Positions 1 to 64,000 of a stretch of DNA of 64,000 nt are shown piece after piece. Each line of letters opens with the position of its first letter. Position 1 is the stretch's first letter. The stretch lies in IMG/VR virus record IMGVR_UViG_3300034358_000044, positions 1 through 64,000 of that record. The stretch is one strand, 5' to 3'. This stretch comes from a virus. Position numbers and translations under genes: made by a program. The notes under the pieces are model-generated. The model saw only the letters and a list, made by a program, of their open reading frames with translations. It was not told where the DNA came from and did not search any database.

Positions 1-35
1 TCAGCCTTTGGCTTCGGGTTCGGTTGGTCATAGAG

Positions 36-48
36 CCTTATGCCAAAA
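36..48 (-). promoter_or_regulatory. Phage promoter motif copy (TTTTGGCATAAGG on minus)
   Basis: CCTTATGCC at 36-44, intergenic; one of 8 exact copies found, all minus-oriented. Confidence 0.7.
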
Positions 49-169
49 GGTGGCCCACAATTGAGTCTTCGAGAAGCCCAGTGCTGATAGCTAACCAAAA
101 GAGGGCGACGATACCCACTCCTGGGGGTGCTGGCCCGTGGCGATACGGGCTTACTTCGTTCTGCTTCTT

Positions 170-442
170 CTACTTCTTGCTCTTCTTGGTCGGACCACTG
201 ATGACGACAGTGGGCTCAGCCAGGTCCTTTATCTTCTCCAGCGCTGTTGCTGGAGACTCGAAGTGCTTCGAGAAGCAGTCGTTGTGGTACATCCCCCACT
301 CCCTGGTCTCACTGAACCTCTCAGCGAGGATGGGCGCTCCGGGGATGGGGGACTTCTGCTCCTTCAGCATCTGGCCCTGAAGTACCTTGATGGTCTTCAT
401 CAGGTACTTCAACGGCTTTCCACACGCATTGCAGACGGTCAT
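170..442 (-). CDS. Hypothetical protein, N-terminal CxxC
   Basis: 90 aa ORF, GC3-rich codons, MTVCNACG. Confidence 0.7.
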   Translation of the reverse strand: MTVCNACGKPLKYLMKTIKVLQGQMLKEQKSPIPGAPILAERFSETREWGMYHNDCFSKHFESPATALEKIKDLAEPTVVISGPTKKSKK

Positions 443-481
443 ACGGTCTCCTTCTTCGACTGGGCGGGATGCCCAGGGTGC

Positions 482-742
482 TTACTGCAGGGTACGGCCA
501 CGGATTGAAGAGCACTCTTCGTAGTGCTTCCACACTGCCTCAAAGTCTATGGTGTTGTGGATGTCCTCTTTGGCACAGATGACCTCGACCAAGTCCTCAG
601 GAGTCGAAGCCTTCTTCACCATGCTCATGTAGTTGAGCAACAAGAGGAAGTCGTAACCCTCCTTCATAGGGCTCTCCTCTTTGCTTCTCTTCTCCAGAGT
701 TCGCTCGAAGTGACGAAGCGCCCAGTCGAAGTCAGAGGGCAT
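482..742 (-). CDS. Hypothetical protein
   Basis: 86 aa ORF, host-like codon bias, overlaps upstream gene end. Confidence 0.75.
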   Translation of the reverse strand: MPSDFDWALRHFERTLEKRSKEESPMKEGYDFLLLLNYMSMVKKASTPEDLVEVICAKEDIHNTIDFEAVWKHYEECSSIRGRTLQ

Positions 743-923
743 GGATGGTGCTGACGGTCTCTGTGATGAGCTCCTCTGCCAACTTCACCGCCAACTTCGG
801 AGTCATCGTCCCGTCTATGCCCTTGTAGTGGGCTATGAAGATCCTCGCGGCGATGTCCCCCAGCTTGGCGTTCATCGCCAATATCTGGAGTTCCCTTTCC
901 TTCTCTTTCTGCTTGTCGGTCAC
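732..923 (-). CDS. Hypothetical protein
   Basis: 63 aa, GTG start with AAGGA RBS, 42 bp below promoter motif. Confidence 0.7.
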   Translation of the reverse strand: MTDKQKEKERELQILAMNAKLGDIAARIFIAHYKGIDGTMTPKLAVKLAEELITETVSTIHAL

Positions 924-940
924 GTTGCATCCTTGGCTAA

Positions 941-976
941 GAGAGCAAAAGCGCTCTCATAGAGCCTTATGCCGAA
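941..976 (-). promoter_or_regulatory. Promoter motif TTCGGCATAAGG (965-976) with leader hairpin (941-958)
   Basis: Exact motif; GAGAGC/GCTCTC inverted repeat just downstream. Confidence 0.7.
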
Positions 977-1035
977 TGCCACAGAGGTTTTGAGAGCTAC
1001 ACAGAGAGGGAGCACGGTGGCGCCCTCCCCTGTGA

Positions 1036-1629
1036 CTACGCCTTCTTGATACCCAGCTTCCTCCTGAAAGCAGTGACCTTCTGCACAGGGACGCCCACCG
1101 TCGAAGCGATGATGCTGTCGGGTATCTCACCCAGGAAGGCTGCTACCTTGTCCTCCCAGCCGTGGGTCTGGTCATAGGCGTAGTCCCACCCCTTGGCCTT
1201 GAATGCCTCCTTCACCGTGCCATAGTGGAAGAGCGCCGAGTAGTAGGCCCGTGGATTGGCCTTGCGCAGAGCGGCAGGAGGGAGCCTGGACTCTGCATCT
1301 CCGAGCGCCTCCAGCGTCTGCATGGCGCACATGAAGTGCACCTCGTAGTACGAGTCTCCACCCAATGAGCCTCTGAAGATGGGCTGGAACCTGCAGGCGC
1401 ACTCCGGGCACTTGGTGGTGGTGTCCAGTGGATCGCGCCTGAAGCCCCTGACAATCTCCACAGGCTCCAGCTTGTAGCTGCAGCTGGGGCACTGCGCTTT
1501 GGGAGAGAGGACAACGTCTTCTCCTGAGTGCAGTGCTGCCAGCAGCGCCATTCGCATGTCGAGCTTCTGCTCGATGCTCATGCTCTGGCGCTGGCTGAGG
1601 ACCTGGCGCTGGCCCATCTCCATCCTCAC
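1036..1629 (-). CDS. Zn-ribbon protein with sigma54 Region I-like N-terminus and C-terminal HTH
   Basis: GGAGG RBS; CPSC and CPEC pairs; N-term MRMEMGQRQVLSQRQSMS; C-term IPDSIIASTVGVPVQKVTAFRRKLGI. Confidence 0.8.
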   Translation of the reverse strand: MRMEMGQRQVLSQRQSMSIEQKLDMRMALLAALHSGEDVVLSPKAQCPSCSYKLEPVEIVRGFRRDPLDTTTKCPECACRFQPIFRGSLGGDSYYEVHFMCAMQTLEALGDAESRLPPAALRKANPRAYYSALFHYGTVKEAFKAKGWDYAYDQTHGWEDKVAAFLGEIPDSIIASTVGVPVQKVTAFRRKLGIKKA

Positions 1630-1967
1630 GGCTCCTCCTTCGCGCGCAGCTGGAGGATGACCTCGGTGTGGAGCTTTCCCTTCTTGCGCATTCGCTCAGT
1701 GCGCTTCATGAAGGTGAAGCTGTCGCCGTTCTCCACCTTCGTAGAGGTGAGCGTTCCACGACGGCACACTGGCAACTCGTCCACCTGCACCACGGGGACG
1801 TCCCTGTTGGGCTTCTGCACGCCCACAGTGGGGTCAATCTGCCTGGCGCAGGCAACGCAGTAGTACCGTCCATTCAAGAAGACCTCTTCGATGAACTCGG
1901 TCTTCCCGAAGACTTTCACATCGATGTGGACCCTGATGCCGCACTTCGAACAGATGGTGTGAGCCAC
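1626..1967 (-). CDS. Zn-finger hypothetical protein
   Basis: CSKC...CVAC; GTGA overlap with downstream gene. Confidence 0.75.
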   Translation of the reverse strand: MAHTICSKCGIRVHIDVKVFGKTEFIEEVFLNGRYYCVACARQIDPTVGVQKPNRDVPVVQVDELPVCRRGTLTSTKVENGDSFTFMKRTERMRKKGKLHTEVILQLRAKEEP

Positions 1968-2056
1968 GGTGCTCTCCTAGGTCAGTTTGATGAGAAGCCG
2001 GTGAGCCGCAAGCGCCTGCCCAGGAGTGGGCAAGCACCACTTCCAGAAGAGGCGCC

Positions 2057-2308
2057 TCATCGACGAATGGTGGCAACGATGGTTCCCTCGGACATCTTCG
2101 AGGTCACCATCTTGGGGAAGTACAACGTCCACGACTCCCCAGCCCTCAGCTCCATCGAGCGAAGCTGGTACCGGATGTTCCTCCTGCTCCCACGTCCAGG
2201 CCGCCTCCACCCGGGCATCTGCAGGCTGATGCTCACAGCCTTCCACGTCATGGCACCTGGGCCTTCTGAGCCCTGGGCACGCTTCTGAGCCCTGTTCTTG
2301 TCGGTCAT
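2057..2308 (-). CDS. Hypothetical basic protein
   Basis: AGGAGG RBS; GC3-rich in this frame but not in the overlapping frames. Confidence 0.65.
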   Translation of the reverse strand: MTDKNRAQKRAQGSEGPGAMTWKAVSISLQMPGWRRPGRGSRRNIRYQLRSMELRAGESWTLYFPKMVTSKMSEGTIVATIRR

Positions 2309-2369
2309 TGGAATACCCTCCTTTGAAGGGTCGCTCAGGAAGCAGCTTTATGCTGTTCTCTGGCTATAG

Positions 2370-2381
2370 CCTTATGCCGAA
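2370..2381 (-). promoter_or_regulatory. Promoter motif TTCGGCATAAGG
   Basis: Exact copy, 62 bp above ORF 2057-2308. Confidence 0.7.
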
Positions 2382-2476
2382 TCCCAGCTCTCTTTGGGCG
2401 CAAAGGTGCCTTATAATGGAGCGCAACCAGAAGGCTAAAGGAAGCTGGACAAGCCTTCCCCTTGCTACACCCGCCA

Positions 2477-2644
2477 CTAGGCCTGCATGGGGGTGGTGCC
2501 CGTCAGCTTGACTGGCGGTGGGACCTGGACGTTGATGGTGGCATCCAACATGGCCGCAGCCAGACGGACCAGGCGCAGGTCTGAGCTCTGTTCGACTTCT
2601 CTCAACAGGTCCAACGCCATGTTCACTTTCTCGGTGTCGGTCAT
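2477..2644 (-). CDS. Small hypothetical protein (MTDTEKV...)
   Basis: AGGAGG RBS from the duplicated cassette; start reassigned to 2644. Confidence 0.7.
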   Translation of the reverse strand: MTDTEKVNMALDLLREVEQSSDLRLVRLAAAMLDATINVQVPPPVKLTGTTPMQA

Positions 2645-2700
2645 CGCAGTACCCTCCTTTGAAGGGTGAGGAACAGCGGTATGCCGTTCTCTCGTTATGG

Positions 2701-2712
2701 CCTTATGCCGAG
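2701..2712 (-). promoter_or_regulatory. Promoter motif CTCGGCATAAGG
   Basis: Exact core, 57 bp above ORF start 2644. Confidence 0.7.
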
Positions 2713-3219
2713 TTCCACACTGTTCTTGCTCCAAAGGTGCCCTACAGTGGCGCGCAAGGAGCGGAAACAGGGTTTAAGACATCCTTCACCAGGGAGTAGC
2801 AGGTAGGAGTGTGAGAGTGCCTCATGTGAGGAGTGAGGGGAGTGGAGCAGGCGCATAGGAGGAGTGGGATTTGCCTCTGTGGAGGGTAGGTGGGGTCTGT
2901 GTGAGCACTATGATTCAAGGGCTGGTGAGGCCCTCTAGCCACAAGTGGTATTCCCCTCTGGGATGAAGGATGTGTCCCAGCTTGCGATCCTGAGTAGGAG
3001 CCAGAGCAGGGCGCAAAGGAGCAGCATCAACCTTCACCATCAACCTCGCCTGGCGTTAGGGCTATCTGAACACGAAAGGGAGGGGTGGGGTGGGGCTCAC
3101 TACACAGTGAATCGTTGGGGGCTATAAAACGGTGTTTGCTGGCAGGGAGCAAAAGCAGCACCCTTGAGATTTTCTTGGGGTGTTGTCAAAAACACAGTTC
3201 TGGTGCAGTTTCGGCAGGT

Positions 3220-3720
3220 ATGAGCCCCAGGAAGCACTACATCTGTGAGACGTGTGCTGCAGACCGTCCTGGGGTAGAGCGCAACCTGATGCCGGTCTTC
3301 AACTACTGTTGTTGGTGCGGAGAGGTGACTGCTGGCCAGTTGCTGTTGGCCGAGACAGCGCCATGTGAGGACACGTGCTTTCTGGGAGCGACTGGAGAGG
3401 CTCCAGAAATTCCTGGGGGTGGGCTGGAACGACTCTCGCTGTTATACGTCAAAGGAGGAATGGGGGTTGTCCATGGGGACGTTGATGCCGAAGGGGACGT
3501 ACAGAAGCTCTCGCACTCCAACACCCAGACGAATCAAGAAGGTGACTCTGGTGAAGAAGCCAGTGGTGTGCCCCAGGTGCAAGGGGACGCACAAGGTCTT
3601 CGTCTTCAAGGACCTGATGTTCCCCATCGTGCTTCACCAGTGGATTGTGTCCAGTCGATGGGCGTTGTGCCCAGCCAGGAAAGAGCCGGTGTTCGAGGCG
3701 GAGCTGGAACCCATTCTTGA
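3220..3720 (+). CDS. Cys-rich hypothetical protein (MSPRKHYICETC...), 3' half doubtful
   Basis: CxxC and CCWC in a GC3-rich 5' part; 3' part overlaps the better-coded 3473-3727 frame. Confidence 0.4.
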   Translation: MSPRKHYICETCAADRPGVERNLMPVFNYCCWCGEVTAGQLLLAETAPCEDTCFLGATGEAPEIPGGGLERLSLLYVKGGMGVVHGDVDAEGDVQKLSHSNTQTNQEGDSGEEASGVPQVQGDAQGLRLQGPDVPHRASPVDCVQSMGVVPSQERAGVRGGAGTHS

Positions 3721-3727
3721 ACCCTGA
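3473..3727 (+). CDS. Zn-ribbon hypothetical protein
   Basis: CPRC; strong GC3; followed by a terminator. Confidence 0.6.
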   Translation: MGTLMPKGTYRSSRTPTPRRIKKVTLVKKPVVCPRCKGTHKVFVFKDLMFPIVLHQWIVSSRWALCPARKEPVFEAELEPILEP

Positions 3728-3746
3728 TGCACCTTTCAGGTTTTTT
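3723..3746 (+). terminator. Rho-independent terminator
   Basis: CCTGA/TCAGG stem followed by T6. Confidence 0.55.
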
Positions 3747-3814
3747 GGGTACGAGGGCTAAGAAGAAAGGGGTCGGTCCACCCCCTTCCATCTTTCCTGC
3801 CCTCAACTGGAGAT

Positions 3815-4126
3815 TCACGCCTGCGCGGTGGGAGCTTCCTGCTCCTGAAGCTCTCCCAGCTTCCTGAACGACTTCTTCAGGAGCTTCACCTCGTCCTTGG
3901 TCTCGCGGATCCAGGGAGCCTTCTGGGCCGCCTGCTGCGCATGCATGCCACGGGTGATGAGGTCGCCCATGGCGGACTTCAGGTCGGACTCCTCCAGCCC
4001 CTGGCGGACCTCCTTGATGAGCCTCGGGATGACGCCGCCCTCACGGCTGATGGAGTTGTACATGGCGACCATGATGTCGGTCTCGATGCGGATGAAAGCG
4101 GCGGCGGCGTTGAAAAGGGTCTTCAT
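3815..4126 (-). CDS. Hypothetical helical protein
   Basis: 103 aa, AGGAG RBS, strong codon bias. Confidence 0.8.
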   Translation of the reverse strand: MKTLFNAAAAFIRIETDIMVAMYNSISREGGVIPRLIKEVRQGLEESDLKSAMGDLITRGMHAQQAAQKAPWIRETKDEVKLLKKSFRKLGELQEQEAPTAQA

Positions 4127-4293
4127 GGTGGTGTCTCCTGCCCCGGTGGGGCTGGTGTCGGGGAAAGCTGGATGCTTCCCGTCTACAGCCTTCTCCCAAG
4201 AACCAGCCCGGAATTGCTCTTAAAAGCCATCTTTGCCTCCTCTTCAGGAGGGGCTACCGCCAGAGGAGCCGCTTCTGGTATGAGGCGCCTCCC

Positions 4294-4674
4294 ATGCTCA
4301 CTGTCCGTACCAGGGTCGGGAAGAGCTCGGTTCATGGAAGAGGTCTGTTCGCTGACCAGGACATCAAGGAGGGCCAGCTCGTCTGGGAGTTCGACTCTCA
4401 GTCGGTGCTGGAGTTCCCCTCGAAGTTCATCCGCAACTTGAACCCCAAGTCTCGGGAGATGGTGGAGATTTACGGCTGGTTCCACCGCAATCTCGTCTAC
4501 CTCGATCTGGGGGATGCGAAGTACATGAACCACTCGAAGACGCCCAACCTGCGCTCGGGCCCTGGGAAGACTCCCATGGTGGCCGCCAGGGACATCAAGA
4601 AGGGCGAAGAACTCTTCTGCGACTACAGGGAAATCTGTGACAGTGTTCTGCCCGAGAGCATCGTTGACAGCTAA
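4294..4674 (+). CDS. SET-domain protein (putative lysine methyltransferase)
   Basis: GRGLFA..DIKEG, YMNHSKTPN and AARDIKKGEELFCDY SET signature motifs. Confidence 0.92.
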   Translation: MLTVRTRVGKSSVHGRGLFADQDIKEGQLVWEFDSQSVLEFPSKFIRNLNPKSREMVEIYGWFHRNLVYLDLGDAKYMNHSKTPNLRSGPGKTPMVAARDIKKGEELFCDYREICDSVLPESIVDS

Positions 4675-4682
4675 AAAGAAGA

Positions 4683-4701
4683 AGCCGGCTTCAAGCCGGC
4701 T
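4683..4701. terminator. Bidirectional terminator hairpin between convergent genes
   Basis: AGCCGGCT-TCA-AGCCGGCT flanked by A-rich and T-rich tracts. Confidence 0.6.
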
Positions 4702-4719
4702 CCTCCTCTTCACTCTCTT

Positions 4720-5100
4720 CTACATGTCCCAGGCTGCCAGGACGGGCTCGTGGGCCGGCTTCATGTAGAAGCTCGGTGCGAGAGCCTGGTCGGCCTGGGT
4801 GAAGCCCATCAGCTTGAGCCTGTCTTCGAAGCGCTTGTTCAACACGCATTCGACGTAGAGCCACATCTCGGGGTACTTCTCCCGAAGGTGGTTGAACATC
4901 CTGGTGAAGGCGCCTTGCCCGGGATGTGCAGCCTCCAGGCGGGCGAGATCCAGGACGGGCGAGCGAATCTTCCCATCCAGGACTCTTCGAGTGTACCGGA
5001 CGTAGACCTCGGTGAAGCCAGGGTAGGAGACGAATGTGTTTCGCCTCCAGGCTTTCGAGGCCCCCAGCAAGTAGGCGTCCAGTGTCTCCAACCCTTCCAT
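4720..5100 (-). CDS. GNAT-like acetyltransferase-fold protein
   Basis: VLDLARLEAAHPGQGAFTR (motif A-like) and LYVECVLNKRF...MGF; AGGAG RBS before MEGLET. Confidence 0.65.
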   Translation of the reverse strand: MEGLETLDAYLLGASKAWRRNTFVSYPGFTEVYVRYTRRVLDGKIRSPVLDLARLEAAHPGQGAFTRMFNHLREKYPEMWLYVECVLNKRFEDRLKLMGFTQADQALAPSFYMKPAHEPVLAAWDM

Positions 5101-5111
5101 GGTTTCTCCTT

Positions 5112-6149
5112 CTAGTTCTTCTTGTTCTGCTGCTCTTCTTCGATGGTAGCCCGGATGTGACTCTTCACCATCATCACGACTCCCGGCCCCCAGTAGTTCC
5201 TCCACAGCCTGACATCACCGTAGCCGTCGGAGTACACGGCCACACAGTCGAGCTCAGCGTCGAAGTAGGTGGGGAGCCCAGAAGCGTCCACCAGGGACTT
5301 GATGCCGTTCTCGTCTGCCAGACGCTTGGCCACGTTGTTGGGCAGCTCACGCCCCTTGCTCCGGGCGTAGGCCGTGGTGAACTTCTTCACCTTGTCGCCG
5401 TCCCAGCCGAACTCCCTCCCGATTTCCTCAGACGTGAGGTAGCCGGGGTAGCTGGGGTGCTTGTGGTTGTGAGTCAGGTAGAGGTAGCCAGGCTGAGCCT
5501 GGACGACGGCCTGGCTCTGCGCCTGGGGCACCATGACCATTCCCGGGAGCGTCCGGGTGTAGAGGTCCATGAAGAGCCCGGCGAGCTGCTCTCTGGAGAA
5601 CAGCCCCGAGGTCTGCATCTCCTTGAGGATGAAGAGAGGCACAGCCACTTCCTGCGGAAGAGCAGGAGGCAGCACCACGGGAGGCGTCAGGGGGAAGTGA
5701 ACCTGGACGAGGTCCTCCTTCTTCACTTCCGCCGGCTTCTTCCTCTCCCTGGGAGTCAGCTTCTTCAGGAGCTCGTCGGGCACCAGGCCTTCTCCCACCC
5801 CCGCGAGGAAGGCTCGGAACTCGATCGCGAGCGTCGTCCGACTCCGCAGGAGGATGGCGACAACTCCCTCGACTGTGAGGAAAACCGCAGAGTTGGCCGT
5901 GGGAGGGACTCCCAGACTGGGAGTATCCTTCTTCAGACTGGCGAGGACTTCCCCTTCGAACTGCAGGACCTCCTTGTTGTTCCCCATGCCCCAGCGGTGG
6001 AACATGAGGTCGACCAGCTTCTGGCCGTCATCGGAGTACCCGAGGGCCTTTCCCAGAAGCTTTGCTGGGACAATCCACCTTCCGCCCGTTCCTTGAACGA
6101 AGGTGATGTCCAGGTTGTGAAACGAGAGCGTCTTCGTGTTCAGTGCCAT
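5112..6149 (-). CDS. Bro-N domain (antirepressor-like) DNA-binding protein
   Basis: WIVPAKLLGKALGYSD...FLTVEGVVAILLRSR..LAIEFRAFL is a typical Bro-N pattern. Confidence 0.8.
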   Translation of the reverse strand: MALNTKTLSFHNLDITFVQGTGGRWIVPAKLLGKALGYSDDGQKLVDLMFHRWGMGNNKEVLQFEGEVLASLKKDTPSLGVPPTANSAVFLTVEGVVAILLRSRTTLAIEFRAFLAGVGEGLVPDELLKKLTPRERKKPAEVKKEDLVQVHFPLTPPVVLPPALPQEVAVPLFILKEMQTSGLFSREQLAGLFMDLYTRTLPGMVMVPQAQSQAVVQAQPGYLYLTHNHKHPSYPGYLTSEEIGREFGWDGDKVKKFTTAYARSKGRELPNNVAKRLADENGIKSLVDASGLPTYFDAELDCVAVYSDGYGDVRLWRNYWGPGVVMMVKSHIRATIEEEQQNKKN

Positions 6150-6212
6150 ACGGTGCCTTTCAGGGTTGTGAGGCAGATTCGGTCTACCATGGGGGTCTGA
6201 CATTCCACGGTG

Positions 6213-6485
6213 TCAGCTCTTTTTGTTCAGGTTTCCGAAGGCGGCCTCAATCATCAGCCCCTCGACAATCTTCGACTTCAGGTTCGGATCGCTGAGCAGG
6301 AGCGGCATCAGGAGCAATCGCATCTGCGAGTCGGGAACGATGATGGCGTCGTCTCGCCCGTACTTGGCGATCTTCCCGTCCAGCAACTTCACAGCCTCAG
6401 ACTCTTCGCCGCCAATGGCGGCGCACAGGTCTCGGTACTCACCCAGCGTGGCCGGGCACTCGTTTCCGTTTTCATCCTTGCGCAT
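6213..6485 (-). CDS. Hypothetical protein
   Basis: 90 aa ORF in operon, codon bias. Confidence 0.75.
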   Translation of the reverse strand: MRKDENGNECPATLGEYRDLCAAIGGEESEAVKLLDGKIAKYGRDDAIIVPDSQMRLLLMPLLLSDPNLKSKIVEGLMIEAAFGNLNKKS

Positions 6486-6487
6486 GG

Positions 6488-6925
6488 TTACCCCAGGTCC
6501 GGGTCAGGGTGAGCTCGCTGCGTCTTGAACTCCTTCTTCAGGCGCGCCTGGTTGTCACGCAGGTAGGCCCAGCTGTAGCTCCGTCCCGGCAGCTCCCTGA
6601 CCTCGATGAAGGGGACATTCGCTCCAGCACTCATCGCCGGCTTGACGCTGATGACCTCGGCCAGGCCCCCACAGACGTCGTCTTCCCCGTGGTCGATGTA
6701 GATGGACGTGTCCACGTAGATGTCATCTCCCACCTTGGGAGGTTCGACTCCGGTGTGCAGGTTGGCCGTCTTCAACCGAAGCTTGGCCAGGCGCTCACAC
6801 GCCATGTCCAGGACTTCCTTTCGGGGACCCATCCCCGTGTAGGTGCCGTCCTTGTTCTTCCTCTTCATCGCCGCCTCGACGACGGCCTTCTCCGCGTCTT
6901 CCAGCCTCTTGTCTGATGCTTTCAT
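6488..6925 (-). CDS. Hypothetical protein
   Basis: 145 aa, ATGA overlap, codon bias. Confidence 0.8.
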   Translation of the reverse strand: MKASDKRLEDAEKAVVEAAMKRKNKDGTYTGMGPRKEVLDMACERLAKLRLKTANLHTGVEPPKVGDDIYVDTSIYIDHGEDDVCGGLAEVISVKPAMSAGANVPFIEVRELPGRSYSWAYLRDNQARLKKEFKTQRAHPDPDLG

Positions 6926-7176
6926 GTCGTTGGTCCTTTGTACTTGTTGAACTCTTCCAGCAGTCCCATCAGCAGGGGCTCGCAGTCGAAGCAGTACATC
7001 TTCGCCCCGTGAGGAACTGGTTTGTCGAATGCGACGTGATTGATGGAGATGTAGGGGTCCCCACCTTCAACGGAGATTCCCCCCTTCGTCCAGAAACGTG
7101 TGTTCCTGGAGCTCATGTTGATGTTGGTCTCACAGCGGTCACAGTAGTAGCCGCCTTTCTCTTGGTTCCAGCCCAT
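6922..7176 (-). CDS. Zn-finger hypothetical protein (start uncertain)
   Basis: CDRC...CFDC; in-frame ATGs between 7176 and 7239. Confidence 0.7.
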   Translation of the reverse strand: MGWNQEKGGYYCDRCETNINMSSRNTRFWTKGGISVEGGDPYISINHVAFDKPVPHGAKMYCFDCEPLLMGLLEEFNKYKGPTT

Positions 7177-7237
7177 GGCTGCCATCCTTTCCATTCCGCG
7201 TTGGGTAGGGTACGTTCTTGAGTTGGATCTACCGCTC

Positions 7238-7987
7238 ATGACGAAGAAGAAGACTCCAGGCGAGCTTGGGTCGGACGACACCCAGACTCTCCCAGTCGTT
7301 CCAGACTCGGTCCCCTCGCCACCAGCGCCCAAACCGTCTGCGCCACTTCCTCGTCCATCGACTCCTCGTCCTTCGACCCCCAGGAAGAAGGTTTCGTCTC
7401 CGGTCTATCCGGATGCCCCAGACCCCTCTGCGCCAGTGCCCGTCAGGCCGCCTCCGGAGGACACCCCCAGGCGGAGGCCCCCTCCTGCGCCGAAGACCAT
7501 TCCCTGGGCCGCCCAGGTGGCTCTGGTGGCCATCCCTGCGACCATCTCTGGGGTGGCCAGCTACATGGTTGCCCGTAGCGACTCAGAGACTGGGTACCGT
7601 GCTACCTCAAAGGCCGTGCTGGAGCTCCAGCAGGCCACCAAGGAGCTGGTTCAGCAGCAGGCCTACATGCAGGGAGTCCTCGACGCTCTTCGCGCCGAGA
7701 CGAGCAGGCTGAAGGGTGCGAAGGGGATTGTGGTTCCGCCCCCTCCTCCACCCCTGAACCCCAAGGTGACGCTCACCGACCTACCTTCGACTCTCAAGGC
7801 CGTCGTCCAGGGTGGGGACAGTCACGCAGACTCGACCGTCCTGGCCTTCACACCGGCTCAGAGAGCTGCTCTGGCCGAAGCAGAGGTGAGTAGGACGGCA
7901 GCCATCGAAGCGATGAGGAAGCACGAACTTGAGAAGGAAGCCGCCAAGCAGGGGCAGCTTCCTCCTGGTCCTCCAGCAACTCCCTAG
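7238..7987 (+). CDS. Pro-rich single-pass membrane protein with coiled coil
   Basis: Hydrophobic WAAQVALVAIPATISGVASYMVA followed by a heptad helix; Pro-rich N-terminus. Confidence 0.75.
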   Translation: MTKKKTPGELGSDDTQTLPVVPDSVPSPPAPKPSAPLPRPSTPRPSTPRKKVSSPVYPDAPDPSAPVPVRPPPEDTPRRRPPPAPKTIPWAAQVALVAIPATISGVASYMVARSDSETGYRATSKAVLELQQATKELVQQQAYMQGVLDALRAETSRLKGAKGIVVPPPPPPLNPKVTLTDLPSTLKAVVQGGDSHADSTVLAFTPAQRAALAEAEVSRTAAIEAMRKHELEKEAAKQGQLPPGPPATP

Positions 7988-8793
7988 TTCATGGTCTTCG
8001 CGACAACGTGTTCCGTCCTGTGCTTCGCCTTCTCGAAGAGGTTGACGAAGCGCCCAGAGACGCTTTCCATGTCGGCCTTGACGAGCTCGATGGGTGGATC
8101 GAATCCGATGATGCGTCCTGTCTTGGGGCGGTTCCTGTGGAACTTCACGGAGAGCATCCTGGAGTAGCCTTCCATCTCCAGGATGGTGGTGATGGCTTCG
8201 CAGGCCTTTGGGTTCTGGGACAGGTCCTTCTTCACTTCGATCTTGGCGATTTCATCCGCCGTCTTGTCCCCCAGCTCCTCCTTGTTCATGGAGAGGACCC
8301 AGGTCTCATCCACCTTGACGTACGCGATGGCGTCCGTCTTCTTGATGAGGTTCTTGATGGCCATGGCCACCACGTCCTTGTAGTCCATCTTAGTTCGCTT
8401 GAGGACCACATCGAGGATGACCTCGTCCGGGTTGGGAGCTCTGAAGTCCCTCCCCTTCATCTGCAGGTGGGTGATGATCTTGTCCATCTCCGGACTGGCC
8501 TTCTTGAGGACGTCCAGAGCCTGCTCTGCACCCAGCACCATGTTGGTCATGACGATGATGGTGTCCCCAGGCTTCACCTTCTCGGAGTCGAGCGGTACTT
8601 CGTCGTCGAAGTTTCCTCCCAGGGTGGCGAAGGAGGCCTCGATGATGTCCTGGTCGATGTTCATCTTCTCGGTCATGAAGAAGGCCACCGGCTGAAGCTC
8701 TCCCTCCTCCCGGAGAATCTTCTTGGCGTTCTCCGTGACGCTGTCATGCCACTTCTTCATGTTCTCGATGGAGTATCTGTCATCGGTGTTCAT
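7984..8793 (-). CDS. Hypothetical protein
   Basis: 269 aa, strong codon bias. Confidence 0.85.
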   Translation of the reverse strand: MNTDDRYSIENMKKWHDSVTENAKKILREEGELQPVAFFMTEKMNIDQDIIEASFATLGGNFDDEVPLDSEKVKPGDTIIVMTNMVLGAEQALDVLKKASPEMDKIITHLQMKGRDFRAPNPDEVILDVVLKRTKMDYKDVVAMAIKNLIKKTDAIAYVKVDETWVLSMNKEELGDKTADEIAKIEVKKDLSQNPKACEAITTILEMEGYSRMLSVKFHRNRPKTGRIIGFDPPIELVKADMESVSGRFVNLFEKAKHRTEHVVAKTMN

Positions 8794-9337
8794 CAGGGCT
8801 CCTTGATTTCGCGTACTCTATGGCTACGAGATGCTTGCCGTAGAACATCTCCTCCCAGCTCGTCTGCAGCGCGTTTTCCAGCTTGGGAACCTGCATGTCA
8901 GTGGGCTTCAGTTCGAAGGGCCGCTGACGAGCTCCAGTGTTTCCGGTGTCCTCACACACCTCGCGCTTCTTGTAGCCGAACGGGAACTTGAAGTCCCTGA
9001 AGCAGAACAGGTGGTACTGGTTCGAAGTATCCACCAGTCTGGACTCGGCAGGGTAGAGCTCCACCGCCTCGAACTCCTCACCGACCAGCTCGTTCTTGAT
9101 TCTCTGGAAGTCTCTCCAGTCATGAACTGGAGCCTTGTCCCTGGTCTTGATGCTGAGGTGGATGCAGAGACCGAAGGGCGGTTGAATCTCGAAGAGCGTG
9201 AGATTCACCTGGTAGCGCGAGTTGATGAAGACGTCGATGTCGGGGAACTGCGGAATGCGCCCCCGTTCGAAAGACGTCCAGGGTTTTGTCTCTGCGACTG
9301 ACTTCTTGCGTTTCTCTTTGGTCTTCTTGCCGCTCAT
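8780..9337 (-). CDS. Conserved phage protein (HDWRDFQRIKNELVG...ELYPAESRLVD family)
   Basis: Motif recognised from many phage hypothetical proteins; function unknown. Confidence 0.8.
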   Translation of the reverse strand: MSGKKTKEKRKKSVAETKPWTSFERGRIPQFPDIDVFINSRYQVNLTLFEIQPPFGLCIHLSIKTRDKAPVHDWRDFQRIKNELVGEEFEAVELYPAESRLVDTSNQYHLFCFRDFKFPFGYKKREVCEDTGNTGARQRPFELKPTDMQVPKLENALQTSWEEMFYGKHLVAIEYAKSRSPDEHR

Positions 9338-9344
9338 GGGATTC

Positions 9345-9566
9345 CTAGATGTGGATGGCGTGGCCGCACCGGTTGCAGATGGCGCGGTCAGTTTCGGTGC
9401 GCTGGTTACGGCGATGAGGGCCTCCACTGCCGCACTCCGGGCAGGTGATGCGGATGTGCGTGGGCGGGTCGCCCTCGAATCCGACAGTGCCCTCGGAGAG
9501 CTTCTCCGTGTACGTCTGGAAGGCTTTGACCTTCTCCTTCACCGTGGGCTTCTTGATGTTGTTCAT
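9345..9566 (-). CDS. Zn-ribbon protein
   Basis: CPECG...CNRCG; GGAG RBS. Confidence 0.7.
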   Translation of the reverse strand: MNNIKKPTVKEKVKAFQTYTEKLSEGTVGFEGDPPTHIRITCPECGSGGPHRRNQRTETDRAICNRCGHAIHI

Positions 9567-9576
9567 GTCATCTCCT

Positions 9577-9777
9577 TCAGTCTTTGAGTGCTTCGAGGAC
9601 CTGCTCGACGAGGTCATCCCCATCGCAGCGGCACTCCTCACTTCCGTCCCGTTCCTCTGGAAGTTCACGGGCGCCGATGCAGCCTTCTTCGTGTAGCTGG
9701 TGCTTCCACTGACCGTCATCGTCGATGAAGAACAGGAGAGCCCTCTTCAGTTTCTTGACCTTCTGGTCAATCATCAC
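9577..9777 (-). CDS. Hypothetical protein
   Basis: 66 aa, ATGA overlap. Confidence 0.65.
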   Translation of the reverse strand: MMIDQKVKKLKRALLFFIDDDGQWKHQLHEEGCIGARELPEERDGSEECRCDGDDLVEQVLEALKD

Positions 9778-10037
9778 GCCTCCATACTCGTCATCTTCAT
9801 GGCTTCCCGAGCTCGGGCAATCCGAGCTCCGTGGTGCTGCACCAATGACTGGCGCATGGTGGTGTCTCCCAGTGGAAGATCCGCAATGAGCTTGTCGAAG
9901 TAGTCAATCTCCTCCTGCACCACTTTGCGCAGGAGGAGAACATCCCTCTGGTACTGTTTCAGCACATTCACGGTGATTCTCAGCTTCGAGTTCTCGCTGC
10001 AACCTTCGAGATCACGCTCGTTATACGGAATGCTCAT
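9774..10037 (-). CDS. Hypothetical coiled-coil protein
   Basis: 87 aa, operonic. Confidence 0.7.
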   Translation of the reverse strand: MSIPYNERDLEGCSENSKLRITVNVLKQYQRDVLLLRKVVQEEIDYFDKLIADLPLGDTTMRQSLVQHHGARIARAREAMKMTSMEA

Positions 10038-10569
10038 CGTATTTCCTCAGAACTGCGCAGATAGAGCATTCACAAGAGGTCATGTGGGTGTCGTTCCCGT
10101 TGACGACGACGATGTCCACCAACACCTTCTTGTACGCTGCTGCTTCCTCTTCGGCCAGTAGGAAGACCCTCTCAGCTTCCTTCCACTCAGCAGCGCGAGT
10201 CGTGAATTCAGCCTCCTTCTTCACCAGCTCGCGCAGGCGCTGAAGGTAGTTGATGGGGGACGTAGGGACTCCCCCAGCAGTGCCGCCCACTTCGTAGATG
10301 ACGGCGGTCACGATGCGCTGGCACTCGGCCTGGAGCTCTGCGATCTCCAAGCGAACATGGTCGTAGTCTCTCAACCTCTTGAGATTCCCTTGTTCACCGG
10401 CCAGAGAGGCGTACTCCTTGTCGGTGATGAGGTTGTCCCTGAACAGCTCTCTGCGCTGCTGACGAACGAGGTCGTGCTCGCGCTGGTTCTCTTGGCTCAT
10501 CTCTTTGAGTCGTTCAACCTCAATGCGGAGAGCCATCGTCTCACTGAGTGAGTCATCGAATGTGCTCAC
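10021..10569 (-). CDS. Coiled-coil hypothetical protein
   Basis: GTG start with GGAG RBS and GTGA overlap; IEVERL motif. Confidence 0.7.
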   Translation of the reverse strand: MSTFDDSLSETMALRIEVERLKEMSQENQREHDLVRQQRRELFRDNLITDKEYASLAGEQGNLKRLRDYDHVRLEIAELQAECQRIVTAVIYEVGGTAGGVPTSPINYLQRLRELVKKEAEFTTRAAEWKEAERVFLLAEEEAAAYKKVLVDIVVVNGNDTHMTSCECSICAVLRKYDEHSV

Positions 10570-11027
10570 GGTTTGTCTCCCGGAAGAGGCACTTCGCGGA
10601 TAAAAGTCCCCACAGAGCGTGCCACTGCTTCGGCAATGTCGGGACGGCTCGGATCCCACTTCAAGCACGCCGTGTCAGCAGCGACTGACCCATGTCGCGC
10701 GCACGTCTCACGCAGGGCCACCAGAGCATCGCGATTGACGTGCCCACCTACGCGGCACTCAAGCCACGCCACTGGTGGCAAGTTGGCCTTCTCGATATGC
10801 GCCTTGAGCTGCTTCACCTCTACCCGAAGACGATTCAGTTCGGCGCGCTCTGTCTCTTCGGCCAGCAGTAGTACCCCGAGATGCTGCTGCTTTGGAGTCT
10901 GTAGCCGCTCCACTTCGGCTTGAAGACCGAGAGCCGTGTCCCCGAGTACCTTCTCAACGTGCCGCAGTCTCTCGACCTCGGCCCTCAGCTTCTCCAGCGT
11001 ATGCAGCATGTCGTCTGGATCACTCAT
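10566..11027 (-). CDS. Coiled-coil hypothetical protein (AEVERL repeats)
   Basis: 153 aa, ATGA overlap. Confidence 0.75.
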   Translation of the reverse strand: MSDPDDMLHTLEKLRAEVERLRHVEKVLGDTALGLQAEVERLQTPKQQHLGVLLLAEETERAELNRLRVEVKQLKAHIEKANLPPVAWLECRVGGHVNRDALVALRETCARHGSVAADTACLKWDPSRPDIAEAVARSVGTFIREVPLPGDKP

Positions 11028-11227
11028 TTCATTGCCTCCACGTCAGCGATTGCATCGGCCAAGGCGCGCTCTTGCGATAGGAGTCTGTGCAGGCGAGCCG
11101 ATGCCTGATGCGTCCGCAATAGATCCAACACTCTGTCTTTCTGTGCGGCGAGGGCGGCGGCGTGCTCGGCCTCAAGGCAGTAGGGGCATGGACTCATGAC
11201 GTACCATTGGTGCCGACACTCGCTCAT
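11024..11227 (-). CDS. Small hypothetical protein
   Basis: MSECRH...CPYC; ATGA overlaps at both ends. Confidence 0.65.
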   Translation of the reverse strand: MSECRHQWYVMSPCPYCLEAEHAAALAAQKDRVLDLLRTHQASARLHRLLSQERALADAIADVEAMK

Positions 11228-11469
11228 CGCGCACCTCCCGTAGCGGCGGCGATGGCGGCGCGGGCGTCCTCGCACCATGCCGGTTCGACACAGTCCCCGG
11301 TCCCGTCCATGCCTGCTGCGACGCACCACATCAGTGCGCGCTGCAGTGCCTGTGTCTTCACCGCCGCGTCGGCCTCGGCCTTTTCGGCGCGGGCGATGGC
11401 GCTGTCTCGCTCGGCCTTGAGAGCGTGAATCTCTTTCCAGAGTTTGTCGAACTCTCTGATGTCGCTCAT
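11224..11469 (-). CDS. Small coiled-coil protein
   Basis: RAEKAEA motif; 81 aa. Confidence 0.65.
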   Translation of the reverse strand: MSDIREFDKLWKEIHALKAERDSAIARAEKAEADAAVKTQALQRALMWCVAAGMDGTGDCVEPAWCEDARAAIAAATGGAR

Positions 11470-11488
11470 CGCGCCCCTGCCTTCCTCT

Positions 11489-12145
11489 TCATGGGATTGC
11501 CTCCACTGCGGCTATGACTTCAGTGAGCACTTCCCACCCTTCGCTGTCCTGCCTGACCTCGTCGAGCGCTTCTTGCAGCACTGCCACCACGGCGGCCTTC
11601 TGGACGGCGAGGGCGGCTTCCGCCTTATCGGCCCTGTTGAACACCTTGACGTGTGCCCCATCTGGTGAGTCGGTTGGTTTCACGGCAGAGACTCCGTTGG
11701 GCTCGTTGTGCCAACGCAAGTGCAGCCTCTCCACCTCGGCCTGCGCCTCATCTCGCTCTCGTCGTGCCTCTGCGTAGCACCACGGGCAGGTGCCGCACGG
11801 GCCGCGCCCCTCATCTCGATTGCCCTTGCACCACGCTCCAGTGCGAACGTCGGACTCAGCACGCAGCAGCTCGGCCTCTTTGAGCTTCTCCTCCAGAACG
11901 TGAATGACGTCTCGTTCGTGGTTCTTCTCGGAACTCATCTCCAAGAGCGCGCAGACTCTCGACACGAGCTCCCCCCGGGCTGCATTCACGGCCACGACTG
12001 CAGCGTGCATCTCCAGAGCGGTCGAGGCTGCTGAGCGTGCTTCCTCCAGTGCGGCAACAGTGGCGGCAACCCTGTCCCAGTCGGCGTTCCACCACGTAGG
12101 TGGGACCGGCATTTCTTCCATCGTGTACGGCTGTGGCTTGCTCAT
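11489..12145 (-). CDS. Coiled-coil protein with Cys cluster
   Basis: Start reassigned to MSKPQPY (ATGA overlap); CGTCPWC; AEVERL. Confidence 0.7.
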   Translation of the reverse strand: MSKPQPYTMEEMPVPPTWWNADWDRVAATVAALEEARSAASTALEMHAAVVAVNAARGELVSRVCALLEMSSEKNHERDVIHVLEEKLKEAELLRAESDVRTGAWCKGNRDEGRGPCGTCPWCYAEARRERDEAQAEVERLHLRWHNEPNGVSAVKPTDSPDGAHVKVFNRADKAEAALAVQKAAVVAVLQEALDEVRQDSEGWEVLTEVIAAVEAIP

Positions 12146-12360
12146 CGTGTACTCGGGGGTTGGGGGATCTTGATCGCCATCTCCAGGTCCGCGAGGGTAG
12201 CGGCCTTGGTCTTCATCACTTCCATCACTTGTGGGTTCGGGAAGCCGCCTGCGCGTTCCCAGAAGGACATCATCTGGGCGCCGATGCAGGCGGCATAGAC
12301 GGCGAGCCATTTCTCTTCAGTGACGTGATTCGCCTTGTTGACGCTCCAATTGGTCGTCAT
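12142..12360 (-). CDS. Hypothetical protein
   Basis: 72 aa, operonic. Confidence 0.7.
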   Translation of the reverse strand: MTTNWSVNKANHVTEEKWLAVYAACIGAQMMSFWERAGGFPNPQVMEVMKTKAATLADLEMAIKIPQPPSTR

Positions 12361-12363
12361 GGG

Positions 12364-12549
12364 CTAGTCCGCGTTGGCAGCGTCGATGCGGGCCTGGGCC
12401 TCATCATCGAACTCGTCCACCAGGTTCTCCAGCATCACCACGTAGTCGGACGAGGGGATGTCGTGGAGGAGTGTGTTGATGTCCTTCCAGAACTTCTCTC
12501 GCAGCTCGGTGACTTTCTTCTCCAGCTCTTTCTGCTTTGCCTTGTTCAC
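12364..12549 (-). CDS. Small acidic helical protein
   Basis: GGAGG RBS before GTG. Confidence 0.7.
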   Translation of the reverse strand: MNKAKQKELEKKVTELREKFWKDINTLLHDIPSSDYVVMLENLVDEFDDEAQARIDAANAD

Positions 12550-12565
12550 GTGTGCCTCCAATGAA

Positions 12566-12587
12566 AAGGGCTCCCGAAGGAGCCCTT
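12566..12587 (-). terminator. Rho-independent terminator with UUCG tetraloop
   Basis: AAGGGCTCC-TTCG-GGAGCCCTT followed by T tract on minus. Confidence 0.85.
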
Positions 12588-12611
12588 GGTAGAACGGAAT
12601 GTAGGCCTGAC

Positions 12612-12986
12612 TCAGACTCCGCCAGGGCCTGTTGCAGGGTACATCGCCCCGCCCTGACTGATGTTCGCGGTGGACTGTCCATCGACCGGGGACTGTGACC
12701 TGTCAGGGGAGGCTGCAGCAGCGCTCCCCTGGTCGTAGTCCCGAACGTTGCGCTTCCTGGGGTGGCCAGCAGGCAACCCGAAGAAGGCATTGGCCTTGGA
12801 GGCAGGAGTCTCCGACTGAGGCTGCTGCTTCTGGACGCCAGGCTGTCCGCCCTTCTGCCGCCAGTCAGGGTTCTTGTCCTGGTCATCCTGCGGAGGGATG
12901 GAGGCATTGGTGACCATCTGCGCATCTTGGGAGACGGCGATCTTCACCAGTTCATCTTGGAAAGCAGCGAGGGTGTACGGATTCAT
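12612..12986 (-). CDS. ELxKIA-leader protein, Gln/Pro-rich (putative virion internal protein)
   Basis: MNPYTLAAFQDELVKIA. Confidence 0.75.
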   Translation of the reverse strand: MNPYTLAAFQDELVKIAVSQDAQMVTNASIPPQDDQDKNPDWRQKGGQPGVQKQQPQSETPASKANAFFGLPAGHPRKRNVRDYDQGSAAAASPDRSQSPVDGQSTANISQGGAMYPATGPGGV

Positions 12987-13366
12987 CGTGCTCCTAGTCC
13001 GAGTAGCTTCTTGGCCTTGAGCTTGGCCGCATCCCCGTCTGCCATCTGGCGTACGGCCTTCTCACTCTCCCGCTTGATGCCGAACTTCCGTGCGGAGCTT
13101 CCCGAGAAGTACCCGTCCATGGTCTTGGCGGTATTGGGGAGCGTGTTCCTGTTCGACACCAGCGCCGCCACGTCGGGAACCTTGATGGCGGCGTCTGCAG
13201 CTCGGAGGCCCTTCACCTTCGACAGTGTCTTGGCCGCCTCCCTGCCGGCGTTGTGCGCCTTGAGGCGCTCTGCAGCGTAGCCCACTTGGGACATCATCGC
13301 CCCACGTGAGAGACGTGCAATCTTCTCCAACTCGTTGCTGAACGCAGCCATGGTCTGGGGATGCAT
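12983..13366 (-). CDS. ELxKIA-leader protein, Lys/Ala-rich (putative virion internal protein)
   Basis: MHPQTMAAFSNELEKIA. Confidence 0.75.
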   Translation of the reverse strand: MHPQTMAAFSNELEKIARLSRGAMMSQVGYAAERLKAHNAGREAAKTLSKVKGLRAADAAIKVPDVAALVSNRNTLPNTAKTMDGYFSGSSARKFGIKRESEKAVRQMADGDAAKLKAKKLLGLGAR

Positions 13367-13405
13367 GGGTCGCAGCCTACCCTTGGATGGGTAGAAGAGA
13401 GAAGG

Positions 13406-13579
13406 TTACTTCTTCGCCTGCTTCTTGAGAGCCTTCTTCTCGCGCTTGATGTCCTTGGCGAGGACATTCAGTTTCTTCTCGATGTCCTGGATGTCCTTGT
13501 GGCTCTTGATGGCCAACTGGACCGTGTGGGTGATGAGCTCGTCGAGCGTCATGTTTTCGGGCTTCTTGGGACGTCCCAT
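13406..13579 (-). CDS. Small basic coiled-coil protein
   Basis: MGRPKK; AGGAG RBS. Confidence 0.7.
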   Translation of the reverse strand: MGRPKKPENMTLDELITHTVQLAIKSHKDIQDIEKKLNVLAKDIKREKKALKKQAKK

Positions 13580-14067
13580 TGTAGCTCCTTGAGTTTTAGT
13601 GCCCATTCGTCCATTTCTAGAGCTTCGTCAACATCCTCTATACCGTGGATGAACTCGTATTCCACTGGATCTTTGCTAGTGTCCACCTTGTTGTCGGTTA
13701 GCGTCTTGTGGAAGGCGGCAACGGCGGCGTAGGCCAACTCGCTTCTCAGGTTCTCAAGGGAGGTCAACTCCTCACCGTAGATGGTAGTTGCCCCTGCCGA
13801 CCCGACCCGAAGCTGGACAGAGGGCTTCGTGGGGTTGGGGTCCCACTTGGCGGATCGAAGCTCACTGAGGATGGCGGCGTCTGCCGCATTGAAGGCGACC
13901 TCGTAGGGGTCGAAGAGTGCTTCGGTGTCCGTGATGAACAGGGTGTGCTTCCCCTCGCACTCGTACTTCATCGACTGCGCCTCCCATCCCCCGTCATAGT
14001 CGACGATGCCATGGTCACCCACGTGCTTCATCGGAGTACCGTCCAAGGGACAGAAGAGTGGTTTCAT
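13549..14067 (-). CDS. Hypothetical protein
   Basis: Start MKPLFCP with ATGA overlap and GAAGGA RBS. Confidence 0.7.
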   Translation of the reverse strand: MKPLFCPLDGTPMKHVGDHGIVDYDGGWEAQSMKYECEGKHTLFITDTEALFDPYEVAFNAADAAILSELRSAKWDPNPTKPSVQLRVGSAGATTIYGEELTSLENLRSELAYAAVAAFHKTLTDNKVDTSKDPVEYEFIHGIEDVDEALEMDEWALKLKELQWDVPRSPKT

Positions 14068-14387
14068 TCCTTCTTCTCCTCTGTGACCATGTCGAACAAG
14101 CCCTTGTTGGCGATGATGGGAGGGGACCAGCCCTCCACCACCTGCTTGCGGTAGTCCTCCTCCGCTGGGTTGTACTTCTCCACCCCATCCTTGCCCTTGT
14201 ACCAGTAGCCGATGACGAGGATGTCGAGGGTGTCCGAATCGCCCAGCTTGTGCTTCTCGACCCACTCCTTGTACTCCTTCACGTCGAATCGGATGATGTC
14301 GTTGTAGTCTTCCGGAAGAGGCTCCTCAGTACGCGAGCCATCGTCGTTGATGCTGAAGGCTCCGTGGGAGCCAAAGATTTCAAACAT
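14064..14387 (-). CDS. Acidic hypothetical protein
   Basis: 107 aa, codon bias. Confidence 0.8.
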   Translation of the reverse strand: MFEIFGSHGAFSINDDGSRTEEPLPEDYNDIIRFDVKEYKEWVEKHKLGDSDTLDILVIGYWYKGKDGVEKYNPAEEDYRKQVVEGWSPPIIANKGLFDMVTEEKKE

Positions 14388-14460
14388 TGAGTAGTTCCTC
14401 TGAGGGTTGTTCGTTGGTGGTGTTCCTACTGAACTTCTCCTTCGTCAACTTGGTCAGCAT
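14380..14460 (-). CDS. Putative 26 aa peptide
   Basis: GGGAG RBS; fills the gap in the operon. Confidence 0.35.
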   Translation of the reverse strand: MLTKLTKEKFSRNTTNEQPSEELLNV

Positions 14461-14722
14461 CGAAGTTTCTCCCTTCCCTGTTGTGCATCCTTCGACGCAT
14501 CGTGGTGTCGATGGTGGACCAGATGCTTCTGCACCCGATGCAGCACTTGGTGCTCTCTGGAGCGAGAGACATCCTCGTTTTTCCCATGGAAATGGAGGAG
14601 CCTCCGCAGGCAGAGGTTGGTTCTGGATCATCACCGTAGAAGTAGTGGTACTTCCCAGTGACTTTGGACTCCATCCAGAAGTTGGCGTTTGGATCGGAGC
14701 CAGTTATTCTCTTAGCCATCAT
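14426..14722 (-). CDS. Hypothetical protein
   Basis: MMAKRITG start with GGAGAG RBS; Cys pairs. Confidence 0.6.
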   Translation of the reverse strand: MMAKRITGSDPNANFWMESKVTGKYHYFYGDDPEPTSACGGSSISMGKTRMSLAPESTKCCIGCRSIWSTIDTTMRRRMHNREGRNFDADQVDEGEVQ

Positions 14723-15233
14723 CTCTCCCATCAAGAACTGCTTGAACGCGCTCCTTCGCCTTCTGAACTCCCTCCTCTGGGCCAGTGGCACCAATCCAGG
14801 AGGACGCCGAGCGCAAGGCGAGGAGGAGCTTCTCGACTCTGGCCTCTGCCTTCTCAGCGCGAAGGGTGGACTGCTGGTGGCCCTCACCCCAAGTCTTGGT
14901 GAGCTCCTTCCAGCGTCGGAGCTCGTGCTGCACCATGTGGAGGTGCTTCACCAAGTCGTCCACCCCGTTTGCCTCATTCAGCTTCTGGAGCCTGACGAGC
15001 TCCATCTTCACGACTTCGAGCTCGGCACGGGAAGCATCTCGCTCGGCCTTGTACTGATCCCGGATTTCAGCGAGAGACATCACCTGCGCTTTCCAGATGT
15101 CCCTGTCTGCTTCAACCTCGTCCAGTGATTTGACGGTGGCGTAGAGACGTCCGTACATCGAAGGCTCACAGACGACAGTTCCTGCTCGGACTTCGGAAAC
15201 AGTGAACGGCCCTTGGGACTCTGACTCCGACAT
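14712..15233 (-). CDS. Coiled-coil hypothetical protein
   Basis: 173 aa; RAEKAEA motif. Confidence 0.75.
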   Translation of the reverse strand: MSESESQGPFTVSEVRAGTVVCEPSMYGRLYATVKSLDEVEADRDIWKAQVMSLAEIRDQYKAERDASRAELEVVKMELVRLQKLNEANGVDDLVKHLHMVQHELRRWKELTKTWGEGHQQSTLRAEKAEARVEKLLLALRSASSWIGATGPEEGVQKAKERVQAVLDGRDDG

Positions 15234-15235
15234 GG

Positions 15236-15514
15236 TTACCTCGTTGTTGGTTCAGGAATGGTTCGGAGTGTACTGTCTTCTGTCCGAACCACGCCACCCC
15301 GAAGCTTCTCAAGCTGGTCCTTGGTGATCTCGTAGTCCTGTTCCATGGAGGAGTAGGCCCTGGTTCTTCGGGATGCCTCTCGTTCCAGTGAATAGACCTG
15401 AGCCTGGAGCTCAGTGACTTTTCGAGCAAGGGCCATGACTTTCTCTTTCTGTCCCCCAAACCAGATGTCGCGGTCAACATCTTCTTCGGTGAGCAGCTTC
15501 GGGGTGTCATTCAT
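15236..15514 (-). CDS. Coiled-coil hypothetical protein
   Basis: 92 aa, ATGA overlap. Confidence 0.75.
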   Translation of the reverse strand: MNDTPKLLTEEDVDRDIWFGGQKEKVMALARKVTELQAQVYSLEREASRRTRAYSSMEQDYEITKDQLEKLRGGVVRTEDSTLRTIPEPTTR

Positions 15515-16308
15515 GGGTGTGCTTCTTCCTTGATGTCGTTCTTCTTCATGATGGGGCCTCTAGCCTCGGCCCAGAGGAGAAGGTCTTCGATGGTCCACCA
15601 ACCGAAGTTGTGAATATGCTGTTCCATCGGGTTGAGCCAGAAGACGACGTCGAACTCAGTCTTGATGTCGCCACGGATGGTAGACTTCAGGTTCCGAGAC
15701 CAACGTGGGGAGAGGGCGAACCACTTCTTCCCCGCCTTGTTGAGCGTGTCGATGATGCCAAGGTGCCGAACCTCGCTCTCCAGAAGGTCGTCGTCTAGGT
15801 CCTTGGCCAGAATCTCGACCTTGTCCCTCTCGTCCAACCTGGAGACGATGGCGAGGATGAGGCCACCACCGATGTGGAAGGGGCCGATGTTGATCCAGAA
15901 GGCGACATCGAGATTCTGGAAGGCCTTGTAGAGCTCCTCGACGTTCTTCTTGTCGTCTTCTCCGTAGGCGATGACGCCGAAGGACTTCTGGTCCCAGGCG
16001 CACACCAACGGCCGACCATAGGGCTTGAGCTCCGGGTCTTTGACCCACTCCTTGGGCTGGCGGTAGTAGTCCTCGACCGGGCTGCAGAAGAGGGCAGTGT
16101 AGGACTTCTCAGTGATGAGCCGCAGCCTGTTGGGCAGGTAGCGGATGATGCGCCGCTCGACACCGTACTCCGCCTCATTGAGCTCGAAGATTCGGTGGAG
16201 GTCTCTGATGCCCCACTCGTGTTCGGCGCAGAAGTCGGAGTCCATGGCGATGCCGTAGAGCTCCTTCTTCTCATTGTTGATCCACAGAGGGTTATTTGTT
16301 CTTCGCAT
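15511..16308 (-). CDS. Hypothetical protein
   Basis: 265 aa, strong codon bias. Confidence 0.85.
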   Translation of the reverse strand: MRRTNNPLWINNEKKELYGIAMDSDFCAEHEWGIRDLHRIFELNEAEYGVERRIIRYLPNRLRLITEKSYTALFCSPVEDYYRQPKEWVKDPELKPYGRPLVCAWDQKSFGVIAYGEDDKKNVEELYKAFQNLDVAFWINIGPFHIGGGLILAIVSRLDERDKVEILAKDLDDDLLESEVRHLGIIDTLNKAGKKWFALSPRWSRNLKSTIRGDIKTEFDVVFWLNPMEQHIHNFGWWTIEDLLLWAEARGPIMKKNDIKEEAHP

Positions 16309-17089
16309 GTCGGGATTCCAGTTCTGCAGCTATTTGCTTTCGAAGTTGGGCATCGCGTCTTTTCATCTGGTTGATTTCCTTCTCCACCCACGCGCCCATC
16401 CATCCTCCCTTTTTCAGACTCGTCTGAAACCGGCTCTTGAGCTTCTTGATGTCGGGGAGGCTGTTGAGGGAGATGGTGGGCCAGATGTCGAAGAAGATGA
16501 CATCGTAGTTGTTCTTCGCGGCGGTGTACTCGAAGATGTCGGCCGGAACCATGATGAGCTTCATCTTCTCTTCGTCGGTGAGATGGTTCCCGTAGGTGAA
16601 GGGCATGTAGCAGAGCTGAAGGACATCGGGGTTCTTCTCCACCACGACGACCCGCGTCACCTTGGGGTTCTTCAGGATGGGGACGAGGATCATCCCCAGG
16701 CCGAAGCCGGCGATGAGGACGGACCCTCTGGCCTTCCTGATGGCCTCCCCGCTGGAGCGCGCCTCGTGGGGAGTGTCGGACATCATCACCTGGCCATTGA
16801 CGACCAACCGGACGTACTTGCCCATGGTGATGCCCATGGCTGGCCGTCCGTTGATGGCCTCGGTGAGGTTGTGGAACAGCATGTCCCGCTCGGTGATTTC
16901 GAAGTGTTCGACTCGTGAAGAGCCAGACTCCCCGACCGGAATGATGTTCCTCATGGGAACGAGACCGAAGGGGAGTGGCGAGGCGAGGACCCTGCTGACC
17001 TTGTTCAACTGCTTCTGAGTCCGAACTGCGAACTCTTCCAGCATCTTCATCTGCGCGTCATCGAGAGGTAACGTTGAAGGGCTCGGCAT
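16292..17089 (-). CDS. Class I SAM-dependent methyltransferase (spermidine synthase-like fold)
   Basis: VLIAGFGLG motif I, VVVVEKNPDV, ADIFEY, YDVIFFDIW. Confidence 0.85.
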   Translation of the reverse strand: MPSPSTLPLDDAQMKMLEEFAVRTQKQLNKVSRVLASPLPFGLVPMRNIIPVGESGSSRVEHFEITERDMLFHNLTEAINGRPAMGITMGKYVRLVVNGQVMMSDTPHEARSSGEAIRKARGSVLIAGFGLGMILVPILKNPKVTRVVVVEKNPDVLQLCYMPFTYGNHLTDEEKMKLIMVPADIFEYTAAKNNYDVIFFDIWPTISLNSLPDIKKLKSRFQTSLKKGGWMGAWVEKEINQMKRRDAQLRKQIAAELESRHAKNK

Positions 17090-17098
17090 GTACTCTCC

Positions 17099-17302
17099 CT
17101 ACTTCGGTTCGATGTTGAACTTCTCCATGGTGTCTTCGAGTTCGTAGAAGGCCTCGTCGGAGAGGTCGTCAGTGGCTTTGTCGTGGACCCATCGGAGGTA
17201 GCCGGGGTCCTCTTCGGCTACCTCCTCGATGGTCTTGCCTTGGTACTTCCCGTGCTTGAAGCACCACAGGAAGTTGTTGGGGTCCTTCATCAGGATGGCC
17301 AT
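17099..17302 (-). CDS. Small DUF3820/ExoX C-terminal-like domain protein
   Basis: FKHGKYQGKTIEEVAEEDPGYLRW signature. Confidence 0.7.
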   Translation of the reverse strand: MAILMKDPNNFLWCFKHGKYQGKTIEEVAEEDPGYLRWVHDKATDDLSDEAFYELEDTMEKFNIEPK

Positions 17303-17305
17303 TCG

Positions 17306-17656
17306 CTAGAGGTTCTCCGGCATGAACATCCCTCTGATGAACTGCGAGTACCCGTTGTCGCGCTTCTTCTCCTTCTTGGCCGCCTTGGGGAAGAGCTGCT
17401 CCTTCGCCATGGACTTGCCAGTCAGGATGCCCTCCCGGTACTTGTCGGCCTCGTTCTTCGCCAGAACGCGCAGCACGGCATCCGGGTGGTTGTCCCGGTA
17501 CTCGTTCATCGCGCCATAGGCAGCTTCCTGGCCACGGTGGCACGGGCCTTCGTTCTTCCACTCCCCCGTCACCTGGTCCTTGACCTGAAGCTGGTGGGGG
17601 AGAACCTCGTGCAACACATCCAGCGCGTGCTGGTACTGCTCCTTGGTGACCGTCAT
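17306..17656 (-). CDS. Hypothetical protein
   Basis: 116 aa, AAGGA RBS. Confidence 0.8.
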   Translation of the reverse strand: MTVTKEQYQHALDVLHEVLPHQLQVKDQVTGEWKNEGPCHRGQEAAYGAMNEYRDNHPDAVLRVLAKNEADKYREGILTGKSMAKEQLFPKAAKKEKKRDNGYSQFIRGMFMPENL

Positions 17657-17786
17657 GGTGTAGTCCTTGAATCGTATTGCGGGTTGGAGTACTACTGCGG
17701 GAAGCCGCGCATCGGGACTAAGCGAGAATGAAGGCTCAATTGCCCGATCCGCCCCGATGCAGCGGCTATGTTTTTTGCCTGCAGTT

Positions 17787-17798
17787 CCTTATGCCGAA
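17787..17798 (-). promoter_or_regulatory. Promoter motif TTCGGCATAAGG
   Basis: Exact copy, intergenic, 130 bp above ORF 17306-17656. Confidence 0.7.
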
Positions 17799-17814
17799 TG
17801 GCAAGGCCTTCTTG

Positions 17815-18204
17815 CTACGGCCACAGCCCGCGATTCAGGTACTGCCGAAGTGTCACTGCCCGCTCTTCGATGGAGGAGAGTTCGGACAAGACGAGCTTGA
17901 AGCGGTCCTCTTCGGTGACCTTCTCGCCGTAGTCTCCATTGAAGACCTCGGTAATGTGGACCGCCAGGGTGGAGGCAGCGGTTTCACCCAAGTCCTTCAT
18001 CTGCTGAACGGCGGTGTCGATCCGCTCGTTGTACCAGTCGGGAGGGCCATTCACCGGCACCCCGCTGATTTCGTCCTTCTTCGCTGGAGACTTCGCCATC
18101 ATCTTCTCCAGGTTCTCGTTGAGTTGTTCCAGCCCTCGCGCGATGCGGGGCATAGTGCCGTCGTAGAACTGCCTGCCCATGACGGTCTGGAAGAAATCGG
18201 TCAT
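17815..18204 (-). CDS. Hypothetical protein
   Basis: 129 aa, codon bias. Confidence 0.8.
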   Translation of the reverse strand: MTDFFQTVMGRQFYDGTMPRIARGLEQLNENLEKMMAKSPAKKDEISGVPVNGPPDWYNERIDTAVQQMKDLGETAASTLAVHITEVFNGDYGEKVTEEDRFKLVLSELSSIEERAVTLRQYLNRGLWP

Positions 18205-18205
18205 T

Positions 18206-18433
18206 CTAGAAGCCCTCCGGCCAGATCTTGTTCGTCTTGTGGTAGTGGAGAATCAACTTCTTCAGTGTCTGCATCTCTTCCTTGCTGGCCCCGGCTTTCC
18301 CCTGTGCGGAATCCAAGGCGAGCAGCAGCAGGTCGGCAGAAACGGTGTTACGGATGAGCTCTCCGACGAAGGCAAGGAGGAGCTTGATGGGAAGGGGCTC
18401 TTCTCCTTCCCTGATGGCAAGCCTATCGTTCAC
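18206..18433 (-). CDS. Hypothetical protein
   Basis: 75 aa, GTGA overlap. Confidence 0.7.
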   Translation of the reverse strand: MNDRLAIREGEEPLPIKLLLAFVGELIRNTVSADLLLLALDSAQGKAGASKEEMQTLKKLILHYHKTNKIWPEGF

Positions 18434-18717
18434 GCCCAGAACAGGACTCGTATGGCCCCCTCTTTTGCTGCCTTCTTGTAGGAGTTGATGAACTGCTTGG
18501 AGCAGCCGAAGTCCTTCATGTCGTTTACGGTGTTCAGAACGAAGTTCGGATCTCCGCAGTGGATGATGAACTCGCAGGCACTCTTGTGGGTGAAGGTTGC
18601 GTGCTCGGCGCAGTAGTGCCAGTCGATGCTAACCTGCCCTTCATTATCGAAGAGAATGCCGGCATCTACCTCGGCAGTGACTGAGAGAACGAGTCCCTTT
18701 TTTCTCTTGGTGGTCAT
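18430..18717 (-). CDS. Hypothetical protein
   Basis: MTTKRKK start, ATGA overlap. Confidence 0.75.
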   Translation of the reverse strand: MTTKRKKGLVLSVTAEVDAGILFDNEGQVSIDWHYCAEHATFTHKSACEFIIHCGDPNFVLNTVNDMKDFGCSKQFINSYKKAAKEGAIRVLFWA

Positions 18718-19157
18718 GGGAGGTTCCTCAACTCCAGCTTCTTGGTGTTCTTGGTCACCCACTCGCTCTCGTTGAACCAGATGATCTTCGGAGCCGTGAC
18801 GATGCAGAACCCTCCACCGAACTCGTCAACTCTGGGCTTGCTGCAGGTGTCCGCCCAGCTCATGTGGAAGTAGCCCTTGGGGCAGAACTTCTTGAGATAG
18901 CTCTGCACGAAGTCGGCAATCTGCTCCACGTTGCCGGACTCTCCGCTGTCCCTGAACCAGACGTAGGGAGGCTGGATGATGTCTCCCAGGGTCTTCATGC
19001 CCGTGAGGCCGAAGACGGTCCAATCGTAGTCCGTCATGAGGTTGCCATCCTCATCCTCCGTAATCTTCAGGAGGTCGAGCTCCTTCTGGCACCACTCCGC
19101 TTCCCCGTGGTGTTGCAGCTTCAGTGCGAATGAGAACTGCCTGTAGTTGTTGGCCAC
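18714..19157 (-). CDS. Hypothetical protein
   Basis: 147 aa, codon bias. Confidence 0.8.
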   Translation of the reverse strand: MANNYRQFSFALKLQHHGEAEWCQKELDLLKITEDEDGNLMTDYDWTVFGLTGMKTLGDIIQPPYVWFRDSGESGNVEQIADFVQSYLKKFCPKGYFHMSWADTCSKPRVDEFGGGFCIVTAPKIIWFNESEWVTKNTKKLELRNLP

Positions 19158-19588
19158 TAGACCTCCACTTGCCGGCCGAATCGTTTGTTCCTGACAACGC
19201 TGGACACTTCCTTGGCCCTCTTCCTCTTCTTGAGAAGGAGGATCTCTTTGCGTCTCTCCTTCTCCGCGTCCATGTAGATCTTCCTGTTGTAGAGGTGGAA
19301 GAGCTCCTCCATGACGCGGAGGCCCGCCATCGTGATCTTGATGAGGGCGTACTTCTGGTCATTGACCTGCAGGTAGTCCATGACGTGGTTGATGCTGGGG
19401 GAGTGCGTGGTGTGCTTCTCCACTTCCGTCCTGCGGGGGCCGAGTCTCCTCTCGCAGAGCACCTCGTAGACGGCGTAGACGTCGAAGTCCTTGTGGAAGC
19501 GCCCATGGACCTCGTACCGGTCGAGCGCGACCTTGCTGACCTCTTTCCACCTGGTGGGGTATCGAGCCCTCTTCGCTTTCTTGGCCAT
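19157..19588 (-). CDS. Basic hypothetical protein ending in FGRQVEV
   Basis: 143 aa; carries the shared C-terminal motif. Confidence 0.8.
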   Translation of the reverse strand: MAKKAKRARYPTRWKEVSKVALDRYEVHGRFHKDFDVYAVYEVLCERRLGPRRTEVEKHTTHSPSINHVMDYLQVNDQKYALIKITMAGLRVMEELFHLYNRKIYMDAEKERRKEILLLKKRKRAKEVSSVVRNKRFGRQVEV

Positions 19589-19902
19589 CAGTCCGCCGTG
19601 AGGCTGAGGTCTTCGATCTCATCCAGAGCGACCGTCACCTCATCGCCGTAGTTCTTCTTGGCGAGGAAGAGCGGTTGGTTCGCCAGGGTGCCGTAGAGGA
19701 CACCGTCCTTGTCGCCAAGGATCTTCACCCAGATGTGCTCCCTCTGTGGCCAGTCCTTCTTCTTGTAGTTGACCCTGAACGCCTTCTTCACCCACTTCCC
19801 TTTGAAGAAGGAGAGGGGCTCGGAGGCGTACTTGGACTCGGGCTTGGGGGCGTGGTCGGCGCAGACGAACTGGAGGTTGTCGAGTTGCTTGCTGGAGGGC
19901 AT
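19588..19902 (-). CDS. DUF2314 (YegJ)-like protein
   Basis: EHIWV...GTLANQP...YGDEVTVALDEIED pattern. Confidence 0.6.
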   Translation of the reverse strand: MPSSKQLDNLQFVCADHAPKPESKYASEPLSFFKGKWVKKAFRVNYKKKDWPQREHIWVKILGDKDGVLYGTLANQPLFLAKKNYGDEVTVALDEIEDLSLTAD

Positions 19903-20228
19903 GGCGGTTCCATTGCCTTTCTGATGCGGGTTTCTTCAGCGATGACGCGCTTGTAGTCGGTGATGTTGATGGGGCGGCAGCTCGCGAATATGGGCATGCC
20001 GTTGGCGCTTCTTGGGAGTGCCTCTGTGATGTACTCGTAGAAGTGGGCAATCTGGTCCTTCACGAAGCCCTCGATGACTTCCTTGCTCACCATTGCCAAT
20101 GGGAGGAAGCACATCCTGACGTCTTCTACCCTTCGCAGCCGGTCGGACATGAAGACCTGGTTGGTCACCAGTTCCACCGCCAGCTTGTTGACTTCTGCAT
20201 CTGTCATCTTGGGTTCTGGATCCGTCAT
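19788..20228 (-). CDS. Hypothetical protein (Ser/Pro tail overprints next gene)
   Basis: Start MTDPEPK, ATGA overlap. Confidence 0.65.
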   Translation of the reverse strand: MTDPEPKMTDAEVNKLAVELVTNQVFMSDRLRRVEDVRMCFLPLAMVSKEVIEGFVKDQIAHFYEYITEALPRSANGMPIFASCRPINITDYKRVIAEETRIRKAMEPPCPPASNSTTSSSSAPTTPPSPSPSTPPSPSPSSKGSG

Positions 20229-20509
20229 GGTTTCCCCAGGTAGTCGTCGAACCAGAAGTCGTTGATTTCCAAGTCTTCGGGCATGGGCTTCTCTGACTCG
20301 AAGATGGCTGAGACATCGACCAGTCCGTGCCCAACATGGGCGTACATCGTGAAGCCGTCCGGCTCTTCGTCCGAGTCGCAGTTCTTGATGGTCAGGATGT
20401 GCTGCCACTTGTGCGCCGCGATGAGCTTCCGCTCCTTGGCCCTGTTGATTTCCTTGAAGGGGCCGTAGAGCTCGACGAGTTGCTTGTTGGTGAGCTTCTT
20501 GCTCGTCAT
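20225..20509 (-). CDS. Hypothetical protein
   Basis: MTSKKL start, GGAG RBS. Confidence 0.75.
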   Translation of the reverse strand: MTSKKLTNKQLVELYGPFKEINRAKERKLIAAHKWQHILTIKNCDSDEEPDGFTMYAHVGHGLVDVSAIFESEKPMPEDLEINDFWFDDYLGKP

Positions 20510-20700
20510 GTCTCCTCCCAGTCGATGTTCTTCAGGTCCACTGGGGCTACGCCTGCGGCTTTGCACTTGCCGCACTGGACTTCGACGACCCAGCCGACGA
20601 TGGCATCGTGGTAGAGGCTGTACCTGCCCGCTGTCGGGTAGATGTGGCCGGTGTGCTTGCACGTCTTGACGGGCTTCTTAGGCGGTTGTTTCGCTGACAT
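20506..20700 (-). CDS. Small Zn-binding hypothetical protein
   Basis: CKH...CGKC. Confidence 0.65.
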   Translation of the reverse strand: MSAKQPPKKPVKTCKHTGHIYPTAGRYSLYHDAIVGWVVEVQCGKCKAAGVAPVDLKNIDWEET

Positions 20701-20872
20701 CGTCGGCCTCGATGGTGGAGTCATCCACTCCGTTGTAGACCCAGACGACGTCACCCTTCTGTGCTTTCTCGACGGCGATGTCGGTCGCTTCTTCCGAGCT
20801 TTTCGCCTCCACCTCAACTGTCGCTTCGACGTTGCCGACCGCTGAGAGATAAACCTTGAACTTCTTCTTCAT
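20678..20872 (-). CDS. Small acidic beta-rich protein
   Basis: GGAGG RBS before MKKKFKVY. Confidence 0.7.
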   Translation of the reverse strand: MKKKFKVYLSAVGNVEATVEVEAKSSEEATDIAVEKAQKGDVVWVYNGVDDSTIEADDVSETTA

Positions 20873-20910
20873 GAGCACCTCCAGTGAAGGATACGATTTT
20901 ACGGCCATAT

Positions 20911-20922
20911 CCTTATGCCGAA
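20911..20922 (-). promoter_or_regulatory. Promoter motif TTCGGCATAAGG at strand-switch point
   Basis: Exact copy heading the 1-20.9 kb minus block. Confidence 0.75.
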
Positions 20923-20971
20923 GTACATGCGTAAGTTGACAAGTCGAAATCGACGTGCTTCTGTTCGCGCC

Positions 20972-21274
20972 ATGCAGACTGACTACGTCTCTGACGAGTC
21001 CGCAGCGCAAGCCAAGGCCTACGAGACGGAGCTCCGCAAGCTTCCGCCCGATGCCGGCATCCTCTTCATTGGGGTCAAGGCCGTTCCGTGCCGGGACGGG
21101 AAGAGCAAGTCCTTCGAGGTCAGGCTGGGGACTCACCGAGCGGTGGGACAGTCCGCTAGTGTGGCGCTGGTCAGCTACACCTTCCGTCACGAGATGCAGA
21201 GGGGCATCAAGTTTCTAGTCAGCGCCTACCAAGGCATTTCGGGAGCCGCACGTGCCGACCATGGTGATGCGTAG
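20972..21274 (+). CDS. Hypothetical protein
   Basis: MQTDYV start; first gene of plus block. Confidence 0.7.
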   Translation: MQTDYVSDESAAQAKAYETELRKLPPDAGILFIGVKAVPCRDGKSKSFEVRLGTHRAVGQSASVALVSYTFRHEMQRGIKFLVSAYQGISGAARADHGDA

Positions 21275-21467
21275 GTTGGTACGTCTTCGGCGCAAGAAGA
21301 TGACAGCGTCTGAGGCAGCCCGGAGGATGAAGGTGTCCAGGCAGCAGATCTTCAACATCGAGACGGAGTACCAAGGAGCCCCGAGTATCCTGACCGTGGA
21401 GCGTTACGCGAAGGCCATTGGGGCGAAGGTTGTTGTTCTTGACCGAGCCCACAAGAGCGGTACATAG
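21252..21467 (+). CDS. XRE/Cro-C1 helix-turn-helix regulator
   Basis: LRRKKMTASEAARRMKVSRQQIFNIE...PSILTVERYAKAIG. Confidence 0.85.
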   Translation: MPTMVMRRLVRLRRKKMTASEAARRMKVSRQQIFNIETEYQGAPSILTVERYAKAIGAKVVVLDRAHKSGT

Positions 21468-21494
21468 TCGCCGTACAGACAACGTACAGACACC

Positions 21495-21818
21495 ATGTCA
21501 GACCGAAATCCGATAGTCATCCCGAAGACTGCTGACGCTAGAAGGCGCTGCGCCAAATGTGGCAGCCTTGACTGGTACGGGCGCAACATCTCAGGAGCCG
21601 TCACCTTCAAGTGCAAATGCGGCTATGAGTGGTATGGGGGGCTCGCCCAGGTGCCGATGGATCCACTCGTACCACAGCCCCCTCTGGCTCCTCCCGATCC
21701 CGACATTCAGTTCGTTGAGAATTCGAGGGTCGAGGGTGGTGTAGAAGAGATTCGCAAGAAGCCCGACATGAGGACCGACTTCAGGAAGGGCGCCCCAATT
21801 CCAGGTGACGAGGAGTGA
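21495..21818 (+). CDS. Zn-ribbon protein
   Basis: CAKCG...CKCGYEW. Confidence 0.75.
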   Translation: MSDRNPIVIPKTADARRRCAKCGSLDWYGRNISGAVTFKCKCGYEWYGGLAQVPMDPLVPQPPLAPPDPDIQFVENSRVEGGVEEIRKKPDMRTDFRKGAPIPGDEE

Positions 21819-22681
21819 CAATGGCAGATGTGAGGGAGCAGGAAATCAAGGAGATCTCCTTTGGTCGAAAGGAGCTCGACCCTGAGGAAGAAGCAGCGTA
21901 CCGGGAGAAGATCGCTGCTGCCCGGAAGGGCGGCATTGGGGCACTGAAGGGTTCCACCCCCATCGGCCATGTGGAGCGTCCTCCCATCCCCGACCTCACC
22001 AGTCGGCGGTCGAAGGATGCCCCCTCCGGTCTCACTGCAGAGGGCGGAGTGGCTCCCAGGCCTCCAGGGTCGCCTGCCATCAGTTCGAGCACGGTCGCTC
22101 AACTGGAGGAGATCCAGAAGGTGCAGGCGAAGGAAGCCGTCATCAACGAAGAAGAGGTTAAGAAGGGGGCTGCGGAAGCCGCCAAGGAAGACCTCTTCGA
22201 CATGTTCGACTTCGCCGGCAACAACGAGGCGGAGCGCATCCTCAATAACAAGAAGCGGCGTAAGGAGGTTGAGGACCGCTGCGAGCCAATGAACTTCGAA
22301 GATCTCATCATGAAGGATGAGGTGCGGCAGACGGTGCCCATCATCCCAGGCAAGTTCGAGCCCAGGTTCCGTACTCTGAACCCAGAAGAGAGCCTCTTCC
22401 TCAAGCAGTTCCTGGCGAAGGACCCCTCCCCGAATGAAGCCTACTCGGTGGAGAAGTTCTCTCTCTGTCAGCTCACGTGCGCGCTGGTCTCCCTCAACGG
22501 GCAGGACTTCCCGGACCATCGCAAGCCGGACGGCACCCCGGACGAGGAGCTCTTCAAGATCAAGCTGAAGAGGCTGATGAAGAAGTCTGGGTACATCATC
22601 GCGGACCTGGCCATCAACTACTACTGGTTCGACATTCGAGTTCGGAAGCTCATCGCTCCGGACAGACTGGGAAATGGCTAG
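21815..22681 (+). CDS. Putative tail assembly chaperone (short form)
   Basis: Helical, TAC-like C-terminal half; ends LGNG* over slippery G GGA AAT. Confidence 0.65.
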   Translation: MTMADVREQEIKEISFGRKELDPEEEAAYREKIAAARKGGIGALKGSTPIGHVERPPIPDLTSRRSKDAPSGLTAEGGVAPRPPGSPAISSSTVAQLEEIQKVQAKEAVINEEEVKKGAAEAAKEDLFDMFDFAGNNEAERILNNKKRRKEVEDRCEPMNFEDLIMKDEVRQTVPIIPGKFEPRFRTLNPEESLFLKQFLAKDPSPNEAYSVEKFSLCQLTCALVSLNGQDFPDHRKPDGTPDEELFKIKLKRLMKKSGYIIADLAINYYWFDIRVRKLIAPDRLGNG

Positions 22682-23088
22682 ACACCGCTGAGGGGTGGGC
22701 TAGGGCGAACGTCCTCTACGACAAGGAAGATCGCGCTCCCAAAGCGGGAAGTTTGAGAGAAGCACTCTTCCTGCACGTTTGGCTCAAACGTCAGGAGCAG
22801 AAGGTAGCGGAGATGCGAATCCTCGCACAGGGGCTGGCGAATGGAGAGCTCGTAGGGAAGGCGTTCCAGGACTACGTCCAGACGGTGTACCCATTCATGA
22901 AGCAAGAGAAGGTAGCGTCGGACAAGGAGCTGATGAAGCGGGTCGAACAGGAAGTAGCAAAGGGCGTCATCACCTTCGCTCCGGCACCTACAAGATTCCT
23001 GGGAGATGCGGCCAAGAAGTACACGATGGCAGATGAAGACGTGAAGCGATTCAGGGATTCTGCTAGTAGACGGAAAGGTCTCAAATGA
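22669..23088 (+). CDS. -1 frameshift extension of the tail assembly chaperone
   Basis: Open -1 frame continues GKWLDTAEGW... from the heptamer; GC3-rich; no clear RBS and start seen at the junction. Confidence 0.65.
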   Translation, partial: GKWLDTAEGWARANVLYDKEDRAPKAGSLREALFLHVWLKRQEQKVAEMRILAQGLANGELVGKAFQDYVQTVYPFMKQEKVASDKELMKRVEQEVAKGVITFAPAPTRFLGDAAKKYTMADEDVKRFRDSASRRKGLK

Positions 23089-23387
23089 GTCTGATGCTCA
23101 CAAGGTTCTCGCAGGAAGTTGACGTGGGCTCGGGCTCCCTGGACGTCACGTTCTTCGCCATCTTCAAGTCGGAGGATGGACGCGAGATGAAGATGCCCAT
23201 CTCCGAGGAAGCCTCCAGGGCCATCATCGCCTTCTTCGCGGACACTCCCGTCAAGGAAACACACACCGCTCCAGCCCCAGAGGCAGATGCGACGGTCTTC
23301 GAGTCCGAGGACCACCAAGATGAGTCCTACCAGACAGATGAAGGGGAAGGCCTCATCGACAATGAGGAGGATGTTCCTTCCCTATGA
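23085..23387 (+). CDS. Acidic hypothetical protein
   Basis: 100 aa, ATGA overlap. Confidence 0.75.
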   Translation: MSLMLTRFSQEVDVGSGSLDVTFFAIFKSEDGREMKMPISEEASRAIIAFFADTPVKETHTAPAPEADATVFESEDHQDESYQTDEGEGLIDNEEDVPSL

Positions 23388-23842
23388 TCATCAACTCGCT
23401 CTGCAACAAGTGCTTCCAGCCCTTCAAGCTCCTGGTTCAGACAAGTGATGCAGGCTTGCTGAGTGAGGTGACACAGGATGATGGCCGGTCCTGCCTGTGT
23501 CCGCGCCTCTGCGGCGGGGTCATCAACCTCACGGGAGATGCTCATGGGCCTGAAGGAGTACATCTCCGAGAGCCTCTCGAAATCACTGCCGGGGAGCTCT
23601 ACCGTGCGGTCAACGGTCTCGGACTCCCAGACGAGATCCCAAAGGACGGGATTGTGGTAGCAGCTCTTCTCAAGTCCTATCCGGTCGAGGATGTCGTCAC
23701 TCATGAGTTCCGAGGAGGCCTCTACCTGGAAGAGCTTCGTCTCAAGGGCGGGGTCACCATCCATCTGACGTCGGGAGCGGTAGGAGCACGCATCTTGAAG
23801 ATCACGAAGGAGAAACCCAATGGGCCTGTCAATTCTGGCTGA
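23384..23842 (+). CDS. Cys-containing hypothetical protein
   Basis: CNKC...CLCPRLC. Confidence 0.8.
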   Translation: MIINSLCNKCFQPFKLLVQTSDAGLLSEVTQDDGRSCLCPRLCGGVINLTGDAHGPEGVHLREPLEITAGELYRAVNGLGLPDEIPKDGIVVAALLKSYPVEDVVTHEFRGGLYLEELRLKGGVTIHLTSGAVGARILKITKEKPNGPVNSG

Positions 23843-24143
23843 AGCTCTCGCTCGGATCGAACACAAGCTGGACAGCCTGCTTCGTCACAGCGGGACTCCG
23901 GTTCTCCCGATGCACTTCGTCGGAAACGTCTGCCCTGTGTGTAGTCAGATGGTGGACTACCAGATAGACATTCAGCATCAAGTCGTTGTCCGTCGATGTG
24001 GCTGCCGCACCGGGAAGGTTCCCTCGACGATCCCTCTCCTTCCCCTCTCACCCACCCCAGGAGCACCCAATGGCTACCCCTCTCCAGATGAGCCCGAGCG
24101 ACCTGAACCAGCCGAGGACAGTTCTCGGCGCAAAGCGCGTTGA
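23820..24143 (+). CDS. Zn-ribbon hypothetical protein
   Basis: CPVC...CGC; AGGAG RBS. Confidence 0.65.
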   Translation: MGLSILAEALARIEHKLDSLLRHSGTPVLPMHFVGNVCPVCSQMVDYQIDIQHQVVVRRCGCRTGKVPSTIPLLPLSPTPGAPNGYPSPDEPERPEPAEDSSRRKAR

Positions 24144-24339
24144 GATCGCGCTGGTGACGTACACCGACGAGACCAACACGCCCCAGACGCAGCTCGCCAT
24201 CATCGGTGAGAACAACGTCCACCTGCTGGAGGGCCGCGCCATGGGGCTCTCGAAGGTCACCACTCCGCAGGGCAACGCCTCCTCCTGGCTGCGTGATGCC
24301 ATCATGGCGAAGTTGGCTGCCGGCAAGGTGAAGAAGTAG
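24070..24339 (+). CDS. Hypothetical protein
   Basis: AGGAG RBS before MATPLQ. Confidence 0.75.
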   Translation: MATPLQMSPSDLNQPRTVLGAKRVEIALVTYTDETNTPQTQLAIIGENNVHLLEGRAMGLSKVTTPQGNASSWLRDAIMAKLAAGKVKK

Positions 24340-24708
24340 ATGTTCACCGCCGATCCTCACAACATCCGGCCGAAGAGGGATTGGGCCATCATCCTTCAGG
24401 ACCCCAGGAAGAGTGTGCTCTCTTCCGGCATCCTTCTGCCGATGGAGACGAACGACGAGAAGCTCCATGAGGGCTCTGGCATCGTCATCCGTCTCGGAGT
24501 TGGCCCCAAGGTGACTGGTACGAGTCTTCGTGAGGGAGACCGGGTTCTCTACCGGACCTATCTACGCCACGCCGTCACCATCGACTCTGACAAGAAGTGG
24601 TCAGACGGTTCGCGCATGGAGTTCTTCTTCATGGACGTCACCGACATTGCCGCAGTCATCAGTACTGATCTAGAAGTAGGCGCACTCTCTGAAAGGAAGC
24701 TCTCGTGA
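24340..24708 (+). CDS. groES: GroES/Cpn10-like co-chaperonin
   Basis: IRPKRDWAII...SSGILLP...GIVIRLGVG...LREGDRVLY. Confidence 0.8.
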   Translation: MFTADPHNIRPKRDWAIILQDPRKSVLSSGILLPMETNDEKLHEGSGIVIRLGVGPKVTGTSLREGDRVLYRTYLRHAVTIDSDKKWSDGSRMEFFFMDVTDIAAVISTDLEVGALSERKLS

Positions 24709-24968
24709 AGATGAGCATGTTGAAGCACCTCCCTACTGGGTGGAAGGACGAGGCCGACGCGATGGGCGAAGCACAGCTTCGAGCTGTCATCGTCGAAAGC
24801 TCGAACAACCTCCGCACCATCGACGATGAGATGGCGGAGAACGACGCCCTCCAGCGCCTGAAGACCAAGGTGAAGGACGCCTCTCAGGGGTACAACGACG
24901 CGAAGAAGGCCCAGAAGGCGAAGGTGGCCTACGCGCTGCACTGCTTGGAGCAGGCGGGGAAGATCTGA
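24705..24968 (+). CDS. Coiled-coil hypothetical protein
   Basis: 87 aa, operonic. Confidence 0.75.
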   Translation: MKMSMLKHLPTGWKDEADAMGEAQLRAVIVESSNNLRTIDDEMAENDALQRLKTKVKDASQGYNDAKKAQKAKVAYALHCLEQAGKI

Positions 24969-25606
24969 TGAAAGTCCTCACTCCAATCCTGGTGTTCTTC
25001 GGACGGCTGTTCTCGTTCTCCTACATGGGATCGGGGCTCTACAAGCGGTGGTCCTACGTCTACCGCTGGCTGTACGAGAGGAAGTACAAGGACGTGCAGC
25101 TCGCCACGTTCGACACCCTCCCCCGGCTCGCCACCTGGGTGAACCGGCAGAAGTGGAAGGCGGACTCCTGGAAGGAGATGTGGGACGCCATCAGCACCCC
25201 ACAGAAGGTTCAGGCCATCGGTCAGGACAAGGACGGAGACCACTTCATCGGGGACTGCGACGAATTCGCCATCTACAGCGTCGCTGCTATCCAGGGGAGT
25301 CTCGCTGCAGGCCTGATGAAGGGCGAGAACATCGCAGCCGCCTACATCCTCTCCGTCACCTGGTTCAACCCGACGAAGATGAAGACGCTCTTCGGCTTCG
25401 GTGGGCACAACGTGTGCCTCATTGAGTTCTCTGACATGGGGCCGAAGTACGCCTACATGGACTACTACCTGCCCTCGAAGAGAGCCGGGTCCATCGCGGA
25501 CATCGCTGAGGTGGTGCGCCAGAGGTACTCGGGCGAGGGTGTCATCCCGTTGGTGTGGCATGTCGCCAAGCTCGACCTCACTCCTGTGCAGACTCGCTGG
25601 GGATGA
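24968..25606 (+). CDS. Transglutaminase-like cysteine peptidase-fold protein
   Basis: GDCDEFA nucleophile motif and GGHNVC His; hydrophobic N-terminus. Confidence 0.7.
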   Translation: MKVLTPILVFFGRLFSFSYMGSGLYKRWSYVYRWLYERKYKDVQLATFDTLPRLATWVNRQKWKADSWKEMWDAISTPQKVQAIGQDKDGDHFIGDCDEFAIYSVAAIQGSLAAGLMKGENIAAAYILSVTWFNPTKMKTLFGFGGHNVCLIEFSDMGPKYAYMDYYLPSKRAGSIADIAEVVRQRYSGEGVIPLVWHVAKLDLTPVQTRWG

Positions 25607-25824
25607 CTGTCTCGTTCTTCAAGGCAACGACGCCAGATGGGCGGACAGTTGTCGAGGTCAAGGTCCCTGGAGACTCTGTCTCCGAGGTAGGGTTGGAGTT
25701 CTCCTGTTCCGTCGTCTTGGATGGACGGCTGCCGGCGTTGGAAGAGCTGGCGACGACGGACAAGCACGAAATGGTGCTGTGGGTGAAGAAGCAGATGAAG
25801 GAAGCCATGAGGAGATCTCGATGA
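25603..25824 (+). CDS. Hypothetical protein
   Basis: ATGA overlap. Confidence 0.65.
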   Translation: MTVSFFKATTPDGRTVVEVKVPGDSVSEVGLEFSCSVVLDGRLPALEELATTDKHEMVLWVKKQMKEAMRRSR

Positions 25825-26114
25825 GCGCGCCGTTTCCAGAGAGGGAAAGCCCCTTCGCCGGCAGGATGCCTCAGTTGGCGGAGATCATTCGGCAAGAGAA
25901 CTTCCAGGAGAAGTTCGATGCCCTGCTCAAGTGGTACAGGGACTCCCGCTTCAAGGTCTACAGCGTGAAGATCGTCATCGATGCAGAATCAGAGGGTATG
26001 CCTCGACAGACGAGGGAGATGGTCCTGGAAGGCGGCAACATCCTCTACGAAGGGACCAATGGGACGTCCGAGGGGATGGAGATGATGGGAATCGTAGTGC
26101 TCAAGGAGAGATGA
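25821..26114 (+). CDS. Hypothetical protein
   Basis: GAGGAG RBS, ATGA overlap. Confidence 0.75.
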   Translation: MSAPFPERESPFAGRMPQLAEIIRQENFQEKFDALLKWYRDSRFKVYSVKIVIDAESEGMPRQTREMVLEGGNILYEGTNGTSEGMEMMGIVVLKER

Positions 26115-26584
26115 ACATGGCCTGGATTTCAATCAACCTCGACGACACCCTGGTGCAGAAGCTCCCCGACCCGATGACCGGTGAGGAGGCGGAGCAGCCC
26201 ATCGAGGGTGCAGTCGAGTCGATGATGCAGTTGGTCCAGGAGGGCCACAGGCTCACCGTCTTCACTTCCCGTTTCGCGCCCATGCCGGACACGGAGAAGC
26301 AGCGGCTCAAGGAGCAGATTGAGCAGGAGCTGCAGGGCTACGGCTTCCCGCCCATGGAGGTCTGGACGGGGACCACCAAGCCTGCAGCGGACGTCTACAT
26401 CGGTGGAGAGGCCATCACCTTCGACCAGGACTGGGGCCTTGCCCTAGCGCAGCTCCAGTACATGCTGGAAGAGCGCGGGCTGGTGGAGATTCCTCAGGAG
26501 GGTGGGGGCGAGCTTCCTCCAGAAGAAGAGCCTCCTCCCGAGGAAGGCCAGTCTGAGGAAGACCCGAACGGAGGTGGCCAGTGA
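26111..26584 (+). CDS. HAD-fold protein with degenerate catalytic motifs
   Basis: INLDDTL (motif I), VFTSR (II), TKP (III), YIGGE (IV). Confidence 0.7.
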   Translation: MNMAWISINLDDTLVQKLPDPMTGEEAEQPIEGAVESMMQLVQEGHRLTVFTSRFAPMPDTEKQRLKEQIEQELQGYGFPPMEVWTGTTKPAADVYIGGEAITFDQDWGLALAQLQYMLEERGLVEIPQEGGGELPPEEEPPPEEGQSEEDPNGGGQ

Positions 26585-27162
26585 TTGGAAACGTGAACGC
26601 CTGGGTTCCCCTCAACCCGTCAGAGGTGCCCTTCCGCAGCGATGAGCACATCCGGGCCTCGCAGTCCGTTTCGGATCGCGTTGCCTCCTACAAGGCCATC
26701 ACGAGGCAACTCGATGTATCCAGCAACCCACGGTACAAGAGGGGGCACAACAACGACCCCAAGGATGGTGAGGAGACGTACTGCAACATCTACCTCTGCG
26801 ACTTCATGTGGTGCATGGGCGTGGTGCTGCCGCACTGGGTTGACCCTGCCACTGGAGCTCCAGTCGGAATGGGCAAGGGAGTCGAGACCAGCGCCAACGG
26901 CATCTGCAAGTGGATCTTCGATCACGGCATGATGTACCACTGGATGGAGTGCAGTCAGGCCAAGGCCAGAGAGCGGGCCAGTTCAGGGTGGCCCACTGCC
27001 TGCTTCTGGCTCAACCCCAAGGGCATTGGACATGTCGTCGTCGTGATGCCGGGGATGGAGTTCACGCACATCTCCCAGGCTGGTGCGACCAACTACTACG
27101 ACGTCCCTCTCCAGAAGGGCTACGGCGGCATTCCCGGCCTGCGGTTCTTCACGCACGACTGA
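26581..27162 (+). CDS. Papain-like (NlpC/P60/CHAP-type) hydrolase, candidate endolysin
   Basis: TYCNIY Cys, GIGHVVVV His, ISQAG. Confidence 0.65.
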   Translation: MIGNVNAWVPLNPSEVPFRSDEHIRASQSVSDRVASYKAITRQLDVSSNPRYKRGHNNDPKDGEETYCNIYLCDFMWCMGVVLPHWVDPATGAPVGMGKGVETSANGICKWIFDHGMMYHWMECSQAKARERASSGWPTACFWLNPKGIGHVVVVMPGMEFTHISQAGATNYYDVPLQKGYGGIPGLRFFTHD

Positions 27163-27170
27163 GGACTAAG

Positions 27171-27347
27171 ATGGCTGCTTCGAAACAGAAGGCCAAGAAG
27201 GAGAGGAAGCCCAAGGTCCGGGTCAACATCCGGATTCCCTCCTACCTCGTGGACTGGGCCAAGGACTACGCCAAGGCCAGGAACACCACGTTCACCCAGG
27301 TCGTCGTGGATAGACTCACCGATCTTCAAGCAGAGGAATCAGCATGA
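27171..27347 (+). CDS. Ribbon-helix-helix DNA-binding protein
   Basis: VRVNIRIPSYLVDWAKDYAKARNTTFTQVV. Confidence 0.8.
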   Translation: MAASKQKAKKERKPKVRVNIRIPSYLVDWAKDYAKARNTTFTQVVVDRLTDLQAEESA

Positions 27348-27895
27348 GCTCGACACCTTCAATCGGTGACTCTGGAGGCTCCTCCCTCACTCGGCATCAG
27401 GAGTCCTACCCTCTTCCGAAGTCGAGGAAGGAGGTGGTGACTGCCTTCGAGCGCATTCTCAACCTGGGAGGGGTCCAGAAGGTCACCATCGAGCTCGGGC
27501 TTCCCATCAAGGTGGTGCGACTCGCAGAGAGTGGACCTGAGGTTCCAGAGGACATTCAGGATGACGACCTGGTCTCTGCAGCCAGGAATGCTCCCATGGA
27601 GGAGTTCGTCTTCCCCGAGGAGCTCCCTCCCACCGTCTACCTCTTCAGGGCCTTTCGTCTGCTGAGCAGCAAGCGTCTGAGAGGGAAGGGGATGGTGGTC
27701 AACAGCCTGACGACACTTCGAGAGTGGTTCAGGGTGGACGCAGACTTTGACCTCTCTGAAGTCTTCGGCGTGCCTGTCACGGTCCACAAAGAGATTCCCG
27801 ATGGGGCGCTGCTCTTCGTGGCCAGTCCCATTGATGATGCAGACCTCGTTTCCTTCAGCCTGCGGCTGGAGCTTCCTGTGGAGAAGAACTCGTGA
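27344..27895 (+). CDS. Hypothetical protein
   Basis: 183 aa, ATGA overlap. Confidence 0.8.
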   Translation: MSSTPSIGDSGGSSLTRHQESYPLPKSRKEVVTAFERILNLGGVQKVTIELGLPIKVVRLAESGPEVPEDIQDDDLVSAARNAPMEEFVFPEELPPTVYLFRAFRLLSSKRLRGKGMVVNSLTTLREWFRVDADFDLSEVFGVPVTVHKEIPDGALLFVASPIDDADLVSFSLRLELPVEKNS

Positions 27896-28152
27896 TTTTC
27901 GAACAGAGTCGGCTTCCTCCTGTCGTGAAGTCGCGGGCGGAGCTCGAAGCAGAACTGGCTTACGCCTTTCAGGGCATCCTGGGGAGTGGTGTCACCCCTG
28001 GAGCGCTTCACAATCCAAGTCGAATGACCTACGACGACATCCATGCCAACCAGCATCTCTACGAGAGACTGGGGACGGCGATGGCTGCCTTGGGCGCTCT
28101 TCGGGGCTACAGGGACTTGCCCAGAGGGTTCACTGTCAGGGAGGGATCATGA
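27892..28152 (+). CDS. Hypothetical protein
   Basis: 86 aa, GTGA overlap. Confidence 0.65.
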   Translation: MIFEQSRLPPVVKSRAELEAELAYAFQGILGSGVTPGALHNPSRMTYDDIHANQHLYERLGTAMAALGALRGYRDLPRGFTVREGS

Positions 28153-28646
28153 AGCCAATCGTCGAGAAGGTGTTGGCCAGCGGTCTGGTGGACAAGGCCA
28201 CTGCAGAGCTCATGGAGAAGTGGGGCTATCTGCCTGAAGGCTCCGTGGACAAGGTCAACGAGGACAAGCTGAAGAACGCCACCCAGGAGACGTTGAAGGC
28301 TCTGGCCAACGATCTCGCCATCGAGGTGGAGAAGGAGCACGCCCTTCGAGAGACCGTTCTCGACCTGGAGCGACTCAAGTGGCCCGTCTCGCGCATCTCC
28401 ATCTTCAAGCCCGACCCAGAGCCAGGAGAGATGGTTAGCTACCTGGCAGAGGACCTGGTGGCGATGGTGGATCGAATGGGGCGCTACTTCTTCCGCCTGC
28501 AGGACGTGAACAAGGACTGGTTCGTTCCTGGCTACCATCTGCGTCGAGGCGACCCGGCATTCGCTCCGGAGACCATCCTCCAGTCCCAGGTGCTCTTCAT
28601 CGGGGAGCAGGGTGTCTGCGTCCAGGTCTCCACGGATAGGGGCTAG
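28149..28646 (+). CDS. Hypothetical protein
   Basis: MKPIVEK start, GGAGG RBS. Confidence 0.8.
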   Translation: MKPIVEKVLASGLVDKATAELMEKWGYLPEGSVDKVNEDKLKNATQETLKALANDLAIEVEKEHALRETVLDLERLKWPVSRISIFKPDPEPGEMVSYLAEDLVAMVDRMGRYFFRLQDVNKDWFVPGYHLRRGDPAFAPETILQSQVLFIGEQGVCVQVSTDRG

Positions 28647-28652
28647 TAGGAC

Positions 28653-28925
28653 GTGACCCGTCAAGAACTAGAGGCGGAGATTGAGGAGAAGAGTCTCGAC
28701 CTTCAGGCATTCACCCGTGCGCGGGAGATTGTCCGAGCTCGGGTGCTGGAGGTAGCTGACTCCACCAGTCCTCTCACTCCGCTTCCACATTGGTCCGGGA
28801 CGGATGCCGTACTCGGCTCTCTCGACCTTTCCATTCACGCCATGGAGAGGACCCTCGACGAGCTGCGACAGACACTGGCGGCCTCGAAGCCGGAATTGCG
28901 ACTCCTCACCAAGGACGAATCATGA
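28653..28925 (+). CDS. Coiled-coil hypothetical protein
   Basis: 90 aa. Confidence 0.7.
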   Translation: MTRQELEAEIEEKSLDLQAFTRAREIVRARVLEVADSTSPLTPLPHWSGTDAVLGSLDLSIHAMERTLDELRQTLAASKPELRLLTKDES

Positions 28926-29581
28926 GCAAGAAGACTCTCCAGTTCCAGCAGGCCCTGATGTCCACGGGACTGGTGCAGCCTCTCTCTGAGAAGTCCAAGG
29001 GCGGCCACATCGAGTTCCTCTGCCGCCAGGTGCCAGGCCAGGAGCGGGGCTGGCTCCAGGCAGTGGACGGCTTCCTGAAGTGTGAGGAGGAGCTGGCAGA
29101 CTCCCCCAAGCCCTTCACCCTCCATCTCTGCCGGCGCTACCTCCGCAGGGAGGGACAGATGGTCTTCGGCTGGCATGTCGGCATCGATGCCAAGTCCGCG
29201 AAAGACCTGGAGCTGGTGCTGGACACCCTCACCGTGGAGGTCTTGGAGGGGCTCAAGCCCTCCTTGGTGACGTCTCAAACCGGTCCAGTCGGCCCGCCAG
29301 AGCCGCCTGTAGCCGTCGCTGTGGCCCATCAGGAGCCCCTGTCGCCCGGCAGGCACCCTCCGCCGCGCCCGGCCACCCCACGGGCTCCCAACGCGCCAGG
29401 GACGGTCATCGGGACGCCTCCGCAGGACTTCTCTCCGACACTCCGGGTCGTGCAGAACTCCAGGGATGACCACGGCAAGGTGACCATCGTCGAGGAGATG
29501 CCCCTGCCCCACGTCTACTCCGACATGAACAAACCGAACGCGAAGGGCAGAGGCGCCAAGCTGACAGGAGGAGGTTCATGA
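28922..29581 (+). CDS. Hypothetical protein with Pro-rich linker
   Basis: MSKKTL start, ATGA overlap. Confidence 0.8.
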   Translation: MSKKTLQFQQALMSTGLVQPLSEKSKGGHIEFLCRQVPGQERGWLQAVDGFLKCEEELADSPKPFTLHLCRRYLRREGQMVFGWHVGIDAKSAKDLELVLDTLTVEVLEGLKPSLVTSQTGPVGPPEPPVAVAVAHQEPLSPGRHPPPRPATPRAPNAPGTVIGTPPQDFSPTLRVVQNSRDDHGKVTIVEEMPLPHVYSDMNKPNAKGRGAKLTGGGS

Positions 29582-30009
29582 AGAAGTTCCATCTGCAGAG
29601 GCTGGAAGACGAGTCGGGAGTCAGTGGTACAGGCTGGGTCGCTGAAGGGGTCGAGTTCGCCAACGGGAAGTGTGTCGTCTCCTGGCTGACGAAGTACACT
29701 TCGGTGGCGGTCTACGAGAACATGCTCTCGTTGGAGGCCATCCATGGTCACAACGGGAAGACCGTCGTTCGAAGAGACGGTGACGAGTACGCAGGACCCA
29801 ACTGCTTGGGCTGCCATCACCCTGTCGAATTCCACGACCTCGACAACTGCGGTGGCTGCAGCGTCGGAGTCTGCAACTGCAACCTGATGGAACACCCTGA
29901 GAGAGCCCCCAAGGAGGCCAAGCGTGTCACGCGAACAAGAGCAGCTCGACGACCAGCAGGAAAGAGTTCGAAAGCTACTTCAGAGTCCAGCGCTGCCGCT
30001 GGTCGGTGA
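29578..30009 (+). CDS. Conserved phage hypothetical protein (DESGVSGTG..AEGVEF family) with Cys/His cluster
   Basis: Recognisable widespread phage motif; GGAGG RBS. Confidence 0.75.
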   Translation: MKKFHLQRLEDESGVSGTGWVAEGVEFANGKCVVSWLTKYTSVAVYENMLSLEAIHGHNGKTVVRRDGDEYAGPNCLGCHHPVEFHDLDNCGGCSVGVCNCNLMEHPERAPKEAKRVTRTRAARRPAGKSSKATSESSAAAGR

Positions 30010-30709
30010 AGGCAGCTTCGAACTGAGTAAGGCGAGTCCGAATGAGAAGAAGGCCATCGAGGTGGCCCGCAGGAATGCAGGAGTCGTCCCTGTCTCATCG
30101 GACTGGGAACGGACAGCCACGGCTGAGCAGCGGGCAGCTCGTCAGCGGGCCACCATGCTCAGGGAGAAGACGGTCACCCTGGGCGTGGAGGAGGTTCGGG
30201 CCAAGTACAAGATCGAAGTCACCTTCGTGAAGAACCGCTCCGTCACCGGGCTCAACGCGGTGGGCATCTCCATCTGGGAGTCCGGCAAGCGATTCCACGG
30301 CGGCGGCGATGAGCTCATGTACTGGTGCAAGGACAACCGCAAGGGAGAGGATGGAGGGTGCTGGTCGCCCATCCCGGCCGACAACATCAGCGGCGGAGTG
30401 GCGGTGTGTCCGTCCTGCAAGAAGGCCGTCAACCCCGAGCTCCTCACCAACATGCGAATCGGGAACGTCACCGCACAGACCCTTGCTGCTGAGCTGGTGA
30501 AGATCTTCCACTCCCTGAGCTCGAACGCGGACATCTACCTCAAGTTCCATACGACCGATGTTCGGTACATCGCCATGGAGCGCGACAAGGGACCTGATGT
30601 GGCTCGACGGCTGAAGGGAATGGCGATCTATCCGCTGAAGAATATTCTCAAAGACACCTCTTCTGGGGCAGACTTGGGAAAGCGGTTCTTCGCCTTCCTC
30701 ACATCCTGA
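29924..30709 (+). CDS. Hypothetical protein with Zn ribbon
   Basis: YWC...CW...CPSC; AGGAGG RBS before GTG. Confidence 0.8.
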   Translation: MSREQEQLDDQQERVRKLLQSPALPLVGEGSFELSKASPNEKKAIEVARRNAGVVPVSSDWERTATAEQRAARQRATMLREKTVTLGVEEVRAKYKIEVTFVKNRSVTGLNAVGISIWESGKRFHGGGDELMYWCKDNRKGEDGGCWSPIPADNISGGVAVCPSCKKAVNPELLTNMRIGNVTAQTLAAELVKIFHSLSSNADIYLKFHTTDVRYIAMERDKGPDVARRLKGMAIYPLKNILKDTSSGADLGKRFFAFLTS

Positions 30710-30715
30710 GCTCCG

Positions 30716-32095
30716 ATGGCTATCCCCATGACCATGTTCCGAGCCTTCGTGGACGAGCTCACCAAGATCGCTTCTACGAAGGAGGCCATGCATTGGACCA
30801 AGGACCTCGACCGGGACATCATGAACGGTCGGAAGTATCCAGGGAGCTACCTCACCGGAGAGTTGAAGGAGCTTGGGGAGGCCATCAAGGAGCGGAACTG
30901 GAACCACATCAAGGAAGAGGCAGGAGATTCCGCATACGCAGCTCAGATGATTGTTGGACAGCGCACCGGTCTCAACCTTCCAGTAGTGGGTGCTGATAGG
31001 GTCATCAAGAAGTTCTACGATCGTATTGGAACCTGGAAGAAGGCGTTCAAGGAACAAGACGTTCCATTCTCCCACGACTACCTTGCTGGGGGTAGCAACT
31101 ACGCCAAGCCGGAAAAGGTTCAAGCAGCTTTCGCGTTGGCGAATCACCACCTCTCCGATGATGAGGCTCGTCGAATCTCTCAGAGCCTTGTCGGCAAGGT
31201 GAAGACCTCTACGGTGGTGGCGCACATCGATGGTCCTATGGGTTCCGGGAAGACGACACTCATTCGGAAGATCGGCAAGGACTTCCCTGGGTTGGTAGTG
31301 AAAGACGTTGACGAGTTCAAGAGAGACGCCGCCCACATCGTCCGGCTAGAGCTTGGAGACCGTCCTCAAAACGCAGGCCCCAAGGACGACGAACTCTTCA
31401 AGCAGAAGGTCATGGCTATGCGCCAGAAGCTCACGGATGACTTCCTTGAGAAGCACAAGGACCGTCCCGTGGTGCTGGCAGGTATGAAGGTTGGTCTCAG
31501 CAAGTTCCCATTCGAGTTCCCAGAAGAAGGGCAGGCCAAGTACCGTCTCGACGACGTAGGCCCTCTTCGTTCGACCTACCGTGCCTACAAGAGGAACCTG
31601 GATCTCGACAAGCCGCGTCGATGGCCCCTCTCTGATACTCCTCGGCGCTACCGAGAAGCCAGAGAACACATCAAGCTCCTCGACAGCATGGGGTATAGAC
31701 CTGCATCCTCGAAGGCCATCATCGAGGAACTGGGGAAGGTGAAGACCTCTGCTCTCTCCAAGGCCCAGGCTCAGGAGCGGGTGGACATGCACCACCAGAC
31801 CCGCGACTGGAACCTCTTCGAGAAGAACCTGAAGGCCAAGGCCTTCCGGCAGGCAGTGGTCTCTCATCCAGAGTCCGACGCCAAGCTGAAGCGCTACACG
31901 AAGAACTTCGGAGAGTACACCAGCTCCAAGAAGGTGCTTGGTGTGGTGCCGAGTCGGACCAGCAACAAGCTGTACAAAATCAAAGAGCTCTCCAACGGTC
32001 GGCTGGCCTGTGGATGTGGGGACTGGCAATATCTCCACTCACACAAGAAGACGGACTGCGACCACATCAAGGAATTCAAGGGGGGATTGTCATGA
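30716..32095 (+). CDS. ELxKIA-leader multidomain protein: MazG-like + P-loop kinase + SWIM Zn finger
   Basis: FVDELTKIA; ELKELGEAI...KEEAGD; GPMGSGKTT; CGCGDW...CDH; two GKVKTS linkers. Confidence 0.8.
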   Translation: MAIPMTMFRAFVDELTKIASTKEAMHWTKDLDRDIMNGRKYPGSYLTGELKELGEAIKERNWNHIKEEAGDSAYAAQMIVGQRTGLNLPVVGADRVIKKFYDRIGTWKKAFKEQDVPFSHDYLAGGSNYAKPEKVQAAFALANHHLSDDEARRISQSLVGKVKTSTVVAHIDGPMGSGKTTLIRKIGKDFPGLVVKDVDEFKRDAAHIVRLELGDRPQNAGPKDDELFKQKVMAMRQKLTDDFLEKHKDRPVVLAGMKVGLSKFPFEFPEEGQAKYRLDDVGPLRSTYRAYKRNLDLDKPRRWPLSDTPRRYREAREHIKLLDSMGYRPASSKAIIEELGKVKTSALSKAQAQERVDMHHQTRDWNLFEKNLKAKAFRQAVVSHPESDAKLKRYTKNFGEYTSSKKVLGVVPSRTSNKLYKIKELSNGRLACGCGDWQYLHSHKKTDCDHIKEFKGGLS

Positions 32096-32691
32096 TGGAG
32101 AAGGAGGCCAGGGAGCAGGACCCGGAGCTCAACAAGGCCAAGGCTGAACGAGATGCCCAGGCAGGCCTTCGTCTTCATCTGAACATCGACGACATCCGCC
32201 AGAAGGCGTTGGAGATGGCCGTCCACATCCTTGCCGAGTTCAAGGGGTGGCCTACTGTCGTCGTCACTGGCGGTGCAGGCTCAGGGAAGACGACCTTCTC
32301 CAAGGAGATGGCCATCTTCCTCGGAGTGAAGCATCTCGACTTCGACACCTACATTCCCGGGGGCTACACGCCCGACAAGAACGAGTACGAGCGCCGCTTC
32401 AACAAGGGACTCTACGAGATGTGGGAGGATGTCCCTCCGAAGCAGGGGTGGGTCATCGAGCACGTCGAGAGCTGCAATGAGGACTTGGTTGGGCTCTACC
32501 GCCCTGAGTACGCCATCCTCCTAGATCCGGGGGAAGAATGGTTGAGCAAAGCGGTAGAGGCCCGAGGAAACCGTAATGGTCTTTCTCGCGCCCTGCAATC
32601 GTCTTCAACAGCCCGTTCTCAATTCAGAGAGCTGTCAGGAGAGGTGGTAGCAAAGCTACACGGCCTCACCCTCAAGAAGCTTGAGAGCTAA
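32092..32691 (+). CDS. P-loop nucleotide/NMP kinase-like protein
   Basis: VVVTGGAGSGKTTFS...LGVKHLDFD. Confidence 0.8.
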   Translation: MMEKEAREQDPELNKAKAERDAQAGLRLHLNIDDIRQKALEMAVHILAEFKGWPTVVVTGGAGSGKTTFSKEMAIFLGVKHLDFDTYIPGGYTPDKNEYERRFNKGLYEMWEDVPPKQGWVIEHVESCNEDLVGLYRPEYAILLDPGEEWLSKAVEARGNRNGLSRALQSSSTARSQFRELSGEVVAKLHGLTLKKLES

Positions 32692-32829
32692 AAAGATTCA
32701 CTGACCGTCCGGGATCGGGGAACGCACCCCTCATTCATCCGGCGGCCGACCTCCGTACTCAGTGGTGAGTGGCCGGGTCGCGTAAGTACAGCGATACACT
32801 CTTGTGCCGAAGTTTCGAAAGGAATTGCA

Positions 32830-33129
32830 ATGCCCACTTTCAAAGAGCTGTCCGAACAACTGGCGGCGGTGAAGCTCAAGAGGACCGTCATCCAGCACCT
32901 CATCGAGTACATCGATACCAACTTCCGCCCCATCGCTGGTGGTGAGTCGAAGAGCAAGCTGCTGACCGAGGACAAGGTCCCTGTCCCTCCCGCCATCTTC
33001 GAGGCGGTGGTCTCAGAAGTTCTTCTTCAAGTCGATGGAGAGCTCGAAACCCTGATGACAAGCATTCTGGATTCGAGTATTCAGTCGCCGTCACCCACCC
33101 CAGTCAGCACTACCCAGGAAGCGAACTAA
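32830..33129 (+). CDS. Hypothetical helical protein
   Basis: AAAGGA RBS, 99 aa. Confidence 0.75.
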   Translation: MPTFKELSEQLAAVKLKRTVIQHLIEYIDTNFRPIAGGESKSKLLTEDKVPVPPAIFEAVVSEVLLQVDGELETLMTSILDSSIQSPSPTPVSTTQEAN

Positions 33130-33131
33130 CC

Positions 33132-33911
33132 GTGAGCGAGAACATCCCGCTGAACTCTGAAGCCGGCCAGCAGACTGTCGATGAGCTGATGGCCAAGATG
33201 ACCCCTGCCGACCAGGAGCTCTTCAAGAAGGCTCTTCAGGGCAAGACGCCCGTTCAGGTCGTGGTGGACCAGGATGGAACGGTCAGGCCGGCCTTCGAAG
33301 AGACTCCTGTCATCGACGCCGACCCGACGTCTCCTGCCGTGGAGCCTGTTCCTCTGGAGCCGGCACCGGAGAACGCCATCCCGGTTCAGAAGTTCCCCAA
33401 GGGTGCGGCCAAGCTGGAGGCCAAGAGGCAGCAGATTCTTCAGGACCGGATGCGCCGGCACATGGGCAGGGGTCTGAGCCAGGAGCAGGCGTGGCAGGCC
33501 ATCCAGAAGGAGGACTTCGACGCCCTCCCGATGGACAAGAAGTTCGCCCGGCTGGAGAACATGGTGTCGAACACCTTCCGCCAGCTGGCCCAGGAAATCG
33601 TCAACCTGGGGCAGGGGCATGCAGCGGTGGCCGACGCCTTCGACATCAACTACCGTGCGGTCCACAAGATCTTCGTCAAGCTGGGGGTGTCTCCTGAAGA
33701 GCAGCAGCTTCTCATTGCGGAGGCTCAAGGAGAGGTCGCTGAGATCCGGCGGCGCCAGCAGGAGGGACGTGCCGTTGCAGAGAAGGCTTTCAACGATGCA
33801 CAGGAGAAGCAGAGGGTCGAAGCCGAGCTCGCCTCCGCCGAGTCCCCCAACCAGGCTCCCTCCTCAGTCGGGGCGGAGCCTCCTCCGGAAGCTACGGTCT
33901 TCGGTGGGTAG
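33132..33911 (+). CDS. Coiled-coil hypothetical protein
   Basis: 259 aa, strong codon bias. Confidence 0.85.
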   Translation: MSENIPLNSEAGQQTVDELMAKMTPADQELFKKALQGKTPVQVVVDQDGTVRPAFEETPVIDADPTSPAVEPVPLEPAPENAIPVQKFPKGAAKLEAKRQQILQDRMRRHMGRGLSQEQAWQAIQKEDFDALPMDKKFARLENMVSNTFRQLAQEIVNLGQGHAAVADAFDINYRAVHKIFVKLGVSPEEQQLLIAEAQGEVAEIRRRQQEGRAVAEKAFNDAQEKQRVEAELASAESPNQAPSSVGAEPPPEATVFGG

Positions 33912-33963
33912 GAAGCTCCTCTTCGCACTGCGCTTTCTTGGAGAGGTCACCACCCTCTGGGAC

Positions 33964-34125
33964 ATGGCCAACTCATCGACCTACAGAGCTCTATGGGGAG
34001 GCCGCTGGGAACAGTGGTGGATTGGCTCCCCAGTGAATTCCTACGTGTGGTTGAACGACCTCAAGGTCGGAGAACGTCCCGGCCTGGGTGAGTATCGTGA
34101 GAAAGTTGAAGACTACTCCTACTGA
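33964..34125 (+). CDS. Possible small Trp-rich protein
   Basis: 53 aa before the terminator; weak RBS. Confidence 0.35.
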   Translation: MANSSTYRALWGGRWEQWWIGSPVNSYVWLNDLKVGERPGLGEYREKVEDYSY

Positions 34126-34133
34126 GGGCTAAC

Positions 34134-34160
34134 GAAGGAGGGCGGACCTGCCCCTCCTTC
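34134..34160. terminator. Hairpin between convergent blocks
   Basis: GAAGGAGGG/CCCTCCTTC 9-bp stem. Confidence 0.65.
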
Positions 34161-34162
34161 TG

Positions 34163-35287
34163 TTACTCGTCGAGCTCGGTGGAGACGACGACCTTCGTCC
34201 GCACCTTGACCTCGCGGAAGACACGGATGTCCTCTCTCTTCACCCCGACCACATCGACCAGGCGGTCGATGCTCTGGGAGAGATGCTCCTTGCTGGTGAA
34301 CTCCGGCTGGCCGCAACCGGGCCAGTAGAGCAGCATCGGGAGCGGCGTGACAGGGCCGACCACCGGGGGAACATACACCGGCACAGCCTGTGCTTCCTGC
34401 GGAACCAGTTTCATCTCTTCCTCTTCCTCTTCACGCTCTTGGGTTGCGAGACGCTTTCCTCGGTAGGGGAGCCCGCTGAGCTCCCTCACCTGTTTCATGA
34501 TGTCGAGGACGATACGCTGGTCGCGGCTGATGCTGAAAACTGACTGCAGCACCATAGATGCGTCCCAGGAGTTGGCCTCAGGATTCTTCAAGAAGAAGTC
34601 CTCCAGCCAGTGGTCCCGAACCTTTCGACCCTCTTCGGAGTCCTGAGACCCCTGAGCAACCTGCTCTGTCGTCGTGGTGGGGAGTGTGAGGGTCGAGAGC
34701 CTCTCAAGCACCTGCTGCTTGTAGTCTCTCACCAACTCGACCACCTTTGACTGCGGAGCCTCTGCAGACTTCAGGGCCTGCTGCTTGGCTTCTTCGGCCC
34801 TCTCCTTGGCCCACTGCTCCTCCTTCGCCTTGCTGCGTTCCAACTGCTCAGCCTCCCGCTCTTCCCGCACCTTCTTGCGCCGCTCGCGCTCCTCCTGATC
34901 TTCTTGGAGTTTCTCTGCCCCACCCTGCTGAAGGGTGACCCGAAGTGGGGTGGGGGCGGCCATCAACTTCTCTGACACCTTCTCCAAGACCCCATCGGTT
35001 GCTGCCTTCGCCCATTCCTTGGATGAGACTCCGAGTTGGGCCAATATGGCCCCTTCCCGAACCAGCTCGTCACTCGGGAACCCTTGAAGGGCGGTGTACG
35101 CGCCCTTCTTCAGTTGACGGCGGATGGCGACGAGTTCGTCCTTGTTTGCCGGGATTCCGTCCTTCAACAGCTCTCGGATGAGGGCGTTGATTCCGAGGTT
35201 GGGGTGTTTGACGATGTAGGACCTTATCTGTTGGACACGTTTCTCGTTGTCCTTGGTGATGTTCGTCATGTACTTCCGTGATGACAT
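34163..35287 (-). CDS. Coiled-coil protein with HTH-like segments
   Basis: 374 aa, charged central helix; directly under a promoter motif. Confidence 0.8.
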   Translation of the reverse strand: MSSRKYMTNITKDNEKRVQQIRSYIVKHPNLGINALIRELLKDGIPANKDELVAIRRQLKKGAYTALQGFPSDELVREGAILAQLGVSSKEWAKAATDGVLEKVSEKLMAAPTPLRVTLQQGGAEKLQEDQEERERRKKVREEREAEQLERSKAKEEQWAKERAEEAKQQALKSAEAPQSKVVELVRDYKQQVLERLSTLTLPTTTTEQVAQGSQDSEEGRKVRDHWLEDFFLKNPEANSWDASMVLQSVFSISRDQRIVLDIMKQVRELSGLPYRGKRLATQEREEEEEEMKLVPQEAQAVPVYVPPVVGPVTPLPMLLYWPGCGQPEFTSKEHLSQSIDRLVDVVGVKREDIRVFREVKVRTKVVVSTELDE

Positions 35288-35317
35288 GTTTTTCTCCTTA
35301 CCGTTGGTGAAGAGATT

Positions 35318-35349
35318 CAGCAGAGAGTCTGCTGTATCCTTATGCCGAA
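35318..35349 (-). promoter_or_regulatory. Promoter motif TTCGGCATAAGG (35338-35349) with leader hairpin (35318-35334)
   Basis: Exact motif; CAGCAGA-GAG-TCTGCTG. Confidence 0.75.
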
Positions 35350-35379
35350 ATGGAGGAGAGAATAACCAAGGGCTAAGAG

Positions 35380-35406
35380 GAGTCCCCCGGCTCTCGCCGG
35401 GGGCTC
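35380..35406 (-). terminator. Terminator with GAGA (GNRA) tetraloop
   Basis: GAGCCCCCGGC-GAGA-GCCGGGGGACTC on minus, after DUF3150-like gene. Confidence 0.75.
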
Positions 35407-35415
35407 TTGGTTCTC

Positions 35416-36489
35416 TTAGACCTCCAGGAATCGTGCGAAGCCCTTCGTCTTGGCGAGGGCAACCCGCCCAGCTTCTTCTGCAGTCTGCTCCAGTGCAAGG
35501 CTCCCGATGGAGTTCAGCAAGTTCTTGAACTCAGTCGTGGCGAAGCTGGTGCCATTGATGCTCTCCGAGGTGAGCTCGAAGTTGATGCTGCCGTCCGCAT
35601 TGCGACGGATGAAACGCTCTCGTGCATCATCCACCTGCTTCCTCCAGTCCGATGAACCGGTGAAATCGATGGCGTTGAAAGTCTCGAAGGCCTCGAAGAG
35701 AGGCCTCAGGTTCTTCGGGTTGAGCTTGCCCTGCTTCTCCAGCATGTTCTTCGCCTGGGCAGCAGCCTCCCCGAGTGCGCGGTGCATGTCGGAGGTGGCA
35801 GTCCTCACCCAGCTCTGCAGGTCCGCCCTGAGGGCTTCCCGTGCAGCCAGCAGCTCATCCTGTTGCAGGGTGTTGAGCTCTTCCAGCCCCTCCACTGCGC
35901 TCACCTTGAACATCCTCCAGGTGAAGCGGAACATCTGCGGGAGCTCATCCACGGGTGGGTAGAGCTTCCGGTGCTGCAGCTTCTGCATCTCCAGCCACTC
36001 CTCCAGCTCCTTCTGCCTCTCCGCCCTCTGGGAACTCACTGGGGTGCCTGGCCCCTTGGCCAGTTCCCGCATCATCAGGTCCTCGCTCTGGGAGTCGAGG
36101 ATGGAGAGCTGACGGGCCTTGAGCTCGGGGTAGTTGTCCACCAGGTCCTGCACTGCGCTGTTCCAGTCCCTCTGGAGGCTCCTCAGGCGCACCAGGAGGT
36201 CCGGCAGGGCACGGAAGTACACGAACCTGGCCCCGGACAGGGGGAATTCCAGGGAACGACCAGCCAGGGCCGTACGAGCCAGCCCCTCCAGCGTGACGAG
36301 CCGGCCCATCGCTTCCTTGGGGAGCAGCTTCTTGTGTCCCAGATAGATGGCGTCGTCGTTGATGCTGCCCTCCAACAACACGTCGTTCGACCTCAACTTC
36401 TTCTGGAAGGTAGGCTTGCCCACGAAGAGGTCGAACAGGGTCCCCTTGTCGAAGAGGATTTCAGTCGGTTGAGACTCTTGAGTCGTCAT
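35416..36489 (-). CDS. DUF3150-like protein
   Basis: KKLR..D, LG.K, DLVDNY, P..DE...F.F.W..F.V pattern; ends FARFLEV; start MTTQES with GGAG RBS. Confidence 0.65.
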   Translation of the reverse strand: MTTQESQPTEILFDKGTLFDLFVGKPTFQKKLRSNDVLLEGSINDDAIYLGHKKLLPKEAMGRLVTLEGLARTALAGRSLEFPLSGARFVYFRALPDLLVRLRSLQRDWNSAVQDLVDNYPELKARQLSILDSQSEDLMMRELAKGPGTPVSSQRAERQKELEEWLEMQKLQHRKLYPPVDELPQMFRFTWRMFKVSAVEGLEELNTLQQDELLAAREALRADLQSWVRTATSDMHRALGEAAAQAKNMLEKQGKLNPKNLRPLFEAFETFNAIDFTGSSDWRKQVDDARERFIRRNADGSINFELTSESINGTSFATTEFKNLLNSIGSLALEQTAEEAGRVALAKTKGFARFLEV

Positions 36490-36506
36490 TGATACTCCAA
36501 AGAGAA

Positions 36507-36539
36507 AGCCCCCACACAGCACGAGGCCGTGTGGGGGCT
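36507..36539 (-). terminator. Terminator/attenuator hairpin inside AAA operon
   Basis: AGCCCCCACAC/GTGTGGGGGCT 11-bp stem followed by TTTCTCTTT on minus. Confidence 0.7.
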
Positions 36540-36553
36540 GATGGGAGGTGGAC

Positions 36554-36763
36554 TCAGTTGCCGGTCTTCAGCTTGTCCTTGACGACTTCCTTGTCGAAGA
36601 ACTCCGGCTTCTTCTTCCTGCTGGTGACGTCGCCGCCGAGAGCCTCCTCGATGGACTTGGTGATGTCGGTGCAGACGGAGCCCTTGGCTCCATCGACCTC
36701 GATCTTCACGTCGGCCGCCCCGGGGGGAATCAACAGCGTGACGGTGTGGTAGTTGTTTGCCAT
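36554..36763 (-). CDS. DUF2997-family protein
   Basis: VKIEVDGAKGSVCTDITKSIEEALGG...KKPEFF. Confidence 0.8.
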   Translation of the reverse strand: MANNYHTVTLLIPPGAADVKIEVDGAKGSVCTDITKSIEEALGGDVTSRKKKPEFFDKEVVKDKLKTGN

Positions 36764-36765
36764 GG

Positions 36766-37191
36766 TCAGTACTCCACCACTCGGTTGAACTTGATCTTCG
36801 TGTCGGACTGCTTGACCTTCACCTTGCCTGGGCTGGTAGTCGATGCAGCGGAGGCGGGGACGGAAGGCTGAAGGTTGAACTCCTTCACCTCGAACGTTTC
36901 CCCGTTACGCCAGGACTTCAGAATCTCCGGCACATCACCTTGGACGGTGTCGGTGTGCTTGCAGCGACGCGACTGCCCCTTCTTCACGAAGCGCCAGCCG
37001 GGGCAGTTGCAGCTCACGGTGCCGTCCTGGTTGAGCTGTGCGACGTAGTCGAACATCACGCCGCCAGCCAGTGGGGTCTTGCTGGACTTGAAGCCCCACG
37101 TGAAGACCGGGGTCTTGTCCTCTGCCTTCTTCGGTGCCTTGATGCGTGCCATGTAGAGTTTCCTTCTTGGGCGTTGCAGTGGTTGGAACAT
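36766..37191 (-). CDS. SWIM zinc-finger protein
   Basis: VSCNCPGW...RRCKH; ends FNRVVEY; TGATG coupling. Confidence 0.8.
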   Translation of the reverse strand: MFQPLQRPRRKLYMARIKAPKKAEDKTPVFTWGFKSSKTPLAGGVMFDYVAQLNQDGTVSCNCPGWRFVKKGQSRRCKHTDTVQGDVPEILKSWRNGETFEVKEFNLQPSVPASAASTTSPGKVKVKQSDTKIKFNRVVEY

Positions 37192-37607
37192 CAGCCGTAC
37201 TTGGTCGCCACGAGCTTGACGACGCCGTCCTTCATCACTTCGCGCTTCAGGGTGTAGCCCTGGGCCTTCAACTTCTTCGAGGCCACGCGCTCGGCGTAGT
37301 CCTGGGCGATGCGGTTCTGGCTCTCGACGGGGAAGTCGGTCGGGTCGGCGTACAGGTTGTACGTCCCGTCCTCCTGCCTCTCGTAGCCGATGTCGTTCCA
37401 GCCGTAGTTGTGGAACGTCTTCTTCACGGCGTCCTTGCGCACGACGATATGCGCCTTCTTGGCGGCCGACCGGTCGTAGCCCTCCATCCTGACAGGGGTG
37501 TCGTGGACTTCGACCGAGTTCTCCCCGAAGACCTGCCTCAGGGAGTTGATGAGCTCGGTCTCGGACTTCTGGAGGAACTTCGGCTTCAATTCAGTGAGGT
37601 GTGACAT
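37191..37607 (-). CDS. DUF1257 (Ycf35)-family protein
   Basis: MSHLTE...NDIGYERQEDGTYNLYAD...QDYA...QGY...KLV. Confidence 0.8.
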   Translation of the reverse strand: MSHLTELKPKFLQKSETELINSLRQVFGENSVEVHDTPVRMEGYDRSAAKKAHIVVRKDAVKKTFHNYGWNDIGYERQEDGTYNLYADPTDFPVESQNRIAQDYAERVASKKLKAQGYTLKREVMKDGVVKLVATKYG

Positions 37608-37648
37608 GGGTTCTCCTTGAGGCGAGTTGTACCAGACGGGTCTGACAT

Positions 37649-39283
37649 TCAGACCTGAACGGAGCGTCCAGAGGCGGAAGGCGGAGGGACGGCCACCTCG
37701 GGGGTGTTGGCCGGGCGGGTACGGCGCTCGCACCAACGACGGATGGCGTCGATCTTCTCCTTCATCGTCTTGGACAGGGGGTTGGTGCTGTCGAAGCTGT
37801 GCTGCAGGTCGAAGTCGTTGAGGTCCTTCTCCCCATCGAATGCTGCGTACATGGCGTCGTTGATGGCTGCCTCGATCTCTGCCCCGGTGAAGCCTTCGGT
37901 GGTCTCCCCAGCGAAGTGGTCGAGCTTGATCTTCCCGCTCATGATGAGGTGACCACGGTTCTTCTTCTTGATGTGAATCTCCAGGATTTCCTTCCGCTCA
38001 GCCTGGTTGGGGAGATCCACCGAGAACATCTCGTCGAAGCGGCCCTTCCGAAGGAGCTCGGGAGGGATGCCGGTGACGTCGTTGGCCGTGGCGAACACGA
38101 ACACCGGGCTCTTCTTCTCCTGCATCCAGGTGAGGATGGTACCCATCACGCGGGCTCCCACACCAGAGTCCAGGTTGCCTGCCCCGCTGCCGGCAGTGCC
38201 CTTCTCGATTTCGTCCACCCACAGGATGCAGGGGCTGATGGTCTCTGCCACCTGCAGGGCGTTGCGGATGTTGGCCTCTGACTGCCCCACCAGGCTCCCG
38301 AACATCTTGCCCATGTCGAGGCGCAGGAGGGGCATGGCGAGCTCACTGGAGGCAGCCTTGGCCGTCAGGGACTTCCCGCAGCCGGGAGGCCCCACGAGGA
38401 TGATGCCCTTCGGAGCAGGCAGCCCGAAGTCCTTGGCCTTCTGGGTGAAGGCGTTCTTCCGCTTGGAGAGCCAGCTCTTGAGGTTCTGCAGGCCTCCGAC
38501 GTCCTTCAGGCCCGAGGGGGAGACCGGGATGTACTCCAGCAACCCCGTCTTCTTCAGCGCCTGGCACTTCTCCTCCATGACGATGCGGGGGTCCCAGATG
38601 TCCTTGCTCTTGGCGATGCGAGGACGGATGAGGGAGAGCGACAGTGCGTTCTCAGCCTCGCTGGTGGTGAGACCCAAGGCCGCCTCGATGAGCTCCTCCT
38701 TGCGCCCCTCGGAGGGCACCATGTCCCCCTTGAGCTGAGAGCCCTCGATGATGCCGTTCAGCACGTCGTGGAGCTGCTGCTCTCCGGGGAGCTGCGTCTC
38801 CACCAGGGCGAACTCCTTCTCCAGCTCCATCGGCAGCTTGGAGACCGGGGTGAGGACGACCAGCATGCGCTGCGTCATCTTGTACTCCGGGATGATGTCC
38901 AGCAGCAGCGACTGCACCAACGGGTCATCCAGGAAGTGGTGGAAGAGGCGCAGCACCACGATGGACTTGCTGGGGATGACGTACCGCTTGTCCTTCGCCT
39001 TCGGATCCACCACGCCGGTGAGGGCGTTGAGCAACCCAGGTGGGAGCTCGGTGTCCGCGATGGGGTCCTTCTTGCCGTCCTCCAGGATGCCCTTGCCGAA
39101 GGTCCAGGTGAACAGCTTGCGGTCCAGCTCGTGGGCCGCAGACTGAATCTCCTTCTGGCTCCTCATGTCCTCGGCGGACACGAGGTAGAGCGCGGCGTAG
39201 CCGGCCCGAGCCTTCTCGAAGATGGTCCTGGCGGTTGCTGGCTTCTCTTCCTTCTTCAGCGTGTCCTTCTTCTCATCAGCCAT
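37649..39283 (-). CDS. Ycf46-like AAA+ ATPase (degenerate N-terminal AAA + active AAA)
   Basis: VGGLQNLKSWL, GLPAPKGIILVGPPGCGKS, ILWVDEIEK, ATAN...PPELLRKGRFDE. Confidence 0.9.
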   Translation of the reverse strand: MADEKKDTLKKEEKPATARTIFEKARAGYAALYLVSAEDMRSQKEIQSAAHELDRKLFTWTFGKGILEDGKKDPIADTELPPGLLNALTGVVDPKAKDKRYVIPSKSIVVLRLFHHFLDDPLVQSLLLDIIPEYKMTQRMLVVLTPVSKLPMELEKEFALVETQLPGEQQLHDVLNGIIEGSQLKGDMVPSEGRKEELIEAALGLTTSEAENALSLSLIRPRIAKSKDIWDPRIVMEEKCQALKKTGLLEYIPVSPSGLKDVGGLQNLKSWLSKRKNAFTQKAKDFGLPAPKGIILVGPPGCGKSLTAKAASSELAMPLLRLDMGKMFGSLVGQSEANIRNALQVAETISPCILWVDEIEKGTAGSGAGNLDSGVGARVMGTILTWMQEKKSPVFVFATANDVTGIPPELLRKGRFDEMFSVDLPNQAERKEILEIHIKKKNRGHLIMSGKIKLDHFAGETTEGFTGAEIEAAINDAMYAAFDGEKDLNDFDLQHSFDSTNPLSKTMKEKIDAIRRWCERRTRPANTPEVAVPPPSASGRSVQV

Positions 39284-39611
39284 TGCGGAGCTCCCAGAAG
39301 AATCTGACTTCGAGTTCCAACGCTTCCTTGCGGGTCTTGAAGAAGTGCAAGGCGTCGGTGCGGTTGCAGTAGAAAGCAGTGATGTTACCCTTCGTCTCGG
39401 ACCTGATGGCGAGAGTGCGGTCCTTCACTGACCGAACGACCCAGCCCTGCATGCCCTCCCAATCGGACCACTCCTCCCACTCCACGTCAGAGACGCGGCA
39501 AGAGCGAGTCACATCGGCTCCGATGGTTTCAGCGAACGCCTCGATGCCCTCTTGGTAGATGGTCTCGATGGTTCCGTCCGCCCCTATCTTCAGGTCGAAT
39601 TCTTGTTTCAT
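39276..39611 (-). CDS. Hypothetical protein (I..DGT..TIY.E...R.S.VE family) heading the AAA module
   Basis: Pattern recalled from proteins neighbouring DUF1257/DUF2997/AAA in bacteria. Confidence 0.7.
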   Translation of the reverse strand: MKQEFDLKIGADGTIETIYQEGIEAFAETIGADVTRSCRVSDVEWEEWSDWEGMQGWVVRSVKDRTLAIRSETKGNITAFYCNRTDALHFFKTRKEALELEVRFFWELRNG

Positions 39612-39707
39612 AGCCGCCTCGGTTTCCACCTGTAGAGGCACGCGGCCATCGCGGTCAGGTCATTCAACGGCTTCCCGCAAGTTTCACACAAGCGGTCGTC
39701 GAAGTAG

Positions 39708-40292
39708 CTACTTCCAGGTGATGTGGGGGAGCTCGATGCTGGGCTTTCCGGCGTAGCCGACTTCCCAGATGAAGCATCCGTACTCGTTGGTGTCATTGAC
39801 AGCCTTTGCTCCTTTCACGAAGCTGGGACGTCCCACAATGGGGATGACCCATCTGAGCTGGCCCTGGTTCCAGAGGGTCGCAGCTCGGGCCTTGCCACCG
39901 AAGAAGTTCATCTTCAAGAGGAAGGCTATGTGACTGCCGGGGAGAAGATACTCAAGTCCAGCGAAGATGTGATCCTCAGCCAGACTGAATGGTGGGTTGC
40001 CTACTACGAGGGTCGGCCCCTCCACCTTGTACTGCTTGACCCATTGGACCCAATCGGCCTTGTGGACGTCATCAGCGCCAGCTTTATGGAGCGCCTTCAC
40101 ACTTGGATGAGTGTCGATGGCGATGAGCGGAGGTAAGCTCCAGAGCTGCCTCAAGGGTCGTACGAAGACCCCAGTTCCGGCAGACGGCTCAATGACTTCG
40201 AAGTGCCCTATGGGCAACAGCTCCGAGAGTCTCTTGCAGATGGCTTCAGCTAGTGCTGGTGGCGTCGGGTAGTTGTCAACCCGTGCGCCCAT
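39708..40292 (-). CDS. DNA N6-adenine methyltransferase
   Basis: DNYPTP, VIEPSAGTGVF (SAM motif), VVGNPPF (catalytic). Confidence 0.88.
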   Translation of the reverse strand: MGARVDNYPTPPALAEAICKRLSELLPIGHFEVIEPSAGTGVFVRPLRQLWSLPPLIAIDTHPSVKALHKAGADDVHKADWVQWVKQYKVEGPTLVVGNPPFSLAEDHIFAGLEYLLPGSHIAFLLKMNFFGGKARAATLWNQGQLRWVIPIVGRPSFVKGAKAVNDTNEYGCFIWEVGYAGKPSIELPHITWK

Positions 40293-40725
40293 TTCTACCT
40301 CTTGTCATCTTTGGTGGTGGGGGTGGGATTACCAACCCGGTGGACTTCTTTGCAGGCCTGCGACGCATCGAAACTGCCTTCTCGAACCAGCGAATCTTCC
40401 TGGCCCGGATGTCGATGACCTTGAAGGACGAGCGCCAGTCAGGGCACTGGATGTCGTACCTGCGGTCTGGGCACATCTCGTGGGCGATGACGAACTCGTC
40501 CTTGATGGCTACCCGGCTGTCATCGGTGTTGTCGTCCTTGTAGTAGACGAGAGTCGATGCCCCGCACCCGTGGCAGCAGAGCTCGATCTTCCCGTAGCCC
40601 AGCTCCTCGTACTCCGTGGTGTCCGTCATGTAGTGCAGGTGAATCTGGGGTGCCTTGGTGATGGTGTCGATGGCGAACAGGCCCAGGTGTGACGTGTGTC
40701 CGCAGCCTAGAACGGTCGCGCTCAT
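40276..40725 (-). CDS. Cys-rich hypothetical protein
   Basis: 149 aa, AGGAG RBS. Confidence 0.75.
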   Translation of the reverse strand: MSATVLGCGHTSHLGLFAIDTITKAPQIHLHYMTDTTEYEELGYGKIELCCHGCGASTLVYYKDDNTDDSRVAIKDEFVIAHEMCPDRRYDIQCPDWRSSFKVIDIRARKIRWFEKAVSMRRRPAKKSTGLVIPPPPPKMTRGRNGRTG

Positions 40726-40753
40726 TGGTGCTCCTCAGTCGAGTTGGGCTGAT

Positions 40754-41425
40754 TCATTCTGGCTCATCATCCCCTATTTCGACGTGTCTGCGAAACGTAA
40801 TCGTGTCGTTCTTCTTGGGTGATTCTTTCGGTGGAGGAGGCTTCCGTACAGGTCGTACAGGCTCTCCCCTCCATACTGGAGCGGGTCGGTTCGCCTTGTC
40901 CTGCAGGAGGCCCATCTCGATCTCCATGGCGAGGTTCCAAATCTCTCGTGGGAGGGAAAGTTGGTAGACCCCTTTGCCAGTCTGCACAGCTTTCTGCTGG
41001 GCATAGCGGACACACGACGCGGTCCCTCCGCTGTTCTGACCGTCCCACACCGCAAGAAGAGCATCGCTGTGGTCTACCATCCATGCGTTGCGGTCGTGGA
41101 GAAGCTGGGGGCTGTAGTATCCCTCACTGAGAGTCACGACGCTGGCTGCCTCTTGCAGGAGCATGTTGTAGTGCTGTCTGGATCTCATGGGCCACTTCGA
41201 GTCGTAGCCCTCGAAAGGAACGATGGCGTCGAATGGTATCTTCATCCTGATGCAGAGGGAGGCGACCCATTGGTCAGTGCCAAGAGCCATTCCAGTGAGT
41301 ACCTTGTCGATCTTCAGGACACCGAAGGACTCCTCCAGCTTCTGCATCACCGCGTTGTAGATAGGATTCGGAATGTTGTAGCCACCGAGCCGAGAAGGCC
41401 GATGGCCGGTGACTGCGAGGATCAT
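40754..41425 (-). CDS. YspA/DUF1273-like SLOG-family protein
   Basis: AVTGHRP, GMALGTDQW, RNAWMVDHSDALLAVWDG..SGGT. Confidence 0.88.
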   Translation of the reverse strand: MILAVTGHRPSRLGGYNIPNPIYNAVMQKLEESFGVLKIDKVLTGMALGTDQWVASLCIRMKIPFDAIVPFEGYDSKWPMRSRQHYNMLLQEAASVVTLSEGYYSPQLLHDRNAWMVDHSDALLAVWDGQNSGGTASCVRYAQQKAVQTGKGVYQLSLPREIWNLAMEIEMGLLQDKANRPAPVWRGEPVRPVRKPPPPKESPKKNDTITFRRHVEIGDDEPE

Positions 41426-41432
41426 AGGACTC

Positions 41433-41651
41433 CTAGACGTGAGGTAGTATTCGCTGAGAGTGTTGTTCGGCTCCCAGAGCTTTCTTCTGGGAATTGATAG
41501 CGTGGCCGTGTTCGTGAACCAGGGCGACCTTCTTCGTCCACTCGTAGTCGTGGGGGGGAAGCCACCGCCTCTTTGCTACTTTCGTCCAACCGTGAGCTCT
41601 GAGGAAGAGGCCCTCGACGAAGTACAGCAGTACTTGAGTGATTCTACGCAT
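41433..41651 (-). CDS. Small hypothetical protein
   Basis: GC3-rich from MRRITQ. Confidence 0.55.
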   Translation of the reverse strand: MRRITQVLLYFVEGLFLRAHGWTKVAKRRWLPPHDYEWTKKVALVHEHGHAINSQKKALGAEQHSQRILPHV

Positions 41652-41753
41652 GGTTACCTGAGAGAGTTGTACATCTTGATGAGCCAGAATCCAATGGTGA
41701 GAAGACTGGTCAAGAAGACGATGAGAGCTGCGAGCCACATAGTTCGGCTCCGT

Positions 41754-43172
41754 TTAGAGCTGGGGGTTCACACATTCCTGCGGACTCTTGTCCGTTCGTT
41801 CTTCGATGAAGGCGGCGAAGGTGAGGGCATTGGTGTCGTCGCCCTCGGAGATGTAGGTGCGCTCCTTGTACTCGACTCGCCACACCCTAGGCCACAACTT
41901 GACGTCGGCCATCTCCGTCTTCATCTGCTCCGTCATACCGCTGTTGAGGTTCGAGATGTACACCAGCTCGCCAGCACTGTTGTACTGGAAGAGCGCCACG
42001 CACTTGATGCCGTTGCCACCATACCGGCCCTTGGTGGAGAACTCACCTTGGCCTGATGCCGGGTTCCAGATGGCGATGAAATCGTCCTCGAAGGACGGCT
42101 TCAGCTTGGCGCAGAAGCTCCCAGGCCTGTCCGGCTTGCCCTTGAAGTTGAAGGCCTTGTCGCCGTACACGCCGTCCGGGTCCACCAGCACGAAGCCCTC
42201 CCACCCGTGGTGCTTCGCGATGGTCAGGGCTGCGTCAGTGGTAGGGAAGTGGTCGGCGGTGAAGATCTGCACCGGCCCTAGAGCGGTGCCCTGGTAGTCG
42301 AGCTCGTGTATGAGATCGAGCCGAGCTCTCACTGGCTGCTTGGAGACGAAGTCTTCTCCATTCCAGAAGGCAATGTCCCAGATGATGAAGGTCACGAACT
42401 TGCCCTCTCCATGGAGGAGCTCGTGCTGCTTCGACCGGCTCTCCATTGAGAGGCTCTTGGTGACACTCTGGATGGCCTTGAAATCCTCCAGCCCATTGGG
42501 GCCTTGGACTATCATCTCACCCAGTAGGATGCTGTTGGGAGGCATCAGGACCGAGGCAGCCTCGACAACGTAGGGGAACCTGTCATTCCAGGTGAGGTTG
42601 GTACCGGCCTCATCGTCATGCTGGCGCAGCATGCGCCGACTGTAGATTTGAATCGCCCCTTGGGCGTCTGAGACGATGACGTGCATCATCCCGTTCATCT
42701 TCCGGGTGTACCAGGCGTCACCATTCTCAGCCTTCTTGAGGAGGCCTGCTCCTGCCGCATTGAGAGGCTTGTAGAAGGCCAGGCTCTGCGGCAGGGGCTT
42801 GGTGAAGTCGATGGCAGGAGCCTCGATTGGATCGAGAGTCGTGTACTCCATCGTATCGTGGATGAAGGCGGAGACTTGAACCTCCCTGTAGCCCTCCCTG
42901 TACTTCAGCTCCATCTTCCTGAGCCCGAGAGCTAAGGCATTAGCGTTGGCGCTGACTTCGTTCTTCTTCCCTGCGTTGACGACGGGGGCCTTCTCGTTGA
43001 CCTCCTGCATGGCACCACCGAGCTGCCCCCACTTGCAGTAGAGGGTATCGTCGATTGCCCAAACTGTCCAAATTCTTGGAGAAGTGCTACGAGAGGCGAG
43101 CTGGATGAACTCCCTCTTCTCTCCCTTCCACTGGGCGTTGCGGTCTTGAAAAGTCACTGAGCTTCCTTTCAT
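41754..43172 (-). CDS. ATP-dependent DNA ligase with N-terminal WGR domain
   Basis: WGQLG..EGY (WGR); RKMNG (I), LLGE (III), IWDI (IIIa), WEGFV (IV), KLK (V); OB-fold tail. Confidence 0.85.
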   Translation of the reverse strand: MKGSSVTFQDRNAQWKGEKREFIQLASRSTSPRIWTVWAIDDTLYCKWGQLGGAMQEVNEKAPVVNAGKKNEVSANANALALGLRKMELKYREGYREVQVSAFIHDTMEYTTLDPIEAPAIDFTKPLPQSLAFYKPLNAAGAGLLKKAENGDAWYTRKMNGMMHVIVSDAQGAIQIYSRRMLRQHDDEAGTNLTWNDRFPYVVEAASVLMPPNSILLGEMIVQGPNGLEDFKAIQSVTKSLSMESRSKQHELLHGEGKFVTFIIWDIAFWNGEDFVSKQPVRARLDLIHELDYQGTALGPVQIFTADHFPTTDAALTIAKHHGWEGFVLVDPDGVYGDKAFNFKGKPDRPGSFCAKLKPSFEDDFIAIWNPASGQGEFSTKGRYGGNGIKCVALFQYNSAGELVYISNLNSGMTEQMKTEMADVKLWPRVWRVEYKERTYISEGDDTNALTFAAFIEERTDKSPQECVNPQL

Positions 43173-43199
43173 GGGACGTAAACTTCTACGTTGACACTG

Positions 43200-43211
43200 T
43201 CTTATCCCGAA
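43200..43211 (-). promoter_or_regulatory. Variant promoter motif TTCGGGATAAGA
   Basis: 10/12 match, 28 bp above the ligase start. Confidence 0.5.
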
Positions 43212-43224
43212 GATCAGGGAGGTA

Positions 43225-43455
43225 TTGACTATGGGCGATGGCGATGTAAGAATAGCTTCAATGGTCAGCGTGACCGTAGTAGACGCGGACAAGAAGACCA
43301 AAGAAGAGCTGTTGGGGTTGGTGGACTCGGAGGTGGAGAAGTTCTCCGACTTCATGGCCGCACTGGAGGACTGGCGGGCAAGAGGTGCCCTGAACAGCCC
43401 CGAGAAAGCTCTACTTCGTACGTACTTGATTCAGAAGATTCAAGGGAGACTCTGA
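43225..43455 (+). CDS. Hypothetical protein
   Basis: GGAGG RBS; 76 aa. Confidence 0.7.
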   Translation: MTMGDGDVRIASMVSVTVVDADKKTKEELLGLVDSEVEKFSDFMAALEDWRARGALNSPEKALLRTYLIQKIQGRL

Positions 43456-43766
43456 TGTCCCGTCTCGAAGTCATTCAGATTCGATGTGACAGGTGCAAGC
43501 GGGTCGAGCTCCAGCCCCCAGCCCCTGTCAAGGCCAGGGCGGACTTCGAAGCAAGAATCTTCGACAAGTACGTCAAGTACGAGGATCTCTGCTCGTCATG
43601 CAAGGAAGCCCTCGGTCGCATCTGGGACGACATGAGGGAATGGACCAGGGAAATCAAGCAGCAGTTCGGTCCCACTGTTGCAGACAACAAGTCAGTTCCC
43701 CTGGCTCCGGCTCCTGACTATTCGCCGCCAAAGCCGCACTCATTGGCTGCAGCGTCAAAGAAGTAG
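43455..43766 (+). CDS. Zn-finger protein
   Basis: CDRC...CSSC; TGATG coupling. Confidence 0.75.
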   Translation: MSRLEVIQIRCDRCKRVELQPPAPVKARADFEARIFDKYVKYEDLCSSCKEALGRIWDDMREWTREIKQQFGPTVADNKSVPLAPAPDYSPPKPHSLAAASKK

Positions 43767-43802
43767 GCTCGGCTGCCCGTCCCCACGGCTTCGAAGCCTG
43801 CA

Positions 43803-43836
43803 GCCCCGGGGGTTCCTTGCAGGGGATCCCCGGGGC
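43803..43836. terminator. GC-rich hairpin between convergent genes
   Basis: GCCCCGGGG...CCCCGGGGC. Confidence 0.65.
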
Positions 43837-43845
43837 GAGTTGTCT

Positions 43846-45972
43846 CTACGGCATCATGGGGGAGTAGTTGGTCGGGCACCCGCCGACGCACTCCATCTCC
43901 AAGACCATCACTTCCTTTTGACCGGGATGTGCATCAAACTGAGCTTTGGTGATGGGCTGAATGGGGGCGTTCTTCCGGCTCTTGTCGGGGAAGACAGTAG
44001 TTCCCTTCAAGTCGGGAAGAGCATCGATGAGCTGCTTCTCCATCTCCTCTTCGGTGAGGGACATCTGAGCCGGTAGGTTGATGGTGAAGGACACAGCGTT
44101 GTCCGCGAAGAACTCCTGGAACATCTTCTGGACCTGAAGGCTGTCCGCGAAGGAGATGTCGTACTGACCTTCCAGGACTTCGGCAGGGTCCCAGCCGGCG
44201 GCGCGAACCTTGGCCACCAGTGGATCCTCGAACCAGTAGACGACGATGTCGGTGTTCTTGGCGTCCTCGTCCGGGAAGACCTCGTAGCCTTCCGCACGTT
44301 TCACGGCGAGCTCAGCGTCATCCGAGGAGTAGCGCACCAGGCGCTTGCCCCAGGGCGTCATCATGCACTGGCCACTGGAAGTCGTCCCTGGGAGCATCGC
44401 CGTCGTGCCCGTGGGGGCCAGGGCGGTGTTCTTCACCGGAGGAGGGTAGCCGAGCTGGATGGAGTACGTGGTGGCCTCGGCCATCACGACGCCCTTGGCG
44501 GACATCAGCATGGTGTGGATCTTCGGGTCCTTCCAGCTCTCCGAGTACTTGATGCCGCGAAGAGCCAGGTAGGCGTGGAAGCCGAAGAAGCCGACCGCGA
44601 TGCGCCGGTTCCGGTCCACCACTGCACGCTGTCGAGGCTGGGGGATGTCCCCGTTGGTGGCCCTGACGAGCCAGCGCGTCATGAGGCGGAAGGCCTCCAT
44701 CATCTCCTTCTGTGGCCTCTTGGCGAAGGCCTCCAAGTTGACGTGGCCCAGGCAGCAGTTCTCCCACATCTGCAGGCCGATCTCTCCGCAGGGGTTGGGG
44801 CAGAACATGAGTTCCGGCTCCCGCTCTCCCTGCATGGCGAGGGTGCGATTCCAGAAGCCCGGCTCCCCGTTGGCCCTCTTGCCCAGAACGACTGCCCTCA
44901 TGACCTCTGAGGCAACGTGGTGGAGACTGGCATCAGGGTTCCGGTAGGCCTCGAAGAACTCGTCATCGACTTCGACTGAGATGTTCGAGCTCCACTGGGC
45001 GCCATCCGTGCGCTTGCAGTTGATGAACTCCATGATGTCCACGTCCGCCCAGTTCTTCACGGCGATGCGGCTGGAGCGCCTCTTGCCGCCTGCAACGACG
45101 CAGGCAGCCACGGTGTGGTCCAGGGTCATCGCGTCGAGGCTGGTGAGGTTCCTGCCGACGCAGCCGTTGAGGTGCTTGACGTAGTCCACCAGCATGGTGA
45201 CCAGGGGCTCTGGACCAGCAGCCGTTCCGCCACCAGCGCGCAGCGGGGCACCACGGCGTCGCACCCCGGAGACGTCGATGGTCAGGATGATGTCCTTCTC
45301 CCTGCGGTAGGGCTGGAAGGCGGCACGGGTGACCGTGTCGAGCGCCTTCACCCAACCCTCACGGCTGTCGGCCACGTTCATGTAGCTGGAGTCGCGCTCC
45401 CCGACGTGCTTCGAGAGGAGGTGGGCGAACTCGTGGTGGTCCGGGTGGGACTCGTTGCAGATGATGTGGAGGTCGATGGGGTTGGTGACCCTGGGCATGC
45501 CGTGCATGTACCGGTTCGAGTAGTTCGAGCCGACACCGCCGCCCATCATGAGCTCGTCGAAGGTGAAGGTGAAGTGGGCGGTAGGGTCCAGAGGATCCCA
45601 GCCAGCCGCGTGGCAGTTGAAGAGGTACTGACGGTCCTTCATCCCTGAAGCATTGAGATGGCGACCAGCAGGGAGAGCAGCGAAGGGCAGCAAAAGACCG
45701 ATGAGCTTGTTGCGCTCATCGGCCTCGATGAATGACTCTGGAACCAGTCCGAGGTTGCCATCGACGGCCCTCACGACTGTTTCGGCCCAGGTCTCTTTGT
45801 TTCCGTCTTCCTTCGTCTGGCTGTAGGTCCTCTTGAAGACCTGCTCACCCATGGGACCGAAGGGGATGCGTACGTCGTGGAACTGGGCCGGGAGAAAACC
45901 CTTCTCATGCATGGCAACTCCAGAACAATAGAAGCCCATCGGTGGCGACACCGTAGGGAGGAGGTTGGACAT
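43846..45972 (-). CDS. nrdJ: Class II (adenosylcobalamin-dependent) ribonucleotide reductase
   Basis: FKRTYS, PAGRHL, FNC, GGGVG, DSREGW, NPCGEI, RRIAVG, APTGT, C-terminal Cys pair; no NrdB partner nearby. Confidence 0.9.
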   Translation of the reverse strand: MSNLLPTVSPPMGFYCSGVAMHEKGFLPAQFHDVRIPFGPMGEQVFKRTYSQTKEDGNKETWAETVVRAVDGNLGLVPESFIEADERNKLIGLLLPFAALPAGRHLNASGMKDRQYLFNCHAAGWDPLDPTAHFTFTFDELMMGGGVGSNYSNRYMHGMPRVTNPIDLHIICNESHPDHHEFAHLLSKHVGERDSSYMNVADSREGWVKALDTVTRAAFQPYRREKDIILTIDVSGVRRRGAPLRAGGGTAAGPEPLVTMLVDYVKHLNGCVGRNLTSLDAMTLDHTVAACVVAGGKRRSSRIAVKNWADVDIMEFINCKRTDGAQWSSNISVEVDDEFFEAYRNPDASLHHVASEVMRAVVLGKRANGEPGFWNRTLAMQGEREPELMFCPNPCGEIGLQMWENCCLGHVNLEAFAKRPQKEMMEAFRLMTRWLVRATNGDIPQPRQRAVVDRNRRIAVGFFGFHAYLALRGIKYSESWKDPKIHTMLMSAKGVVMAEATTYSIQLGYPPPVKNTALAPTGTTAMLPGTTSSGQCMMTPWGKRLVRYSSDDAELAVKRAEGYEVFPDEDAKNTDIVVYWFEDPLVAKVRAAGWDPAEVLEGQYDISFADSLQVQKMFQEFFADNAVSFTINLPAQMSLTEEEMEKQLIDALPDLKGTTVFPDKSRKNAPIQPITKAQFDAHPGQKEVMVLEMECVGGCPTNYSPMMP

Positions 45973-46053
45973 CTATGTGGTTAGGCGAGTAGTTCGGTCC
46001 CCAGTGCGTTAGAGCGGACGCTGGTGCCTTGCAGGGCTCCAGACGGTCCCTCT

Positions 46054-46082
46054 GTTATACGCCTGGCACATGAACCTGCCAA
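46054..46082 (-). promoter_or_regulatory. Host sigma70-type promoter for nrdJ
   Basis: TTGGCA-N17-TATAAC on minus (5/6 and 5/6 to consensus). Confidence 0.55.
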
Positions 46083-46157
46083 GGGTTTGGCGCTGAGAGC
46101 TAAAGGATGCGGCGGAACACGAGTTACGTTTCGTGACCGCCGGTCCTTGTACCGTCT

Positions 46158-46658
46158 CTAGGCCTGCTTTTTCCCAAGACCTCTCATCTGGAGGATGGGG
46201 TCGTTGAGGCGGTTCTTGGAGAGCCACATCAATTCTTCGATCCCTCTTATCGACGTTGCTGTGTCCGCAATGAGGTCTTCAAACTCGTCCACAGGGATGT
46301 TAGCCCTTCGACAGAGATCGGCCACTTTCTCTGCGTAGTTACCCTTACCGAGTTTGAGCATCTGGTACATCAACATCGCATTCAATCGTGTTCTCTCAGT
46401 GAGAGTCAGGCAGAACTCCATTTTGAGATCGTCTTCCCATCCCTCTGGGATGAGATCCGCCGTCAGGGTGAAGATGACGAACTCTTCAGTACTCCTCCGC
46501 GCGAACTCAGAGTTCGTTCCCAGACGGAGCTCTCTCCTCAACATGTAGTTCTTCTTCGTCAGCCCAAGAGGGTAGGCGACGAGAAGAGTTGAGACGCCCG
46601 CTTTTACGGTACCAAAGGTCCAGGCAACAGACCCCACAGCAATGAGAATGGACAGCAT
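46158..46658 (-). CDS. Hypothetical protein with hydrophobic N-terminus
   Basis: GGGAG RBS before MLSILIAV. Confidence 0.65.
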   Translation of the reverse strand: MLSILIAVGSVAWTFGTVKAGVSTLLVAYPLGLTKKNYMLRRELRLGTNSEFARRSTEEFVIFTLTADLIPEGWEDDLKMEFCLTLTERTRLNAMLMYQMLKLGKGNYAEKVADLCRRANIPVDEFEDLIADTATSIRGIEELMWLSKNRLNDPILQMRGLGKKQA

Positions 46659-46679
46659 GTTGAACTCCCTTTGAGAGTT

Positions 46680-46709
46680 GGGAAGATTCCCGTACATCCT
46701 TATGCCTAA
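46680..46709 (-). promoter_or_regulatory. Promoter motif TTAGGCATAAGG (46698-46709) at strand-switch point
   Basis: Exact core 46698-46706; short GGGA/TCCC hairpin downstream. Confidence 0.7.
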
Positions 46710-46786
46710 AACGTCCTAGCTCTTGCTGCAGTATGGGTGCTACCTTCCCGCCACGCACTTCACAGGCTCCTGGAGACGTGTAGCCA

Positions 46787-49700
46787 ATGCTCAGCTCTAG
46801 TGACATCAGTGCCCTCATCAACGCCCAGAACCAGCAGTTCATGGGGCAGGCGCAGTATGCGCAGCAAGTGGGCATCTCGAATCCCAGTATGAGTCTTTCC
46901 TCTTGGGGTTCGGATCCACGTCAACGTGCTTTTGGGAGCCAAGGTACAGTGATGGGGCATGCTCCCATCAGCTACGCGCCAGGAGGGTATGCAGGTCCCT
47001 CTCACGGAGCAGGAAACAAGTTCGCTGGCGGTGCAATGGCTCTTGGAGGTGGAATAGCGTCCGCTGTAGCCATGACGGCGTTCGATCCGCTCTCTGCTTT
47101 CATGAAAGCTGGGGGCTACATGCCCAGCCTCTTTGGTGGAGTGGCTGGTGGTGGGGTGGGTGCTGGACTTGCTGCGACCGCAGCTCCACTGGCCCTGGGT
47201 ACTGCTGCTTCCGCTTATATCGGCGCCGGTATGCACGGAGCTCAGCAGCAACATCAGATTCAAGGACAGCTGGGGCAGTTCGGTTTTGCGAACTCGGCCT
47301 CTCGTACTGGGCAGGGGTTCACGAGGGATGACGCGCTGAGTATCGGAAATCAGATTCGGCATCTGGCGCACATCCCCGAGATGATGACCTCAGTGGATGA
47401 GCTCACCAAGCTCATCCCCAGGCTCAAGGCCTCTGGCATCATGCAGGGGGTCAAAGACGCGACGGAGTTCAACTCCCGGTTCAAGGATGCGGTGAAGACG
47501 ATTCGAGAGGTCTCCAAGGTCATCGGATCGACCATGGAAGAGGCCTCAGCCTTCTTCGAGCACAGTCGTTCTGTCGGCTTTCTAGGGAAGAATGACCAGC
47601 TCAAGAATGCCATGAACGTCCAGTTCACGGCGGCCCAGACTGGGATGTCTTCTGGGCAGGTGATGCAGGTTCAGCAGGCTGGTGCGCAGATGGCGGTTGG
47701 GCGGGGATTGCAGCGGAAGACCGGAACCACTGCCATCACCAACATCATGCAGGGGCTCGGAGCAGGAATGCAGTCTGGGCGTATCTCACAGGATCAGTTG
47801 GAGGACGTCACAGGGGTAGCTGGAGAGGGAGCAGTAGGTGCTGCTGCCCAGCAGATGGCCGAGAAGATGGCCAGGTTCGCAGAAGGTACTGCTGCAGGTC
47901 GTGCCTCCATGATGGGGTTGGCCAAGTTCGACGCCAATGGTCGCTTCGTCGGTATCGACCAGGACCTTGCAGACCGCTACGCCAGAGGTGAGGTCTCCAA
48001 GTCCGAGCTGATGGAGAGGATCGGCAAGTTCTCGAACCAGCAGAAGATCTCCGCCTCCAGGAAGACTGGGTCCATGGCCATGGAGTTCGCCGGCAAGGCG
48101 GGCCTGGGAGGTATCGGCGCCTTCATGAAGAACGTCTTGGCCGAGGGCGGACACACTGGGGAGTCGATGAAGTACATGCTCGGCCAGTACGGGTTCGGTG
48201 AGACCGAGCAGGACCTCATGGAGAATATGGCCGGGATGGGCAACATCGACAACACGAGTACTCGAACTGCCTACGAGAGAAAGCAGAAGATCGAGGCTGA
48301 AATTGCCGAGAGGACAGACCCCTCGAAGATCATGAAGCGCATTGGAACTCGTCTGAGCAATACGCTCGGATTTTCAGCTATCGGACATGCGGGTGCAGAA
48401 GGATTCGAGGCCATAGGTCGGGCCTACGATGAGTTCGTTGACGACCTTGTTGGCCGCTACGCCATCGGTCTTTCAGCGAAGGGCTCCCAGCACATGGCTG
48501 AGGCGCTATCTTCGGCAGAGGGGAGAGCTGGTCTCAAAAAGGTCTTCGCGCTGCACTCTCAGTTGCCGACGAGAGATGCACGAGCTGCTTCTTCTCTGGG
48601 AAGAGGGCTGGCTCAGGTGGCATCCTTGACCCCCTTCCATGGAGCCGTCGTAGGGGCCGGAGGTATTGAGGGAGCTGGTCGTCAAATCGACAAGATGATG
48701 CGTGGTGTTCATAGGACCCTCAACAGCGCCAGCTACGATGGTGCAGGGAGCTTTGAAGACCAGGTCGAGATCATGCAGGACAACTTCGGCATGAAGAAGG
48801 CCAGTGTCTCTCAGCTTCAGGATCGATTCACGGATCTTCGGAAGATGGGTGAGGGTGGGGTTGGAACCGATGTCGAAGACTTCACCAACCAGATGATAAA
48901 CCAGATTGGCAGGACGAAGTACGAGGAGGCCAATCAGGCGAACAAGATAGACATGCTCAGGAACATGTTCGAGGTACGGAGCTTCACCAACGCTGGGGTG
49001 GACAAGGGGGCAGACGCCTACAATGCGTTGATCAAGGCAAAGGGACTTGGTGCCAACGGAGCCAACGCTCATGCCGAAGCTGCCATGCTCATCAGTGGAG
49101 CGATGAAGATAGGTGTTGAAGGAAAGATGGAAGGCAGCTCCTACGCTGAGAAGGTCAAGAGGCACGCAGTCAGCGTTCAAGTAGCTGACAAAGACCTTCG
49201 AGATTCTCTTGGGTACAGTGGTGGATCTGAGGTCTCCTCAGCAATCGCTTCTGACTGGCAGGTGGGGGTCAATCTTCACAGCGCCCTGGTCGGAACCAAT
49301 GCTAGGAAGATTACCGACATCCTTCATGAGGATCCGACCCCAGAGAACAGGGAAGCTCTCGGTAAGCTTCTTGGAAGACCTACCCTTTCTGAGGACGAGT
49401 TCAACAAGACCAAAGCGGCGCATAAGAGTGTCGAGCTGCAGATCGACTCTGGAAATCCAGACAGCACCGAGCGGAGCAAGAGAAAGGCGAAGATCGCTGA
49501 CGCCATTGCTGGAAGGGTCAATGCCGAAGGTCAGAAGGATGTTGGAGCACTGCAGATTGCTGCTCGTGACGTAGTTCAAGGCATGGGGAAGGGCGAGCTA
49601 CGCGATGCCATGGAGGCTTTCGGACGCGAGTCGAATTCTGATAAGGCTATCGACAAGAGTGGGGAGCTCTACAAGACTATTGGGAAGAAGTCACGTCAGC

Positions 49701-50206
49701 TCACGGATCTGCAGGCGAGGCGTAAGGCCGAGAAGGACCCGGCAAAGCGGAAGAAGCTGGACGAGGAGCTGGAGTCCCTGTCCAAGGAGCTGGGCCCGGA
49801 AGTCATAAGCAAGATTCGGAGCTCTGCTTCGCAGGTGGAGAACTCCATCGGTAAGGTGGGTACCTCCACCACGGTCGAAAAACTGATGAGCGATACCGGT
49901 CTTACTGACGATCAAATCGGTCTTGGAAAGAAGGACACCAAGGTTCAAATCACCGACAAGATTCTCTCTGACATCAAGGCAAAGGTGGCCGAGGCTGGTG
50001 GGGCAGGGATCATCAACCCCACCAAGAACCAGAAGAAGGAAGCGCTTGACGAGAAGCTCAACACGACCTTGGTTGAGATAGGCGGTACCTTGAAGCAGGT
50101 GAACACCGGCCTTGCTCTTCAGGGAGCAGACAAGGATCAGCGCGCTGCGTACTACAAGAAGCATGGCGACACGTATCGCCTGGCTGTAGATGGAGACAAG
50201 CCATGA
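46787..50206 (+). CDS. Tape measure-like virion protein
   Basis: 1139 aa, Gly/Ala/Met-rich helical, heads the structural block. Confidence 0.65.
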   Translation: MLSSSDISALINAQNQQFMGQAQYAQQVGISNPSMSLSSWGSDPRQRAFGSQGTVMGHAPISYAPGGYAGPSHGAGNKFAGGAMALGGGIASAVAMTAFDPLSAFMKAGGYMPSLFGGVAGGGVGAGLAATAAPLALGTAASAYIGAGMHGAQQQHQIQGQLGQFGFANSASRTGQGFTRDDALSIGNQIRHLAHIPEMMTSVDELTKLIPRLKASGIMQGVKDATEFNSRFKDAVKTIREVSKVIGSTMEEASAFFEHSRSVGFLGKNDQLKNAMNVQFTAAQTGMSSGQVMQVQQAGAQMAVGRGLQRKTGTTAITNIMQGLGAGMQSGRISQDQLEDVTGVAGEGAVGAAAQQMAEKMARFAEGTAAGRASMMGLAKFDANGRFVGIDQDLADRYARGEVSKSELMERIGKFSNQQKISASRKTGSMAMEFAGKAGLGGIGAFMKNVLAEGGHTGESMKYMLGQYGFGETEQDLMENMAGMGNIDNTSTRTAYERKQKIEAEIAERTDPSKIMKRIGTRLSNTLGFSAIGHAGAEGFEAIGRAYDEFVDDLVGRYAIGLSAKGSQHMAEALSSAEGRAGLKKVFALHSQLPTRDARAASSLGRGLAQVASLTPFHGAVVGAGGIEGAGRQIDKMMRGVHRTLNSASYDGAGSFEDQVEIMQDNFGMKKASVSQLQDRFTDLRKMGEGGVGTDVEDFTNQMINQIGRTKYEEANQANKIDMLRNMFEVRSFTNAGVDKGADAYNALIKAKGLGANGANAHAEAAMLISGAMKIGVEGKMEGSSYAEKVKRHAVSVQVADKDLRDSLGYSGGSEVSSAIASDWQVGVNLHSALVGTNARKITDILHEDPTPENREALGKLLGRPTLSEDEFNKTKAAHKSVELQIDSGNPDSTERSKRKAKIADAIAGRVNAEGQKDVGALQIAARDVVQGMGKGELRDAMEAFGRESNSDKAIDKSGELYKTIGKKSRQLTDLQARRKAEKDPAKRKKLDEELESLSKELGPEVISKIRSSASQVENSIGKVGTSTTVEKLMSDTGLTDDQIGLGKKDTKVQITDKILSDIKAKVAEAGGAGIINPTKNQKKEALDEKLNTTLVEIGGTLKQVNTGLALQGADKDQRAAYYKKHGDTYRLAVDGDKP

Positions 50207-50418
50207 GCATCCAAGTTGTCATCTCCCAGAAGATGATTCTGGACGGGAAGCCGTGGACTGTATCGCTCATCCAGAACCCCACCATCGACGATGTTCTCGT
50301 CACGGAGGCACGACTTCAGGCGCACAACGTCGAGCAGGGAGCTGTCGTAACGAGTGATGACAGACGGGTAGCCAGGGACATCAGGGACTACCTCATTCGC
50401 TTCGGGGTGGAACACTAA
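50203..50418 (+). CDS. Small hypothetical protein
   Basis: 71 aa, ATGA overlap. Confidence 0.7.
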   Translation: MSIQVVISQKMILDGKPWTVSLIQNPTIDDVLVTEARLQAHNVEQGAVVTSDDRRVARDIRDYLIRFGVEH

Positions 50419-51845
50419 TGGGCGTTTTCGTGCAGGTCATACCAGATCGCTGGGGTTCCGCTTCGCAGGTGGCCAAGAAGGACACTGCTGGGAGAGGACA
50501 GGCCTCGGAGCCCTTCATCAGGCGACCCACGAATGGGATTCAGTTGAAGGAAGAGACCTTCGCCACGCTTCGGTTGGTGACGGCTGTCAACGGACAGAAC
50601 CAGCTCTTGGTGGATGCAGGTTCCAGAAGGAAGGGAATCATCAACTCGGAGGATGGGGAGCAGTTCCTCACCATTGGTGAGAAGCGCGCTACCGACATCT
50701 ACTCGAACTTCCTGTTGCAGTCGGTTCAAGAAGAGAGAACCGAGAAGCAGCAGATTCTGGAGACCTTCGGAGAGGCCTACATCTTTCTCTTCGGGCAGCG
50801 AGCCAGGGTCATCACCTTCTCCGGGATCCTAGCCAACACCTTCGACTTCAACTGGGAGGCGGAGTGGTGGGAGAACTACGATACCTATCTTCGAGGTACT
50901 CGCTGCGTGGAGAGCCAGGCGCAGGTGTTCATCTCCTACGACAACACCCTGGTGGGCGGCTACATCATCGCCACCTCATCCTCGAAGGACTCGACGACGC
51001 AGAACTACGTCCAGTTCACCTTCCAACTCTTCGTCACCTACTACAGCAACTTCTCGAACGTAGGAAACCCTTCAGCATTCCCACCAGGGGTGTCGTCTCC
51101 AGTTCAGTATTCAACAGAGGATCTGAAGAAGATGAGGCCCCATCTGGTAGACGACATACCAATTCAGAACTGGCCTCTTCTTGGAAACGGGTCTGAGCCT
51201 GGTCTCTTCGATGCGATTTCCAACGGGATCTCTCTGGTCTCGAACGCATGGAACTCGGCAGGAGCTATCGTCAACTCTGGAGTCAACAAGCTCTCCGCTT
51301 CACTCAATCTCGATGGCGTGAGAATCCCCATCGGATTTGCTGGAAGTCTTGTCTACGATGGAGCCCAACAGACGGCCGACAGTGAGTTGGTGGAGCTCAA
51401 GCAGAGGGCCTGGATCAACGGAAGGGTCTACTACACTACCTTCGACAAGAACGCTGAGGAGTACGTAGGGAAGGGGAGCCACTACGGGTCCTCTGCTGTT
51501 TCCAACTTCGGCAAGGATTCGGGATTGTACTTCTTCGGAGAGGATCCCTACTATCTCGACAACGCCTACACGAAGATCCAGACGGCAACGGAGATATGGG
51601 CAAAGAACGGGTACACCATGCCTCCAGAGGGATTGGGGACCATCTCGGGAGTTCTGGCGAACAACGTCGTTGGACTTGTAGGAGTTGGGGCTACTGAGGT
51701 GTGGAGGAGTGCCACGAGCTCTGGGGAGCAGGGCACCGCCACCTCGCCTACTTTCGCCGTAGGGTCTACTTCCAGTGGGCCCCCTTCTACTGGAGTAGTG
51801 ACCAAGGACCTCTCCAACATCAACGTGCCCAATGCCAGCAGCTAA
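50418..51845 (+). CDS. Putative tail tube-initiator/baseplate protein
   Basis: Beta-rich N-terminal half (LQSVQEERTEKQQILETFG...ITFSG...VQFTFQLFV) following the TMP-like gene. Confidence 0.55.
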   Translation: MGVFVQVIPDRWGSASQVAKKDTAGRGQASEPFIRRPTNGIQLKEETFATLRLVTAVNGQNQLLVDAGSRRKGIINSEDGEQFLTIGEKRATDIYSNFLLQSVQEERTEKQQILETFGEAYIFLFGQRARVITFSGILANTFDFNWEAEWWENYDTYLRGTRCVESQAQVFISYDNTLVGGYIIATSSSKDSTTQNYVQFTFQLFVTYYSNFSNVGNPSAFPPGVSSPVQYSTEDLKKMRPHLVDDIPIQNWPLLGNGSEPGLFDAISNGISLVSNAWNSAGAIVNSGVNKLSASLNLDGVRIPIGFAGSLVYDGAQQTADSELVELKQRAWINGRVYYTTFDKNAEEYVGKGSHYGSSAVSNFGKDSGLYFFGEDPYYLDNAYTKIQTATEIWAKNGYTMPPEGLGTISGVLANNVVGLVGVGATEVWRSATSSGEQGTATSPTFAVGSTSSGPPSTGVVTKDLSNINVPNASS

Positions 51846-54800
51846 GCTTCTCCGTCTGAGACTCCTCTTGGAAGGTGAGGAGGTGCCAGTCATCTCGGCC
51901 CAGGTCATGATCAACATTGGAGCCCCCGCTACGGCCTCCATTCAGATTATCCCTCTCGACTCAGCATTGGACTTCTTCCCACGGACGATGGTCCATCTCT
52001 TCTTCTTGGACGTCCAAGGAGTAGGGGAGGAGCAGACTTCGGAGTACAAGCTGCTTTTCGCTGGGGAGGTGGTGGGGTTCGCCTACTCTCAGACCCCGGC
52101 CAGCCGAGGGACCGTCCTTCAGTGCCTGGACTTCTCCAACTACTGGGATTCCTGCAACGCGATGGCAGTCTCCTACGGGCCCGGCGGCAACGCCTTCACC
52201 AACGATGGGTCCATCAATGGTGCCTCCATCGGCATGTTTACCGACATCCCAGGCGACAGCGCGGCTGAACACCTGGTCCGTTGGGTCCGTTCGCCTCCGG
52301 TTACGGCAGGACTCACGGGTGTGAGTGGACTCGCGGGGGGTATCATCCACATCATGGAGGCCATGGGGGGTGTTCCAGGGCACTTCAAGGGCATCAACGA
52401 TTTCTACACCGTGGCAGAGCTCCGCTGCCGGTTGATGAATCAAATCACGGCGGAAGAGAACGACTCCACGGCGTCCAGAGTTCTGAGCATCAAGGTCTTC
52501 GAGGAGTGGCTCAAGGGAGGTCTTCAGCAGGCGGGAGGGAACATCACCTTCCGCGACATCATGAACCTGCTCTTCTCCCACATCTTCTACGAGTTCGTTC
52601 CCAACCCAGCCCCCAAGTTCGACAATGGAAATGGTAGTAAGTCCACGAAGACGAACTCCATCGCACTCACGTCGAATTCAAAGGTAGCCGGTATAAGGAC
52701 TCGGCTGGATGAGATGAGAATGTCCCTCATTCTCCTCAATGGCCAAATCACTTTGATGGCGACAGGGGATATGATCCCCACAGTGACAGGTCTTTCTACT
52801 ATTCTTTCAGACATTCTCAAGGACTTGATCGCTCTCGGACAAAGCCCCTCTGAATTGACCAAGGCAAGAGCTTCTGTTCAGCAGGCGTCGAACGCTCTTA
52901 CGAAGCTCAAGACGGTAACTTCGTCATCCATCGAGAGCCGTCTCGCTTCGTTGCCAGAGGCTTGGAAGGCTATTGAGGATGCCATCGGGTTCCTTGACGC
53001 CGGCAAGGTCACGTCGATCTCTACTGAGTATTCAAGTCAACGACTCAAGGCGCACATCGTTCGTCCTGACTGCTGGTTTTCCTCGCCTCCCGTCTGCAAC
53101 GTCATCTTCCCAGAGATGTACGCCTCTCTCAGTTTCGACAGGAACTTCCTTCAGGAGACGACGAGGTTGCTCGTACACTCGTTCGACACGCTCATCGGAC
53201 GTGACCACCTGATGGCGAACCACATTCTCTCCCCCTTCATTGGGTTCGATGCGACCAAGTTGGCTAAGTACAAGGGGGCTGCGAGCTTCCGTATCCTGAT
53301 GGACCACGAGATTCACGTCGGTATCGTTTCGAAGACGGAGTGGATTCCCAACAGCGCTGGCATCAGTACGGACCTCGACGCCGAGCAGCTCAAGAAGGTC
53401 TCCTCAGGAAGGCTCTCCTGGCTCATCAAGGCGTCCCTCTACCACTTCTTCAAGGCTCGCTTCTCGGCACGACAGGTCTCCATCAACGGGCGCTTCAACC
53501 CTTCCCTGGTCTGTGGCTTCCCAGGGGCGGTCATCACCAGGCCCTACTACATCGACGGGGGGGCGGCTGCCCTTCGAAGGGCACACGGTGGCACTGACGT
53601 TCCTGACTCTGACATCAGTGGGCTCATTCACGAGAAGGCTGGGGAGTTCAACGCCCCTGCTCATTTCGTTGGACTGATTGGGGCGATTCAGCACTCCATC
53701 GATCAGTCCGGAGGAACAACTTCTGCTGTTCTCCACTACGCCCGGAAGCATCGTGGAATCGATGATGAGTTCATCGGCTACATGGTGGGCATGAAGGAGA
53801 ACACGGGAACTCGCGTCCTCAAGTACGAGTTGGAAATCGAGAAGGCTCTGGAGCTGGCAAGTCCTACGACCACGACCCCCAACATCAAGCCCATTGCTCT
53901 TTTGATGGGCGTGACCCCATCAAAGGATGAAGTGGAGAAGCCCAAGAAGACTGCCGGCAAGACCAGCTCGGTGAGGCCGAAGGTGTCCTCTCAGGAAGTG
54001 TCAGCAGCCTCGAAAGACCCAAAGGCTCAGGCCAGCGCCATCACTGCTTTCGTCTTCTCGACCAATACTGAGAGTGACACGGCTGGACAGGATAAGGTCG
54101 ATGAGAAGCCACCACGTACACATGTCGGGTCTATTTCAGAGGCCAATCGGACGAACGTGTTCATTCCTTTTGGCTCTTCGGCCAGCATCAAGGTGAACAG
54201 CAAGGAGGGGCTCTTCGGTGGGCGAATCGTGGGGATTGAGGTCCCCAAGGGTGCTACCCTTCAAACAGTAGCCTACGGGATCAGTGGGACGGTGCCGGTC
54301 TACGTAGCTCTCACTCCAACGAGAGATGGAACGGTCTACAAGTTCCAGACCGGTTCTCAGACCTTCAAGGCCAACAAGAGAGGAGACGCATTCACGCGCG
54401 TCATCATCTATGAGGAAGTCTCCTTCGCCGTGTCCGGATCACTTCCGATTGAAGAGATACTCAGGCCTTCCTGGTTTTCTACCGGTTACTCCAGTCAGCG
54501 CATCGGGAAGCAAATCTACCAGCCGTTCTTCGGGTGCGATGCTGTTGTTGACAACCTGGTTGTTTCCCCTGACTCCGCACCCCCTGCCGATGACGGTTCG
54601 GATCCTGAGCCGGTCGATGCTGCTACTTCGGCGCAAGACATGATGAAGAGGGTGTCAGCAGCGGAGTCTCAATCCAGGGCCATCTCAATCGAGAAGTCCC
54701 TCAACGTATTGGCCTACGAGTACGGCCAAGTGAAACTTCATGCGAGAGACGTCGAGTCTTTCATCGAGAGCTACACCAAGCGTCCCATCGCCACCTACCG

Positions 54801-55113
54801 GGACATCTTTGGTGACGCCCAACTGGACTTCACCATCAACAAGAAGGCTGTTGGTGGGGATGCACAGGTGAAGAAGAGGGAGGATGGAACGACTCCGAGG
54901 GTCGGGTTCCATACCGGAGCCACCCACAGTACGTTGGTGGACGTGGGGAACCTGGTTGGGCTGGCAACGGATCTTCAGTTGGGGTTCAAGAGGGTAGACA
55001 ACCTTGGAGCTTCAGAGCCTATGGTGACTCAGTACGATGTTCGCAAGCCCAAGAAGGATAGAGTGCGGACGTACATCGCGGACTTGACCAAGGGCCCCGG
55101 GTTCGTTGGATAG
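51832..55113 (+). CDS. Putative baseplate hub protein (gp27/VgrG-like)
   Basis: 1093 aa; LFAGEVVG...VLQCLDFSNY; SING.FNPSL.CGFP pattern typical of hubs; synteny. Confidence 0.6.
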   Translation: MPAAKLLRLRLLLEGEEVPVISAQVMINIGAPATASIQIIPLDSALDFFPRTMVHLFFLDVQGVGEEQTSEYKLLFAGEVVGFAYSQTPASRGTVLQCLDFSNYWDSCNAMAVSYGPGGNAFTNDGSINGASIGMFTDIPGDSAAEHLVRWVRSPPVTAGLTGVSGLAGGIIHIMEAMGGVPGHFKGINDFYTVAELRCRLMNQITAEENDSTASRVLSIKVFEEWLKGGLQQAGGNITFRDIMNLLFSHIFYEFVPNPAPKFDNGNGSKSTKTNSIALTSNSKVAGIRTRLDEMRMSLILLNGQITLMATGDMIPTVTGLSTILSDILKDLIALGQSPSELTKARASVQQASNALTKLKTVTSSSIESRLASLPEAWKAIEDAIGFLDAGKVTSISTEYSSQRLKAHIVRPDCWFSSPPVCNVIFPEMYASLSFDRNFLQETTRLLVHSFDTLIGRDHLMANHILSPFIGFDATKLAKYKGAASFRILMDHEIHVGIVSKTEWIPNSAGISTDLDAEQLKKVSSGRLSWLIKASLYHFFKARFSARQVSINGRFNPSLVCGFPGAVITRPYYIDGGAAALRRAHGGTDVPDSDISGLIHEKAGEFNAPAHFVGLIGAIQHSIDQSGGTTSAVLHYARKHRGIDDEFIGYMVGMKENTGTRVLKYELEIEKALELASPTTTTPNIKPIALLMGVTPSKDEVEKPKKTAGKTSSVRPKVSSQEVSAASKDPKAQASAITAFVFSTNTESDTAGQDKVDEKPPRTHVGSISEANRTNVFIPFGSSASIKVNSKEGLFGGRIVGIEVPKGATLQTVAYGISGTVPVYVALTPTRDGTVYKFQTGSQTFKANKRGDAFTRVIIYEEVSFAVSGSLPIEEILRPSWFSTGYSSQRIGKQIYQPFFGCDAVVDNLVVSPDSAPPADDGSDPEPVDAATSAQDMMKRVSAAESQSRAISIEKSLNVLAYEYGQVKLHARDVESFIESYTKRPIATYRDIFGDAQLDFTINKKAVGGDAQVKKREDGTTPRVGFHTGATHSTLVDVGNLVGLATDLQLGFKRVDNLGASEPMVTQYDVRKPKKDRVRTYIADLTKGPGFVG

Positions 55114-55170
55114 TACCACTTCTTCTCACCCTTACTCCCCTTGGTGTAGGGTCGAGCCTTGGAGACCCAC

Positions 55171-55491
55171 ATGAACTACTCCGACATGATGAAACAGGCA
55201 ATGCGGGGAGAGCTCCGCAAGATTGCCTTCTCTCGTATTGGGCGCAAGCCTATTGGCATCGATCGCCTTCTTGAGAGGGAGTCTGAGTCTCAGGAGACGC
55301 CGAGCAATGTCTTCGGCAAGGTGGATATCACTCCTGAGCAGTTCCAGGCGGACATCGAGAAGGTCTCTGGTATTGGGAAATCCATCGCTCTGATGGGCGT
55401 CGGGTCTCTCGGTACTCTTGGAGCCCAAAAAGCCAACAACGATCGCAAGATGGGCAAGATGATGCGGATGCAGCAGCAGCAGGGCTACTGA
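55171..55491 (+). CDS. ELxKIA-leader protein
   Basis: QAMRGELRKIA; C-terminal Gly-rich hydrophobic segment. Confidence 0.75.
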   Translation: MNYSDMMKQAMRGELRKIAFSRIGRKPIGIDRLLERESESQETPSNVFGKVDITPEQFQADIEKVSGIGKSIALMGVGSLGTLGAQKANNDRKMGKMMRMQQQQGY

Positions 55492-55499
55492 GAGGCCAC

Positions 55500-56186
55500 A
55501 TGGACTGGGCTGGAATTCGGGCTGGTCTTCAGGACGAGCTGGAGAAGATCGCTGCCTTCAGCTTGCAGGGACTGTCACCAGAGACGGTGATGGAGAAGAG
55601 TATCCCTCCTCCACCAATGGAGACTCCTGGTTTCAGCAAGGCTCGTGACATTCTTGAGCGAGCTTCTCAAGCCCAGGTGAAGACTGCGGCGAAGGCCTCA
55701 AAGTCTTCGAAGAAGGTACAGCAGGCCCTTCCCCAGCAGCTCGGTCTTGGCAAGATGGTGAACCAGGGGGATGATTCCCTCAACGAGAAGGCCAAGAGTG
55801 TTGCTGGGTACGGCTTGGCCGGTCTTGGTACTGGAGGGGCTCTTCATAAGGCCTACTCTTCGATTCCCAGTGTCCACGAGTCTGTCCGCCATCACTCCAT
55901 CAAGGACGAAGCAAAGTGGTTGGCCGAAGCGAAGCTGAACAACATCGGAAACAAGTTGATGGTCGGTGGGGCTCTCGTTGGCCTCGGCTATGGGGCCAAT
56001 CGTCTTCGTCAGAAGGCCAAGGCAAAGACCGGTACCATCACCAAGACCGCAACCCTGACGACTCCTGGGCAGTCACTGAAGGCTTCCAAGCAGGTGGGAA
56101 GCCTTAAGACCGCCCCAAGTTTGGCGGGACCAAGTACGACCTCACAGATTCGTGGTCAATTCATCGGCAAGAAGGGTATCCCATGA
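55500..56186 (+). CDS. ELxKIA-leader protein with glycine-zipper segments
   Basis: GLQDELEKIA; GYGLAGLGTGG; VGGALVGLGYG. Confidence 0.8.
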   Translation: MDWAGIRAGLQDELEKIAAFSLQGLSPETVMEKSIPPPPMETPGFSKARDILERASQAQVKTAAKASKSSKKVQQALPQQLGLGKMVNQGDDSLNEKAKSVAGYGLAGLGTGGALHKAYSSIPSVHESVRHHSIKDEAKWLAEAKLNNIGNKLMVGGALVGLGYGANRLRQKAKAKTGTITKTATLTTPGQSLKASKQVGSLKTAPSLAGPSTTSQIRGQFIGKKGIP

Positions 56187-57193
56187 AAAAGAAGATTGCA
56201 GTTGGAAACGGTGGGGAAGAGGAGCTGGAGCAGCTTCAGCGAATCGTCCTGACCCGCAACGACACCCGTGCTGCTGCCGATGTACTCTTCGGTGCTCCTG
56301 CCGCTGCTGCCAGGAAGGTGGACAGGGGGCTGCTGGAGAAGCTCTTCGTTCAGACGCCGGCTGCGGTGGTCATGGCGCCCAATCTCCAGAAGACCAGTGC
56401 GGTCCACGAGAAGATCGCCCGAGTCTTTGGGGAGTCACCCCCAGGCAACTCGATCGAGGGGGAGATTCCGTATCACGTTCGGAGGAAGGAGTACGAGTCC
56501 TACGCCAACAAGAAGTCCAGGGAGGCGCCGACTCCCTACAGCACGTCGGTTCCAACTGGGGCGCTGGTAGGCGGTCTCGGAGGGGCGGCGGTAGGTGCTG
56601 GGCACGCGGGTGTTCGCGGAGCTGCCATCGGCGGTCTCGGTGGGGCACTACTCGGCGGCCTGACTGGGGCAGGCCTGAGCGCCTCGGACAAGGCGCACAT
56701 CGAGTCCGCGAAGAAGGCCATCAAGTCCAGAGAGAACTTGGACAGTGCCTTGGCCGGGCACATTCATGCGGTCAAGCAGCATGCCCGGACGACCGAGGCA
56801 ATGGAGAGGGCCTCTGAGCGCATGTCGGCTGAGAGGAGGCACCAGGACACCATGTCCGCTCTGGGCGGTCTTGCAGATCGGGGACCGAGAGAGGTCAACG
56901 TCAATCACCACTACGAGGCCAAGAAGACCTCTGGGAAGTGCCTCAACTGCGGAGCTCCTGCTACTGGGGGCCTCTGCGAGTACTGCGGAGCGAACGACTT
57001 CTCCAAGACCTCTCATGTGGCCGCCTTCTTCGAGAAGCTGTCAGCTCCAACTGAAGCCCAGCAGCGGTACCCCGAGCTCCTGAAGGCTGCGGAGATGGAC
57101 ACCAAGAAGGTGCTCTCCATCAAGCCTCGGGTGACCACGGACACGACGGGTACTACCCCCACTCGGTCGTCTCTTTCTGGTGGAAGCGCGTAG
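56183..57193 (+). CDS. Glycine-zipper protein with Zn ribbon and KIA/KTS motifs
   Basis: MKKKIA, QKTSAVHEKIA, GGLGGAAVGAG...GGLTGAG, CLNCG...CEYCG. Confidence 0.8.
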   Translation: MKKKIAVGNGGEEELEQLQRIVLTRNDTRAAADVLFGAPAAAARKVDRGLLEKLFVQTPAAVVMAPNLQKTSAVHEKIARVFGESPPGNSIEGEIPYHVRRKEYESYANKKSREAPTPYSTSVPTGALVGGLGGAAVGAGHAGVRGAAIGGLGGALLGGLTGAGLSASDKAHIESAKKAIKSRENLDSALAGHIHAVKQHARTTEAMERASERMSAERRHQDTMSALGGLADRGPREVNVNHHYEAKKTSGKCLNCGAPATGGLCEYCGANDFSKTSHVAAFFEKLSAPTEAQQRYPELLKAAEMDTKKVLSIKPRVTTDTTGTTPTRSSLSGGSA

Positions 57194-57196
57194 CCG

Positions 57197-58102
57197 ATGC
57201 CCGGCCTGGAAGACAGGGGCCAGGCCCTAGAATGGGTTCTGGGTAAGATTGCTGCAGCCTCGAAGAAGGCTCCGGCGAAGCCTGCCTACAGCATTCCCAA
57301 GTTCGAGCCTTCCAAGCCTGCTTCCTTTCAACCAGCGGCCCCTCTCGGTGCCGAGAGGAAGCAGAAGGAGGTCGATCTCTGGCACCAGTGGAACAACAAC
57401 GGTCGGAAGCCAAAGGACTTGGATCCGCTTCTCAAGTCCTTCAGCAACGTGATTCAGAAGAGGATGAACTCTTTTCGTGGTGCAGAAGTCCCGAAGTCAG
57501 CCATCCAGCACAAGCTCAAGACATTTGCTGTCGAGGCCTTCAAGACGTGGGATCCCAAGAAGGGTGGAGCTCTCAATACCTGGGTCACCATCAAGTTGAA
57601 ACCTGGTGAGCGATACGTCAACTCGAACAAGAATCAGACGTACTCCCCAGAGAACATCACGCAGCACATCGGTTCGTACAATACCCTCAAGTCTGAGCTC
57701 CACGAGAAGCTTGGGTACGAACCTGATGCCCACTACATCCATGACCACCTGTTGGAATTCGGTCATCCCAAGGAGACTTTCGCTGCCCTCTCCTTGAAGG
57801 ACATCAAGCGCCTGGAGAAGGAACAGCGTCGAAGCCTGGTGGCCTCCTCTCATGACTCAGAGGAGATTACCGGAGTCCCCAACATGTCTTCTCGGGCAGA
57901 AGAGGTGAAGCACCTCATCATTCCCGAGCTGACCCACGAGGAGAGGGCAGTCCACGAGTTCAGCTTCGGTCTCAACGGGAAGGCACAGTTGAAACCCGGG
58001 GAGATTGCCAAGAAGTTGAAGATGGACAACAGCAAGGTCTCGAAGTTGAGGTCCTCCATCCTGAGGAAGATGCAGAAGCACATGGGAGGAGAAGATGAGT
58101 GA
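57197..58102 (+). CDS. Sigma70-family (group 3, FliA/WhiG-like) RNA polymerase sigma factor
   Basis: Region 2 AFKTWDPKKGGALNTWV; region 3 KLGYEPD; region 4 LTHEERAVHEFSFGLNG..LKPGEIAKKLKMDNSKVSKL. Confidence 0.8.
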   Translation: MPGLEDRGQALEWVLGKIAAASKKAPAKPAYSIPKFEPSKPASFQPAAPLGAERKQKEVDLWHQWNNNGRKPKDLDPLLKSFSNVIQKRMNSFRGAEVPKSAIQHKLKTFAVEAFKTWDPKKGGALNTWVTIKLKPGERYVNSNKNQTYSPENITQHIGSYNTLKSELHEKLGYEPDAHYIHDHLLEFGHPKETFAALSLKDIKRLEKEQRRSLVASSHDSEEITGVPNMSSRAEEVKHLIIPELTHEERAVHEFSFGLNGKAQLKPGEIAKKLKMDNSKVSKLRSSILRKMQKHMGGEDE

Positions 58103-58304
58103 TCGACTCTCCCGGGTGAAGAAGCTGGCTGAAGCAGTCCAGAAGTACGCAGATGACGAGAAGAAGAGAATTGAGAATGAGGTCAAGGTTCTTGAAGCCA
58201 TTCTGGAGAAGAGGACTGGAGGGAACGGCATCCAGGCCGTGAGTCTGAGGGTGGTCAGTGCTGCGGCCGAGAACGATCTCAAGGCCTACCTGGAGGACGC
58301 ATAA
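58095..58304 (+). CDS. Small coiled-coil protein
   Basis: GGAGGAG RBS. Confidence 0.75.
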   Translation: MSDRLSRVKKLAEAVQKYADDEKKRIENEVKVLEAILEKRTGGNGIQAVSLRVVSAAAENDLKAYLEDA

Positions 58305-58634
58305 GTGGAGGAACTTCTCACCCTCATCTACAAGACCTACGGAATCGTGGGCTTGTTGATTATCTCGCCAGTCGTGGCGTGCATCTACTTGTGGCGTGAG
58401 AACAAGACGAACCACCGCGAGAGCAATCGTCAGGTTCAGGCTGCAAATGACAGGGTAGCCGCTGCTCTTCAGCAGCGAGTCGTTGATGCGCAGTCCATCA
58501 CCAACAAGCTCGTCGAGATTGTCTCCGAGCAGGCTGCCGTCAACAGAGAGACCAGTCTCGCCCTGGCCCAGCTTGAGAACAAGCTCTCCACCATGAGTCT
58601 CAAGACCAGATCTGGCCCCAAGCCTCAAGAGTAG
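58305..58634 (+). CDS. Single-TM membrane protein (holin/antiholin-like)
   Basis: YGIVGLLIISPVVACIYLW followed by coiled coil. Confidence 0.6.
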   Translation: MEELLTLIYKTYGIVGLLIISPVVACIYLWRENKTNHRESNRQVQAANDRVAAALQQRVVDAQSITNKLVEIVSEQAAVNRETSLALAQLENKLSTMSLKTRSGPKPQE

Positions 58635-58690
58635 AACCTTGCGTTTCATGTAGTGCTGATGCAGTCTGCCGCCCTCGAAGGAGCGCCGAG

Positions 58691-59668
58691 ATGATTTCTC
58701 AGTTGACCATCACAGCGGCGCACGTGAACTACCTCAAGGCCAACGGCTATACGACTATCGAGGTGTGGGCTTCGGACGACTACGGCAACTCCTGGGAGGA
58801 AATCACCGCCTCGGTGCAGAAGCCGGCACAGCTCTTCTCCTACCCTGCCCAGAACACCTTCCAGATGGGCGGGAAGCTCATCCGGTTGTCCATCAACGGC
58901 ACGTCAGAGGTCTCCTTCCCGTTCAACACGGTCGTGGACCGGTACACGCCGGCCCAGGTAGCGAGTCGTCTCAATGAGGTTGTTCCTCTTCTCGGGTCGG
59001 TCCAAGGGAAGAAGGTCGTTCTCACCTCTGCCTTCGTCGGGCGCATCAGTTCCATCAAGGTGGCCTACAACGACGCTCATGAGCTCGGGTGGGAAGCCAA
59101 CTCCATCATCTACGGGAGAGAAGCCCGACTCCCGTTGATCACCGACCACCGCATCTATTCCTTCACGGATGTCGCAGGGAAGGGCATCACCAGGTACAAG
59201 TGGAGGTTCTCCGGCAACGGGGTCGACCCCATCTCGGATTTCTCGGACTACGTGCTAGGAAGTTCTCCTCCTGTCGAGGGCATCCCACTCTCCATCGGTA
59301 CGGCTATGTTCGTCGGAGTGGATGGGCGACCACTCAAGACCCGACTCATTGTGGTCACCGACACGGCTCCTCAAGGCATCGTGAACCTGGTGGACATCGA
59401 CCCGGGACCGAACGCCTCCATCATCCTCTCCCATGCAGGAGTTGGGTCCGAGATTCCCACCATCGTTGACTCCGACAACGAAGGGTTCGTTGCTCTGCGT
59501 CTGGTGCAGGGCACCAAGATTCGGGTGGCCATTGAGGGGACTTCCTTCGTGCGCGAGTTCGTCGTTCCCATGGTCCCGCACTTCAACCTGCTGCAGGTGA
59601 TGGCTGACGCACCGGATCCGTTCGCGATTCAGGTACCAGCGCAGTCCATCATTCGCAGAGCTTTGTGA
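58691..59668 (+). CDS. Putative virion structural protein
   Basis: Beta-rich, Ig/prealbumin-like segments; structural block. Confidence 0.6.
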   Translation: MISQLTITAAHVNYLKANGYTTIEVWASDDYGNSWEEITASVQKPAQLFSYPAQNTFQMGGKLIRLSINGTSEVSFPFNTVVDRYTPAQVASRLNEVVPLLGSVQGKKVVLTSAFVGRISSIKVAYNDAHELGWEANSIIYGREARLPLITDHRIYSFTDVAGKGITRYKWRFSGNGVDPISDFSDYVLGSSPPVEGIPLSIGTAMFVGVDGRPLKTRLIVVTDTAPQGIVNLVDIDPGPNASIILSHAGVGSEIPTIVDSDNEGFVALRLVQGTKIRVAIEGTSFVREFVVPMVPHFNLLQVMADAPDPFAIQVPAQSIIRRAL

Positions 59669-59675
59669 GGTCGAG

Positions 59676-60608
59676 ATGACGGTCCCTGTCGACATCTACC
59701 TGAAGGACCGCAGTGCCTACTCCACTCCCATTCGGGGTGTGGTGGTCTCCATCGTGGACCCCCAGACGTTCATGGTGTTGGCCACGGGGATGACGGACAT
59801 CACTGGTCGGGCCGCCTTCCTTCTCCCTGGGTCCCCAATGGGGCTTGGGACGATGTACGAGGTCCGCTTCTTCAAGTTGGGGGTCTTGTTCCCCAACCCC
59901 CAGAAGATCTACGTTCAGGAACCAGTACAGACGACGAACAAGTTTGACATGACCGGTACGCTGCTGCTGTTGCCAGCGGCGACGGATCCGAGGGTCTGCC
60001 GTTGTACGGGCCGGTTCATGTCACTCTCGAACAGGCCGGTGGTGGGGGCGACTGTTCGAGTGATGGCCAAGGTGGAGACGGGGTTCCAGACACCGAAGAT
60101 GGTAGATGGGAACCTCGTCTCCGCTGAGGCCTTGGCCGCTCAGACGGACGGAGATGGCTTCGTCTCCCTCGACCTCATTCGTGGGGCCGAGTACTACATC
60201 ACCTTCTCCGGCGAAGACGACACCCTGTGGAACATCAAGGTGCCGAACATGCCGATGATGAACCTCATCGACCTCATCCACCCAGCCCCTGTGATGCTCA
60301 AGTGGAACAACGCGGTGGCCCCCACCGCAGCCGTCACGGTGGTGAAGGGGCAGTACATCAACGTTCCCTTCACCCTCATCTACAGTGACTTCGAGGAGCT
60401 GGCGGAGGGCTCGTCGAAGTGGGTCCGCTTCATGAACTCCGACGACACGAAGATCGAGGTCTCGTACAACTCAGGAGTGGTCTCGGTGAGGGGAGTAGCA
60501 CCTGGAGTGGCCAACGTGCAGGCCGAGCTCCTCCCAGATCTCAAGCCTGCCAGGGTTCCTGACTACTCCCTCTCCGCCTACCCTCTGACGGTGACTGTCA
60601 CGCCATGA
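59676..60608 (+). CDS. Putative virion protein with prealbumin-like and Ig-like domains
   Basis: TGMTDITGRAAF and QTDGDGFVSL repeats; C-terminal VVSVRGVAPGVANV. Confidence 0.6.
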   Translation: MTVPVDIYLKDRSAYSTPIRGVVVSIVDPQTFMVLATGMTDITGRAAFLLPGSPMGLGTMYEVRFFKLGVLFPNPQKIYVQEPVQTTNKFDMTGTLLLLPAATDPRVCRCTGRFMSLSNRPVVGATVRVMAKVETGFQTPKMVDGNLVSAEALAAQTDGDGFVSLDLIRGAEYYITFSGEDDTLWNIKVPNMPMMNLIDLIHPAPVMLKWNNAVAPTAAVTVVKGQYINVPFTLIYSDFEELAEGSSKWVRFMNSDDTKIEVSYNSGVVSVRGVAPGVANVQAELLPDLKPARVPDYSLSAYPLTVTVTP

Positions 60609-61054
60609 TGGAAGAAGAGCAGGAGTTCGACTCAACGGACGGAGACGCCCTCCCCTCCTCCACCCCCTCTGACCGACGCTATGCCGGTGTTCGAGCTCTC
60701 TGGATGAAGGTCATCATCCGGGCAGTCTTCGATTGGGTGACCTACAGGGACAGCACGAAGATTGACAAGCTCAAGTATGCGGAGAGCGCCCACGACTGGC
60801 TCTTCGAAAAGAATGTCCTCTTCAACAGCTTCGAGAACGTCTGTCGTCACCTGGACATCGATCCTATCGTCATTCGACAGCATGCCAGGAAGATGACCAA
60901 GGACGACGTTGCCAAGATAGAGCACCTGGAGAGGGACTACGAAGTTGTGAAGGGGCCTGTCGGCAAGCTTCTTCCAATGGCTCCTCCAAGTCGAGTTCCT
61001 TGGGCTGCAGGTCGCAAGGTCTACAAGGAGCAGGTTCTCAGTGGGGGCTTCTGA
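60605..61054 (+). CDS. Conserved phage hypothetical protein
   Basis: LWMKVIIRAVFD...A.DWLF...SFENVC..LDIDP pattern. Confidence 0.75.
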   Translation: MMEEEQEFDSTDGDALPSSTPSDRRYAGVRALWMKVIIRAVFDWVTYRDSTKIDKLKYAESAHDWLFEKNVLFNSFENVCRHLDIDPIVIRQHARKMTKDDVAKIEHLERDYEVVKGPVGKLLPMAPPSRVPWAAGRKVYKEQVLSGGF

Positions 61055-63231
61055 TGGCTGCGACCCTACAGGACCGCGTTACAAATCTCCTGAGCAAGGA
61101 CATCGTCCAACCCAAGATCCGAGGAGTGCCCAGGCCCGACATCGAGACTGCCTCCGTTGTCGAAAGCCTGGCCCTGACGATGATGCTGCATCCACGTTCC
61201 GCCCTCTACGCGCACTACCTGGCCAAGAACGGGCTGGTCATTGCCATCGATGCAGAGGTCGCCGCCATCGATGTCCTGAAGAAGTCGATTCAGGATCTCA
61301 GCAACGTGACCTACGCCATCAAGGACACCAAGGCGCTGGGTCGAGCTCGATCGGCTCTCTTGCAGCTTGCTACCCAGGGAAGGGTGTCCGCCGAGAGTAG
61401 CGCCTTCACCCGGTACAGTGATGCTGTCGATGACTTCCTGACTCTCCAGCTCGCCAAGAACGTCAGGCGTCCTGGAGCTACGGAGCTTTCGAGGCCCGGT
61501 CAGGAAGCCGCCATTGCCCTACCTTCGGACCTGGAAGCGGTGAAGACGGCGCACATGGATCTCCTGGACAGGCTCTACGCCCTGGCTGTGGGGGCGCAGA
61601 ACTTCCTCTCCATCCCCTTCAACGCCATGGTCGGGGCCAATGCCGTCTACAGGACGAAGAAAGACCTCGACGTCCTCTTGGCGGAACTTGCCGAAGACGA
61701 CTCCGGAACGCAGTCCAGAGACGCAGTGACGAGGCTCCTGGCTGGAAGAGCCACCATCCGCACGCTCAGCACTTCAGTGGTCATGGAGGGGGCCGTCGTC
61801 GACACCCTTCGTCAGCTCCCGGGTGGGAGGCGCCTGAGTGGGGTCACGCCTTCTGTACCCCCATCGGTCACGTCTACCCCAGGGCCGTTCCTCAACATGG
61901 CCATGGGGATGTTCTGCACCGTCAATGGGGAGGGAGGTGGTGGAACCCTCATGAGCCAGGCCAGCAACGCCCCAGCGGTCCTCAGTGAGGAGATTGCCTA
62001 CCCGGTGGCGGTATCGACAGGGGCTACCCTCCTGCTGCACCTGGAGGCCATCCCAGGGCTCACCTGGACCCAGGTTGGTGACTACTACTCGGAGCCAACC
62101 CTGGGAGGGGGTTGGTCGGTGTTCGGAACGACCTACGGCAAGGTGATTTCGGTCAACCTGAATACGGACCCAACGATGCCTTTGAAGAGCCTCCCCATGA
62201 TCCTGGCCAGCATCACGTCAGGGCTGGGTCTGTACGGCTCAGCAGTGGAGTTCGTCTCGGACACCAATCGCATCCTGGTCATCGCCTCTGAGCCGAAGAT
62301 TCAGACTCTCTCAGTGGTGCCCCCCTCAGGCCCACTTCTGGGATTCGTCTCCGACGTCGTGGGGGTTCACGGTACTCCGGCGAAGCGGGTCGTCTACGCC
62401 ATGAACGAGCTCTTCAACGGGCTCATCATCGTGACGCTCAACTCGGACCAGTCAATCACCCTGACCTCCACGGATTCGACTCCTGGTGCGAAGATGCACC
62501 TCTGGGGAACTGCGGTGACGGAGATGGGCTTCTCGACTGAGTTCGACTACTCGTTCGTGGCCTACTCGGATTCTGTCATGCTGGTGGAAGACGGGGTGTC
62601 GGTCTCGCCCATTGGGCTTGTTGACGTGGGGGATGTCCTGTCGAGCCCAACCGGCTCGTCCACCATCAAGTCTCTGAGCTCGACGGTCATCACGCTGGAT
62701 ACCCCCATCCCGACCTTCTTGGGCCCCGTCACCGTCACCAGTGGGCTCTACCTCGTGTGGGAGGAGCTGACTCGACAGCTCGATTCCTTCCTCGGGTCAT
62801 GGGTCATCGGTCCCTATGCGTCCGACCTCACGGCACTCGACCAGGTCATCGCAGTCCTTGTTGGGTCGCCAACCTCCCCTAGGAGAAGTGAGGCAGTTGT
62901 TCTCTTGGACGACTTGAGGACCAAGCTTCTCTCTTTGAGGGCAGGGCTTACCTCGACTACGGCTACACTTCCTGCTGGAGGAGGGTCGCAGGAGAAGGTT
63001 GTCGTGCAGGGCATCCTCGACATCTTCACCGAGAGAAAGTTCACCAGGGCAATAGACCTCTTCCTGAGGTGCAAGCTGCAGGAGGTCTTCCAGATTGACT
63101 GGCAGACCGCCTCCTACAGCGGTGACCTGATGAAGGCGGCAGAGGCAATCGCGCAGAACGACATCAAGTTCCCTGACAGCTCAAAGGATGAGGGCTTCGA
63201 GGTTCTTGGGGTCAGAGAGGTCTCTCGATGA
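61054..63231 (+). CDS. Putative virion structural protein
   Basis: 725 aa; helical termini, beta-rich core; TGATG coupling. Confidence 0.7.
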   Translation: MAATLQDRVTNLLSKDIVQPKIRGVPRPDIETASVVESLALTMMLHPRSALYAHYLAKNGLVIAIDAEVAAIDVLKKSIQDLSNVTYAIKDTKALGRARSALLQLATQGRVSAESSAFTRYSDAVDDFLTLQLAKNVRRPGATELSRPGQEAAIALPSDLEAVKTAHMDLLDRLYALAVGAQNFLSIPFNAMVGANAVYRTKKDLDVLLAELAEDDSGTQSRDAVTRLLAGRATIRTLSTSVVMEGAVVDTLRQLPGGRRLSGVTPSVPPSVTSTPGPFLNMAMGMFCTVNGEGGGGTLMSQASNAPAVLSEEIAYPVAVSTGATLLLHLEAIPGLTWTQVGDYYSEPTLGGGWSVFGTTYGKVISVNLNTDPTMPLKSLPMILASITSGLGLYGSAVEFVSDTNRILVIASEPKIQTLSVVPPSGPLLGFVSDVVGVHGTPAKRVVYAMNELFNGLIIVTLNSDQSITLTSTDSTPGAKMHLWGTAVTEMGFSTEFDYSFVAYSDSVMLVEDGVSVSPIGLVDVGDVLSSPTGSSTIKSLSSTVITLDTPIPTFLGPVTVTSGLYLVWEELTRQLDSFLGSWVIGPYASDLTALDQVIAVLVGSPTSPRRSEAVVLLDDLRTKLLSLRAGLTSTTATLPAGGGSQEKVVVQGILDIFTERKFTRAIDLFLRCKLQEVFQIDWQTASYSGDLMKAAEAIAQNDIKFPDSSKDEGFEVLGVREVSR

Positions 63232-63590
63232 CCGTCAAGTTCCAGCCGGAGAACTTCCGTCAGATTCTGCACTCTGGGTACTCGGCTCTTCGTGGGCTGG
63301 AGGTCTCCAAGGCCCTCTCTGGTGTGACTCTGAACCACGTCATCAAGGGGCACATCGACTCCCTGAAGAGGGACTCACTCAGAGCTTCCTTTCTGGTGGA
63401 TGATCGTGGGGAGTCCTTGGGAGACCGCATCTCCCAGTGGGATCGTATCGACGAGATCGAGAAGATGTTCAAGGATGCCGTGAAGGCTCTGGAAGCTGCA
63501 GGGGATAGCACCGAGTCTCTCAATGCCCTGGGCATCACCTCTACCAAGGGAGACTACCTCTCCTCGTCTGGCACGAGTTCCAAGCTATGA
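63228..63590 (+). CDS. Hypothetical helical protein
   Basis: 120 aa, ATGA overlap. Confidence 0.75.
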   Translation: MTVKFQPENFRQILHSGYSALRGLEVSKALSGVTLNHVIKGHIDSLKRDSLRASFLVDDRGESLGDRISQWDRIDEIEKMFKDAVKALEAAGDSTESLNALGITSTKGDYLSSSGTSSKL

Positions 63591-64000
63591 AAGACTTCAG
63601 CATCATCTCGGCCAGGGTTCTCCTGCCAGTTCACTCGATTGCTCCCATTCGTGGGTTCAGGCCCCCCTCCATTGTGGTTCTTGGGTCCAAGCTCGATCTC
63701 ACGCAGGAGGTCTTCTACAACGAGATCAAGGTCTCGGAGTTCGCAGTAACGTCCTCCACCAGACTCATCGTTCGAATCCCTGAGTCGCAGATTGGAAGGG
63801 ACTTCACTGGTATTCAGATCTTCTCTTCCGTCAACCTGACACGCTCGACGGCCGCCCTCTCCTTTGAGCTCCCGCAACCGATGAAGCAGGTGGAGGGGTT
63901 GGAGAGGCTGATTCAGGCCTGGATGATTGTGTTCTTCACCACCCCTGGCTCTGACGTTTTTGATCCTAGTAGTGGCGGCGGAGTTCGAAGCATCATTGGG
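63587..64000 (+). CDS. Putative baseplate wedge gp25-like protein with N-terminal IPT/TIG-like domain (truncated by window)
   Basis: MKDFSII...LIVRIP...; GLERLIQ..I.FFTTPGSDVFDPSSGGG is gp25-like. Confidence 0.6.
   Translation, partial: MKDFSIISARVLLPVHSIAPIRGFRPPSIVVLGSKLDLTQEVFYNEIKVSEFAVTSSTRLIVRIPESQIGRDFTGIQIFSSVNLTRSTAALSFELPQPMKQVEGLERLIQAWMIVFFTTPGSDVFDPSSGGGVRSIIG

Follow-up and report, generated by a model that had tools for sequence, protein, structure and literature searches.

What might a phage do with a substrate-threading ATPase encoded among small companion genes, and why do unrelated proteins of that phage end in the same short peptide? AAA+ unfoldases whose partners are addressed by peptides have a central place in protein quality control. 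To our knowledge, no such system has been reported with one co-evolving C-terminal address common to the ATPase and to a varying assortment of unrelated phage proteins. The locus considered here comes from an uncultured 196-kb phage and lies within a window of 64,000 nt, the whole stretch of DNA that was analysed.

Layout of the locus

The module comprises six co-oriented minus-strand genes at 35416–39611. These genes, their two hairpins and two further genes that bear on the argument are as follows.

40754–41425, minus strand: YpsA/SLOG (DprA-like) protein, 223 aa (PF06908, 8.6e-23); tail R-H-V-E-I, then an acidic extension
39276–39611, minus strand: g1, 111 aa; without a Pfam family and without the tail
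37649–39283, minus strand: AAA+ ATPase, 544 aa; N-domain of about 250 aa, classical-clade AAA domain and lid; tail G-R-S-V-Q-V
37191–37607, minus strand: DUF1257 (Ycf35-type) protein, 138 aa; N-terminus Met-Ser-His; without the tail
36766–37191, minus strand: SWIM-type zinc-finger protein, 141 aa; tail F-N-R-V-V-E-Y
36554–36763, minus strand: DUF2997 protein, 69 aa; without the tail
36507–36539, minus strand: hairpin between the DUF2997 and DUF3150 genes; 14-bp stem, U-rich tail
35416–36489, minus strand: DUF3150 protein, 357 aa; beta region at the N-terminus, long helical bundles; tail F-A-R-F-L-E-V
35384–35403, minus strand: hairpin after the DUF3150 gene; 8-bp all-GC stem, GAGA loop; z −3.9
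19157–19588, minus strand: orphan protein, 143 aa; tail F-G-R-Q-V-E-V

An earlier reading, made from the sequence only, had described six co-oriented and tightly spaced genes, and the gene calls bear this out: the stop of g1 overlaps the ATPase start by 8 nt, the DUF1257 and SWIM genes overlap by 1 nt, and 2 nt separate the SWIM gene from the DUF2997 gene. A gap of 64 nt follows the DUF2997 gene, and the true start of the DUF3150 gene is the ATG at 36489, with GGAG ahead of it. The hairpin in this gap resembles an intrinsic terminator; the 67-nt segment that contains it has a folding energy of −32.8 kcal/mol (z −4.2). The hairpin had been proposed as an attenuator; it is present, but that role is doubtful because in the related phages no hairpin separates the DUF2997 and DUF3150 genes, which overlap or lie end to end. 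The GNRA terminator proposed downstream of the DUF3150 gene was found as the GAGA-loop hairpin, which likely marks the end of the operon.

The ATPase and its companions

The ATPase matches PF00004 (Pfam, E 6.8e-29) and phrog_8638 (PHROG, 7.6e-134). Walker A (residues 298–305), Walker B (353–358), the pore loop K-M-F-G (326–329) and sensor 1 are intact, as are the arginine fingers of the second region of homology, R-x-G-R-F-D at 412–417. The closest solved structures are those of the p97/Cdc48 D2 domain (PDB, E 1e-57). Judged by its sequence, the protein is a member of the classical unfoldase clade, and its initial placement among Cdc48/FtsH-like enzymes with intact Walker and SRH motifs thus holds. 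The N-domain has no Pfam match, and NCBIfam and PADLOC return generic AAA matches only (CDC48, FtsH, IetA) and none for the other five proteins. JGI labels homologues 'SpoVK/Ycf46/Vps4 family', a generic COG name; kinship to Ycf46 itself is presumed. The centre of the module would be an AAA+ ATPase of the Cdc48/FtsH clade, working as a hexamer that threads its substrates.

The family assignments proposed for the companions stood against Pfam for three proteins, as did that of the AAA domain. DUF1257 scores 35.0 bits against PF06868 (gathering cut-off 22.2), DUF2997 46.6 bits against PF11211 (24.1) and DUF3150 27.3 bits against PF11348 (24.9), the last in an N-terminal alignment only, at profile positions 5–111 of 257. 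The SWIM protein falls below the PF04434 cut-off (12.9 bits vs. 19.6, E 0.085), but residues 61–79 carry the signature C-x-C-x14-C-x-H, whose four ligands are invariant in six orthologues (seven aligned sequences). Its assignment as a probable SWIM protein rests on this C-x-C-x(n)-C-x-H signature and not on Pfam.

Natural fusions of DUF1257 with DUF2997 occur in L007, and about 14 other clusters contain them as well. The predicted fold of one such fusion is a single TBP/KA1-like unit (pLDDT 94, pTM 0.87), for which fold searches yield generic matches only; DUF1257 and DUF2997 may be the two halves of one small alpha/beta unit of this type. The DUF3150 protein has 143 homologues, most of them with a precomputed PF11348 assignment, and its AF2 model (pLDDT 88.7) resembles only other phage DUF3150 models, including a named DUF3150 protein among the Foldseek matches in BFVD (E 5.7e-8). 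Foldseek gave no PDB match for this model, and VIA gave generic four-helix bundles only (best Z 8.1, residues 224–357). Model confidence is low in the tail (mean of the last block 66), consistent with a free peptide. For g1, a search of the ESM Atlas returned unnamed viral clusters only. In the literature, we found no paper assigning a function to DUF1257, DUF2997 or DUF3150.

The sequence-only reading had expected these genes to co-occur elsewhere, and a check of phage neighbourhoods confirmed it. The six-gene order is kept in four related phages of 150–210 kb at 37–52% identity (L014/L019, L016, L017 and L018); in G005 an insertion splits it. Orthologues of g1 lie directly upstream of the ATPase gene, or near it, in all four clade genomes. 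The AAA/DUF1257/DUF2997 core is also found in Rhizobium phage RHph_I4 and Rhodobacter phage RcKickapoo, with DUF1257 and DUF2997 1–1.5 kb downstream of the ATPase. The ATPases of these two phages and of Mycobacterium phage Corndog (phrog_8638) are homologous to ours over their full length (31–35% identity, 93–96% coverage), but all three phages lack SWIM, DUF3150 and g1, and in Corndog the PF06868 profile finds no DUF1257. At the DNA level the phage collection yielded nothing beyond 130-bp matches to ATPase genes of mycobacteriophages, and tblastn of the collection with DUF3150 gave no match; by hhalign, the DUF3150 profile is unrelated to the unnamed ATPase-neighbour proteins of Corndog and RHph_I4. 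An ancient core of ATPase and DUF1257/DUF2997 unit may later have gained g1, the SWIM zinc-finger protein and the helical DUF3150 protein in the clade of ~200-kb phages.

A shared C-terminal tail

The tail R-x-[IVL]-[EDQ]-[VLIA] ends the ATPase, the SWIM protein and the DUF3150 protein. The shared C-terminal tag noticed at the outset is therefore present, and it extends past the six genes to the YpsA/SLOG protein, encoded 1.1 kb upstream of the module, and to the orphan, encoded some 16 kb away and without a homologue in five related phage records. The initial picture of the six genes as a complete machine did not survive this. The same four families are tailed in all four genomes, together with orphans particular to each; YpsA/SLOG orthologues carry the tail in four of four and are linked to the module in three. 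In G005, eight tailed genes with nearly one spelling are spread over 130 kb, and a search of viral contigs with the back-translated tail pattern matched G005 alone. Neither a regular expression nor BLOSUM scoring against each ATPase tail detected tail sharing in RHph_I4, RcKickapoo or Corndog; the tail therefore does not belong to the core as such.

Across four genomes, the tail ends 18 of 900 predicted genes and 6 of 5041 non-gene ORFs, a 17-fold enrichment (Fisher p 8e-11). The ATPase has 114 homologues and its tail is present in 73 of 99; the arginine of the DUF3150 tail is invariant in 36 proteins. Co-variation between the tails of the two proteins is significant over 26 contig-matched pairs (permutation p 0.0005), in a test that matched proteins through the equal length of their contigs and made no correction for phylogeny. 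Short motifs are able to recur, and fold searches point to no functional link, as would be expected if the genes were mere neighbours and the tail a structural end-cap, arisen by chance or small-scale recombination and without a shared partner. We consider this very unlikely in view of the enrichment, of the conservation of the tail over about 100 homologues, of its co-variation, and of a six-gene synteny that persists despite low identity.

The best reading, to which we give a probability of roughly one half, is an unfoldase with partners or clients that dock on one site via the tail. The flexible tail would most likely be a docking peptide that inserts in one shared pocket, for which the candidates are g1 and the DUF1257/DUF2997 unit, both untagged, and the N-domain of the ATPase; docking would bring the ATPase together with its partners or clients in one assembly. 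The genes with their domains, synteny and fusions are observed, as are the enrichment, conservation and co-variation of the tail; that the tail docks, which protein receives it and that particular substrates are unfolded is what we infer. That the module might work early or midway through infection, to dismantle host complexes or to organise DNA-metabolism enzymes, as initially suggested, is conjecture, as is an interaction among its products.

The tail could instead be a C-terminal degron: tagged proteins, the partners of the ATPase among them, would be delivered to a protease of the host, or to the phage's own ATPase, and removed at a set time in infection. The tail lies at the very C-terminus and requires a free end, it has been copied onto unrelated small proteins, and the threading pore loop of the ATPase is intact. 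Yet the ATPase's own tail is strongly conserved, and the machine would thus be its own substrate. Moreover, Pfam and PHROG annotation reveals no protease, proteasome-like or ClpP-like gene in the operon, and the tail, with its charged R and E/D positions, does not resemble the C-terminal degrons of ClpX and Tsp, which are non-polar. On balance a degron appears improbable.

We also doubt that the tail binds a host hub (such as a clamp, RNA polymerase, or the N-domain of a chaperone or protease), with the tagged proteins acting separately and forming no complex with the ATPase. The dispersal of tagged genes, over eight loci in G005, would suit such a hub, as would an operon without an evident receptor. 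In all four genomes, however, the core tagged set clusters physically with the ATPase, and the spelling of the tail drifts between phages while co-varying within each, a pattern that a co-evolving, phage-encoded receptor fits better than a conserved host pocket. A signal for localisation or for loading into the virion, which would make the module cargo and not machine, is hard to credit: the tagged genes lie in a DNA-metabolism block with ligase, ribonucleotide reductase and methyltransferase as neighbours, not among structural genes.

Docking on one site also admits a bolder form, which we put forward tentatively: the tail may be a phage-private address code, with g1 or DUF1257/DUF2997 as its receptor, co-rewritten in each lineage and appended to proteins to recruit them as clients. 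Six residues would then suffice to plug any protein into the receptor of the AAA+ module. If true, this would be a tag-and-machine system without known ubiquitin-like or ssrA-like precedent in phages, and it would open a first way into the mechanism of the Ycf46/Ycf35/DUF2997 set in cyanobacteria and plastids. The tail, if portable, would also offer a compact protein-recruiting tool.

Relation to known systems

The phage ATPase shares Walker A and B, pore loop 1, sensor 1 and the arginine fingers with Cdc48/p97 D2 and FtsH; what sets it apart is its lone AAA domain, an N-domain of another kind and the lack of a protease domain.

Ycf46 (AAA+), Ycf35 (DUF1257) and DUF2997 are regarded as a gene set of cyanobacteria and plastids, for which our literature search likewise yielded no known mechanism. 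In cyanobacteria, a cluster DUF2997-ycf35-fed7 has been documented (PMC4284462), and the PF06868 profile matches a Synechococcus control genome. The phage module has the Pfam families DUF1257 and DUF2997 in common with this set; in contrast to it, the phage version lacks the ferredoxin and has gained g1, SWIM, DUF3150 and the shared tail. The DUF1257/DUF2997 pair occurs widely, in phages as well as in cyanobacteria and plastids, and a phage version whose partners are visible gives experiments a direct way in.

For the tail, the nearest parallels are the C-terminal peptide of SspB, which tethers cargo to ClpX, and the HbYX tails that dock ATPases on the proteasome. The likeness to SspB and to HbYX/GQYL tails is that of a short, flexible C-terminal peptide on unrelated proteins that serve one AAA+ machine. 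The phage tails fall outside the HbYX/GQYL class: they end in [EDQ]-[VLIA] and lack the penultimate Tyr, with the arginine and acidic positions conserved instead, and their operon encodes no proteasome or ClpP. A simple adaptor model would not lead one to expect an ATPase that bears its own 'address'. In the phage module, unlike in the SspB and HbYX systems, the ATPase and its partners bear the same tail.

Gene layout and domain content

The window covers the opening 64 kb of its parent IMG/VR record, which measures 195.7 kb and is rated complete by CheckV. The minus-strand block at 34–47 kb holds a DNA methyltransferase, a YpsA/SLOG (DprA-like) protein, an ATP-dependent DNA ligase, a class II ribonucleotide reductase and the module itself, whose six co-oriented genes, as described in the sequence-only reading, span 35416–39611:

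39276–39611, minus strand, g1, 111 aa, its stop overlapping the ATPase start by 8 nt
37649–39283, minus strand, AAA+ ATPase, 544 aa
37191–37607, minus strand, DUF1257 protein
36766–37191, minus strand, SWIM-like protein
36554–36763, minus strand, DUF2997 protein
35416–36489, minus strand, DUF3150 protein, 64 nt from DUF2997; true start at the ATG at 36489, preceded by GGAG

The AAA, DUF1257, DUF2997 and DUF3150 assignments each exceed their own Pfam cut-off. The ATPase matches phrog_8638 over its full length (PHROGs, 7.6e-134) and carries both Walker motifs (A and B), sensor 1, an arginine-finger motif and a pore loop of sequence K-M-F-G; its closest solved structures are p97/Cdc48 D2 domains (~1e-57). 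The SWIM assignment falls short in Pfam (12.9 bits vs. a cut-off of 19.6) and holds in its C-x-C-x14-C-x-H signature, the four ligands of which are all invariant among orthologues. PADLOC and NCBIfam searches of the module gave no lead on its biological role.

Both previously proposed hairpins are present, one between DUF2997 and DUF3150 (14-bp stem, U-rich tail, z −4.2) and one 3' of DUF3150 (8-bp GC stem, GAGA loop, z −3.9). The case for the former as an attenuator is weak, since DUF2997 and DUF3150 overlap or abut in relatives and the hairpin is not conserved there; we therefore take it for a local feature, either a partial terminator or an RNA-stability element, that does not define the module. 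The motif TTCGGCATAAGG (35338–35349, minus strand) sits past the terminator hairpin of DUF3150 and ahead of the following gene (34163–35287), which therefore looks like a transcription unit separate from the operon.

Conservation among phages and the DUF1257–DUF2997 unit

Full-length ATPase homologues are found in phages of Rhizobium, Rhodobacter and Aeromonas and in cluster-O mycobacteriophages. The expected co-occurrence in other genomes was recovered both for the core, in RHph_I4 (Rhizobium) and RcKickapoo (Rhodobacter), where DUF1257 and DUF2997 lie 1–1.5 kb downstream of the ATPase, and for the six-gene order, which is kept in four IMG/VR phages of 150–200 kb at 37–52% identity (loci L014/L019, L016, L017 and L018). 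In a fifth phage, G005 (209 kb), the order g1-ATPase-DUF1257-SWIM-DUF2997 is intact and DUF3150 follows 5.6 kb further on; the 5.6-kb insertion carries genes for proteins of 851 aa and 393 aa. DUF3150 homologues number 143, many of them on contigs of 100–205 kb. The confident DUF3150 model (pLDDT 88.7) begins with a small beta region and continues in long helical bundles, and structure searches found likeness only to other unannotated phage DUF3150 models.

The SWIM protein of G005 has 661 aa, with a 500-aa N-terminal extension that matches no Pfam family (L050:3762–5747, equivalent to G005 136762–138747; also L020:188–2173). The g1 orthologues of two relatives (L016:3413–3967 and L017:2954–3685) bear a Cys-rich C-terminal extension of ~60 aa and are placed 1.2 kb upstream of the ATPase, without overlap. 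Mobile insertions seem to target the ATPase gene, as one related copy (L015:5893–8944) is split into two ORFs ~900 bp apart and an 894-aa homologue (P0379) carries the intein domain PF14890.

DUF1257 and DUF2997 are fused as one 190-aa protein in a related phage (L007:7473–8042), and a full-library search returned ~14 more clusters of such fusions among 719 relatives. The fusion is modelled as one compact alpha/beta body (pLDDT 94.2, pTM 0.87), and the two proteins are thus predicted to form one unit. By structure searches the model falls in the TBP/KA1-like class, with matches to the spermine synthase N-domain (Z 10.2), KA1 domains (Z 8–9), the AP-2 appendage platform (Z 8.1) and RnlA (Z 7.2–7.5 in VIA; top Foldseek rows, E 2e-3). 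These relatives are binding or regulatory scaffolds and therefore imply no enzyme. In fold, DUF1257 is similar to AdoMetDC-like proteins and to the N-domains of spermine synthases. Its N-terminal Met-Ser-His (37599–37607) is conserved at each of M1, S2 and H3 in at least 90% of 62 diverse aligned sequences, and a free N-terminus of this kind, with His as its third residue, might bind a metal or undergo processing.

The shared C-terminal tail

The C-terminal tag noticed in the sequence-only reading is indeed shared: the SWIM, DUF3150 and ATPase proteins end in R-x-[IVL]-[EDQ]-[VLIA], a pattern often preceded by Phe/Tyr or Gly. Across the whole parent genome the regular expression matches only 6 of 1310 six-frame ORFs, three of them in the module and a fourth being an orphan 143-aa gene (19157–19588); in the YpsA/SLOG protein the motif is followed by an acidic extension. 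Three related genomes were fetched in full and their genes called by codon usage. Over the four genomes, 18 of 900 genes carry the tail vs. 6 of 5041 non-gene ORFs (Fisher p 8e-11), with the ATPase, SWIM, DUF3150 and SLOG families tailed in all four and the remaining carriers being genome-specific orphans. Eight genes of G005 end in nearly one spelling, and its ATPase ends in T-R-V-V-E-S, a near-variant missed by the regular expression. All 36 aligned DUF3150 proteins have the tail arginine, and 73 of the 99 full-length ATPase homologues end in G-R-x-[VIL]-[EDQ]-[AV], most others being near-variants.

The 224-aa Cys-rich protein adjoining the SLOG gene in G005 is tailed (L049:17554–18228, equivalent to G005 131554–132228), unlike its positional counterpart in the window (40276–40725), a difference that points to gain and loss of tails protein by protein. 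The 374-aa product of 34163–35287 (minus strand), directly downstream of the operon, matches no family in Pfam or PHROGs; its last residues, a hydrophobic run and then E-L-D-E, are loosely tail-like and possibly a degenerate copy.

Among 26 ATPase/DUF3150 pairs, inferred from contigs of identical size, agreement at the two variable positions of the tail exceeds that seen when the pairs are shuffled (p 0.0005, by a statistic that ignores phylogeny). In its behaviour the tail resembles a docking peptide that co-evolves; alternatively, it may be a degron, bind a host hub or act as a localisation signal. As a docking peptide, it would bring the ATPase and its partners, along with a variable set of small proteins, to a single site, the module as a whole being a putative unfoldase with accessory proteins. 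g1, DUF1257 and DUF2997 are never tailed, and tail sharing was sought and not found in RHph_I4, RcKickapoo and Corndog (Mycobacterium), which have core ATPase genes only and also lack g1, SWIM and DUF3150. The receptor may be one of the untagged module proteins, with g1 as the foremost candidate: across the seven genomes examined, g1 and the tail have matching distributions. Either the DUF1257/DUF2997 unit or the N-domain of the ATPase could also fill this role. The module may serve in host takeover, anti-defence or replication-factory assembly.

Comparison with known systems

Papers mentioning DUF1257, DUF2997, DUF3150, Ycf46 or Ycf35 give no mechanism. Tethering or docking tails are used by ClpX-SspB and by proteasomal ATPases, and these are nearest in concept to the phage tail, although sequence and partners differ. 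Unlike in those systems, the ATPase of the phage module itself shares the tail of its partners.
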